A stretch of DNA of 64,000 nt from contig OZ024751.1 in assembly GCA_964016885.1 (NCBI GenBank), forward strand, positions 48,422,001-48,486,000, in the 5' to 3' direction. This document shows positions 1-64,000 of the stretch, one piece after another. A model generated the notes under the pieces. The model saw only the letters and a program-made list of their open reading frames with translations, ran no database searches and was not told the origin of the DNA. How positions within the stretch are numbered: the first letter of the stretch is position 1; every line of letters starts with the position of its first letter. Position numbers and translations under genes: made by a program. This DNA comes from Eledone cirrhosa (Eukaryota).

Positions 1-90
1 CTCGATATGCAAATTAGGCTGCTCAGCCGTTAATATGCATAAGGAAAGTATATACTTTCAGACGTTCAATCATCTGGCAGGAAGGTATAC

Positions 91-190
91 GTTGCTGACG
101 ATAGCTAATAAGCTTGAAACTAGACAGCGTTCCTTTGTCAGAGTTGAACAAATGAGCAACGATGGTTGCTAGACACTGTCTGGCTTAATT
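91..190 (+). ncRNA. Degenerate hammerhead-like motif
   Basis: CTGACGA (95-101), short stem II agc/gct, GAAAC (116-120); stem I/III pairing ambiguous; lies upstream of a (TA)n array. Confidence 0.35.
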
Positions 191-337
191 CGGGATGTTT
201 GTTTACAAACACACTGAGCATTATAATAAATGTTCGGTGAATCCATACGTACATCTATATATGTGTGCATGTATGTATATATATATATATACATACTACT
301 GTACGTCTGTATACATATATGTATGTACGTATACATA

Positions 338-463
<126 letters not shown>

Positions 464-485
464 CAGGTAAATATATATATATTTA

Positions 486-551
<66 letters not shown>

Positions 552-569
552 CATATATATATATAATTT

Positions 570-632
570 AGTCCAGAAATAGCTGTCGAAACGGCTTGAG
601 CTCTGCCGTAGGGATTATTGACGCTTTTCCTA
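570..632. mobile_element. Single arm of the fold-back mini-element family (see 11419)
   Basis: agtccagaaatagctgtcgaaacggcttgagctctgccgtagggat closely matches the reverse complement of 11419-11477; flanked by TA-rich DNA. Confidence 0.75.
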
Positions 633-820
633 CATATATGTATATATGCATTAATATTTTTTTAATATCTATTAATGTTTTCTTTATATTTTTCTTCTTT
701 CTCATCATATTCACAATAATAATAATAATAAAAATATCATATTGATTAAACATAATATAAAAATAATAAAATAAAATAAACATAACATAATAACAATCAT
801 AAATATCATCATTATTATTA

Positions 821-1097
821 TAGGCTAGCTAACTTGAGGAGAGGGGTGCTCTCCATGGGTGCCCTAGAAGCGCAGGGTTGTTCAGGATTGGTGGGGTACC
901 CGAGTCACCCCAGGGTCGTCCACCCCCTATCGGGGAATTTATTTTGTTATATTTATGCATAGTTTATTTTATATTTTTATATCTTCATTGTCAAATTAGT
1001 CTTGCCATTGTGCACTTTTACTCGACCTTATTGTAAACCCCCACTGTCCCTGTCTTTGTATTGTCCCTTACATGTCGGCCCTTGTGGTTAATAAATA
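821..1097 (+). mobile_element. 3' UTR fragment of a Tx1-like LINE
   Basis: Ends cccttgtggttaataaa like the adjacent copy at 1105-1425; taaatatcatcattat repeated at 800-815 and 1092-1107 (TSD-like). Confidence 0.6.
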
Positions 1098-1104
1098 TCA
1101 TCAT

Positions 1105-1425
1105 TATGAAAGATCGGTGAGAGAGGCAAGAATGGCCCGAGTGAATGGGCCTACACTGAGTATGTGTCTGTAAATTAAAGGTGGAAAACTGGGAGAGGGC
1201 ACTTGCCCTGGTGGTCAGGGTCACTGTGGCTTTTAATGGGCTTTCTCCACGAATGTCCCTCGGAAGTCTCCCCCCTATTGGGGAATTTTTCATTGCTATT
1301 TTTTTTATTACATCCTTTGTTTTTTGTTTTTTACACACAGAAATGCTCATTTGTACCGTCCTGTATTGTCCTGTACTGTCCTTAATGTCTACTTTATGTA
1401 AACCCTTGTGGTTAATAAAGAAAGC
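1105..1425 (+). mobile_element. 3' end of a Tx1-like LINE (last codons plus 3' UTR) ending in (ATT)n
   Basis: Encodes ERSVREARMARVNGPTLSMCL*, matching the C-terminus ERWVKVARMARVNGPSLYIRL* of the ORF ending at 23834; AATAAA at 1414. Confidence 0.8.
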
Positions 1426-1713
1426 ATTATTATTATTGTTATTGTTAATATTATTATTATATTTGTTATTATTTTATTATATGAAATGAAGGTAAATATT
1501 ATTGGGAATAAAGAAAACGAAACTACAACAAACACACACAAAATTATACTACTAATATATACCTAAAAATAAATATTGTGACTATTAGTTCATATATACT
1601 ACTATTAATAAAATATAATTTATTGTTTTACTAATACTGTCATCATACCTATGACTTCTACTATCTGTACATATACCACACATGAAAATATCTATTGTCA
1701 TACCGATACTGTT

Positions 1714-1802
<89 letters not shown>
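1714..1802. repeat. (ACT)n microsatellite
   Basis: Perfect trinucleotide run. Confidence 0.95.
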
Positions 1803-1806
<4 letters not shown>

Positions 1807-2039
1807 TTTATCCTTTAGTATTTACACTACTCTATATATACTATTGTATTTTCACAGTAAACACTTTATCTCACATAATATCGAATTTATGAGATTTTGA
1901 TATTATTTATTTTGAGGACAATACCTTAACATAAGTATGAGTGGCCGGTTACAGCCAGTTTGAACAGAAAGAAGTGAGAGAGTTCTGGCCGGGGTACAGC
2001 CGGTTTAAATGCAAAAGAGTTCAAGAAATAGCATGTGAA

Positions 2040-2180
2040 GGCGCATGGCTTAGTGGTTAGAACATTGGGCTTGCAATCGAAAGGTTGTGGGTTCAATTCT
2101 CGGACCGGGTGATGTGTTGTTTCCTTGAGCAAGACACTTTATTTCACGTTGCTCCAGTTTACTCAGATGTAGAAATGAAA
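2040..2180 (+). mobile_element. tRNA-derived SINE, family B (5' part)
   Basis: A box tggcttagtgg, B box ggttcaattct, then ccttgagcaagacactt; similar to 6051 and 12555. Confidence 0.75.
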
Positions 2181-2589
2181 TTACCCAAGACACCTTCAAC
2201 GAGATATACCTTGGAGGAGGTCAACTAAACCTGCATAGGTGTGAGCTGTCACACACACAAGAAATAGCTCTGGACACCAAATAGCCTGGTGCCGGCTCTG
2301 ATGATACGTACAAATGTGAACCTATGATTAGTGAGGATACAAGAACTGTATGTTCCGTTTTGATACACAACTCCTCGATAGTCAAAGAAAACTGTCAACA
2401 TCACCTTCACACTTGATGTGATTTTACTTCACACTTGATGTGATTTTACTTCACACTTGATGTGATTTTGGGGGCTCTTGGGTGCGTTGGATGCTTCCAA
2501 TGAGATATCTGAGCTTTGGTCAAGTATGTAACAAGTGTGTACTACAGTTCCACTTGGCACATTTTTGTCCCCTTAACGTCATTACTCAC

Positions 2590-2995
2590 ATCTGAGACTT
2601 GGACACTGACCAAGAAACTCACTCAGATGGTGGATGAGTGCTACACGAGAATGCTGAGGATGGCTCTGAACATTAATCAGTATACACTGAGGATGAAGAA
2701 CTCAGAGCTATACGGGAGCCTCCCAAAAGTCAGTTCGAAAGTAGCACAGAGGAAACTGAGGTTAGCTGGACATGCTCACCGACATCCAGAGTTGACATTA
2801 CACTCAGAGCTCCTGTGGGAGCCCCTGCATGGACACACTGGAAGAGGGAGACCGAGGTTGACATGTGTTGATGCCCTAAGGACAGACACTGGTCTGTTGG
2901 AGACGCAGGACATGGCAGCTATAATGAGAGACAGAGACCGCTGGAAAGAACTCATCCATGGATCTCGGGAATTTTACCCGCCCTAGATAGATAAC
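2590..2995 (+). pseudogene. 3' fragment of RTE-clade LINE ORF
   Basis: SETWTLTK...RMLR...LRLAGH.HR...GRGRPRLT...DRDRW motifs typical of RTE C-termini; stop at 2984-2986 followed by tagatagata tail. Confidence 0.8.
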
Positions 2996-3389
2996 GTCAG
3001 TACTTCCCGCGGTGGAATAAAAAAAAAAAAAAACCCAAGTCGGATACTTTTTCGACTGACCTCCTATTCAATTCATATAAAAAAAAAAAAAAAAAAAAAA
3101 AAATTCGGAAAAATTCCATGGTGCGATTTCTTTGAATAATTTTTCATTAAATAACAATATCATTCTTGATTATCTTATTTCAATACCATATTTTATTATT
3201 TATTTATGCATTCATAATTATTATTTAAAAATCTCCTGATTTGATATTTTAATGGTATAATTGTTTATGTGTGAGTGAAATTATAATAATTATCTATTGA
3301 GTTAAATGTTGAACAATATAACACTTACTGCATTATTCATTTTCTTGAAGTCTAAAGGGTCCTTCTTGGTTTAATGGGTTCAATAGATT

Positions 3390-3812
3390 CCACCATAATC
3401 ACAACCACCTCCACTTCCACCACCAATACCACTACAACCACCTCCACGACCACCACCACTATCAGCACCCCACCACCACCACCACCTCTAACACCTCCAC
3501 CTCCACTACTACCACAATCACCACTACAACCACCTCCACATTCACTACCACCTCCACCACTATCACCTCCACCTCCACTACTACCACAACCACCACTACA
3601 ACCACCTCCACATTCACTACCACCTCCACCACTACCACCTCCACCTCCACTTCCACCACCAATACCACTACAACCACCTCCAACCCGACCACCACTACCA
3701 CCACTACCACCACCACCTCCACCTCTAACACCTCCATCTCCACTACTACCACAACCACTACTACAACCACCTCCACATTCACTACCACCTCCACAACCAC
3801 CACCACAACCAC

Positions 3813-3843
<31 letters not shown>

Positions 3844-4005
3844 TCGACTACCACCGCCACAACCACCTCCGCTACCACCACCACCACCACCATCACCTCC
3901 ACCTCGACTACCACCTCCACTACCACCAACACCACCTTCACCTCCACCTCCACTACTTGTACCTCCACCCCCACCCCCACCACAAATACTACTACTACTA
4001 CTACT
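3390..4005. repeat. Degenerate (CCA/CTA/CCT)n low-complexity tract
   Basis: Imperfect trinucleotide repeat with internal duplications; poly-Pro ORF is an artefact. Confidence 0.9.
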
Positions 4006-4174
4006 TAAGACCTATCTACCGTTTATTAATTCATCCATTTATTAAAGCATCCATTTTCCGCTCATTATTTATTTACCAGCTTTAAATTCTATTGCTAGAC
4101 CGACATGGTCTCTGTCACCCCCCCCCCCCATACCAATTGTCCTCTTTTCATTATAAATTCAGGTCATTATATCT

Positions 4175-4370
4175 AGGGCGGTAGATTGGCAGTATCGGTA
4201 GAGGGTCGGACGCCATGCTTTGACGCATAGAGTTACGACCCTTGCCATTCTGAGTTCAAATCCCTCCGAGGTTGACTTTGCCTTTCATCCTTACGGGGTC
4301 AATAAAATAAAGTACCAGTAATGCACTGGGTAATTTGCTGGCCTTGTGCCAAACGTAGAAACAATTATTA
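4175..4370 (+). mobile_element. tRNA-derived SINE, family A
   Basis: tggcagtatcgg A box, gagttcaaatcc B box, central ctttgcctttcatccttacggggtc domain (Deu/Nin-like), tail gaaacaattatta. Confidence 0.9.
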
Positions 4371-4376
4371 CTATGA

Positions 4377-4547
4377 GGGCGGTGGATTGACGCCATGCTT
4401 TGACGCATAGAGTTACGGCCCTTGCCATTCTGAGTTCAAATCCCGCCGAGGTTAACTTTGCCTTTCATCCTTACGGGGTCGATAAAATAAAGTACCAGTA
4501 ATACACTGGATAATTGCTGGCCTTGTGCCAAAAGTAGAAACAATTAT
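4377..4547 (+). mobile_element. SINE family A, tandem second copy with 5' internal deletion
   Basis: Near-identical to 4175 copy but lacks gcagtatcggtagagggtcg. Confidence 0.9.
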
Positions 4548-4922
4548 ATCTCTTCTGTTTTACAGAGTTCTCTCCACTTTCATCTCTGGTCGCCATTATG
4601 ATTGTTGGTATTTTGACTTTGAGAATGTTATAGTACTGTGTGACGTTAACATGATGGCTGCCAAAGGATCGCATTCGTGGATTTGAAATAGTTGAAGCTC
4701 TCACTTAAATTTGATCCTGCAATCACCACCGACATCAATACACATGTGGTAGCAGAGAAAGAGGCTTAACCTTTGTGGAGTTGTAGGGATGCCATCATTA
4801 AATACGGTGTATCTTGGGCATTTATACCCAGAGGAGCCGATCTCCCACTAGATCGGCACACACTCTGCTTCATTCAGAGAGAAAGAGGAAGAGAAAGAGG
4901 GAGGAAAAGTGAGAGTAAAAGA

Positions 4923-4962
<40 letters not shown>

Positions 4963-4964
4963 TA

Positions 4965-5133
4965 TAGAGGAAGAATTGACCTCAGTACTGGACTGTTACT
5001 TTATTTATCGACCTCGAGAGGATGAAAGGCAAAGTTGACTTTAGAACGGTTTGAACTCAGAGTGTAGAGTGCCGGAAATTAGATTGTAAAGCATTCTATT
5101 CGACATTCTAACCACTCTGCCATTTAACCGCCT

Positions 5134-5135
<2 letters not shown>
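4965..5135 (-). mobile_element. Older, diverged SINE family A relative
   Basis: ggatgaaaggcaaagttgac and ttgaactcag, the reverse complement of the family A core. Confidence 0.7.
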
Positions 5136-5194
<59 letters not shown>

Positions 5195-5386
5195 CTTATT
5201 TTGTTTGACGCGTTTAGCTTGTTCGCTTTTTTGGCTAAGGTGGTTAATGGATTCTTAACCATCGTCTCAGTTTGTATGACCATTTTAACTTATGTTTATA
5301 GCTCTGGTATCTTCCTATCCATGGAGCGCTTGTCTGCACAATACAGAAGTTTCGCCAATTTCTACCCGCCGAAATGCGATTCTCGC

Positions 5387-5460
<74 letters not shown>

Positions 5461-5512
5461 TACATATATATATACACACACACATACATACACACTCAGC
5501 CACACATACACA

Positions 5513-5549
<37 letters not shown>

Positions 5550-6050
5550 CTGTCACACAGACAAATATAATAATATTTCATAAGATATATATGAATAGAT
5601 ATCATAAATTATTAATGGTTTTATTTTGTTCACCTCTTAGAAAACTCGATAGGAAAATTACAACAGAGTATCGAAATTTCTTTTCACAGTTATTTATCAT
5701 CTATATTTATGGAGAGAAATTTATATAATAGAATTGACATTGAATTTAACCCTGCTCTCTCTTCCCCATCGACATCATCTTCCAAACCACAGAGCTAACA
5801 TAGAATAGGTGCTGTCGAATATATATCCGGGGAGATGAAACAGTTCTGTATGCACCCGTTCAGTGTCCGATGATTGGTGACTTGTGGAAGTATGTCAAAC
5901 AGTTATTATTGCGTTTAGGAGGGACCATTGGATGAGGGACCGTTTAGGGTGAGGCCATTGCAAATATATCTTGACCGCATTTCTTTAGCCATGGAGGACA
6001 TAGGACATGTAGGTTTCTTCTTATTGGAGGTCGCAAAGGTCAGGTAGTGA

Positions 6051-6170
6051 AGGCGTGTGGCTGAGTGGTTAGAGAATTGGATTCGCAATCGTAAGGTTGT
6101 GAGTTCGATTCTTGGACCAGGCGATGCATTATGTCCTTGAGTAAGACGCTTTATTTCACGTTGCTCCTTC
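6051..6170 (+). mobile_element. SINE family B
   Basis: tggctgagtgg / gagttcgattct boxes; gtccttgagtaagacgctttatttcacgttgctcc. Confidence 0.75.
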
Positions 6171-7241
6171 TACCTGGAGCTGCGACCGATAGATAGTATT
6201 AGCAATTGGAAACATTGTTTCCTCGGTCCGATTTGACGAAAGTCGATCGATAAATTATTATAAAGGTCAGGTAGTATTTTTCTCAGTTTGGAGACCATGA
6301 TGCCAAAAACCTTATATAGTGAACAACTTCTTCAAGTGCCACTTGGATAATAAGGTGAGGGTAGAGACGATTATTCTGCCCTTCAGTGAATTTTCTAAAA
6401 GTTGAATGACAATAGCATAAATGCTCCACGTGAAAGTACCTAACATCTAGCATGTGTATGTTGATCAGAGAACATAGATGAGAGAGAACATATAGCTTTG
6501 TTAGTCAGGGTATTGCAATATTTACGAGGGTTCCTTGTTAGGACCTAGTTGCTATTACTGTAATGGGACCTGTCATTTAATGTAATATATAGAATTTTGT
6601 TCTCACAAAAAGACAACAACAGTAACAGCAGTAGCGAAAACAAAAAAATCAAAAACGGTAGGCACCAGAGCTGAAGATCATGGCGGCTTCCAGAGTACTT
6701 CTGGGCGTAACTCTGAGATTAGCCATATATACTCTTGGCCACGTTACCTACCTTAAAGATCACCCACCTGAAGGGTTTATCTGAGCAGAATATTATCTGA
6801 TTAATGAGGTGGCGGTTTCTTACATTTGTGTATGTGTGTATGCGTATGTGTATATGGTATATGTATGCGTGTGTTTTGATCTCTATTTGTATGTGTGTTT
6901 CATGTTTAAGCTATAATATAATTTATTACATCTTTGCCCGCCCCAGTTTGTCTCTCTCTCTCTATATATATATGAAAGGACGTGTGTGTGTGTGAAAATC
7001 CCTACATATTTTGTTTTTAAACCCTTTTCTATGAAACGAGTGGTACTGTATGTATTGGTTCTTGTGGCCAATAAAAGGGGATGTTGTTGTAATAACCTAG
7101 TATAATTAGAGTTAGATGATCAATATAAAAATAAACTCCGATTAAACCGAGAATGAATACAAAACAAAAAAACAAAACACAGCAGAAAGAATAGCAACAC
7201 TAAAGCAAACTGAATAATTTTCAATTGATCTTTTGACGATA

Positions 7242-7272
<31 letters not shown>

Positions 7273-8207
7273 ATTGATGAAACACATAAATAAATAAACA
7301 AATAAATCAATAAGGAAATAAATAAAGTAATTAATTAATCTATATAAAGACATTTACACAAAATAAAATTTGAACGAAATAAATTTAATTAAAAATATAT
7401 ATATAACAAAATATTAAATAGAATTCTGACAGGATGAAAATAAATATTTAAAGAATATACATAATGTTTGGGAAAAAGGAAAGAAGAAAGAATATTCGAA
7501 GTTAAACAAATTAAAACATATTTAAAAATATGGCCGCCATAAATCACAGCAGCGGCCATTTTAGCTTTTGTTGAAGGATTTCTAGTCGTTGATTGGTGTA
7601 AGCTATGGAAACGTCAAATAGAAAGTAAGGCGCTGTAAACGCAAATTCACACAAAATTACATTGATAATTAATCTGGTTTAGTTTATTTTGGATTAAATA
7701 ATTTGCTTTTATTTTTCAGTAGAGAGTGTTTTAAATGGCGAATAAGGTATTTATTAATACGTCGGGTAGAAACTTTACGGCATGCGTTCTGTCTCACAGT
7801 ACTCTGAGTATTAATTCTCCTGGAGTTTATTTCACCTGTCATCCTTTTGAGGTTGATAAATAAAGTACAATTCTAATACTATAGTCAGTTCTTCCTCTAT
7901 ATCTTTCTCTTTTTCTCTCTCCCTTCCCTCTATTGCTTTTTTTTTTAATTTCTTTTGTGCGGCCTTTCTTTCGTTTTCGAAGTAATCAGCTGTGTCCAGT
8001 TCTGGAGACAGATGGGCCCCACCAGGTTTAAATAGTAAAGATAGGCCAACACGACTACAACCAGAAGTTAAGGGCCTACAGATGAAGAGCGTATCTATTT
8101 GTTGTATTTATTATTTTTTTGTTTCCTGTTGTTATTATAGTCGTCATTGCTGTCGTTGTAGATGTCATAGTTATTATTACTGACGTTGTGATTGTCGTTA
8201 TTATCAT

Positions 8208-8405
8208 TGCGGTGGATTGGCAGTATCGGTAGAGGGTCGGACGCCATGCTTTGCATGCAGTAAAGAGTTACGGCCCTTTATGGTCTGAGTTCAAATCCCG
8301 TCGAGGTTAACTTTGCCTTTCATCCTTACGGGGTCGATAAAATAAATTACCAGTAATACACTGGGATAATTGCTGGCCTTGTGCCAAAAGTAGAAACAGT
8401 TATTA
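8208..8405 (+). mobile_element. SINE family A
   Basis: Full-length match to 4175 and 60629 copies. Confidence 0.9.
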
Positions 8406-8740
8406 TCATTGCTGTTAAGCGACGAATTGGTAGAGCTGTTAGAGGGTCAGATGGAACGGCTTATGGCAACAATATATCAATGACTCCAAGACGATCTAGA
8501 GATCATTGGACAAAATGCCTTTCGTTAATTCTTCTGGATCTGTATATTCAGAGTTCAGATTCGTCTTTCAGGCTTCCGGAGCGATTAAATCGATCACCGG
8601 TCAAGAAGTGGGTTCTCTCTCTATATATATATATGCATATATACACTCTACCGACGGAACGGCTCTACGCATGACGATGATATGGGATCGCTGTCTTAGG
8701 ATACCCCCGGCCTCGTCGATCTAGAACAAGAAGACGAGGA

Positions 8741-8811
<71 letters not shown>

Positions 8812-8817
<6 letters not shown>

Positions 8818-9365
8818 TTGGAGCTCTGAAATAGCAATATATATATGGATGTGTATATAATGTATTTTGCAATACACTTTATGCTTAAAAGCATTTTGAA
8901 GACCGTAAGCTATTGTTTTAAAGTAGTGACAAATTCACAGATCAAAGTGAGTGAATTTGTCACTACTTTAAAACAATAGCTTACAATCTTCAAAATGCTT
9001 TTAATTAAGCATAAAGTGTATTGCAAAATACATTATATATACATCCACATATATATTGCTATTTCAGAGCTCCAATTCTAATTTTTAATTTCTGCCTGAC
9101 CAACAACCGCTCTGCATAATCAGCTCCTGATTATTTACTAGATTTCTATAAGAATATAACATCATTGATCTCAGTAGACAGGTGGGGTAGTTGGCCTTGA
9201 TAAGCTTCAACCAAAGCGAAACATGTCATGTCGGCTTATCTCCCCTGTTTGCTGAGATCAAAGTGAGTGAATTTGTCACTACTTTAAAACAATAGCTTAC
9301 GGTCTTCAAAATGCTTTTAATTAAGCATAAAGTGTATTGCAAAATACATTATATATACATCCATA
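8812..9365 (+). mobile_element. Non-coding HHR-bearing mini-element (retrozyme-like): inverted arm plus about 1.3 copies of a 316-bp unit
   Basis: 8812-8938 is inverted relative to about 8952-9082; 8939-9050 is repeated at 9255-9365; flanked by (TA)n; homologous to 27040-27495. Confidence 0.8.
9165..9261 (+). ncRNA. Type I hammerhead ribozyme, U3-A8 core variant
   Basis: gcc-TTGATAA-gctt(caacca)aagc-GAA-acatgtcatgt-C-ggc; cleavage triplet GUC at 9230-9232; outer stem 9165-9182/9244-9261. Confidence 0.8.
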
Positions 9366-9460
9366 TATATATATATTTAAACTCTTTCCTCCTCCATCCA
9401 AGCTTTTGGCCTCGTGCTTAAGATAACAGTTGTTATTATCATTGTTGTTGTTGTTGTTGT

Positions 9461-9665
9461 TAGGGCGGGGGATTGGCAGTATTGGTAGAGCATATATATA
9501 GAGTTACTACCCATTACGATGTGAGTTCAAATGCAGCCAAGGTTAGCTTTGCTTTTCATCTTTACAAGGTCGATAAAATAAAGTACCAGTAACGTACTGG
9601 GGTTGATAACATCGACCTTTCCCCACCAAAAAAATGTTTTGTCTTGTGGCTAAATCAGACACCAT
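9461..9665 (+). mobile_element. SINE family A, diverged
   Basis: gattggcagtattggtagag, gagttcaaat, gtcgataaaataaagtaccagt. Confidence 0.8.
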
Positions 9666-10096
9666 TCACAATGTTGAATATCTTTAAATTTGCACTATCT
9701 AATATAATTAGCGTTCATTGATTACATTATCTAATCATTTGTAGATTAAATTACTTGTACATTAGATTCGGATAGGGAGGAAATTTAACTGCTACTTTTA
9801 GCATCTAGAGTGAGACCATGTAGAGGCTATAATATGCGTTTATTGGCTTGTGTTTTTGTGTAATACATCCGCCATTTTCCAATATTTGTTGCTGCCGTTG
9901 AAATTGTATAAAACTGAATGAGGAATTAATTAAATCTCTTTAGGTCTGATAAAATTATTTTTAATTTACATTTGTTGTGTTTGCTGTTGTTGTTGCTGTT
10001 CCTGTTGTTGTTGTTATTGTTGGTTTTCCATGCTTCTCTTGTTGAAACACATCAAAACATCATAACATTGCCATCTTGTTTACACACACATACATG

Positions 10097-10232
<136 letters not shown>

Positions 10233-10451
10233 GTATATATATATATATATATATACAAATATATATATATATATATATATACTATACATTCGTTCCTAAA
10301 ATATGATTTTGCTGACAGAAACATTTCTTAACATGGTACATTCTGGGTATATTGTTGAAATGAGTCCGTGTTTAATAAAGTTACATTTCTGTTACATAAC
10401 AGCGTCTCTCAATATTTGAATTCTAATCAGTTAAAGACGAATTAATACAAT

Positions 10452-10482
<31 letters not shown>

Positions 10483-10649
10483 ATGATATGCATGAAAGAA
10501 ATATTGTTTGTTCTCTCTCTCTATATATATATATATATACATACAACTAAACGTACATAAATATGCATTCATAAGTATCTATCAGTCTGTATATATATCA
10601 ATTTATCTATCTAACTATACAAGTCTCTCTCTTTCCCTCTTCCTCTTTT

Positions 10650-10807
<158 letters not shown>

Positions 10808-10937
10808 CACACATACATTCATACATATGTATATATATATATGTCTGTGCTAGCATAAGTAGAAATATGCTTATTGAATCATAAAGATGCGTTTGCGCTT
10901 GCACGCATAATATATTGCGTATATATGTATGTGTGCG

Positions 10938-10990
<53 letters not shown>

Positions 10991-11005
10991 CCACGCACAG
11001 ACACA

Positions 11006-11068
<63 letters not shown>

Positions 11069-11299
11069 ATTTGGAAGGTGTGTGCTTGTGAGTGTGCATG
11101 TACATTGAAATAAATTTATTAATTTTGGAATCACTAAAGGAAATAACCATTGTACTTGCAACAACTGCATATAACAATGAAATAATTTGTATATCTACAG
11201 TCACAGATATATATTTATATGTACAATATACACACACTCAAAAAGACGTATGGAAGATAAATGCCTACAGGTTTTATACAAATATGCATAAATATATTT

Positions 11300-11405
11300 A
11301 ATAATTGTTTCTACTTTGGGCACAAGGGGATTTGAACTCAGACCATAAAGGGCCTTAACTCTTTGCTGCAAAGCATGGCGTCTGACCCTCTATCGATACT
11401 GCCAT
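11300..11405 (-). mobile_element. SINE family A with internal deletion
   Basis: Tail and head match; central domain missing. Confidence 0.75.
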
Positions 11406-11418
11406 ATATATATATACA

Positions 11419-11598
11419 TAGGAAAATGTTTAACCCCGACAGCAGAGCTCAAGCCGTTTCGACGGCTATTTCTGGACTGAAATAGCTGTCGAAACGGCTT
11501 GAGCTCTGCCGTCGGGGTTAAATATTTTCCTATTACCCACTCTACTACTCTAAGTATTGAGTACTCTGGTGCGTTATGGTCCATATATATTCCTTCGT

Positions 11599-11599
<1 letters not shown>
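11419..11599 (+). mobile_element. Fold-back mini-element carrying the 3' half of a hammerhead
   Basis: Palindrome 11419-11532 centred on gacggctatttc-tggact-gaaatagctgtc, then GAA-acggc(ttgagctct)gccgt-C-gggg, plus unique 3' tail; in (TA)n. Confidence 0.8.
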
Positions 11600-11674
<75 letters not shown>

Positions 11675-11708
11675 GTCTATATACATACTACACACATATA
11701 TCTCTCTT

Positions 11709-11823
<115 letters not shown>

Positions 11824-11904
11824 CAGGTATATACATATATATACAAGTATGGATACATTCGAAAGAAAAGTGCAGGGGATATAAATATGGAAGTAACACT
11901 TAAC

Positions 11905-11958
11905 TCTGCATACTAACAGTTTCAGAACGCATACACATCTATCATCAGAAGCACACTA
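11905..11958 (-). ncRNA. Minimal type I hammerhead-like motif
   Basis: Minus strand: tgctt-CTGATGA-tagatgtgtatgcgttct-GAA-actgttagt-A-tgca; stem I weak. Confidence 0.5.
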
Positions 11959-12554
11959 ACACACACACACACGCACACACCTTCACACACACACATACAC
12001 GCACTCATACATACATAATAGGTGTGAGTATAGCCAAAGGTGATATATATTGGGAGACAAAGTTATTTACATGTCCATTGTTAACACATTATTACCATAA
12101 TATATCCTAACAACATTGCTATTGCAGTTATTATACAGCTATTTATTCAGAACTGTTTTACTTTTAATCCTAAAAGCTTACGCTCGGCCAATTGAACGTA
12201 CGCCATGTTTGTTCAACACAGCATGCCACCATGTTGAATAAAACCAGCAGATGCTACAAAGTTTAATCTTAGCCTATTATTTCATTGCATTATATTTATA
12301 ATAGCTGTCGAACGTAAATCAATATTCTAACCATATATGTGTTTGTGATAGTTAAGATCATTTATGTGTTGCTTCAATAATTAATTAATTAATTAATTTA
12401 CTAATTAGGTTTTAATGAGACAGCACATTTCAAAAGACATATAACCTACACTAGTTAAACAACGTCATCTGAAGGGTTTTCACAGCCGCTTTTCAGTATG
12501 GAGCTGAAGCGTAAATGCGTGGTTCACTGCACTTTAAACTTAGCAAATAAGGAT

Positions 12555-12960
12555 GACGGGTAGCTTAGTGGTTACGGTGTTTAGTTCACAATTTTAAGGT
12601 CGTGACTTCCATTCCCAGCAGCTCATTGTGTCCTCGATGAAAACACTTTATATCACATTACTCCGCTCCCCTCAGCTGGCAAAAATGAGTTGTACCTATA
12701 ATTAAAAGGGCCAGCCTTGAGAATAGTGTTAAAGATGAACGTATCCGTAGAATGCTGAACGATTTTATCGTTAATTCATCGGGCAGGAAGTTTCAACAAC
12801 AGGGTGCGGCATAGCCAAGTGATTAAGAAGTTTGTTTCGTAATCATGAGATTTGAAATTCGGCCACGTTGCATGACATCTTGGGTAAGTGTCAATTTCCA
12901 TAGCCTCGAGTCGACCCACACATTGTGATTGAAATTGGGTAGATGGAAAGTTTTTGGAAG
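12555..12960 (+). mobile_element. Diverged tRNA-derived SINE fragments (family B-like)
   Basis: tagcttagtggtta and aacactttatatcac; second head near 12805. Confidence 0.55.
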
Positions 12961-13350
12961 CCTGCCAAATGGACTTAAACTGTATTTCAAAAGACCACCC
13001 ATATTACATGCCCTGTCACTCGTGTTACATGATCTGTCATCCCTGTCACATGCTCTGACAAGCTGAATTTCCCTGAAAATTACTTTAATAATGGTTGATA
13101 TGTCTGTGGAATGATCTAATATGTTCCACCGAATCACACATCGCCGAAAGCAATGGAGGTCCATTATCATGATGGTATCGAAGAACAAGGGTGTGATCTG
13201 AAGTAGATTAGGTTAATATTTCTAGCAGATCAAGAAGGCTATACTGGTGGAAGTCTAACTTCTGGTAAGTAAAACTATGCCAGACAGTTCGACAGGTAGG
13301 CGTCACATTAAATCTTAATCATGAAAGGAGTAAATCTCAATGAGAAAAAA

Positions 13351-13778
13351 ATCCCACCATGCGGTGGCAGTGTGGTGGACGTGTGACAGCAGTTGAAGAA
13401 CTTGAGTTAGGGGCAACAGTGATCCCACCATGGGTTGGCAGTATGGTGGACGTGTGACGTCAGTTGAAGAACTAGAGTTAAGGGCAACAGTGATCCCACC
13501 ATGGGTTGGCAGTGTGGTGGACGTGTGACAGCAGTAAAGGAACTAGTTACGTCAGCAGTGATCCCATCGTGAGTGGGCAGTGTGGTGGACGTGTGACGTC
13601 AGTTGAAGAACTAGAGTTAAGGGCAACAGTGATCCCACCATGGGTTGGCAGTGTGGTGGACGTGTGACAGCAGTAAAGGAACTAGTTAAGTCAGCAGTGA
13701 TCCCATCGTGAGTGGGCAGTGTGGTGGACGTGTGACGTCAGTTGAAGAACTAGAGTTAGGGACAACAGTGACTCCACG
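13351..13778. repeat. Minisatellite, about 6 units of 67-72 bp
   Basis: Unit gatcccaccatgggttggcagtgtggtggacgtgtgac...; two unit types alternate. Confidence 0.9.
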
Positions 13779-13976
13779 AGGGAAACCACGCATCTCGTAT
13801 GCTGGACAAGGTCTTTTAACCATTAAATATATATATGTTTTTATAGATGTAACATCTCGTCTTTCTTCTTTATTTTAATGGAATTGCATTGCATGCCATG
13901 ACTTAATATCGATATAATATTAATTTGACGATTATTTCTATAAACACAAGTTTATGATATATATATAAATATATAA

Positions 13977-14023
<47 letters not shown>

Positions 14024-14113
14024 ATATATATATCGGAGTAAATAAGGTGTCTTTTTATCTCGTTTGCTTTTCCCACTTATGAATTTGTAAATATAAATAT
14101 ATATATATATATA

Positions 14114-14302
14114 TAGGAACGAGTAGGAACAGACGGTTGAGCTCAAGCCGTTTCGACGGGTAATTCTGGCAGAATTAGCCGTCGAAACGGCTTGAGCTCA
14201 GCCGTCGGGGTCCTACTCGTTCCTATTACCCACTCTACTACCCTAAGTATTGAGTACTTTGGTGCGTTATGGTCCATCTGGTTCCTTACCACATTTCCTT
14301 CG

Positions 14303-14304
<2 letters not shown>
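14114..14304 (+). mobile_element. Fold-back mini-element, same family as 11419
   Basis: Palindrome 14114-14225 plus tail ttacccactctactaccctaagtattgagtact...; in (TA)n. Confidence 0.8.
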
Positions 14305-14353
<49 letters not shown>

Positions 14354-14438
14354 CATACATATATATATATATGTATATATATATGTATATATCACTGTTT
14401 ATAGTCCGCTTTACTTGCTATGAAGGGCTATATATATT

Positions 14439-14514
<76 letters not shown>

Positions 14515-14932
14515 TACATTCACACATATACAAAAACATTATATATATATATTTATTGATAAAGTACAATTCGACAAATCAATTTAAAAGGGAATCTTCT
14601 ATAACACATTGGACATTTGTGTCTCACACAGTATATCTCTATCATGATGTTAATAATACATAAAATCAATAGCAACATATATACAATTGCTAAAATAAAT
14701 ATTTAGCTATAATAGTAGATTTATAGGTGGTTATCGAAGTATCTACGTCAGTGCCTGTGTATATATAACTATGTATGAGTGGAGGATATACTTATGTATT
14801 TATGCATGGGCATGTATATGTAAGTAGGTATACTTATCAGTATATAACTATATACACAGACACACACATATATAAATATGTATGTATGTATATATGTATA
14901 TATATACATACATAAATGTGTATGTATGTATG

Positions 14933-14964
<32 letters not shown>

Positions 14965-15008
14965 TATATGTGTATATATATATATATATCCATATATATA
15001 TGTGTATA

Positions 15009-15183
<175 letters not shown>

Positions 15184-15184
15184 G

Positions 15185-15217
<33 letters not shown>

Positions 15218-15228
15218 ATATATATATA

Positions 15229-15324
15229 CAGTGTGTCCCCAAAAGTATATACACACTGATTACCTGTACTGGCAATATCTATTAGAATGCATTTGATGTA
15301 TGTATACATTTTTTGGGTCTCGCC

Positions 15325-15325
<1 letters not shown>
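15229..15325. mobile_element. Small Tc1/mariner-like MITE
   Basis: Imperfect TIRs cagtgtgtccccaaaagtatataca / tgtatacattttttgggtctcgccg, TA on both sides. Confidence 0.5.
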
Positions 15326-15392
<67 letters not shown>

Positions 15393-15703
15393 ATATACGT
15401 ATATATATGAATATATGTATATATATATATATATATACATATATACATACATACATATAGGTATGTTTACATTAACATATATATGTATGTATGTATATAT
15501 TTGTGTGTGTTTATGTTTATGTAGAGAATATATATTTTAAAATGTAAATTTAATTGAAAACATTTTATATACATTGCCTTGTAATTGATACTTATGGAAG
15601 TTTATTTTATTGGTCAATTCCAGTTAATGTCTTGGAGAAGACATTAACATACATATACATATATACATATATACACATATACATACATACATACATACAT
15701 ACA

Positions 15704-15735
<32 letters not shown>

Positions 15736-17458
15736 CATACTCATCTACACTTATGAGAATGTATTGTTCAATACATTGAATGTTAATGTATGTGTGTGTA
15801 TATATACATATATATACATATATATATACTCACATATATATACACAGAATTATATACATAGATATGCACACACATATACATATATACATTTATATCCATA
15901 TATTTACATTAAAAATTTTATGATGTAGTTTCTATGAAATTTATTTGATTTGAGGTGTATCTATATATAATAGAGAAAGAGCGAGAGAAAGAAGGAAGTG
16001 AACCTATATATCCAAGCTATCTCGGCCTATACAAAATACGAAGACACACACACATACACATCCATACACACACGCACACACACATACACACACTCTCTCT
16101 CACACACATATACTGTAAATATCATTATTGAATAATGATAATAATAATGATAATTACAATAAAAGTAATTGGTAATGAAAATAATAACTAATAATAATAG
16201 TTATTATTATTCTAAAATATAGATTACTTATCAGTTGAAGTAATAATCCCATCAGAATATAATATATTTTTCAAAGATAGTGGAAATGATCCAATTATAC
16301 AGATCTGGAAATGAGAATACAAATAATCTCCTTAATTATACGTCTTTTTTGGAATTGTTAAAGGGATATAAACAAGTAGACAAATACATAACTGAAACTA
16401 GGGCTTAATTCTTCCGCTACCAAAACACCTGACACCACCTCATGACACAACACTATAAACAATTGCTTTGGACGTTTATGTCCAATTCTGTGATGGTCAC
16501 ATTTTTTTCTCATCCTTCCAGGGTCGATAAAATAAAGTACCAACCAAGAATTGAGGTCGACTAAACTAAATCCCGAAACAAATTAGGGTTTTGTGCTGAT
16601 AAAAGAAATTATATGGTGATAGAGTGGCAGAGTTTTGCGAGTGTGGAACAAACTACTTGCGATATTTTTTCCGGGTCTTGAATTTCTGAATTCAAATCTT
16701 AACCAAGTCAACTTTGCCTTTGATCAATCCCTACACCATAAAATAAAGATTTAGTAAAGTATTGATTTGATATAATTCACTTACCCCTTATTCCGAATTA
16801 CTGGTTTTGTTAGAAATAATTATTATTAAAGACAGTTGAATCTCGGACTAACATATTCAATACTACAGGGTGGGCCATAATTCAGGCTCACTTGATTATT
16901 TATGGGTCTATTAACACAAACTATTATAAAAGATTTGAATATGTGTAATAAGGCCAAGACAATGCAGGTATGGACATAGAAAAAAGAATGCAATAGTAAA
17001 AGATATTGTTGAGAATTTGTCTTTCACCTTGAATTTATTTAAATGTCCTTAATTTTCGAGATAATATCTCTTCTTCGGAGGGAAGTAAAGGTCTCAAACC
17101 AGCGTCTTAAATCTCTAGCCAAGCCATGCTGACCGGAAATAGTATAGAGTATCTGTTCTAACTCTAATATCAAAGAATTAAAATTAGGTGGATAAAGAGT
17201 AGTCTCCCTTTAAGAGGGGTTTGTTTAGGGTTTTTTTTTAATTTTTTTTTTTTTATTTTATATACGTGCCTGTATATGTGTGTGGGAGAATGCATGAAGG
17301 TGTAGGTATGTGGGTGTGTGTGTGTGAGTGTGGGAAGAAAGGTCTAATCGTAAAAGTGGGGGGTAGGTGTTATCTGGTGTTAGAACTGGTTTTGTGTGTG
17401 TATGTGTGAGAGAGAATAGGTGGAGGTGTAAGCGTGTGTGTGTGCTTCAGGAAGCTTC

Positions 17459-17938
17459 CTGAAGCTCCCACACTTCAGTGAAGAAATAACAACAGCCATC
17501 CGCAGAGCCATCAGACGAGAGGGACTGGATATCCAACCGGCCCACTCGGGTCCTTCTCTGCGCGGACGGATGGCCAAGAGACACTCCACCAGACATGACA
17601 ACTGCTGCAGACTAGCCAACTGCCCCATCAACGACACAGACCTATGCCACCAGGCTTACGTAGTATACAGACTAGAGTGTGACAAATGCAACAACTTCTA
17701 CGTAGGTAGCACCACCAGACCACTCCACATAAGAATAAAAGAACACCTCAATACTAACGCTTCCTCATTTAAGAAACACCTAGTTAAATGCAAAAACACC
17801 GATAAAAACAGAACAGTTAGGATAGAAACTAAGGAAAGAAACCTCGGCAATCTTAGAATTAAGGAAGCACTTATTATAGATAAAACACATCCTCCAATCA
17901 ATAATAGACTAGAGCTCAACACCCAATTTATAACCTGA
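17459..17938 (+). pseudogene. Penelope-like GIY-YIG endonuclease domain (C-terminal remnant of RT-EN ORF)
   Basis: Cys-rich linker then VVYRLECDKCNNFYVGSTTRPLHIRIKEH...KEALII...PPIN; RT domain absent. Confidence 0.9.
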
Positions 17939-18345
17939 TAGGGCCTCTAGCCCCATATTTACACACCCCACACACACTCACGCGCACACACACACGCTTA
18001 CACCTCCACTTATTCTCTCTCACACATACACACACAAAACCAGTTCTAACACCAGATAACACCTACCCCCCACTTTTACGATTAGACCTTTCTTCCCACA
18101 CTCACACACACACACCCACATACCTACACCTTCATGCATTCTCCCACACACATATACAGGCACGTATATAAAATTAACCCCCCCCCCCAACCCCCCCCTA
18201 AACAAACCCCTCTTAAAGGGAGACTACTCTTTATCCACCTAATTTTAATTCTTTGATATTAGAGTTAGAACAGATACTCTATACTATTTCCGGTCAGCAT
18301 GGCTTGGCTAGAGATTTAAGACGCTGGTTTGAGACCTTTACTTCC

Positions 18346-18379
18346 CTCCGAAGAAGAGATATTATCTCGAAAATTAAGG
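18346..18379 (+). ncRNA. Minimal pLTR hammerhead (U4C variant); inverted copy near 17045-17085
   Basis: cct-CCGAAGA-a-gagat(att)atctc-GAA-aatt-A-agg with palindromic stem III. Confidence 0.6.
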
Positions 18380-18620
18380 ACATTTAAATAAATTCAAGGT
18401 GAAAGACAAATTCTCAACAATATCTTTTACTATTGCATTCTTTTTTCTATGTCCATACCTGCATTGTTTTGGCCTTATTACACATATTCAAACGTTTATA
18501 CCTCATTACACAATGCTTCAAGTGAACTATAACCTCCTCCTATTATAAAAGAGTTAAGGAATATATCATATACAGGAATAAATTAAGAAATCTGCTAAGC
18601 ATATTAAGAAATAAAATAAT

Positions 18621-18805
18621 TGTTTCTACTTTAGACACAAGGCCAGCAATTAACCAGTTCATTACTGGTACTTTATTTTATTGACCCCGTAAGGATGAAA
18701 GGCAAAGTCAACCTCGGTGGGATTTGAACTCAGATCGTAAAGGGACGTAACTATGCTGGAAAGCATGGCATCCGACCCTCTACCGATACTGCCAATCCAC
18801 CGCCC
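18621..18805 (-). mobile_element. SINE family A
   Basis: Full length; 17-bp TSD ttaagaaataaaataat (18604-18620, 18806-18822). Confidence 0.9.
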
Positions 18806-19121
18806 TTAAGAAATAAAATAATAAATTAAAACAATACAATAACAATAAAATAAACATGTTAAGAAATATAACTAACAAGCGAATCATGAAGTCTGGGCCA
18901 CGCTGTATATTTAATCTCCGTGCTTTCTAAGTTCAATTGACAACAAGTTCGATTTAGTGTGATTTCTTTCCAATGTTTTTAAACTATTGTCTAGTAATTT
19001 TGTGGGGCGGTGCACAGCGCGATACCAAGATAGCATAACTTTAAAAATCGATAGAATTTGAACCGAGAACGTAAAGGACCAAAACAAATACCGCAAAATA
19101 TTTTGTCTCTCGCCCTTATAA

Positions 19122-19343
19122 TGGTTTCTTATATAGGCACAAGACCAGCAACATTTTATTGGGGGGGGGGGGAGTCGATTAAATAGACCCCAGTGCGTGA
19201 CTGGTACTTTATTTTATCGACCTCGAAAGGATGAAAGGCAAAGTTAACCTCGGCGGGATTTGAATTCAGATCATAAAGGGTAGTAACTCTATGCTGCAAA
19301 GTTTGGTGTCCGTGGCTCTACCATACTGCCAATCCACCGCCCT
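19122..19343 (-). mobile_element. SINE family A, longer 3' variant
   Basis: Core match; TSD tctcgcccttataat on both sides. Confidence 0.85.
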
Positions 19344-19419
19344 TCTCGCCCTTATAATCAAACCAGTACCCCTTACTCTCTCTCTCTCTCTCTCTCACAC
19401 ACACATACCCACGTCACAT

Positions 19420-20175
19420 GAAGATGGTAATGGGAATGATGATGGTGTTGACGATGACGATGGTGATGGCGGTGGCGGCGACGACAGAGGTGGTGACGAC
19501 GATGATGGTGGTGATGACGATGGTGGCGATGACGATGATGATGGTGATGACGATGGCGGCGATGACGATGATGATGGCAGTGGTGGGGGACGACGACAAA
19601 GCTGGTGGCGACGATGACGATGATGATGGTGACGACCACGACGGCGATGACGCTGACGATGATGGCGGCGACGACGAAAATGGTGACGACGACGATGATG
19701 ATGGTGATGACGATGATGGCGGCGGTGGCGGCGACGACTAAAATGGCGACGACGACGATGATGATGGTGATGACGATGATGGCGGCGGTGGCGGCGACGA
19801 CGAAAATGGTGACGACGACGATGATGATGGTGATGACGATGATGGCGGCGGTGGCGGCGACGACTAAAATGGCGACGACGACGATGATGATGGTGATGAC
19901 GATGATGGCGGCGGTGGCGGCGACGACGAAAATGGTGACGACGACGATGATGATGGTGATGACGATGATGGCGGCGGTGGCGGCGACGACGAAAATGGTG
20001 ACGACGACGATGATGATGGTGATGACGATGATGGCGGCGGTGGCGGCGACGACTAAAATGGCGACGACGACGATGATGATGGTGATGACGATGATGGCGG
20101 TGGCGGGGTCGACGACAAAGCTGGTGGCGACGATGACGATGATGGTGCTGGTGATGACGATGATGTTGATGACGA
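19420..20175. repeat. GAT/GAC/GGC low-complexity tract with a 63-bp tandem unit
   Basis: About 7 units in 19670-20100, seen as a 21-aa repeat in the spurious ORF. Confidence 0.9.
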
Positions 20176-20218
20176 TTAGAAAGACAACAATAGTAATAAC
20201 TATGTACTGTTATAATAA

Positions 20219-20404
20219 TTGTTTCTACTTTTGGCCCAAGGCCAGCAATTATCCCATTGTATTACTGGTACTTTATTTTATCGACCCCGTAAGGATGAAA
20301 GGCAAAGTTAACCTCGGCGGGATTTGAACTCAGATCGTAAAGGGACGTAACTACGCTGGAAAGCATGGCGTCCGACCCTCTACCGATACTGCCAATCCAC
20401 CGCC
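20219..20404 (-). mobile_element. SINE family A
   Basis: Full length; TSD ctgttataataa (20207-20218, 20405-20416). Confidence 0.9.
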
Positions 20405-20707
20405 CTGTTATAATAAAAAGCCTGATCGAAATCAAACAAACCAATCAAACGAAAGAAAACCTATATGAAACAGTAAATCCTCCCCCCTCCACCCCCTATA
20501 CCTCCCACCAATAAACAATTGACCTTCTTTCTCTACTTGAAATCAATCAATATTTTAACTTGGCCGCCATCATTCTTTGCTAAGTGGACAAAATATTTCT
20601 CTCACTCGCCCGAACTTCATCTCTCTATCTTTCTACCTCTCTGTCTAACTATTTCTCTCCCTCTTTATCTCTGTCTGTCTCTCTCTCTCTATATATATAT
20701 ATATTTA

Positions 20708-20791
<84 letters not shown>

Positions 20792-20864
20792 CCCCTCTCT
20801 CTCTCTCTGACCCCCTCTCTCTCTCTCTATATATATATATAATTATCTACCTATCTATCTATCT

Positions 20865-20976
20865 TTATTTTTATATATTGTTATTGCCTCCTCCTTATTG
20901 AGGACGCCTTGTTTTGTAAACTCCCCCCATTGTACTTGTTCCACTTTTGATGCCCTGGTGGCAAATAAAAGAAACA
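20865..20976 (+). mobile_element. Short 3'-end copy of the adjacent Tx1-like LINE
   Basis: Closely matches 23988-24098; (TATC)n on both sides. Confidence 0.85.
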
Positions 20977-21062
<86 letters not shown>

Positions 21063-23834
21063 GGCTATTCAGACCACAAATTAGTGACCTGCATGGTCAA
21101 CCTTGACAGAACTCATAGACAGGGCCCCGGTTACTGGAAGCTCAACTTGTCCTTGCCGGCAAGTAGAGCCTACAGGAATCGGATTAGTACGTTAGTTAAG
21201 GAACGGTTGACTGGAGCGATCGTCAACAGCAGGTGGTGGGTATCTCTAAAGAGAGAGATTAGAGTAGTCTCGATAGAATTTAGTAAGGTTCTAGCTGCGG
21301 ATAGGAATAGGAAGGAAAGGGAGCTAATAGATAGAGTAGAAGAGGCAATTAGAAGCGGCGACGTGGCCAGAGTGCTAGCGTCGAGAACGGCTTTGAGCCA
21401 GTTTTTCGACGCGAAGCACGAAGGCTGCGTTGTCCGAAGTAAAATACGTGCTCTAGGGAACGAGGGGACCAAAGCTGTTAGCTGGGCCCGCGTGACAGAG
21501 GCCAACAGTGGAACTAAATCCACCATCCGGTCTTTGCGAGACCTGGATGGACGGGCGATTCTTGAGCCTAAGCAGATGTGTGAGGCCTTTCAAAGGCACT
21601 TTGCCCGACTGTTCGGGAGGGGCGGGGAGCCGGTTGGGAACGTGGACTTCGGTCCATACCTCGACGGCCTGCCGCGCCTCTCGGACAGGGAGGCGAAGTC
21701 CTGCGAAGAGCCGATTTCGGCCGCTGAGATAGAGGACGTGCTGAGCCAATGCGGCAAACGCAAATCCCCGGGTCTCGATGGTCTTCCTTACGAATTATAT
21801 CTAGCTATGCCGGACTTGTTCCCCGATCTCCTCGAGGCGGTCTACTGCAACTGGCAACAGAACGGGAGAATTCCCTGTACTGTGACCAAGGGCGTAGTCA
21901 CGCTAGTGAGGAAGGACGAGAACAAGGGGGACGAAATAAGTAACTTCAGGCCCATAACACTGCTAAATACAGAGTTACAGATTTTGGCCAAGGTGCTAGC
22001 AAAGAGGTTGGCGCTTGTCGTGGGCAACCTGGTGGGAGATGCGCAGACATGCGCTATCCCGTCCAGGTCCATCCATGACAACCTCCACCTCATGCGATAC
22101 ATCATAGAGAGGGTTGGGAACGAACCCGGCTTTGGTGGGGCTCTGATCAACTTGGATCAATCTAAGGCGTTCGATAGGGTCGACCATGGTTACCTGGATG
22201 CGGTGCTAGCGGCGGCAGGCTTCGGACCCGTTTTCAGGGGCTGGATCACTGCTATGCACAGCAGCCGCATCTGCTCTAGGGTCAAGGTGAACGGCTACCT
22301 CTCGGAGCCGTTCAAAATCGCGCGGTCCATCCGACAAGGGTGCCCTCTCTCCTCCCTTCTGTATGTGTTGACTCTCGAGCCACTACTGCGGAAGTTGGAG
22401 TTGTTGCAGGGCATCCCTTTGGAACCGGGATTGCGGAAAGCGGTGTCGGCCTACGCCGATGACGTGACAGTAATGGTGTCGACGGCCTCCGAAATCGAGG
22501 CGGTCGGCACCTTACTGGAGGAGTACGAAAAGTTCACAGGGGCTAAGCTGAACCGGGACAAGTCGATCGGTTTGCAACTCGGCACGTGGAGGGGCAGACC
22601 GATGCCCTCCGATAGCGTCGTCGGACGCTGGACGGAGGGCCCGGTGAAGTTGCTCGGGGTCTGGTTCGGACCGGACCTCCAGGTGGAGAAAAACTGGGCG
22701 GAGGTTACGAACAGGGTGTTTGCACTGACCCAGAAGTGGGCCAGTTGCAAACTATCCCTGAAAGGCCGGGCGGAGGTGGCGAACACCTACATAGCGTCCG
22801 TCATCTACTACCGCCTGACCGTAGTGCCCTGCCCAAGGGAAACCCTCACCAAGATGGAGCGCGCGCTCTTCCAATTCCTTTGGAAGAGGCGGGCTCCTAT
22901 GGTGAGGAGATCCATCTGCTGTCAACACCCTTCGAAAGGAGGGCTGGGGATGCCGTGGCTAATGATGCGTAAACACGCATTAAGGCTACGGCACCTCTAC
23001 GTATTCCTCACCGGACAACCGGTGTGGGCCTCGTTTGTGAGACGAACCTTTCCCAGACTCGTCTCACTCACCGAGCTGCAATCCTGGGTCAAGCAAAGAC
23101 CGAGAAAACTGGGCGCCTGGCACACTGAGTGTGCCCAGGCGCTCACCGCCCTCTGGCAGGCGGATCCGGTTATCAGTGGAGACTCCACCGCAACATTCTA
23201 TAGAGGGCTAGTACGCAGCAGGTGCGACGACGCCCTCGGAGAAGCCCTAGACATGGAGGAGGACGAACTGGCCAGCCTGTTCGGTAGGACATTCAGCCCG
23301 GGACCTATGGACAACTTCCAGAAGTCCCTGGCCTGGCAGTGCTACCGAGGGGCTTTACCCGTTCGAGAAAGGCTCTACAGACACGGGCGCCCGGGTAGGG
23401 ACCCCGCCAAAAAGATCTGTCCCAGATGCGTGTGCGACGAGGAAACCGTTGCACACGCATTAGTACACTGCTCGGGCGTAGCCGATCTGTGGGGCTATGT
23501 CGAACAACTGCTGTCAAGGGTGGGACCGATCCGGTTGACCACCGAGTCTATTGTAATGATCAAGCCGCCTCCCCCCTTCAAAGATGAAGCAGAGGCGGTG
23601 TTTCTGTGCGTAATAGCCATGGCGAAAGAGGTTGTATGGTGGACGCGTCTGAAAGGACTGAGGTCGGGCACCTTTCTCTCTGGCCAACAACTGGTCCGTT
23701 TCTTCCGATATCATTTCGGAAGAAGGATCAGGATGGAGAGAGAGGTGCTGCACCCCAGCCGTTTCTATGAAAGATGGGTGAAAGTGGCGAGAATGGCCCG
23801 TGTGAATGGGCCTTCACTCTACATCAGACTATAG
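21063..23834 (+). CDS. LINE ORF2 remnant: APE C-terminus, reverse transcriptase, zinc knuckle (no native start)
   Basis: SDH and GPGYWKLN; KSPGLDG, FRPITLLN, DQSKAFDRV, RQGCPLS, YADD; CPRC..ETVAHALVHC; no internal stops; the listed ORF start at 20898 is microsatellite read-through. Confidence 0.88.
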   Translation, partial: GYSDHKLVTCMVNLDRTHRQGPGYWKLNLSLPASRAYRNRISTLVKERLTGAIVNSRWWVSLKREIRVVSIEFSKVLAADRNRKERELIDRVEEAIRSGDVARVLASRTALSQFFDAKHEGCVVRSKIRALGNEGTKAVSWARVTEANSGTKSTIRSLRDLDGRAILEPKQMCEAFQRHFARLFGRGGEPVGNVDFGPYLDGLPRLSDREAKSCEEPISAAEIEDVLSQCGKRKSPGLDGLPYELYLAMPDLFPDLLEAVYCNWQQNGRIPCTVTKGVVTLVRKDENKGDEISNFRPITLLNTELQILAKVLAKRLALVVGNLVGDAQTCAIPSRSIHDNLHLMRYIIERVGNEPGFGGALINLDQSKAFDRVDHGYLDAVLAAAGFGPVFRGWITAMHSSRICSRVKVNGYLSEPFKIARSIRQGCPLSSLLYVLTLEPLLRKLELLQGIPLEPGLRKAVSAYADDVTVMVSTASEIEAVGTLLEEYEKFTGAKLNRDKSIGLQLGTWRGRPMPSDSVVGRWTEGPVKLLGVWFGPDLQVEKNWAEVTNRVFALTQKWASCKLSLKGRAEVANTYIASVIYYRLTVVPCPRETLTKMERALFQFLWKRRAPMVRRSICCQHPSKGGLGMPWLMMRKHALRLRHLYVFLTGQPVWASFVRRTFPRLVSLTELQSWVKQRPRKLGAWHTECAQALTALWQADPVISGDSTATFYRGLVRSRCDDALGEALDMEEDELASLFGRTFSPGPMDNFQKSLAWQCYRGALPVRERLYRHGRPGRDPAKKICPRCVCDEETVAHALVHCSGVADLWGYVEQLLSRVGPIRLTTESIVMIKPPPPFKDEAEAVFLCVIAMAKEVVWWTRLKGLRSGTFLSGQQLVRFFRYHFGRRIRMEREVLHPSRFYERWVKVARMARVNGPSLYIRL

Positions 23835-24098
23835 GTGAGGAAGATGAAAGACCAAGGGAGCACCCCTTCTCTGTGCTCCTGAGGAGAAGGGTTGCACACT
23901 TTTTTCGGGGGTGTGTGCGACCCCCCAAGGCGCCTCCTCTCTATTGAGGATTTTGTTAAAAATTTTATTTTTTGTTATATCTTATTTTATTTTTATATTT
24001 TGTTATTGCCTCCTCCTTATTGAGGACGCCTTTTTGTGTAAACTCCCCCCTTTGTACTTGTCCCACTTTTGATGCCCTAGTGGCAAATAAAAGAAATA
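21063..24098 (+). mobile_element. Tx1/L1-clade non-LTR retrotransposon, 5'-truncated, in (TATC)n
   Basis: Open ORF2 remnant, 3' UTR, AATAAA at 24086, flanked by (TATC)n. Confidence 0.92.
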
Positions 24099-24448
24099 TA
24101 TCTATCTATCTACCTATCTATCTATATATCTATCTACCTATCTAACTCTCTCTCCATCTGTTGCCGTCTCAATCTCTCTATCTGTTTTTTCTCACCCTGT
24201 TTCACTCTCTCCCCCAATCACTCTCCACCCCCTTCTCTCTCTATCTATATATGTAGATATAAATATCTCTCCCTGCATCTGTTTCTCTCGGTCTCTTTCT
24301 CTCTGTCATTGACTCTCTTTCTCTCTTTGTCTCTCTATCCGTTTCTCTCACTCTGTCTCTCTCTCTCTCTATCTCTCATTTTGTTTTTAAGTTGACATCT
24401 TTACCGAACTCTTCAAATTAAATAATCACTTGTGTCACACTGCCGAAA

Positions 24449-24449
<1 letters not shown>

Positions 24450-24541
<92 letters not shown>

Positions 24542-24587
24542 CACTACTACCACTACTACTACCACTACCACCACCACCACCACCACC

Positions 24588-24679
<92 letters not shown>

Positions 24680-24700
24680 CACCATCACCACCACCACCAA

Positions 24701-24777
<77 letters not shown>

Positions 24778-24778
24778 A
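24450..24778. repeat. (TAC/CAC)n microsatellite
   Basis: Long trinucleotide run. Confidence 0.95.
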
Positions 24779-24952
24779 CAATTACCATTGTTATCTCAGT
24801 CGAGCACATATTACTTGAATAATCATGTCTATTCTTTTTTGTCAAACACTTTACTTTAATATAGAAATTAAGAAAGACCACTTCGAATAATATATGAGAT
24901 AAAGAAAATGATTGACTTAACAACAACCGACTCTCCCTCTCTCACTCTCTCA

Positions 24953-24992
<40 letters not shown>

Positions 24993-25003
24993 CTCTCTCT
25001 CTC

Positions 25004-25079
<76 letters not shown>

Positions 25080-25294
25080 TAAACAAATAATGAATAAACA
25101 ATTCCTTATATTAAACAAAAAAAGTTCATTATTTAACGATCGTTTCTAGGATATATATGTGTTAGAATTGGTATGCATATTCAACAGATCTATGTACAAA
25201 ATTATACAAAATTATACAAATTATCAAGATTAAATATACATACCAAACACATATATACGCCGTCTTCAGAAATAATGTATATATATATATATAT

Positions 25295-26215
25295 CTAACT
25301 GGGGCATATGCATACATCTAATAGAAGGTTCAACATTCCACTTTAAACAAGGACAACATTTCACAGTTAAATACAACTTTACATGTGTATCTGGAAACCT
25401 AATCTGTTTTGACCTGCTCAGGTTGTCCAGAGCACTACATAGGACAGACGAAAAACAACCTCCGACAACGTATGACCGTCCATAGATCACAAATCAAAAT
25501 ACAGGAATACAGAAAGATTGCTTTTAGTGAACATATCGCCAATTGTGTACCTAACCAACATCCAAACTTTAAATTTTTCCCATTTACAAATTCATAGACA
25601 ACGCTTCTTTCATCCATCGTGCCAATAAGGAAACGTACTTCATTAACAAATTTCAACCTTTACTTAATGCACTAAACTTTGGACTAAACTAAAACTAGAA
25701 CGAACAATGAACCAAAACCAAATCCTTATGTTCTCTAAAGAGTTACCTCCCATACACCCTACCTAATCCTTTTTCTAATATAAAATGAATTACCCCCTCT
25801 CATTTCTCTCTCCCGTACCTGACCACCCTGAATTACCTCCCCGTGCATATTAACTCTCTAAAAAGGGAAATCATATCAAACCCCAGACTACCATTTGCCT
25901 CCATCACGGATCAACTAAGCACTCTTGCCATAATAACACATTTTGAACTGCTTATCTTCAAGAACTATGCCTGTAAATTTTTTCTTTCCCATTACCTTAT
26001 CATGTTCCACATTACCCCCTTTTTTTCTTTTTTCTTTTCACTTCAAAAACCTTGTTTGTAAATAACATTACTCTTTCTTCACCATTTCCTTAACATGTTC
26101 AACATCACCAACATTTTACACCAATACAAATTCCCTCCTTTGATAATGCATAAAATGCTGAAACCGGTAATAGACAATTATAAAATATATAAATAAATAA
26201 ATAAATGCCATTGGT
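25295..26215 (+). mobile_element. Decayed 3' part of a Penelope-like (Neptune-type) element
   Basis: Frameshifted GIY-YIG: FTCVSGNLI/LTCSGCPEHYIGQTKNNLRQRMTVH...FINKFQPLLN (25295-25690); starts at a TA run; pLTR hammerhead at 26136. Confidence 0.8.
26136..26173 (+). ncRNA. Minimal hammerhead, U3-A8 variant
   Basis: TTGATAA-t-gcat(aaa)atgc-t-GAA-accggt-A; palindromic stem III; stem I decayed. Confidence 0.6.
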
Positions 26216-26372
26216 AATTAATAAATAAATTAACTAATACCTTAATACTTCACACAAAGTAAAATATTTTGTTTTAAACATTTTATAACCCAGAAAAAAG
26301 AGAAAAAAATAAAAGAGAAAAAAAAAAGAGAAAAAAATTTGTTCTTCCTAATAATCGTCTTTTTCTCCCTAT

Positions 26373-26408
<36 letters not shown>

Positions 26409-26415
<7 letters not shown>

Positions 26416-26658
26416 AGAAAATCTGCTTCGTAGAATCAAGACGTATATGAGGACCTTGCGATATTCAGAGTCAAGTAGGATAATCACATCGATCGTGCCC
26501 CGAGGTGGTCGCCAAAGAAACGATTGTAATATGTCCAATAAATTCTATTCGTCGCAACACTGATTCTCTTTTTTTTCTGTGATATCATACTCTGCTCTAT
26601 GAGAGCATCGAGTGCTCATACAGCTTACCGCATACGGACGCTTTAAGCATCCAACAGC

Positions 26659-26661
<3 letters not shown>
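26409..26661 (+). mobile_element. (TA)n-embedded mini-element with a degenerate long-stem-II hammerhead (26440-26535)
   Basis: gacgtat-ATGAGGA-...-GAA-acgattgt-A-atatgtc; short inverted repeat atatcacagaaaa/ttttctgtgatat; 3' tail. Confidence 0.55.
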
Positions 26662-26754
<93 letters not shown>

Positions 26755-26895
26755 GTATATATATATAGTTGTACCTCTGTTTGTTGTCTCCTTGAACTAT
26801 ATACGTGTATATATGTATGTATATATATGTATATATATATATATATGTATGTGTATATATATATGTATATATATGTATATATATATGTATGTATG

Positions 26896-26991
<96 letters not shown>

Positions 26992-27039
26992 AATATATAT
27001 ATGTGTGTGTGTGTGTGTGTGTATATATTTATATATGTA

Positions 27040-27490
27040 TTAGGATTAGTGCTCTGAAATAGTAATGTATACATGAATGTACGCATATTATATTTGGCAA
27101 TATACCGTATGCTTAATTAAAAACATTTTGAAGACCATACACTATCAGTTTTAAAATAGTGACTATGTCACTTACTTCTTTTCTTCTTTTCAGAGCACCA
27201 ATCCTAATACCTAATTTTTGCTGGACCGGCAATCGCTCTGTATAATCAGCTCCTGATTATTACTGGAATTCTATAAGAATCCAGCTTCTTTAATCTTTGG
27301 CGAAAGCGGGGAGTACGTTGCTCTGATGATCGCCAACAGCGTGAAACAGACAGTTTGTTAGCTCCTCTCCCTTCTTTCGCCGAAGAAAAGTAGTAAGTGA
27401 CATAGTCACTACTTTAAAACTGATAGCGTATGGTCGTCAAAATGTTTTTAATTAAGCATACGGTATATTGCCAAATATATTATACATACA

Positions 27491-27495
<5 letters not shown>
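27040..27495 (+). mobile_element. Second copy of the 8812 retrozyme-like family
   Basis: Homologous but diverged; inverted arm about 27040-27185; in TA-rich arrays. Confidence 0.8.
27294..27386 (+). ncRNA. Type I hammerhead ribozyme
   Basis: gct-CTGATGA-t-cgc(caaca)gcg-t-GAA-acaga(cag)tttgt-T-agc; outer stem tctttggcgaaag/ctttcgccgaaga. Confidence 0.78.
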
Positions 27496-27568
<73 letters not shown>

Positions 27569-27864
27569 TATATATATTTATATTAAAGCACGACAGTCAC
27601 TTGAAAGCTAAAGCCACTTTCTACCAGATTTGTTTGAAAAATGGTAATTAGATTTCCCTTCTCTTTGTGTTGACAAGCTGGTTAGTGGTCGAACTCAGTC
27701 CGTAAAGGGACATAACACTATGCCGCAAAGTCTGACGTACGACACTCTAGTGACACTGCCAATCCAATCCATACATAATAATAATAATGTCACAAAGAGC
27801 AAAACTACATTTACACATATAACGATCAGACAAAAGATGAAAAATGATTATATATATATATAAT

Positions 27865-28270
27865 ATCAAGGTCAAGCAAATAGAGAAAAAGTTTTAAAAT
27901 AAATTTCAAAAAATTTTACAGTACTTACTATATGTGCCTTTACCGCGGTTTCTGATAAAAAAATAAAAGATAATCCAAGCGGATTTCCATTTGAACTAGG
28001 GAATTTTATATTCTCCGAGTGAGAAAAGCCTTCTGACGACGATCTCTTTCTCAATGGAAATCCGCTTGGATTATCTGTTTATTTTGGGATCAGAAATAGT
28101 AAGTACAGTAAAATGTTTTGAAATTTATTTTAAAACTTTTTCTCTATTTGCTTGACCTTGATTTTATATGTTCTGGCATGTTAATTTATTAACTTGCCAT
28201 CGAACCACACTGGCATACGGTTGGAAAATACTTGTATCCCTGTGTGTATTATTTACACATAGGAATATAT
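27865..28270 (+). mobile_element. Inverted-repeat mini-element with hammerhead halves split between arms
   Basis: Arms about 27865-27991 and 28053-28162; gcctt-CTGACGA at 28028-28039 (+); GAA-accgcggt-A-aaggc at 27936-27952 (-). Confidence 0.65.
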
Positions 28271-28275
28271 ACTTT

Positions 28276-28309
<34 letters not shown>

Positions 28310-28345
28310 TGGCAATATTACGCAAATATGACCCTCCCCAAGTAT

Positions 28346-28437
<92 letters not shown>

Positions 28438-28476
28438 GTATATAAATAGAGAGAGACAGAGTGAGATAGATAGATA

Positions 28477-28550
<74 letters not shown>

Positions 28551-28582
28551 AATGTATATATGTATATATATGTATACATATG

Positions 28583-28644
<62 letters not shown>

Positions 28645-28896
28645 TATATATGCGTGTGTGTGTATGTAAACCTTTGTATGTGTGGGTGTATATGTATATA
28701 TGTGTATACGTATGTATATATATATATGCGTCTATTTATGTATGTGTGTGTAAGAAAAAGTAATATTACAAAAGCAATAACAATAAGGGTAACAACAGTA
28801 AATAAACTACAAAAACCAAGTCAGGGATACAACACAATCGTTGTGTAGGATAGTGAAAGTGAAACTAGAAGAAAGATAAAGTAGAAATAATCAATA

Positions 28897-28942
<46 letters not shown>

Positions 28943-29099
28943 TCAGCAACAGCAAGAATGATAATAAAAACAATAAAATAATAAACACCGCACAATCAAT
29001 AAGTAAAATACAAGAAACATGAAAATATATAGAATAAAAAATAAGAAATAAATAAACGTGAAGATTAGGAAAGAAAACAGTTTAACAAATAAAAATAAC

Positions 29100-29205
29100 A
29101 TACAATAATAATAACAACAACAACAATAATAATAATAATAATAATAATAACAATAATAACAACATCAACAACAATAATAATAATGATAACAATAACAACA
29201 ACAGC

Positions 29206-29241
<36 letters not shown>

Positions 29242-29249
29242 AATAATAA

Positions 29250-29293
<44 letters not shown>

Positions 29294-29316
29294 TTAATAA
29301 TAATAATAATAATAAT
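29100..29316. repeat. (AAT/AAC)n microsatellite
   Basis: Compound run immediately 5' of the R4/Dong element. Confidence 0.95.
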
Positions 29317-32032
29317 ATCCTCAAAGCAACAGCAAATACGGTGAGGAAACTACTTGGTATAAAAGCGAGAGGAAACAACAGACAAGAAAGAGCAGAGCCG
29401 TGGTGGAAGAAGCGACTGAGTGGGCAAATCGGGGAAATGAGAAATGACATAGGAAAGCTTGAGTCACTACTGAATGGGACACTAAAAAACATAGGCACTA
29501 AAAATAGGCTGGAAATAAAACACAAAACTAGGAGGAAAAAGCTAAATATTATCATAGAGGAACTGAAGCAACGCATTGTAGCAAAGAGTGCAAAAATCAG
29601 GCGATACGAGAACAGAGTCAGTCAGTATAAACAGAACCGCATGTTCGACAACAACCAGAAGATGCTGTTTGGACAGCTTGAGGGGAAAGAAAGAGGCAAC
29701 GACTTGATCCCTGGGGCGGAGCAAACTAACACATTCTGGAGAGGAATATGGGAGCAGGATGTTAGACACAATGCCCAGGCAGGGTGGATTGAGACAGTAC
29801 AGAGGGAGATCGGTGAGCAGGCACAACAACAAACTGATTTGAGTATCACAGTTGAAACTCTTAAGGGGCAGGCCAAAAAACTAACCAACTGGAAATCACC
29901 AGGCCCAGATGGTGTGCAGGGGTATTGGATTAAACATTTAACATCCCTCCACCCGAAGCTGACGGCCATGTTCAATGACTGCTTGGTGTCGGGTGAGGTG
30001 CCAGAGTGGTTGACAAAAGGTACCACAGTTCTGATAATGAAAGACCGAATCAAGGGTAATGATGTTACCAACTATAGACCTATCACATGTCTGTCCGTAA
30101 TGTGGAAACTGTTGACGAGCATTGTGTCTGAGGAAATCTACCATCACCTCCACACAAACAACTTGTTACCGGACGAACAGAAAGGATGCCGAAAGAAGTC
30201 ACGTGGTACAAAGGACCAGTTACTTATTGATAAGATGGTAATGGGGAATTGCAGGAGGAGACACACTGATCTTGCCATGGGATGGATAGACTACAGAAAG
30301 GCATTTGACATGGTGCCTCATTCCTGGATCACCAAAAGCCTGGAGATCTTCAGGGTGGCAGATACCATCAGACAGTTGCTAGGCAGGAGTATGGGGTCCT
30401 GGGAGACAGAGTTGACATCAACTGGAGTATCCTTGGGAAGCGTGAAGATCAAGAGAGGTATCTTCCAGGGAGATAGCCTGTCCCCTCTGTTGTTTGTCCT
30501 TGCCCTGATGCCCTTGACCATTATGCTGCGAAAAGTGAGAGCAGGATACAAGTTGGGAAGGGGAGAGCTTACCATCAATCACCTCCTCTTCATGGACGAT
30601 CTTAAGCTCTTCGGGAAAAGTGAGAAGGAGTTGGATGTGCTTGTTGACACTGTCCGTATTTTCAGCAGTGATATATGTATGCAGTTTGGTATTGGTAAAT
30701 GTGGAGTCATTGTGATGAAGAGGGGTAGGTTGAGCAGAAGTAACGGGATCCAGATACCAACAGGTGAGATGATAAAGGAAATTGACTCTGTGGAAGGATA
30801 CAAGTATTTGGGCGTTCTGGAGGCTGATGGCATAAAGAACAAAAAAATGAAGGAATTGTTAAGAACTGAATACATTCGGAGAGTAAGGAGCGTATTGAAG
30901 TCACATCTGAACAGCAGAAATGCCATAAGCGCAGTAAATTCCCGAGCTGTGTCTATTATTAGGTACAGTGCGGGAATTCTGAGATGGAATGTTGCTGAAC
31001 AAAAAGAAATGGATAGGAAGACTAGGAAGCTATTGACTATCTACAACATGTTCCACAAGAGGAGTGATGTCGATAGACTCTACCTAAGGAGATCTGAGGG
31101 TGGAAGAGGTCTTATCAGCATAGAGGACTGTGTTCAGATGGAGAAAAACAACCTATACAAATACGTGACCTATAGTAAGGAGCCAATGCTCAGAACTGTA
31201 CTGAAGGAGGGGACAGTAGGCCAGGGGATGTCCAAGGAGGAAATAACATCAAGGAGGAAGAGCAGCCTTAAGGGAAAATCCCTTCATAGTACCTTCTTTG
31301 AGAAAACTGAATTTAGAGATCCACAGACATGGAACTGGTTGAGAAGAGGAGACCTCAAAAAGGCTACAGAAGGAATGCTAATGGCTGCGCAGGAGCAGGC
31401 CCTCAAAACGAAGTGGTTGAAGCACCATATCTACAAGGAGGAGGCTAGCCCACTGTGCAGGATCTGTGGAGAGAGAGAGAGAGGAGACTGTGGCTCACAT
31501 TGTGTCCGAGTGTAAACACCTAGCACAGACCCACTATAAGGGCTGGAGACACGATGTGATGGGCAGGGTGATCCACTGGCACCTGTGCAAAGTAAACAAT
31601 TTACCACATTCTGAGAAATGGTATGAGCATAGGCCAGAGGCGGTGATGGAGAACAATCAGGTGAAGGTGCTGTGGGATTTTAGGATACAGACGGACAAAA
31701 AACTGGAACACAATAGACCTGACCTGGTGGTTGTGGACAAAGAAAAAAGATCGTGTCTGGTTGTGGATGTGGCCTGCCCGTTCGACACGAGAGTGCAAGA
31801 GAAGGAGAGGGAGAAAATTAACCGATACCAGGACCTAAAGTGGGAGGTGAAAAGGATTTGGAACTGCCATGAAGTCAAAGTGATCCCGATTGTCATAGGC
31901 GCACTGGGGACTATCTCCAAAAGTTTCCAGGGATGGTTAAAGAAAATCGGCCCCTTCACGCTTTTTGGAACGCTTCAAAAGGCATGCTTGCTTGGAACAG
32001 CAAGAACCCTCCGATACGTCCTGAATATCTGA
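29317..32032 (+). pseudogene. RT-RLE polyprotein with one frameshift near 31470-31483
   Basis: WKSPGPDG, YRPITCL, DYRKAFD, GIFQGDSLSP, FMDDLKL; CRICG/EETVAHIVSEC, RHD, PDLVVVD..LVVDVACP, KINRYQDL; joins ORFs 29341-31515 and 31466-32032. Confidence 0.88.
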
Positions 32033-32108
32033 GGCTGCAGGTAGTGGCTTGATATTCAATCCAACGGACTTTGCAGTTAACCAACATCAATGACTGAGAT
32101 TCAAGGAA
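29317..32108 (+). mobile_element. R4/Dong-clade RLE non-LTR retrotransposon, 5'-truncated, in (AAT)n
   Basis: RT plus CCHC plus PD-(D/E)xK-type endonuclease; short 3' UTR; (AAT)n on both flanks, consistent with Dong-type (TAA)n targeting. Confidence 0.88.
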
Positions 32109-32118
32109 TAACAACAAC

Positions 32119-32157
<39 letters not shown>

Positions 32158-32406
32158 AAGAGCTGAAAATTCTCCAATAGCAGCAGACATATCTATCTTA
32201 ATGACGGGTCTTTAGGAATAATTCTGATGTTGTTCATTGGAAACGCCAGCATATTTCTGTGATAAAATACTTGTATCGTCTCTATCTATCAAACAAACTA
32301 GTTTGGCTTATTTAGTTTTCTTTCCCTCTAATCACTTTGGTCATTATTTTTACCCTGGTACGTCAGTAAATATGGCTCGTAGGTATGTTATTGTGTTGTT
32401 TCCACC

Positions 32407-32530
32407 TTCTTCTTCTTCTTCTTCTTCTTCTTCTTCTTCTTCTTCTTCTTCTTCTTCTTCTTCTTCTTCTTCTTCTTCTTCTTCTTCTTCTTCTTCTTCT
32501 TCTTCTTCTTCTTCTTCTTCTTCTTCTTCT
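32407..32530. repeat. (TTC)n microsatellite
   Basis: Perfect run. Confidence 0.95.
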
Positions 32531-32745
32531 ACCCCGCCCCCAGCTTTCTCCTTCTTCGCCCCCCCCCTGTCCTCTTGCTCCCCCCTCTTCAACCTACATC
32601 TCCTCCGACTCCTCTCCTTCCTCTTTGAACATTTTGCAATGCTTTATATTGTATTCGAAGATCTGAGTGTCTGAGTGAAATTTCAATCAAATCACACTGA
32701 CAACAAATACAGCAGCAGCAGTAGTAGCAGTAGAAATAATAATAA

Positions 32746-32824
<79 letters not shown>

Positions 32825-32826
<2 letters not shown>

Positions 32827-32884
32827 TTTCTTTATTAACCACAAGGGTTTACATAAAGTAGACATTAAGGACAGTACAGGACAA
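32825..32884 (-). mobile_element. 60-bp 3' tip of the (ATT)n-associated Tx1-like family
   Basis: Reverse complement matches about 1365-1423; embedded in (TAA)n. Confidence 0.85.
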
Positions 32885-33316
32885 CAACAATAATAATAAT
32901 AATGATAACAACCTATGATTTTATTGTCGCAAGATCCCACTAATGGTCAAATACTTCGTTCTTCGTCTGGTCAGTTATAAACAAACAAACGAATAATAAA
33001 AAAATAAAAATAAAATATAAATACGTGAAGCAAAACTAAACACACATCACACAACACACACATGTACATATATATAAATATATTCATACACACAAGCTCA
33101 TGTTTACTTACAAACATACACACTGAAATACTCCAACGCGGTAGCACACACACACACAAGCACAAACACATACTCACACACCCAAACACATATTCACAAG
33201 CATACATAGATACACACACACATATATATATATACGTATATGTATATATATGTATACATACATACATATATATGTATGTATATATATATATATATTTATT
33301 TATACATATGTTTATG

Positions 33317-33406
<90 letters not shown>

Positions 33407-34196
33407 TAAACACAAACAAACAAACACTCAACACACTAGCTCAAGCACATATTCACATACAAACATATATACTGAAGTACACAAACGTAGTAACACAAAT
33501 CATGCCAAAAGCCTGTAATAAAGCCGTAAATTATTGGCGAGAATATTTGAAGTAAAGAACGGCAGCCTGTTAATTAGGTGGACAAAGAAAGGTAAGAATT
33601 GACAGCTGAAGACGCACTAAATAGGTAATGGTCACGTGAATAATGTGTTCTTTGTATTGGCTGAGAAATCTGCGGGTTCAAATTTCAATAAATATATTTC
33701 ATTGCTTTTCTGTAGGTGATATTTCAATTTTAATTAAATACGTATCTATAGATAGTTAGATATGATAATATTTTGTTTTTATTTTGTGAGAAATGATATG
33801 ATTTGTTCTGGTATGAGCCGCAGGCTGTATATGGAGTGAAATGTAATCTATGGTGGTATAGGTTCCAGGCTGAAAACAGGGATAGTGATATCATCTGTGA
33901 TGGCATAGGTTCCTGTTTCTGTACGTTTACGACCTCTTTTATACCATAAACGTGGTTCTGTCTTTGCGCGTAATTGTTTTTCACCGCTCCTATTAATGAC
34001 GTATTATTCGTTTTTTCCCGTTCTTTGCCAGCGAACGTTACCACGAACCAAAGTATCGTCTTCCTGTCTTCCTCCGGTTGCAACGGTTTTTTGAAATATC
34101 CAGTTCTGCGTTTACAAATTGACTTTGTTAGTCTCAGAAGATCCCGTTAAGGGTGAAAGCAGCGATTCTTTGCTTAAACTTTAATCTGTTATTTTA

Positions 34197-34482
<286 letters not shown>

Positions 34483-34500
34483 TATATATATATATATATA

Positions 34501-34689
34501 TGAAAATATATGACCCCGACGGCAGAGCTCAAGCAGTTTCGACGGCTATTTCTCGACATAAATAGCCCTCGAAACGGCTTGAGGTCTGCCGTCGGGGTCA
34601 TACATTTTCCTATTACCCACTCTACTACCCTAAGTATTGAGTACTCTGGTGCGTTATGGTCCACCTGGTTCCTTACCCCAACTCCTTCG

Positions 34690-34691
<2 letters not shown>
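34501..34691 (+). mobile_element. Fold-back mini-element, family of 11419
   Basis: Palindrome about 34501-34610 plus tail; in (TA)n. Confidence 0.8.
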
Positions 34692-34765
<74 letters not shown>

Positions 34766-34874
34766 ATATATATATATATATATGTAATTATGAATATATA
34801 TATATGTACATATATATATGTATATATGAATATATATATGCATATATGAATATATATATATATGTATATATATA

Positions 34875-35073
<199 letters not shown>

Positions 35074-35096
35074 TTATATATATGTATATATATATG

Positions 35097-35126
<30 letters not shown>

Positions 35127-35127
<1 letters not shown>

Positions 35128-35292
35128 GCGTGTTAGTGTTTTGTATTTATCTATTTATTACGTACGTCCATATTAGTTTGGTTGTATGAAATATGTGTAT
35201 GGGTACCTGTATGTATATATGTATATATATATATATGCATGCTACTGTACGTCTGTATACATATATGTATGTACGTATACATACATACTTAC

Positions 35293-35349
<57 letters not shown>

Positions 35350-35428
35350 CGTGTTAGTGTTTTGTATTTATCTATTTATTACGTACGTCCATATTAGTTT
35401 GGTTGTATGAAATATGTGTATGGGTACA
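35127..35428. repeat. Local duplication of about 80 bp separated by TA-rich DNA
   Basis: tgcgtgttagtgttttgtatttatc...gtatgggtac at 35127 and 35348. Confidence 0.85.
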
Positions 35429-36728
35429 CACGTCTGCTTCTGTATTTACAAGCATATATTTATGTCTTATATATACACATATATACGTCATTATAGCTAT
35501 TATTGGTATAGTCGCTCCAACATCGAATTATCTGTGATGCTTGTCACTGAAGAACAAATAGATCGATAATGTAGATAGATTTATCCCGCTGATGCCTACT
35601 GCCTTTACTTTCAGTCTCATGAATATTTGATCAATCGGAGAGCCTTGCCTTGCTTGCAGATAATATTAAACATGTTTAATCTAAGAAGGTGCCGGTAGCT
35701 CCCTCTTTCGTTGGTTAACATAGACGAGGTGTGCCTCATATAAAGGGCGGTAATTCACAATTGATAAAGAATATAATTTTCCTGAAGAAAAACCACTGTA
35801 TTTAGTCATATGCAAAAGAATCAATGTTTAATGTAAAGCCTTTGATACTAACCCGTTCGGAACCGCCCCTGGTGCTACATGACAAAGCAGATTGATTTAA
35901 TGTATATCAATCTAAAACGTCTCAATCATAATTGTGTGTTAGGACATTTTGTTAAGTTACGTTCCAATGACCAACCTAATGAGAAAGTTGGTTATATTAC
36001 TAAATCACTGCAAATTCTTGATTAAATTCAACATTACTTTTAAATCACAGACTGTGTCTTCATTAGAAATATGGTAATGAAGTGGTTAATTAATAGCTTA
36101 GTTTTCAATATTGGATTTCTCGGTACATCCCCTGTCGCATTTTGCTTGGAAGAATATTTTTTTAAAGTTTGTAGCTAATTGTAATTGACTTGTTAGTAGG
36201 GAGTTAATATAATATTTAGCTTAAGATTCAACTCAGCTTTACATGTCCTAATCGATTGCTACCTAATGCATCGGTTGCATGCTTAACTACTTTGCAATTT
36301 GAAATCGACTAGTACAGCAATATGTTTGAAGGCTTCAAGTCAATCTTCTTTGCAATGAAGCATGAAATAACTGTTTTATCGTTCACGATGTAGCTAAAAA
36401 GAGTAAAAACATTGAGGTTTTCAGTTATATTGAACCTAGGTCATATTTAATCGCATATATCAATGTTCCATATCAAACTTTGCTCACATGTCAACACATC
36501 TTATCACTATCTTGTATAGAGGCTGGAATTTACTCCACAGCATACGATAACTTGAACTCTGTTAAACCTGGATCATATACCACCGCATGATATCACTGAC
36601 CCATCTTGGATTTTATACTCCTACAGATATCATTGATCTGTATTGAGACTGGAGCTTCCACCACAACAGATGATATCTATGTCCCGTATTCAGGTTGGGT
36701 CTCATACCACTACACATGGTATCACTGT

Positions 36729-36776
<48 letters not shown>

Positions 36777-36838
36777 TGGGTTAAAACTAACTGATTTCAA
36801 GACACAACCTAAACATAAATGTATATATATATATGAAC

Positions 36839-36879
<41 letters not shown>

Positions 36880-36918
36880 CATTGGAACATCTGACTAATA
36901 AAATGACAAGTCAGTCAA

Positions 36919-37170
36919 TTATATTGGTGGCCTCCCCACAGCCTCGGTGGACAGAATGGAGAAGGCGTTTCCCCGGAGGACGGCAAGGGTGACGCGCTGG
37001 AAAAGCTATTCCAGCTCGCGAGGCTCACACCTGCGGCTAGCCAGCTCAACGCCTATGGTGGTGCGTAGGGAGGTAGCCCTAGGGCCAAGAACAACAGAAG
37101 TCTCCACTGCCAAGGAGAGCGACCCGTATTTGAAGAGTTTGGCCTCCTCAAGCCGACGTGTGAGCCTGGG
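36919..37170 (-). pseudogene. CRE-like non-LTR retrotransposon C-terminal (RLE) fragment
   Basis: LAVETSVVLGP...EPRELE*LFQRVTLAVLRGNAFSILST; in-frame stop; GC-rich island whose 3' end lies near (TA)n. Confidence 0.65.
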
Positions 37171-38055
37171 TCTTATACCAACATAAATCATATCACTGCC
37201 CACAAAGACCGAGTCAGGTTTCACTCGTGTATAATATATTGAAACGTACTGATATTTCAATTCTCGGATTCATGAACTAATAAAACGAACTCATTACTCA
37301 CGTGACCATTAGCTATTCTGAGCCTCTTCCCTTGTCACTTTCTTATCTCCCCGTTCCTCCTAATTAACAGGACGTTATTCTTTTCTTCATATATTCTCCG
37401 ATTTTCAACAATAATTTACAGCCATTTTGACATGATTTGTATTCTTCTCTCTTTCTGTATGAATATGTTTAAGTCTAAGTCTGTGTATTTGAGCGAATGT
37501 ATATATTTTCGTGTGTTTGTTTGCGTGAATTTCTCTGAATATATTTCCGTCTTTATTTGGGTGTCTTTATATGTATCTATGTATATGTTTGCTTGTATTT
37601 AAATGAAAAAAAAAATGGGCATTCACACGGTGCTAATGCCTATATATTTCCAGTTCAAGAGGCTTATACATTCTTTTATTATTAGACTAGTTTCTGAGGT
37701 GAAAACGTACGGCGATGTTCTTAATTCAATTCAATTTTCAAACTCCATCTCCGCCTTCTAATCACGTGATGGCTACATATATAACAAACTTAATATGCAT
37801 ATATATGTGTGTGTATATATATATGTATACATATGTTTATATATTATGCCGATGTATGTATATATATATATATACATCTGCACATACGTATGTACACACA
37901 GATACACACATGCACACACACACGCACACACACACACACACATACACACATACACACACACACACACATATATGTATGTATATTTATATCTATATTCATT
38001 TACACAATATACATTACATATACATTGTTTTATATATATCTCTATATATATATAT

Positions 38056-38100
<45 letters not shown>

Positions 38101-38148
38101 CCGAGTATATACAAATGCATATGTTTACATATCTTGCTTCAGAGTGTG

Positions 38149-38246
<98 letters not shown>

Positions 38247-38529
38247 AGCTTGCATTTAATGTCGAAATTCAAGTTTACCATATAATGATGCACGGCTTAG
38301 AATAGCTTGTTGGCTGTTGTTGTTGTTGTTATTGTTGTTATTTGTTTTTCGGCTCTAAAGGATTATTCTAATCAGTATATTGGATGATTATCGATCTCTA
38401 TTTAATTAATAATTCCAACAGTATCCTGATTAATTTCGGGGGGGGGGGGAGCGATACTACCAACGAATTACGGCGTGGTCACCGACGGAATGTTGGGAGG
38501 TGTGTCAGCAATTTGTTTTGTTAACTGGA

Positions 38530-38874
38530 TGTATGTTGAGCTTTGAGGTATTTGTGTGTATGTTTGTTTTAGTATGTGTGTGTGTGTCTATTGTGTGTGT
38601 CTGTGTGTATATTTGTATGTGTGTGTGTGTCCATTGTGTGTGTCTGTGTGTATATTTGTGTGTGTCTGTGTGTCCATTGTGTGTGTCTGTGTGTATATTT
38701 ATGTATGTGTGTGTGTCCATTGTGTGTGTCTGTGTGTATATTTGTGTGTGTATGTTTGTTTGGTTGTGTGTGTGTGTGTGTGTGTGTGGTTGTTTTGGTG
38801 TGTGTGTTTGAATGTGTGTATCTGTGTATGTGTGTGTGTGTGTCTGTATGTGTGTCTGTGTGTGTGTGTGTGTA

Positions 38875-38924
<50 letters not shown>

Positions 38925-39159
38925 TGTGTGTGTGTGTTGTGTATGCTTGTTTTGGAGTGTGTGTTTGTGTGTGTATGTTTGTTTTTGTGCGTGTGTGTCT
39001 ATGTGTGTATGTGTGTATCTGTGTGTGTGTGTTTGTGTTGGTGTGTGTGTTTGTGTGCGTGTGTGTGTGTTTGTTTTTGTGTGTTTGTCTATGGGTGTGT
39101 GTGTGTGTGCGCGTGTGTCTGTGTGTGAGTATATGTATATTTGTGTGTGTATGTATGTT

Positions 39160-39197
<38 letters not shown>

Positions 39198-39260
39198 CAT
39201 GTTTGTGTGTCTGTGTGTATGTATTTTTGAGTGTGTGTGTGTGCGTGTTTACGTGTGTGC
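38530..39260. repeat. Degenerate (TG)n tract
   Basis: Imperfect dinucleotide repeat. Confidence 0.9.
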
Positions 39261-39354
39261 AAGCTTTTAGGTTCGCTGTTGTTGCTTGTGGTGCTTCGCC
39301 CCAGCCTCCGCTGATTAAGAGGTTTTACCCTCAAGAAATTCTGTCATTTGAAAA

Positions 39355-39475
39355 TAATTGTTTCTACTTCTACAAGGCGACCAATTTTCACAGTGTATTA
39401 CTGGTACTTTATTTTATCGACCCAGTAAGGATGAAAGGTAAAGTTTACCACTGCGGGATTTGAACTCACATCGTA
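39355..39475 (-). mobile_element. SINE family A, 5'-truncated
   Basis: Tail and core match; flanked by tgtcatttgaaaataat duplication. Confidence 0.8.
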
Positions 39476-39737
39476 AATTTGTCATTTGAAAATAATGTAG
39501 ACCTCGACCAATGGTTCAGAAACTTACTTTGTCACGCATCCTTATAGAATCTTTCAAAGTTTATGGAACCTAATTCAAACTTGGCTGGGATTGTTAACCC
39601 TGTTTTGTTGTTGTTAATATAGACTACAGACCCCAGAATCCTTTACATAACAGTCTTCTATGGTGATGTGTAGAAATATGAAGTAAGAAACAAGAACATG
39701 GATGGATGGAATTGGGACTAGGGGCGGGGTTTGATGG

Positions 39738-40012
39738 CAGCAGTAGTAGTAATAGTACTAGTAGTAGTAGTGGCGGTGAGTGTGGTGGGTGTAGCAGTAG
39801 TAGTAGTGGAGGTGGTGGTAGTAGTAGTAGTAGTGGTAGTAGTAACAGTTGTAGTAGTAGTAGCAGTAGTAACAGTAGTAGTAGTAGTAGTGGCGGTGGC
39901 GTTGCTACTAGTAATAGTGACGGTGGTGGGAGTAGTAGCAGTAGTGATGGTGGTAGTAGTAGTAGTGGTGGTGATGGTAGTAGTAGTGGTGGTGGTAGTA
40001 GCAGCAGTGGTG

Positions 40013-40063
<51 letters not shown>

Positions 40064-40385
40064 CTAGTAGTAGTAATAGTGATGGTGGTAGTGGTGGTGG
40101 TAGTGATAGCAGTAGTAGTAGTTGTGGTAGTAGTAGTAGTAGTAGTAGTGGTGCTAGTAGTAGTAATAGTGGTAATGGTAGTGGTGGTGGTGGTGGTGGT
40201 GGTGGTGGTGGTAGTGGTGGTGGTAGTTGTGGTGGTGGTAGTGGTGGTGGTGGTAGTGGTGGTGGTAGTGGTAGTGGTAGTGGTGGTGGTGGTGGTGGTG
40301 GTAGTGGTGGTAGTGGTAGCAGCAGTAGTAGTAGTTGTGGTAACAATTGTAATGGTAGTGGTGATGGTAGTGGTGGTGGTGGTGT
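39738..40385. repeat. (GTA/GGT)n low-complexity tract
   Basis: Compound trinucleotide repeat. Confidence 0.9.
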
Positions 40386-40833
40386 TTGGAGAAATACAGG
40401 TTTCAGTTTGCTGAAAGAGGGCGGGGCAGAGATTGAAATTAATTTGGCAAGATAATTGCGAAATAAAGAAAGGTGCAAGCCGGATAGTGGGGCGGGTAGA
40501 GCAGCTGGGGGTGGTGGTGCTGCGTGAGGAAAGATAAATGAAAGATATTAGGGAGGATGAGGTGGATATGGAAATATAGGGATGCGTGTGACGGGGTGGA
40601 GTTAAGGGAGGTGTTACTGATTTTCGGGGGTATATTCAATTTTTGTTTGTGTGTGGATGTGCTTTCTGTTCAGTTTGTTGTTTAGAAGTAGGTCAGGTGT
40701 AATTGAGTTGACCTAGAAATAAATTACCCACGTGACCACAATGTCATGTATATTTATATAAGAAAGAATGAAACCACCAACAAACACATCCAGAAGAAGG
40801 AAAGAAAGAATTGGATAGGGACCCTCTCAATAA

Positions 40834-40941
40834 TAATTGTTTCTACTTTAGGCACAAGGCCAGCAATTATCCCAGTGTATTACTGGTACTTTATTTTATC
40901 GACCCCCGTAAGGATGAAAGGCAAAGTTAACTTCGGAGGGA
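40834..40941 (-). mobile_element. SINE family A, 3' half
   Basis: Match to family A tail and core. Confidence 0.85.
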
Positions 40942-41202
40942 TATATATATCATGCTTTAATTCAAGATGGCCGGGTCTGATTTGAGGAAGATTCGACTGT
41001 TGTCTCTAGCAGCTCCTAATAGGTGTACTCATTGGTGTAGTTGTTACTGGTGGTGTTTCGGGAGATATTGTAGAAGGTACTTCCCATGATGCAACGTAGA
41101 TTACCTGAAACGGAAACCAGGTAGAAGAGAATCGAAATTACTTACTAAACCGCAATGTCAGATCCTGTATATATAGGTTTTGAATTTGAACAGTATACAT
41201 AA

Positions 41203-41252
<50 letters not shown>

Positions 41253-41655
41253 AGAAGTTCTATTTAAATTGTTGGGATACAACAAGCAAATATTTTTATA
41301 ACTGATATAAAGCACTCAACACATTATTGGAGTAAAAACGATATATTAACAGAAATGGTCGCATTTTTTAAGGGTATGTCAATATTTATTTATAAAACTG
41401 ATCTATATTATATTTTATCTGATGAAAGCACACCATAATTTAACTTGGTGTCCTTGAAATATGTATAATGAAATAAATATGGTTTTATAAATATAGTTTC
41501 GATTTGTTAATATATCGTATATATATATATACGTATCCATACACACGTGTGTATGGATATGTGTATGTGTGTATGTGTATGTGTGTACGTATATACGGGA
41601 GCATATACGAAAATACTCACACACACATACCCCCCTCTCCACACCACTCAAACAT

Positions 41656-41698
<43 letters not shown>

Positions 41699-41909
41699 AT
41701 GTGGTATCATTTCGCTTTGCAAACTTTGCAAAGCATAAATATTTAGCGGTACTCTCGCATTCATAAACGATTCCTGGCATATTGATACGAAATACAAAGA
41801 TAAATAAATTTATAAATTTATACATATAGAAAACCGCTGTCTATAGGAGCGGAATTACGAGACTGAATGGATTACACACGCGCGCACACACAGAAACACA
41901 CACACACAC

Positions 41910-41965
<56 letters not shown>

Positions 41966-42096
41966 TGTATATATATATATATATATATACTGTATATATA
42001 TATACATATTTATGTATGCATGTATCTCTCTCTCTGTATATATATCTTTTTCTCCCCCTCTCTCTCTGTCTGTCTGTCTCCCTTTCCCTCTCTCTC

Positions 42097-42136
<40 letters not shown>

Positions 42137-42144
42137 TCTCTCTC

Positions 42145-42187
<43 letters not shown>

Positions 42188-42514
42188 TCATATATATATA
42201 TATACAGTATATATTTATATCAAGAATGTTGAATTCTCTGTTTTTCCTACAAAGATACCGTTGACATTCTGTCAGTAGGGAATACATTTGATACACCACC
42301 CCACCCCTCCCCACGCCGCCCCAGTCCGCCTCACTCCGCCCTACCCCACCTCACTCCACCATTCCCCGACACTCCCCCACCCCACTTCCTTTGTACTCAT
42401 CGCACTACTCGGTTCTTTCCTTCCATCTGTCTATATACTCCACCCTCTCTCTTATCACCCCCTCTCTATATCTATCGACTGATATATCCATGTTATCCTC
42501 CCATGTTTTCTATC

Positions 42515-42930
<416 letters not shown>

Positions 42931-43106
42931 TATATTGTATGCATTTCCTACATTACAAATGACAGAGGATCCCTTGAAAACCACTTTCACTCCATTAATA
43001 TTATCAATAGATTTTCTTAATGTGTGCCACCCCTCACCCGCCCATTTTGTTTATCTACTTTTAAATACCAACTCATCATCTTCATCACCACCACCACTAC
43101 CACCAC

Positions 43107-43142
<36 letters not shown>

Positions 43143-44247
43143 TATCATCATCAATAACAACATAACTATAATAATAATAAGGATAATGATAATATTAATA
43201 ACAATAATAATAATGAATAGTTTCTTTTATTGCATCAAGGGCGAGTAATGAGAAGAAGCTGCAGGGAGGGTTTTTCTATTTGGTTAGGGCACAATGAATT
43301 CGTATTTTAAAAGGAACGATGTTTGGTTGGTGGCGGTGGGCCGGGCAGCAACGTAAATATCAATGTAATAACCACAATAATCGATTTCGCTTCCCTCCTT
43401 TCATTAAACCCTAAAAAAATCTCAAAAATCCCCAATAAAACACCCCACAAAGCACAAAGGCCTCAGAGACAGACTAAAGTCACAAACATGGAACTAAAAC
43501 ACCAAGTGTTTGAGGGAGTGATTTAACTCACCAACCATTACAATTACTTGTACTAAAATTGTCAAAAGGTTAGCTGAGCCATTAGAACGTCGGATAAAAT
43601 ACTTGGTAGTATTTGTTCCGGGTCTTTCCAATCTAAGTTCAAATTCCACCGAGGTAAACTGTACTTTTCGTCGTTTCGAGATTGATAAAAAAAAAACCAG
43701 TTCAATATAAAAGTCATTTTATTCTCTATATCACTTTTAAGTTCCCTATTTTACAGCCTCTTTCTCTTTTATTTCCATCCAAGAAATCAGTTATGAGAGG
43801 GATGGGTCCCTCTATCTCTGGATTAAATGCCCAAGACACGCCAAATTTTAATTAATACAACGCCCCAATAACTCAATCAAGATTTATGGGTCCGTGGGCA
43901 TAGTATGGTTTCTGTGTCATTAATAACTATATACGAACAGCAGGTATATGGGTATCTATCTCTGCATAATTTACACTCATCCAGATGCATCATTATTGGT
44001 AGAAAACAAATTAGTATTCTTCATCTGGTTTCTTGGTTCATTGGATGTGAAATTCACATCAAACGCCATTTTCTTTTTACAATTAAACAAAATTAAAACG
44101 CGACGAGAATATTTGAGTATATCAAAATGGGTTTAACACCAAATTTAACATCTCAAAAATTCATTATATATTCAGCCTACATTATCGCTGAATACCACAT
44201 TAAAGCAACAACAACAACAACAACCACACCACCAACAGCAACAATAT

Positions 44248-44282
<35 letters not shown>

Positions 44283-45214
44283 GCAACGAATCAACAACTA
44301 CAACAACACTGACAAAATAAGTAGCAACAGCAACAACAACAGCAACAGCAACCACACCACCAACAGCAACAACAGCAACAATAACGAAACAACAACTACA
44401 ACAACAACATGAGCAACAACAACAACAAAAACAGTAACCACACCACCACCACCAACAATAACAGCAACGGAACAACAATTACAACACCAACAAAATTAGC
44501 AGCAATAACAACAACAACAATTAGAACAAAAACAACAGCCATGATTTGAACAACAATGGCTTTTACAAATACAACAATAATATCGACAACAACATTATCA
44601 GCACCACAATAAAACAAAAAACAAAAACAATAATAGCAACAGCAATAGCATCAGCTTTATAATACATCAACTACAGTGATAACATAGCCTCGAAACATCA
44701 ATAAACAATAGAATATGAAAAAAAAACCCCAAAACAACAACAACAACAAACAAACAAAACAAAAGATAAAATAAGATAAAATGAAATAAAATTTAAAAAA
44801 ATGGATTCTTTACTTCATCAAGTATCTATAAAAATATTTCATTAAAACGAAATATATTCACTGATGCTGCTGTGAAGAGTTAATCATAAACATCTCATCA
44901 ACATGGCAGTTTTTAATGTTATTGTTGTGGTAGGGTTGACTGAGTAGCAAAACCAAAAAGAATTATATATTTATATGAAGGGGTAGTAGAAGCAAAGCAT
45001 GTAGAAGCAGAGGAGAGAGGTTTAGTTAAGTGTGGGTTATTAAGATTTTATCAGGTTTTAATTGAATTTGCAGTTAATTATATGTATAAGAAAATTTAAC
45101 AGAATTTAATATAAAAAAAAATATCAATGGGTGCTGTTGGTGTTGGATCTCCGTCAGAGGTTCTGGCGACCAGTGATCTAGTTGTTGGATCAATGGAACA
45201 ATCTACTCATGTAA

Positions 45215-45455
45215 TTCACGTGCAAGTGGCTGAGCATCCCACAGACACGTGCGTTCTTAACGTAATACTCGGGAGGTTAAATGTAACACACATGTAACAA
45301 AGCTGGGCGTTTGAAGTACAGCTGAGTAGACTGGAGTAGCATGAATTAAAGTGACACGCTGAAGAACATAATGCACGGTCGATAATCGAATTCATGATCT
45401 TACAATCATGCAATCGTGAGCTGTATACTGTAACCACTAAACCGCGCCCTCTCAC
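45215..45455 (-). mobile_element. Diverged SINE (family B-like)
   Basis: Minus-strand head ggcgcggtttagtggtta; body shares aagtggctgagcat with 60979. Confidence 0.55.
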
Positions 45456-45509
45456 AAGCTACGATATACTGAGGAAATAAAATATCGTAAAACTGATGTA
45501 GCAAGATAC

Positions 45510-45694
45510 TTGTTTCTACTTTTGGCACAAGGCCAGCAATTATCACAGTGCATTACCAGTACTTTATTTTATCGACCCCGTATGGATGAAAGGCAAAGTT
45601 AACCTCGGCGGGATTTGAACTCGGACCGTAAAGGGCCGTAACTCTGTGCTGCAAAGCATGGCGTCCGACCCTCTACCGATACTGCCAATCCACC
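45510..45694 (-). mobile_element. SINE family A
   Basis: Full length; TSD atgtagcaagat (45496-45507, 45695-45706). Confidence 0.9.
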
Positions 45695-46421
45695 ATGTAG
45701 CAAGATGATGGAAGAGAAACATCTTTACATACATACACTATCAAATACATAATTTACAGTCAATTCTCATTTTCAACCTAAGATCAACAAAGGAAATATG
45801 TTTGAAACGTGGCGAGTGAAGGTTAGGATTGAAATAGCAATAGAAACCTCGCAGTAGTATTTTTTTTACTATAATATAGTCTAAGAATGGGGTATACACA
45901 CCCACTGAATGGAAAAAGATGGGTATCAGCACACATGGGAGCGTTGTGAGATTGGGGCAGTTAGTACCTGGTTTCAACAAGTGAGAGATAATGTCTTAGA
46001 TATTCAGCTAACCCCCCCATGAAATCAAAATAAGCAGACATCTCATCTATTATATCCAAGCCATCACAATAAACATAATTATTTATTTGTTTCCTTTTCA
46101 AAGCAGTGTAGATCCAAGATTGCATTTAGAATTCCTAGTTGTATATGTTGATTGTTTGAACACATGAGGAGATAGTCATGGCTGCATTGCTTTAATTTGG
46201 TTGTATAGGACTGGCATGAGAGAAAACGAGAAATCTTACCACCCAACACTGTCCAAAAAAGCAAACAAGCAAAAAGAAAAATAAGCAATCCCAAAGAGAG
46301 GAAACATTAGAACCGACATTGTTCTCTTGTCATAAACAATATTGTGTGTATGAGTGTGTGAATACACATACACTGCACACACAGGCATACAGGTATACAC
46401 GCATACACACACACCTACGCG

Positions 46422-49400
<2,979 letters not shown>

Positions 49401-49917
49401 TCGATGTGTTAAACGAGCAACATTTGTACTAACAGTGACACCACTAATCGATCTATATGTCCAAGTCTCAATATGTTAATTGACGTATCACTTCAAAGTG
49501 GAACATGTCGATATCTTTGATGTATATATTTGTGTCTAACTCTGCACTCAATCACTGGCCAGCTTACCATCTTTATCTCAAGTACTTAAAACAATACAAG
49601 TCCTACATATAAGAAGCATATTGACTTAAATCCTCAGTCCAGTAAGATGTTTGTTGGCCCTCACCCACCGCCAGATTCTGTCTACCCTTCTTCTTAAAAA
49701 ACATCGAGATAAGGAAACTCATCCTCACCCTACCCTCGAACAATCACTCCTCTCCACACTTATCGAAAGCTTTCACCTTCCTTCCTCCACATAAGCCAAA
49801 ACAAGAAAGAATGTTAATAAAATCAAAAACATATCAAAAAAATAACCAGAGACCACATGAAATCAATACAACTACGTGTTCAAAGTAGTTTTAATGTTTA
49901 CAAATACCTATATATTG

Positions 49918-49993
<76 letters not shown>

Positions 49994-50446
49994 TGTGTGA
50001 GTGTGTGTGTGTGTGTTTCTGTGTGTTTCTGTGTCTGTGTGTGTGGTGGGTATGGGGGAGGATCTTGGTTGGTTTAGGTTTACTATATTTGCTTATTTTT
50101 ACTCGTGGCTGGGGTTATGAAAAAATATTAAAAAAAAATTATATATATATGCCGAATTCGGAGGATGGGTCACGGTTTGGTTTGGCAGGAGCCAGAGTCA
50201 CGAGGGCAGGCTAGCGTTCGGTTTATGGTGCTTTACTAATTGTTTCTGGAGTGATTGGAGCAATAACCTTCTTATTTACTTTATATATTCTCTCGTCTGA
50301 AGGGAAGTCTTTGCTATGAAGGAAGAAGGTCTCTGGTCTGAAGAGAGGTCTTTGTAATGAAAGGAGGTCTCTGGATGATATATATATATATATATATATT
50401 GCTTCACCATTTTGTTTGTTTACCCTCGCGTCCCCTTTATTTACGT

Positions 50447-50548
50447 GTCCCAACGACTTTTTTTAGCCGTTGCTCACACCAACCGGAGGTATATGGTCTT
50501 TAAAGCGATGAAATGCCTATGATGGTTGGAAGATCACTGATGAAGGAC
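50447..50548 (+). ncRNA. Candidate non-circularly permuted (pseudoknotted) hammerhead ribozyme, copy 1
   Basis: aggtat-A-tggtctt (50487-50500), GAA-atgcct (50510-50518), aagatca-CTGATGA (50530-50543); extra helices ccaacc/ggttgg and gtcc/ggac; lies in a ~200-bp insert (50400-50600) in (TA)n. Confidence 0.6.
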
Positions 50549-50596
50549 AAACTTTTTTCATATGTAACCCATTTGCAACTCCGCAGCGCCCTTATT

Positions 50597-50644
<48 letters not shown>

Positions 50645-50771
50645 TATATATGCGTGTGTGTATCCCGGTTTCAATCGAGGGTAACCACTGTAAGTAAAGT
50701 ACTCAATACATAGCAGAGTATAAATATTTAATATAGAAATGGCTTCTACAGGACTAGAACTGTTTAATTCC

Positions 50772-50889
<118 letters not shown>

Positions 50890-50891
50890 AA

Positions 50892-51332
50892 TATTGAGTT
50901 TATGTTGGTTGTATACCAACACCTCAGTATGCAGGCTGGAGCACTCGACGAAGTGCGCAGTTTGGTTTGGTTACTCCGGAGTAATGTAAAATAAAGTTAA
51001 ATAAAAGTCAAATGATTAAAATTTAGCTTCGTTTATTACTGCTATATATATTTCAGTGACAGCCATCTTTGGCTGTGACCTCTTCAGGCAGTCCGAATTA
51101 GTATGGTATAGACAAGTACATATGTTGTTTAGGTGTATAATATTGTCAATACTCTGATATGCCCAGTTCCTTGTTGGGTTGTTATTTCACTGAGGAACTG
51201 GAGTCATATGACTCCAGTTCCTCAGTGAATTAACAGCCTGAAGAGGTCACAGCCAAAGATGGCTGTCACTGAAATTTATATAGCAGTAATAAACGAAGCT
51301 AAATTTTAATCATTTGGCTTTTATTTAACTTT
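50892..51332 (-). mobile_element. Inverted-repeat mini-element with a hammerhead in each arm
   Basis: Arms 50993-51089 and 51236-51332; internal 44-bp perfect palindrome 51186-51229; tail 50892-50992; in (TA)n. Confidence 0.8.
51038..51092 (-). ncRNA. Type I hammerhead ribozyme; second copy at 51233-51287 (+)
   Basis: actgc-CTGAAGA-ggtcacagcca(aaga)tggctgtcact-GAA-atatatat-A-gcagt. Confidence 0.85.
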
Positions 51333-51333
51333 T

Positions 51334-51497
<164 letters not shown>

Positions 51498-52762
51498 CAG
51501 AAGGAGAGAGAGAGAGAGAGGTAGAGAGAGCGAGAAAGAAAGAGATAATTAGAGATAATGAGAGAGAAAAGGAGAGAGAGAGAGAGTGCTCTTATAGTTG
51601 TCCCTCTTTTACACTTTTCTTTTCTTATTTAGGATACTTTCGTGTCCTGTTTACCTTCTCATTCTCCCCCCCCCCCTCTGCTCACTCTTGGTTTTGTTTC
51701 TTAATTGTAAGGGGTACCAGATATCTCTCCTAGTCTCTTATAGTTTACTATCTCTATGCGAACTTTTAAATTGATTGAATAAATAAATAAATAAATATAT
51801 TTACCAGGTCAGTGGACTGAGGCTACAGACATTGAAGTGTCTTTGCCAGTGTCAGAGTCAGATGTAACAGAAAATGGCATCGTTGATAGAAGACGAACAC
51901 GTCATTCGTTTTCCCTCTACGTTGCTGTAGACGGGACCTTCTCCACCTGACCATTCACCATATTCCCTCTGGCTGTTATTACTTATCGCAGAATTTCTAT
52001 TGCACCGAACGGTTGCACATATTAATCTAATATAATCACAAGTCAAGTAAAATTTCATCAAAAGTTTCAATATATCCACTTTATCTAATAAGTTAATCAA
52101 CATTTATCTTTCAAGTTCCATTGGAAAAATCAAATCAAAACTTGCTTCTGGGAATAAGCAAAGGAATAAGCAAGGTTTTAATGGACACTTGTCAAAAGAT
52201 CTTAATACCTTTTCCAAAGATTCGTTTACCTACTTTAGTGCACACACAGACCACGCCCTCCCCATATATATATATATGTGTGTGTGTGTCTGTGTTTGTT
52301 TGAGTGTGTGAATATACGTGGATAGATGTTGATACACACACACACAAACACATATATATATATGTGTGTGTGTAGATAAATGTATGTGTATATATATATA
52401 TATGAGTACAAATTATTCGTGAATTCATGCAACTTGTTACAAACCTATATACATATATACATATGTTTGTATATCTTTACTTGTGTATATGTTCATATAT
52501 TCATACAAACTAAAAATCTTCAATGCTTTACATACTTTAATAGTTCCATTAATGGATTTAATTACAATTACTTAATTAGGTGTGTCCTCTATGGTTTTGT
52601 AAAGATGATGATTGCTACTGATTCAGTCTATTACATAACTGATTATTCCAATAACCATAGATATAAACGTGGAGCTGTAGTTCAAGGGTAGTGTCTGTAG
52701 ATTATATTCATTTCCATATATGTTTTCTCTTTATTTAATCTGTCTACTTGTATTAATCTATG

Positions 52763-53066
52763 CTAACCCTAACCCTAACACTGACCCCAACCACAACCAT
52801 AGCCCTAACCCCAACCCTAACCCTAACCTTAACCCTAACCCTGACCCTAATCCTAACCCTAAACCTGTCCCTAACCGTAACCGTAACGCTAACCCTAACC
52901 CTAACCCTAACCCTGTCCCTAACCGTAACCGTAACCGTAACGCTAACCCTAACCCTAACCCTAACCCTGTCCCTAACCGTAACCGTAACCGTAACGCTAA
53001 CCCTAACTCTAACCCTAACCCTGTCCCTAACCGTAACCGTAACCCTAACTCTAACCCTAACCCTAA
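52763..53066 (-). repeat. Interstitial telomere-like (TTAGGG)n with variant hexamers
   Basis: About 50 hexamers of CCCTAA, CCGTAA, CGCTAA, CTCTAA, CCCTGT on +. Confidence 0.85.
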
Positions 53067-53122
53067 TACACATATATCCGCATGTGGTTGACTGCTAAGA
53101 GAAATGAGTACATGGTATTGAG

Positions 53123-53179
<57 letters not shown>

Positions 53180-53184
<5 letters not shown>

Positions 53185-53770
53185 CTATTTTTATCATATG
53201 TAACCCATGTGCAACGACGCAGTATTCTTTCTTCTCATGTTTTTTATACATATTTACCTCGGCTGCGTTTGTCTGTTTCTCTCTTACTGCTTCCCCGCTC
53301 TCTCTGTTTCTCTCACCTTCTTTCGCCTCCCTCTGTCAGTTACACTTTCTCTCGACTGACCTCTTCCTCGCACTTCCACTCACTCACTCTCTGTTTCTCC
53401 CCTTCTCACTTCCTCCCGTTTGGCTTGTAGTGGGTTCTCTTCCTGCTCACATCTCACTCATGTCGGATGGTCTGTATATCGCTCTCGCTCATGAAATCCA
53501 CCCAGCTTATGCTGACCGGATAACCATGTTGCTTGTTTTTTCCTATTTTTGCGTAGTTTTCATCCTTCTATGTTGTTTACTTGTCTCCCTCGCTTTACGC
53601 GATTTACTTGTCCCAATAGCTTTATTTAGTTATTGCTCGCACCAACCTGAGGTATATGATTTTTAATGCGATGATATACCAATGAAGGTTGGAAAATCAC
53701 TGACGAAGGACTATTTTTATCATATGTAACCCATGTGCAACCACGCAGTATTCTTTCTTCTCATGTTTTA
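53180..53770 (+). mobile_element. ORF-less element with ~60-bp terminal direct repeat (526-bp period) in (TA)n
   Basis: gactatttttatcatatgtaacccatgtgcaac...ctcatgtttt at 53183 and 53709; 3' part homologous to 50400-50600. Confidence 0.8.
53610..53711 (+). ncRNA. Candidate non-circularly permuted hammerhead, copy 2
   Basis: aggtat-A-tgatttt (53650-53663), GAt-atacc (53673-53680), aaaatca-CTGACGA (53693-53706); compensatory changes relative to copy 1. Confidence 0.55.
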
Positions 53771-53934
53771 TATATATATATATATATAGTATTAAGGATA
53801 CTATTTATGGTTATGTATATACTAAAACTTTTTATAGTTATATATATTTTAAACCCTAAACAGTGAAAGACAGTAATTTATTACCAGTAAGATAAATAGC
53901 TCAATGTAATAACATCAGTTGTTCTACAGAGCAG

Positions 53935-53999
<65 letters not shown>

Positions 54000-54184
54000 C
54001 TCCTTACTATCCTTCCTTTCTTATTTCTCCTTGCACCCCTTTTTCATTGTATTTCTATATAAGCAAGTACATAGATACAAGGAGAAAGGGAGAGCAGGGA
54101 GAGCAAGGAGAGCATTGAGAAAAGGAGAGTAAGGAGAGCAAGAAGAGCAAGAAGAGCAAGAAGAGCAAGAAGAGCAATGAGAGG

Positions 54185-55001
54185 TTAAGGCAAATATTGC
54201 TCAAGTTATGCTACAAGCAGACAAAGGTGAAAAAATCAACCGAGGAGGTAGATTCTGCACCAATGTGACTTTTCTTCCTTTACAAACATCGAGTCTTCTT
54301 CCTCTTTTGTAACTCCTGGTACAAAATCTTTCTTCACAAGATTTTCCATCAGCACCAATTTCCTCAACAAATACCCTTCAACATGGAAAGATGATCCTGC
54401 TTACAGAGAAGACGGTTATTGTGAATGATGTTGCAGAAAGAGGTGTCAAACTCAATCAGGATTACAATAACATTCTCACAAAAGATGAAACTGAGAAACA
54501 ATTTTTTTACAGATCTTTACCGAGAACCGTAAAAACACCCAACTGCCACTAAATCCTCTCTTATGCAAAAATGATGTTCAACATTCATGTTCAGTGTTCA
54601 CATTATATTTTTGATTTTATAGAAATTATTGTAAATAAAAATGCGTTTCTCTTATAGAAGTTGTGTGCTTTATTAAGAAAACCTTATATTTCCTAAGTTT
54701 TTCATGTTAATTCAGGAATTTTTCAAATTAACTATTGATAAATTTGATTCAGAACGTTTTTAAACATTTGCCTGGGTTGCCTGGATGTGTCCACATAAAT
54801 TTCTCTAAGGAAAAAGAAAATGGTCGAGATAGGGAACAGTATACCGCTTAAGCGTTGCGTATACTATGTTCCAACTTCAAGGCGTTTGCAGGTCGCCTAA
54901 AAGTCGTCCGATTGAGCTGTAATTTTGCATACCCGGTGGTTTTGCTGATTGGAACAGGATTAGGGTGTCGGAAAATTGTCTATTGCTAAGGGCCACCCTA
55001 A
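54185..55001 (+). mobile_element. Right end of a hAT-like DNA transposon with decayed transposase
   Basis: FVTPGTKSFFTRF..FLNKYPSTWKDDPAY and VNDVAERGVKLNQDYNNILTKDETEKQ; ends ggccaccctaa before (TA)n; terminal ~30 bp repeated at 55376-55408. Confidence 0.55.
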
Positions 55002-55175
55002 TATATATATATATATATATACAGGCATGTATGTCTGATATATTAAATAAGTTTATTTATTCAAACATGGATATGTTTTAGCAAAACTTTGTAAGGGGTA
55101 TATGTAATTTTTTCCCGAAATGTCATAGCGATGTCATATATACATACACATACATACACACACACACACATACAT

Positions 55176-55208
<33 letters not shown>

Positions 55209-55217
55209 TATATATAT

Positions 55218-55278
<61 letters not shown>

Positions 55279-55739
55279 TATATATATATATATCGCACAT
55301 ATACATGTGAGGTATATCTATGTGCGACTATCTATATACGAGATGACAGAGAAGCCAAGATAAAGATAGAATAACGGAAAATTACCTATTGCTAAGGGCC
55401 ACCCTAATATATATACATAGAGAATGAGAGATACCTAGATACGTTCAGTATAGATTGAGCAGAGGTTGTAAAAAAGAAGTAAGTATCGATAATATACTGT
55501 GGTGGAGGAAATTGATTATACCTACTTCCGTAAAATAGGTGGCCTTGTGCCATTCTGGGCAAACAATATGGCGCATTGTATGGTATGAAATACCATCAGA
55601 TGTTTACGTTTGATGTAAGAACTAAGATGGCCTCGTAAAGATATCGCACACTTGGGTAAGAGGACATAATGGAGACAGGGAAATAAAACCAGCAGAGAGA
55701 GAGAGAGGGTGAGAGAGAGAGAGAGAGAGGGAGAGAGAG

Positions 55740-57305
<1,566 letters not shown>

Positions 57306-57653
57306 GTATATAAGCATTATTATTCATAATATCAGTATAGAAATATCTTCCTTCCAGTTTGCACTTTTCCTTGTGTATTGGACTGTTGAAACTGTGTTAA
57401 AATATTTAATATTTTTCTGAATAATTTGATGAGTAGCTTAAAACTAGATTTTGTGGAAATTTCAATTCTCACCTGGCACCATTTCTTATTAATAATTAAA
57501 AAGAAAACCCCCAAACTAAAGGTTGTTTCAAGATATGAGGCTCCTCGAGTCTGTGCTTAGCTGGGTTTCAATTGCGTTAAACGACTGAGAGTACAATACA
57601 ACCCACTGAACATCTCACCAGTCCCTCGAAGGATTAACCCCAAACTACTCTTG

Positions 57654-57696
<43 letters not shown>

Positions 57697-57761
57697 ATTT
57701 ATATATATATACCATTTATATAAACTCGGCAAATAATACCTGATGAAATCGTCTAGTCTTG

Positions 57762-57825
<64 letters not shown>

Positions 57826-57829
<4 letters not shown>

Positions 57830-58241
57830 GGAGGTGTGTTTTATTGTAGTACAATAAAGCAATGCAGATATCGGATAAGAAGCACTCTACAGTTTGTAGG
57901 ACTGGAGTATACATAATATATAAGATCAAAAGATGGTTAAATGAGTTCCATGTATTTTATTATGCGCATTTCAAAAACAAATATCATCATGCAATAACAT
58001 TTGCATTTTCGTCAGATAAAATAGGGAGACATGATATGAAGGTTAAAAACACTTGTGGATAGTGCAGTTTTAAATCAACATATGTTGATTTAAAACTGCA
58101 CTATTCACAAGTGTGTTTTAACCCCTTCATATCATGTCTCCCTATTTTATCTGACGAAAACGCAAATGTCATCGCATAATGATATTTGTTTTTGAAATGC
58201 GCATAATAAAATACATGGAACTCATTTAACCATCTTTTGAT
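57826..58241. mobile_element. Spacer-less ~317-bp palindrome with a hammerhead in each arm, plus one-sided tail
   Basis: Arms 57925-58081 and 58082-58241, centre caacatatgttg; tail 57826-57924; in (TA)n. Confidence 0.85.
58143..58213 (+). ncRNA. Type I hammerhead ribozyme; mirror copy at 57953-58023 (-)
   Basis: tattttat-CTGACGA-long stem II-GAA-atgcgcat-A-ataaaata; 8-bp stem I, palindromic stem III. Confidence 0.88.
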
Positions 58242-59696
58242 ATAATATATTATATATATATATATATATGCTTTATTCTATCAACCACTGGAAAGATACA
58301 AATGTATAGTCTCCTGCTTTGTTTGTCTTTAAACATTTTATGTAAATAAACTTACTAAGAACATAATATATTACTGACCCACTCCGTGTAATATATCTGG
58401 CACTAATGAATAAGATTGTAGAAAAACTTATTTATTAATTCAATGTAAAATTTGATTTGCACGACGATTTTTATTCGAAAGAAAGACCCAGTACTTTTAG
58501 AGAGAGAGAGAGAGAGAGGGAGAGGGAGAGAGGGGGGGGGGAGCGTGTAGATTAAATCGAGCTCAATAATAGGCTGGTACATTATTTTATCGATGCCGGA
58601 TGGATGATAGGCAAACTTGACCTTAGCGGCGCGATTCGAAACCAGACCTTAAAATTTGAACCTGTTACTACTAAATATTTGACCGGCGCTCTAACTGTTC
58701 TCCCTATTCACTATACTTAACACTAAAAACCAAACACATAAAAGCACTTATAATTGATTTATAACAAATTAATAACACTAAAGGGGGAGATAACTCTCTC
58801 GTTAGGTAAAAAAAAGAGCTGAAGAAAATGTTTTAGAATGATAACTGAAAGATAAGAAAAATGCAGCGGATGAAAAAAAATCTATAATAAAAATTCCTAT
58901 AATAATATTTAAAGAATTATCAAAGAATTATAATGTGATATTTTAGCAATAATAACCAATAGTGATTGCCAAAACCTTTTATATCTGATTAGGGACAACG
59001 GAAGAAGACGGTTAGAAGAATTTAACACAAACAACAAGAACAACAACAAAACAAACTACAGTAAAAACTATATGAACGACCACCACTACAACAACGACTA
59101 CATCATTACTTTAATAACATCATTACTTTAATAAACAACTATGATAACACCAACTACACCAACAACTGTAACAACAATAATGACAAAGATGTTAATGGCG
59201 ACTACAACAATAACAACAAACAACATATGAAACAGTGACATGACCTAAACAGAGCTAGGTAGAAAATAACGAAAATAAAAAATGAAAAAATAAAAATGAA
59301 ATAAAACAAAACAAAACAAAACAAAAGGCAAATGAATATAAGAGGCCAAAATACTCCCCAAAGAGAACAAAATAACAAGAAAGGGGTTGAGGGAGTAGAG
59401 AGGACGGAGATGGAGGTAGAAGAAGGAGGGGGTGAGGAGAATGTAAGAAGGCGAAGAGGAAGAGGAGGGAGTGTAGATGATATGAAAAATTGGAGAAATT
59501 ATTTGAATCAATGAAATTAACATAAATTAAATAAAATTAACAAATATTAAATAAAATAACTCACAATCGAGTATAACTTGGTAATATTTGCCATGTTTTT
59601 CATTAAGGCTTTTTCGGTAACAATGCTAGACCCCTCCCTCTTCATCTTCCAACATTTGATCCAGTGGAACCTCCAGGATGTGACAGATGGAAGGAA

Positions 59697-59902
59697 AGAT
59701 AGATAGATAGAGAGATAGAGAGATAGAGAGATAGAGAGATAGAGAGAGAGTGAGAGTGAGAGAGCGAGAGAGAGAGGGAGAGAGAGAGAGAGAGATAAAT
59801 AGAGTGAGAGAGAGAGAGTGAGAGAGAGAGACTGAGACAAAGAGAGAAAGAGAGTGAGAGTGAGAGAGCGAGAGAGGGAGGGAGAGAGAGAGAGAGAGAA
59901 AT

Positions 59903-59950
<48 letters not shown>

Positions 59951-60001
59951 AGACAAAGAGAGAGAGAGAAAGAGAGTGAGAGAGAGGGAGAGAGAGAGAG
60001 A
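59697..60001. repeat. Degenerate (GA)n tract
   Basis: Imperfect dinucleotide repeat with internal duplication. Confidence 0.9.
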
Positions 60002-60089
60002 TCTACCAACACTAGGCTGATAGTTTCATTATCGACCTCAAAAGTGTGAAACACTTCGGTGAGTAAATAGATAGTTAAATAAATAAAAA

Positions 60090-60280
60090 AATAATTGTTT
60101 CTACTTTAGGCACAAGGCCAGCAATTACCAGTGCATTACTGGTACTTTATTTTATCGACCCCGTAAGGATGAAAGGCAAAGTCAACCTCGGCGGGATTTG
60201 AACTCAGATCGTAAAGGGACGTAACTATGCTGGAAAGCATGGCGACCGACCCTCTACCGATACTGCCAATCCACCGGCCT
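60090..60280 (-). mobile_element. SINE family A
   Basis: Full-length match. Confidence 0.9.
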
Positions 60281-60628
60281 TAAATAATAAATAAAAAAAT
60301 AAATAAAATAATAAATAAAATAAATAAAAAAATAATATATATTTTTATAAAAGAACTGAATTAAATAAGTAAAATTTCGAGGCGTCACATTTTTGTTGAT
60401 CGAATTTACCCTGGTGTATGATTAGTATCCGTTTTATCTAATATAAAAATAACACAACGAAACTTAGTTTCTCTACGATTCCAGCAAGATAAAGAATTCT
60501 GGTCTGTCGTTATAATGTTTCTGTGATGTCAAAGACTTTAAACTTATAAAATAGTGTGTTGGACCTATACGTACATAGGTTTCGATTTCATTTATGATAA
60601 TAATTATTATTGTTTGTTATTATTATTG

Positions 60629-60920
60629 AGGGGCGGTGGATTGGCAGTATCGGTAGAGGGTCGGACGTCATGCTTTGCAGCAAAGAGTTACGGCCCTTTA
60701 TGGTCTGAGTTCATATCCCGCCGAGGTTAACTTTGCCTTTCATCCTTACGGGGTCGATAAAATAAAGTACCAGTAATACACTGGGTTAATTGCTGGCCTT
60801 GTGCCAAAAGTAGAAACAATTATTATTGAGAGGGTCGGACGCCATGTTTTGCAGCATAGAGTTACGTCTCTTTACGGTCTGAGTTCAAATCCTGCCGAGG
60901 TTAACTTTGCCTTTCATCCG
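60629..60920 (+). mobile_element. SINE family A, full copy plus partial tandem copy
   Basis: 60629-60826 full; 60829-60920 partial. Confidence 0.9.
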
Positions 60921-61446
60921 ACGACGTGTGTTCCAGTCGTTCGAAACAACGGAACAGCTTCATTGTGATATTATATTTTAAGTGGCTGAGCATTCCAGAG
61001 ACACATGTACTCTTAATCTCGTGGAGATTCAGTGTGACACAGAATGTGACAAGGCTCACCTTTTGAATCTTTGAGTGAAATAAAGGGTCTTGCTCAAGAA
61101 CACATGTCACTGAAAGGTGAACTAATGACCTTTCGATCGTAAGCCGGCCTCCACCTGACATTTAAACCATATGCCTTCTCATTATATAACTGATAATGGT
61201 GTATCCACATACATTTTTTGGTGTAGAGCAATGTTTGTGATGTGTTGGTAGCACAGTGGTCAGGATAACCAAAGATGTGGGTTCGACTCCCATGTACGTC
61301 AATACTCATCTTTTTCCATTTCTCCGAGGGTTCTTAACCCCACTATCAGGCTAAATAATTTCTTTAATTTCTTTAGTCAAAATACGGCGATAACTTACAT
61401 TTCTAATAATTTTAAACCCACTCGCAGTTTCGAAAATATTCTTACT

Positions 61447-61507
<61 letters not shown>

Positions 61508-61585
61508 TAAATTAAATGTCCGTGACATGCGCCATATCCACCGTAGAATAAGCTCAAATATTCCAATGAATAGATCCGAGCATTT

Positions 61586-61839
61586 TATATCAACTAGAAA
61601 TTGATTGACATATATATATTTAAATTAAACACATGAAACAATCACAGGGGATAATTTGTAAAGTGTGAAATCACACATAGTTAAGTAGGTAACTAATTAA
61701 AGTTTAACTAGCTCTAGTTAAACTGTAATTAGTTACCTACATAACTATGTGTGATTTCACACTTTACAAATTATCCCCTGTGATTGTTTCATGTGTTTAT
61801 TTTAAATATATATATGTCAATCAATTTCTAGTTGATATA
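61586..61839. repeat. ~254-bp near-perfect palindrome beside (TA)n
   Basis: Centre gtttaactag-ct-ctagttaaac; arms about 125 bp. Confidence 0.85.
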
Positions 61840-61937
61840 TATATATTTCCATCTTGACGTAATAGTCACTTATATATTATGAATTACTGTTGGCTTCTTG
61901 CTGACATTAATTTACTTATTTTTTTTATTTTTTTTTT

Positions 61938-62124
61938 CGGTGGATTGGCAGTATCGGTAGAGGGTCGGACGCCACGCTTTCCAGCATAGTTACGTCCCTT
62001 TACGATCTGAGTTCAAATCCCGCCGAGGTTGACTTTGCCTTTCATCCTTACGGGGGTCGATAAAATAAAGTACCAGTAATGCACTGGGTAATTGCTGGCC
62101 TTGTGCCTAATGTAGAAACAATTA
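61938..62124 (+). mobile_element. SINE family A
   Basis: Full-length match. Confidence 0.9.
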
Positions 62125-62134
62125 ATTTCTTTAT

Positions 62135-62255
<121 letters not shown>

Positions 62256-62624
62256 GTGAAACTACTGCCATAGAAATATATACAAGAGATCTTTATGCAG
62301 TGCATAAGAATTACGAGTGGCGCTATATTTCGAACTCATAGAAAGAACAAATTCACATGATCTTTACGATTTTCAGACGGGCAAATTGCCTTCATTGTCC
62401 CTATCCAATTTTTTCTTTCTTAGTGCTGGTTGTTTCATTCTTTCTTTTATATATACACAAACGAATGTATGTATGAATTTATGTATGTATATGAAATGAC
62501 ATATTCGTTATGAGGTACCTTACTAACTAGTCAGGTTAAAGCTAGACGTTCAATGGATCTCTGAAACCACATTCAGTATATTCGTATTAAATTATTATAC
62601 CATAAAGCATTAATATAACGAAAA

Positions 62625-62802
<178 letters not shown>

Positions 62803-63164
62803 AAGCATGGTGGCAAATGGAATTTAAAAGAAATATAAAATAAGTTACAAACAAGCAAACAAACTGCGAAAAATACTAATAACAGGAAATTTTTAGTCGT
62901 CTTTCTTTCTTAGCAGCAATAAATCTCGATTACAGTTTGTAAGTCCGTTTCCAAGACAGAGGAAGAATCCTTCTAATTAGAATGTAGAAGTTTTCTAAGA
63001 TTTTCGCTTTCGTTGGATGATTGCAAACGCCATTTTGACAATGGCTGCCTGTGTTTTGTTCGGAAGAGACGGATCTCATTTTTCACATTTTGATTGTATT
63101 CAGTCGTCAAATATATTTTATACAAACTCAATTAACGTAATTGTTGTCAATGGGAATGGTGACA

Positions 63165-63905
63165 ACGGCGATGACAGCAAACGATGATGACGATGATGAC
63201 GATGATGATGATGGCAATGATGACAATGATGATGATGATGATGATGATGGTGATGATGATAATGATGATGATGATGATGATAATGATGATGGTGATGATG
63301 GCGATGGTGATAATGATGCGGATAAGCAATAGCGTTCATAACGACGACAACGACGACGACGACGATGATGATGATGATGATGTTCCTCAACACTATCACT
63401 ACCACCACCACCATCATCACCACCACCACCATCGCCATCGTCATCACCGTCGTCATCACCATCATTATGAGCACCACCATCAGCACCAACATCATCACCA
63501 TCACCATCACCATCACCATCACCATCACCATCGTCACCAGCCCCACCAACACCACCATCATCATCACCACTATTATCGTTCGTCATCATCACCACCATCA
63601 TCACAACAAACACCATCATCATTACCACGACAGTCACCATCATCTTCATCATCACAATCATCACAACCAGCACCATCATTATCATCACCCTCATCATCAT
63701 CACCATCATCATCGCCATCATCTTCATCATCACCATCATCTTCATCATCACCATCAATACAACCAGCACCATCATTATCATCACCCTCATCATCATCACC
63801 ATCATCATCCCCACCATCATCATCATCACCACCATCACCACCATCATCATCACCATCATCATTACCATCACCACCACCATCACCACCGTCATCATCATCA
63901 CCATG
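63165..63905. repeat. (GAT)n then (CAT/CAC)n low-complexity tracts
   Basis: Compound trinucleotide repeats. Confidence 0.9.
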
Positions 63906-64000
63906 ACTACCAGCTTATCATTATAGATATCTCATATTAGAGAGGATCAAACACGACAATACTTTTCCGTTTGCTGAAAGGTATCTCTGTAGAAGTGTGT

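What the first reader, a model, noticed from the sequence alone, without database searches (positions are those of the whole stretch)
53180..53770. ORF-less 526-nt unit carrying the permuted hammerhead, inserted as about 1.1 copies in (TA)n
Seen: the first ~60 nt (53183) recur at the end (53709), the unit has no credible ORF, and both flanks are (TA)n. The core here has GAtA for GAAA, so this copy may be dead. Established: metazoan non-LTR retrozymes are short HHR-containing tandem units that yield circular RNAs and are thought to use Penelope-like machinery. Inference: terminal redundancy is what reverse transcription past the junction of a circular or multimeric RNA would leave, making this a retrozyme family built on an unusual ribozyme.
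Basis: partly seen in the sequence, partly recalled or inferred. Interest (0 to 1): 0.78.

Follow-up and report, generated by a model that had tools for sequence, protein, structure and literature searches.

The report
Rewired hammerhead ribozyme in animal retrozyme
This is one probably dead copy of a non-coding jumping repeat, present in thousands of copies in this animal genome and likely moved by a Penelope-type retrotransposon, that carries a predicted self-cutting hammerhead RNA wired in a scrambled order which I found described only in environmental RNA data; cutting is untested.

Summary
In detail: a 526-nt unit plus a 64-nt repeat, between (TA)n tracts. It belongs to a group of non-coding 470-630-nt repeat families with over 11,000 exact motif matches in the genome. 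Copies end at two fixed 3' sites, are 5'-truncated, form tandems and inverted pairs, and are sometimes joined directly to one Neptune-like Penelope element: the signature of Penelope-type mobilisation. The hammerhead blocks lie in the non-circular order S-G-C (type SGC of Eckert 2023, there found only in metatranscriptomes). Across 20 subfamily representatives the core is invariant and all helices covary. Unlike published SGC ribozymes, stem II has one pair capped by a four-way junction, and a conserved kink-turn links stem III to an extra helix. GATA for GAAA is private to this copy, which has only one ribozyme, so it is likely dead. Not shown: cleavage, expression, circles. A circular template is not required, since Penelope RT starts internally on tandem RNA. 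The scan noted a rearranged hammerhead in a Penelope-like element in another genome (e1-7354453, unchecked).

The parts
53125..53179 (.). left (AT)n target tract
53180..53243 (+). 5'-truncated remnant of an upstream unit (copy of the last 64 nt of the unit; holds no ribozyme)
53244..53769 (+). one full 526-nt unit of family A, phased to the fixed 3' end; 68% pyrimidine; 93-96% identical to the best other copies
53610..53613 (+). helix P5, 5' strand (pairs with 53708-53711); predicted
   Evidence: helix 1: 92.5% paired, 2 of 4 pairs change on both sides
53614..53635 (+). hairpin P6 (53614-53620 with 53629-53635); predicted
   Evidence: helix 2: 90% paired, 4 of 7 pairs change on both sides
53637..53641 (+). 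helix P7, 5' strand (pairs with 53667-53671; stands in for the outer part of stem II); predicted
   Evidence: helix 3: 91% paired, 3 of 5 pairs change on both sides
53642..53647 (+). helix P4, 5' strand (pairs with 53687-53692); predicted
   Evidence: helix 4: 6 of 7 pairs change on both sides; also in the single-sequence fold
53648..53650 (+). kink-turn, non-bulged strand (3n, G2n, A1n); predicted
   Evidence: GA/GA in 156 of 162 distinct motif copies
53651..53663 (+). hammerhead block S: stem III strand 53651-53654, U16.1 53655, H17 53656, predicted cut between 53656 and 53657, stem I strand 53657-53663
53667..53672 (+). helix P7 3' strand (53667-53671) and nucleotide 11.1 (53672, pairs with 53707)
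53673..53680 (+). hammerhead block G: GAAA box (here GATA, private change at A14, 53675) and stem III strand
53681..53686 (+). kink-turn, bulged strand: 3-nt bulge, G1b, A2b, 3b; predicted
53687..53692 (+). helix P4, 3' strand
53693..53707 (+). hammerhead block C: stem I strand 53693-53699, CUGAnGA box 53700-53706, nucleotide 10.1 53707
53708..53711 (+). helix P5, 3' strand
53712..53769 (+). 3' region: position of the short 3' end of relatives (about 53722), an AC-rich motif shared by all families (53738-53748), and the long 3' end; likely the two RT start sites
   Evidence: PMC11167929
53770..53789 (.). right (TA)n target tract
50400..50590 (+). 5'-truncated copy of sister family B (617-nt unit) with an intact core; young, 99-100% identical to copies on other chromosomes

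Best explanation
This is a single, probably inactive copy of a non-coding tandem retro-repeat (retrozyme-like) that is likely copied into (TA)n tracts by the reverse transcriptase and endonuclease of a Neptune-like Penelope element, and whose unit carries a predicted hammerhead ribozyme in the non-circular S-G-C order. Shown in DNA: families of 470-630-nt units, two fixed 3' ends, 5' truncation, tandems, inverted pairs, direct joints with the Neptune-like element, an invariant hammerhead core and covarying helices. Inferred: tandem source loci are transcribed; the partner protein nicks (TA)n and starts reverse transcription at one of two internal sites downstream of the ribozyme; cDNA runs upstream through one or more units and stops, often at an AT-rich stretch that pairs with the target, which left 1.12 units here. 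Inferred for the RNA: P4 bends back at a kink-turn and, with P7, clamps the tops of stems I and II, doing the job of the usual loop I-loop II contact; intact tandem copies would cut to monomers whose ends stay clamped and could close to circles. Whether the RT template is such a circle or the uncut tandem RNA is open; I put it near even, slightly towards tandem RNA.
For: Family size: 4158, 2004, 1738, 1831 first-look candidates, overlapping between families; 11,069 matches, control 0; 718, control 0. Ends: 30 of 30 family A loci share the 3' end, 5' ends spread, 1.1-2.3 units; 14 short + 95 long of 112 terminal copies. Inverted 5'-truncated copies lacking the last 32 nt in 3 of 30 family B loci, the 'tail' hallmark of Penelope-like elements (PMC8557442, PMC11167929). 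Partner: RT followed by CxxxxCxxC linker and GIY-YIG-type domain, ending in (TA)n; joints without (TA)n in L047/L166, L131/L165, L161, via a 100-nt spacer in L136/L137, and 90 nt of its 3' end in front of a family A copy in L021/L022; no such joint with six other Penelope-like references. Fold: 90.7% of 720 cells paired, 23 of 36 pairs change on both sides, slid controls 31-48% paired; stems I, III and the one-pair stem II alone 94.2%, with four pair types at 10.1:11.1. Core invariant in 20 of 20 representatives except A14 of this copy; N7 and H17 vary as hammerheads allow. Families F1/F2 keep the order with different stems. Kink-turn consensus in 156 of 162 copies. One-pair stem II has an active precedent (PMC3088659).
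Against: No cleavage, expression or circle data: no RNA run was listed. The motif fails the published SGC descriptor, which needs G10.1-C11.1 plus at least two more pairs, and Rfam finds no hammerhead. The 10.1:11.1 pair is A.C in both F representatives, and position 10.1 varies within family E; F lacks the standard kink-turn. The representatives are related, so covariation counts overstate independent events, and I derived the structure from these same sequences. 5' ends are not clearly enriched at the cut site beyond TA microhomology. Within family A the core is not clearly better conserved than the rest (1.9% vs 3.3%). Units share only short 3' motifs, not long homology, with the partner. 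loci were chosen by full-length similarity, which favours the long 3' end. For a related Penelope element, hammerhead cleavage was not needed for insertion in vitro (PMC11167929).
Confidence: 0.7

Rival explanations
1. True rolling-circle retrozyme: the ribozyme makes monomers that close to 470-630-nt circles, and the partner RT copies round the circle, giving 1.1 to many units (the first reader's model; a sub-case that differs from the best explanation only in the template).
For: Ribozyme kept in every family although insertions read through it intact; units within a locus are closer (2.8% A, 2.0% B) than between loci (4.9%, 2.9%); animal retrozymes with type I hammerheads do make circles (PMC7229834).
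Against: Tandem arrays of at least 54 units exist as templates; one polymorphic site differs between upstream and downstream unit in the same direction in 3 loci (weak); predicted circles are only 40-44% paired, unlike the highly self-paired published circles; internal RT start explains the ends without a circle (PMC11167929).
Confidence: 0.4
2. The fold is real but no longer (or not by itself) catalytic: a hammerhead-derived scaffold kept for binding the partner RT or a kink-turn protein.
For: Stem II is one non-G-C pair in most families; no clear cut-site signature in 5' ends; hammerhead cleavage dispensable and protein-assisted in a Poseidon element (PMC11167929); 8 of 9 predicted Xenopus retrozymes did not cut in vitro (bioRxiv 10.64898/2026.07.22.740005).
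Against: All catalytic positions are invariant while every helix turns over, and H17 is A or C in the representatives (F1 read by eye because MAFFT shifts it), which is the pattern expected of selection on cleavage.
Confidence: 0.2
3. The units are detached pseudo-LTRs (UTRs) of a coding Penelope-like element that itself carries this ribozyme and that I did not sample.
Against: The Neptune-like copies read to their 3' end carry a canonical type I hammerhead; 0 of 30 GIY-YIG loci had the motif within 1.5 kb; units repeat head to tail with no coding part.
Confidence: 0.12
4. A plain satellite or SINE-like repeat with a chance hammerhead look-alike.
For: Rfam gives no hammerhead match; long arrays exist.
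Against: Covariation in all eight helices and an invariant 13-nt core across families that share little else; descriptor silent on shuffles; dispersed, target-specific insertions.
Confidence: 0.03

Closest known systems
Type-SGC hammerhead ribozymes (HRIMA-1 and variants; Eckert et al. 2023, PMC10085705)
   Same: Block order S-G-C, full catalytic core, stem I joined to the stem II strand by a short linker, an extra helix next to the 5' strand of stem I.
   Different: There: metatranscriptome RNAs only, none in genomes of known organisms, stem II of three or more pairs starting G-C, and the extra helix closed by sequence downstream of block C. Here: animal nuclear retro-repeat; stem II is one pair topped by a four-way junction (P5, P6, P7) built from upstream sequence; P4 is closed by a strand upstream of block S and joined to stem III through a kink-turn.
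Animal non-LTR retrozymes (Cervera and de la Pena 2020, PMC7229834; Li, Clavereau and Pollet 2026, bioRxiv 10.64898/2026.07.22.740005)
   Same: Non-coding tandem and solo units with one hammerhead each, dispersed and in arrays, coexisting with Penelope-like elements.
   Different: Defined by type I hammerheads and (2020 paper) 170-400-nt highly self-paired circles; here SGC order, 470-630-nt pyrimidine-rich weakly paired units, circles not shown, no long homology to the partner's pseudo-LTR.
Neptune-clade Penelope-like elements and their non-autonomous derivatives (PMC8557442; mechanism PMC11167929)
   Same: (TA)n targeting, 5' truncation, partial tandems, inverted 5'-truncated copy, 30-45-nt optional tail.
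   Different: No coding capacity; canonical elements carry type I hammerheads. Clade assignment of the partner rests on domain order and linker motif, not on a tree.
Kink-turns of box C/D and U4 type (PMC5061560, PMC4382518)
   Same: [quoted passage not shown]
   Different: Embedded between stem III and P4 of a hammerhead; I found no natural example in one search (listing only). [quoted passage not shown]

Membership tests
Hammerhead ribozyme | Core C3 U4 G5 A6 N7 G8 A9, G12 A13 A14 A15.1, U16.1 H17 | tested here: met
   19 of 20 representatives; this window's copy fails at A14
Hammerhead ribozyme | Stems I and III flanking the core, with covariation | tested here: met
   stem I 91% paired, 5 of 7 pairs two-sided; stem III 99%, 2 of 5
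Hammerhead ribozyme | Pair at 10.1:11.1 (stem II) | tested here: inconclusive
   paired in 18 of 20 with four pair types, unpaired in family F, only one contiguous pair
Hammerhead ribozyme | Site-specific self-cleavage | not testable with these tools
   no bench data, no RNA reads
Type-SGC hammerhead (Eckert 2023) | Non-circular block order S-G-C | tested here: met
   53651-53663, 53673-53680, 53693-53707
Type-SGC hammerhead (Eckert 2023) | Stem II: G10.1-C11.1 plus 2-6 further pairs (published search descriptor) | tested here: not met
   descriptor read; one pair, mostly not G-C
Type-SGC hammerhead (Eckert 2023) | Helix joining the sequence before stem I with the sequence after stem II | tested here: not met
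   the strand before stem I pairs upstream (P4) and the strand after block C pairs upstream (P5)
Animal non-LTR retrozyme | Non-coding tandem units, one ribozyme per unit, multi-copy | tested here: met
Animal non-LTR retrozyme | Type I hammerhead | tested here: not met
   order is S-G-C; no Rfam hammerhead match
Animal non-LTR retrozyme | Highly self-paired circular RNA expressed in vivo | not testable with these tools
   no RNA holder listed; predicted pairing only 40-44%
Non-autonomous element moved by a Penelope-like element | 5' truncation, fixed 3' ends with optional 30-45-nt tail, inverted 5'-truncated copies | tested here: met
Non-autonomous element moved by a Penelope-like element | Coexisting coding partner with the same target and chimeric insertions | tested here: met
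Non-autonomous element moved by a Penelope-like element | Derived from the partner's pseudo-LTR (long homology) | tested here: not met
   only short shared 3' motifs
Kink-turn | 3-nt bulge then G.A and A.G pairs between two helices | tested here: met
   156 of 162 copies of families A-E; not in family F
Kink-turn | Kinked conformation, binding of L7Ae/15.5K | not testable with these tools
   needs bench work

The most novel reading that the evidence does not exclude
An active hammerhead of an undescribed four-block topology (S-G-C order, stem II split by a four-way junction, closed into a cage by a kink-turn) has spread to over ten thousand places in an animal genome on circular-RNA retrozymes, and in the subfamilies with a U.U kink-turn its folding is switched on by the host's 15.5K/Snu13 protein: a natural protein-gated ribozyme.
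Probability: 0.3. Interest if true: 0.9.

Novelty: new variant of a known kind. Interest (0 to 1): 0.76.

Why it matters
Non-circularly permuted RNAs were known from metatranscriptomes with unknown hosts. A genomic, high-copy, still young example in an animal gives a clonable system with natural covariation, and shows that type I-based searches miss a whole layer of retrozymes. The kink-turn offers an answer to the geometric puzzle the discoverers left open (how the far end of stem III reaches the stem I-II contact) and a testable link between a host RNA-binding protein and ribozyme activity. The chimeric insertions name a specific coding partner, which bears on the open question of how animal retrozymes move and whether circles are intermediates or by-products.

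Tried and rejected
Rfam: no hammerhead match on the window or the element; the only hit on the element is a weak snoRNA match at E 0.34. RNA evidence: no RNA holder listed; two runs laid were contigs of unknown kind and add only that A at 53675 is the general state. Cut-site test: counted by eye on the first 100 rows of each search; 10 of 23 loci start at a place compatible with the cut site, but that place is TATA-like; in the other group 7 of 30 are compatible and 7 of 30 start at a nearby TAA microhomology: inconclusive. First idea that GATA is compensated by a downstream stretch: rejected, other copies have GAAA with the same downstream sequence. The window's own Penelope-like family (17.4 kb) as partner: it also ends in (TA)n but shows no direct joint; not excluded, only unsupported. 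Coding role of the 161-codon frame: rejected. No covariance model was built, so distant families in this genome may be missed. Literature: 'type-SGC' + hammerhead gave only Eckert 2023; non-circular permutation + hammerhead + retrotransposon since 2023 gave 3 papers, none describing this (one read, one passages, one listing only); octopus/cephalopod + Penelope + hammerhead/ribozyme gave nothing relevant; kink-turn + hammerhead + natural + L7Ae showed no natural case in its listing. Subscription papers, Repbase/Dfam and bioRxiv supplements were not searchable and may already hold these repeats.

Full report
Observation. The stretch 53180-53769 lies between (AT)27.5 and about 20 nt of (TA)n. Its first 64 nt recur 526 nt later. 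There is no credible protein: a 161-codon stop-free frame has no Pfam match and is not kept in other copies. The hammerhead boxes are there, with GATA for GAAA at 53673-53676. The genome is a 3.0-Gb animal assembly; I suspect a mollusc from recall, untested.

The family. The best 40 of 4158 candidates were scored and 30 loci fetched. All 30 end at the same 3' place followed by (TA)n, while 5' ends vary and copies hold 1.1 to 2.3 units; this set is biased to full-length matches. Sister families with the same motif but largely different bodies were found: B (617 nt, 99-100% identical copies, one at window 50400), C (494-499 nt, one array of at least 54 units in 32 kb), D, E (718 exact matches) and F. 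A pattern over blocks S and G has 11,069 exact matches, control 0. For the eight commonest motif types, 14 terminal copies end 18-23 nt and 95 end 59-79 nt after the CUGA box, 3 elsewhere, and 61 run on into another unit. Three of 30 family B loci carry an inverted, 5'-truncated copy that lacks the last 32 nt.

How it moves. Two 3' ends 30-45 nt apart, 5' truncation, partial tandems, inverted copies and microsatellite targets are the described marks of Penelope-like elements (PMC8557442, passages read). For a Poseidon element, RT was shown to start at two internal sites of a tandem RNA near an AC-rich stretch, which creates the tail, and hammerhead cleavage was not needed (PMC11167929, abstract and results read). 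All families here keep an AC-rich motif between their two ends. The genome holds a Neptune-like element with intact 820-aa frames (RT, cysteine linker, GIY-YIG-type end), its own canonical type I hammerhead and (TA)n ends. It is joined head to head, with no (TA)n between, to motif-bearing units in L047/L166, L131/L165 and L161 (the last found through the protein), through a 100-nt spacer in L136/L137 (one event duplicated), and 90 nt of its 3' end sit directly in front of a family A copy in L021/L022. Among 185 loci with these families, no TA-free joint was seen with six other Penelope-like references, most of them partial. I read these as template switches by one enzyme (inference). The units share only short 3' motifs with the partner, unlike Xenopus retrozymes, which resemble pseudo-LTRs (bioRxiv 10.64898/2026.07.22.740005, parts 1-3 of 5 read).

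The ribozyme. The blocks lie in the order cleavage site (53651-53663), GAAA box (53673-53680), CUGAnGA box (53693-53707): type SGC of Eckert et al. (PMC10085705, main text and two supplement parts read), who validated it in vitro and found it only in metatranscriptomes. I picked 20 representatives by eye from the subfamilies seen and aligned them. Stems I and III and a single pair at 10.1:11.1 give 94.2% paired cells and 8 of 13 pairs with two-sided change. Four more helices covary: P4 beyond stem III, P7 pairing the strand before GAAA with upstream sequence, P5 pairing the strand after CUGAnGA with sequence further upstream, and hairpin P6; the whole gives 90.7% paired and 23 of 36 two-sided pairs, against 31-48% when slid. 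Relatedness inflates these counts and the structure came from these sequences, but family F keeps the order with different stems I, III, P4, P6 and P7. The catalytic positions are invariant except A14 in this copy; N7 and H17 vary. So stem II is one pair under a four-way junction, and P7, P4 and stem I meet in a second junction. The published SGC descriptor requires a longer G-C stem II, which explains why such a motif would have been missed; a one-pair stem II held by an outer helix has an active precedent (PMC3088659, passages read).

The kink-turn. The loop between stem III and P4 is a 3-nt bulge followed by G.A and A.G in 156 of 162 distinct copies of families A-E, with a covarying pair next to it. 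That is the standard kink-turn, which bends a helix to about 50 degrees (PMC5061560, abstract in listing). It would let P4 fold back to the tops of stems I and II, answering the geometric doubt Eckert et al. raised for their own motif (inference). The 3b.3n position is U.U in 95, U.G in 32 and A.G in 17 of 162. By the published rule, 3n = G allows folding in metal ions, Watson-Crick pairs do not, and box C/D turns need L7Ae-family protein (PMC4382518, passages read); that U.U is the box C/D pair is recalled. Family F lacks a standard kink-turn.

This copy. A14 is changed only here (26 of 27 others have A), its 3b.3n is A-U, and the duplicated 64 nt hold no second ribozyme, so it could not release a monomer. 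It is likely a dead insertion.

Circle or tandem. Units within a locus are closer than between loci, which fits both. Long arrays exist, one site differs by unit position in three loci (weak), predicted circles are 40-44% paired, and 5' ends are not clearly tied to the cut site. Published animal retrozymes do form circles (PMC7229834, parts 2-3 of 6 read). No RNA data were available. The point stays open.

Verdict. The element works like a non-LTR retrozyme moved by a Neptune-like element, but fails the type I criterion; the ribozyme has the SGC order but fails two features of the published SGC type. I class it as a new variant of known kinds. My searches found no report of a non-circularly permuted hammerhead in an animal genome or with a kink-turn; closed literature and repeat libraries were not searchable. 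Earlier scan notes gave no match by sequence or place but one note on another genome mentions a rearranged hammerhead in a Penelope-like element. Interest 0.76, held back by the lack of any cleavage or expression evidence.

Noticed in passing
window 16990-18540: Inverted pair of 5'-truncated copies of a second, very abundant young Penelope-like family (GIY-YIG at 17432-17938; 26,323 candidates; intact 900-aa frames elsewhere). Its 3' region has a type I hammerhead look-alike with CCGAAGA in place of CUGAnGA, in both copies read.
   Followed up: partly
L136 4770-4865, L014 about 1028, L162 about 5927: A further element with a canonical type I hammerhead whose CUGA box and following 7 nt are identical to block C and P5 of family D; a possible relative or source of block C, not tested.
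   Followed up: no
L004, L010, L039, L140, L142 and others; decayed inverted pair at window 51030-51290: Another abundant repeat family with a canonical type I hammerhead, often in inverted pairs; probably an ordinary non-LTR retrozyme.
   Followed up: no
window 52763-53066: Interstitial degenerate telomere-like array (CTAACC)n, about 50 copies, 60 nt left of the insertion.
   Followed up: no
window 20811-23834 and 29086-32032: Two long LINE-type reverse transcriptase frames (1007 and 809 codons stop to stop), by eye; not scanned.
   Followed up: no
L335-L364: At least five more Neptune-like Penelope families with C-terminal GIY-YIG domains; some end in (TA)n and show no canonical hammerhead within 1.5 kb.
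   Followed up: partly
G000:C3:67674000-67706000 (L102-L105): Array of at least 54 family C units, most with small private differences, ending at the fixed 3' end in (TA)n; its 5' end was not reached.
   Followed up: partly
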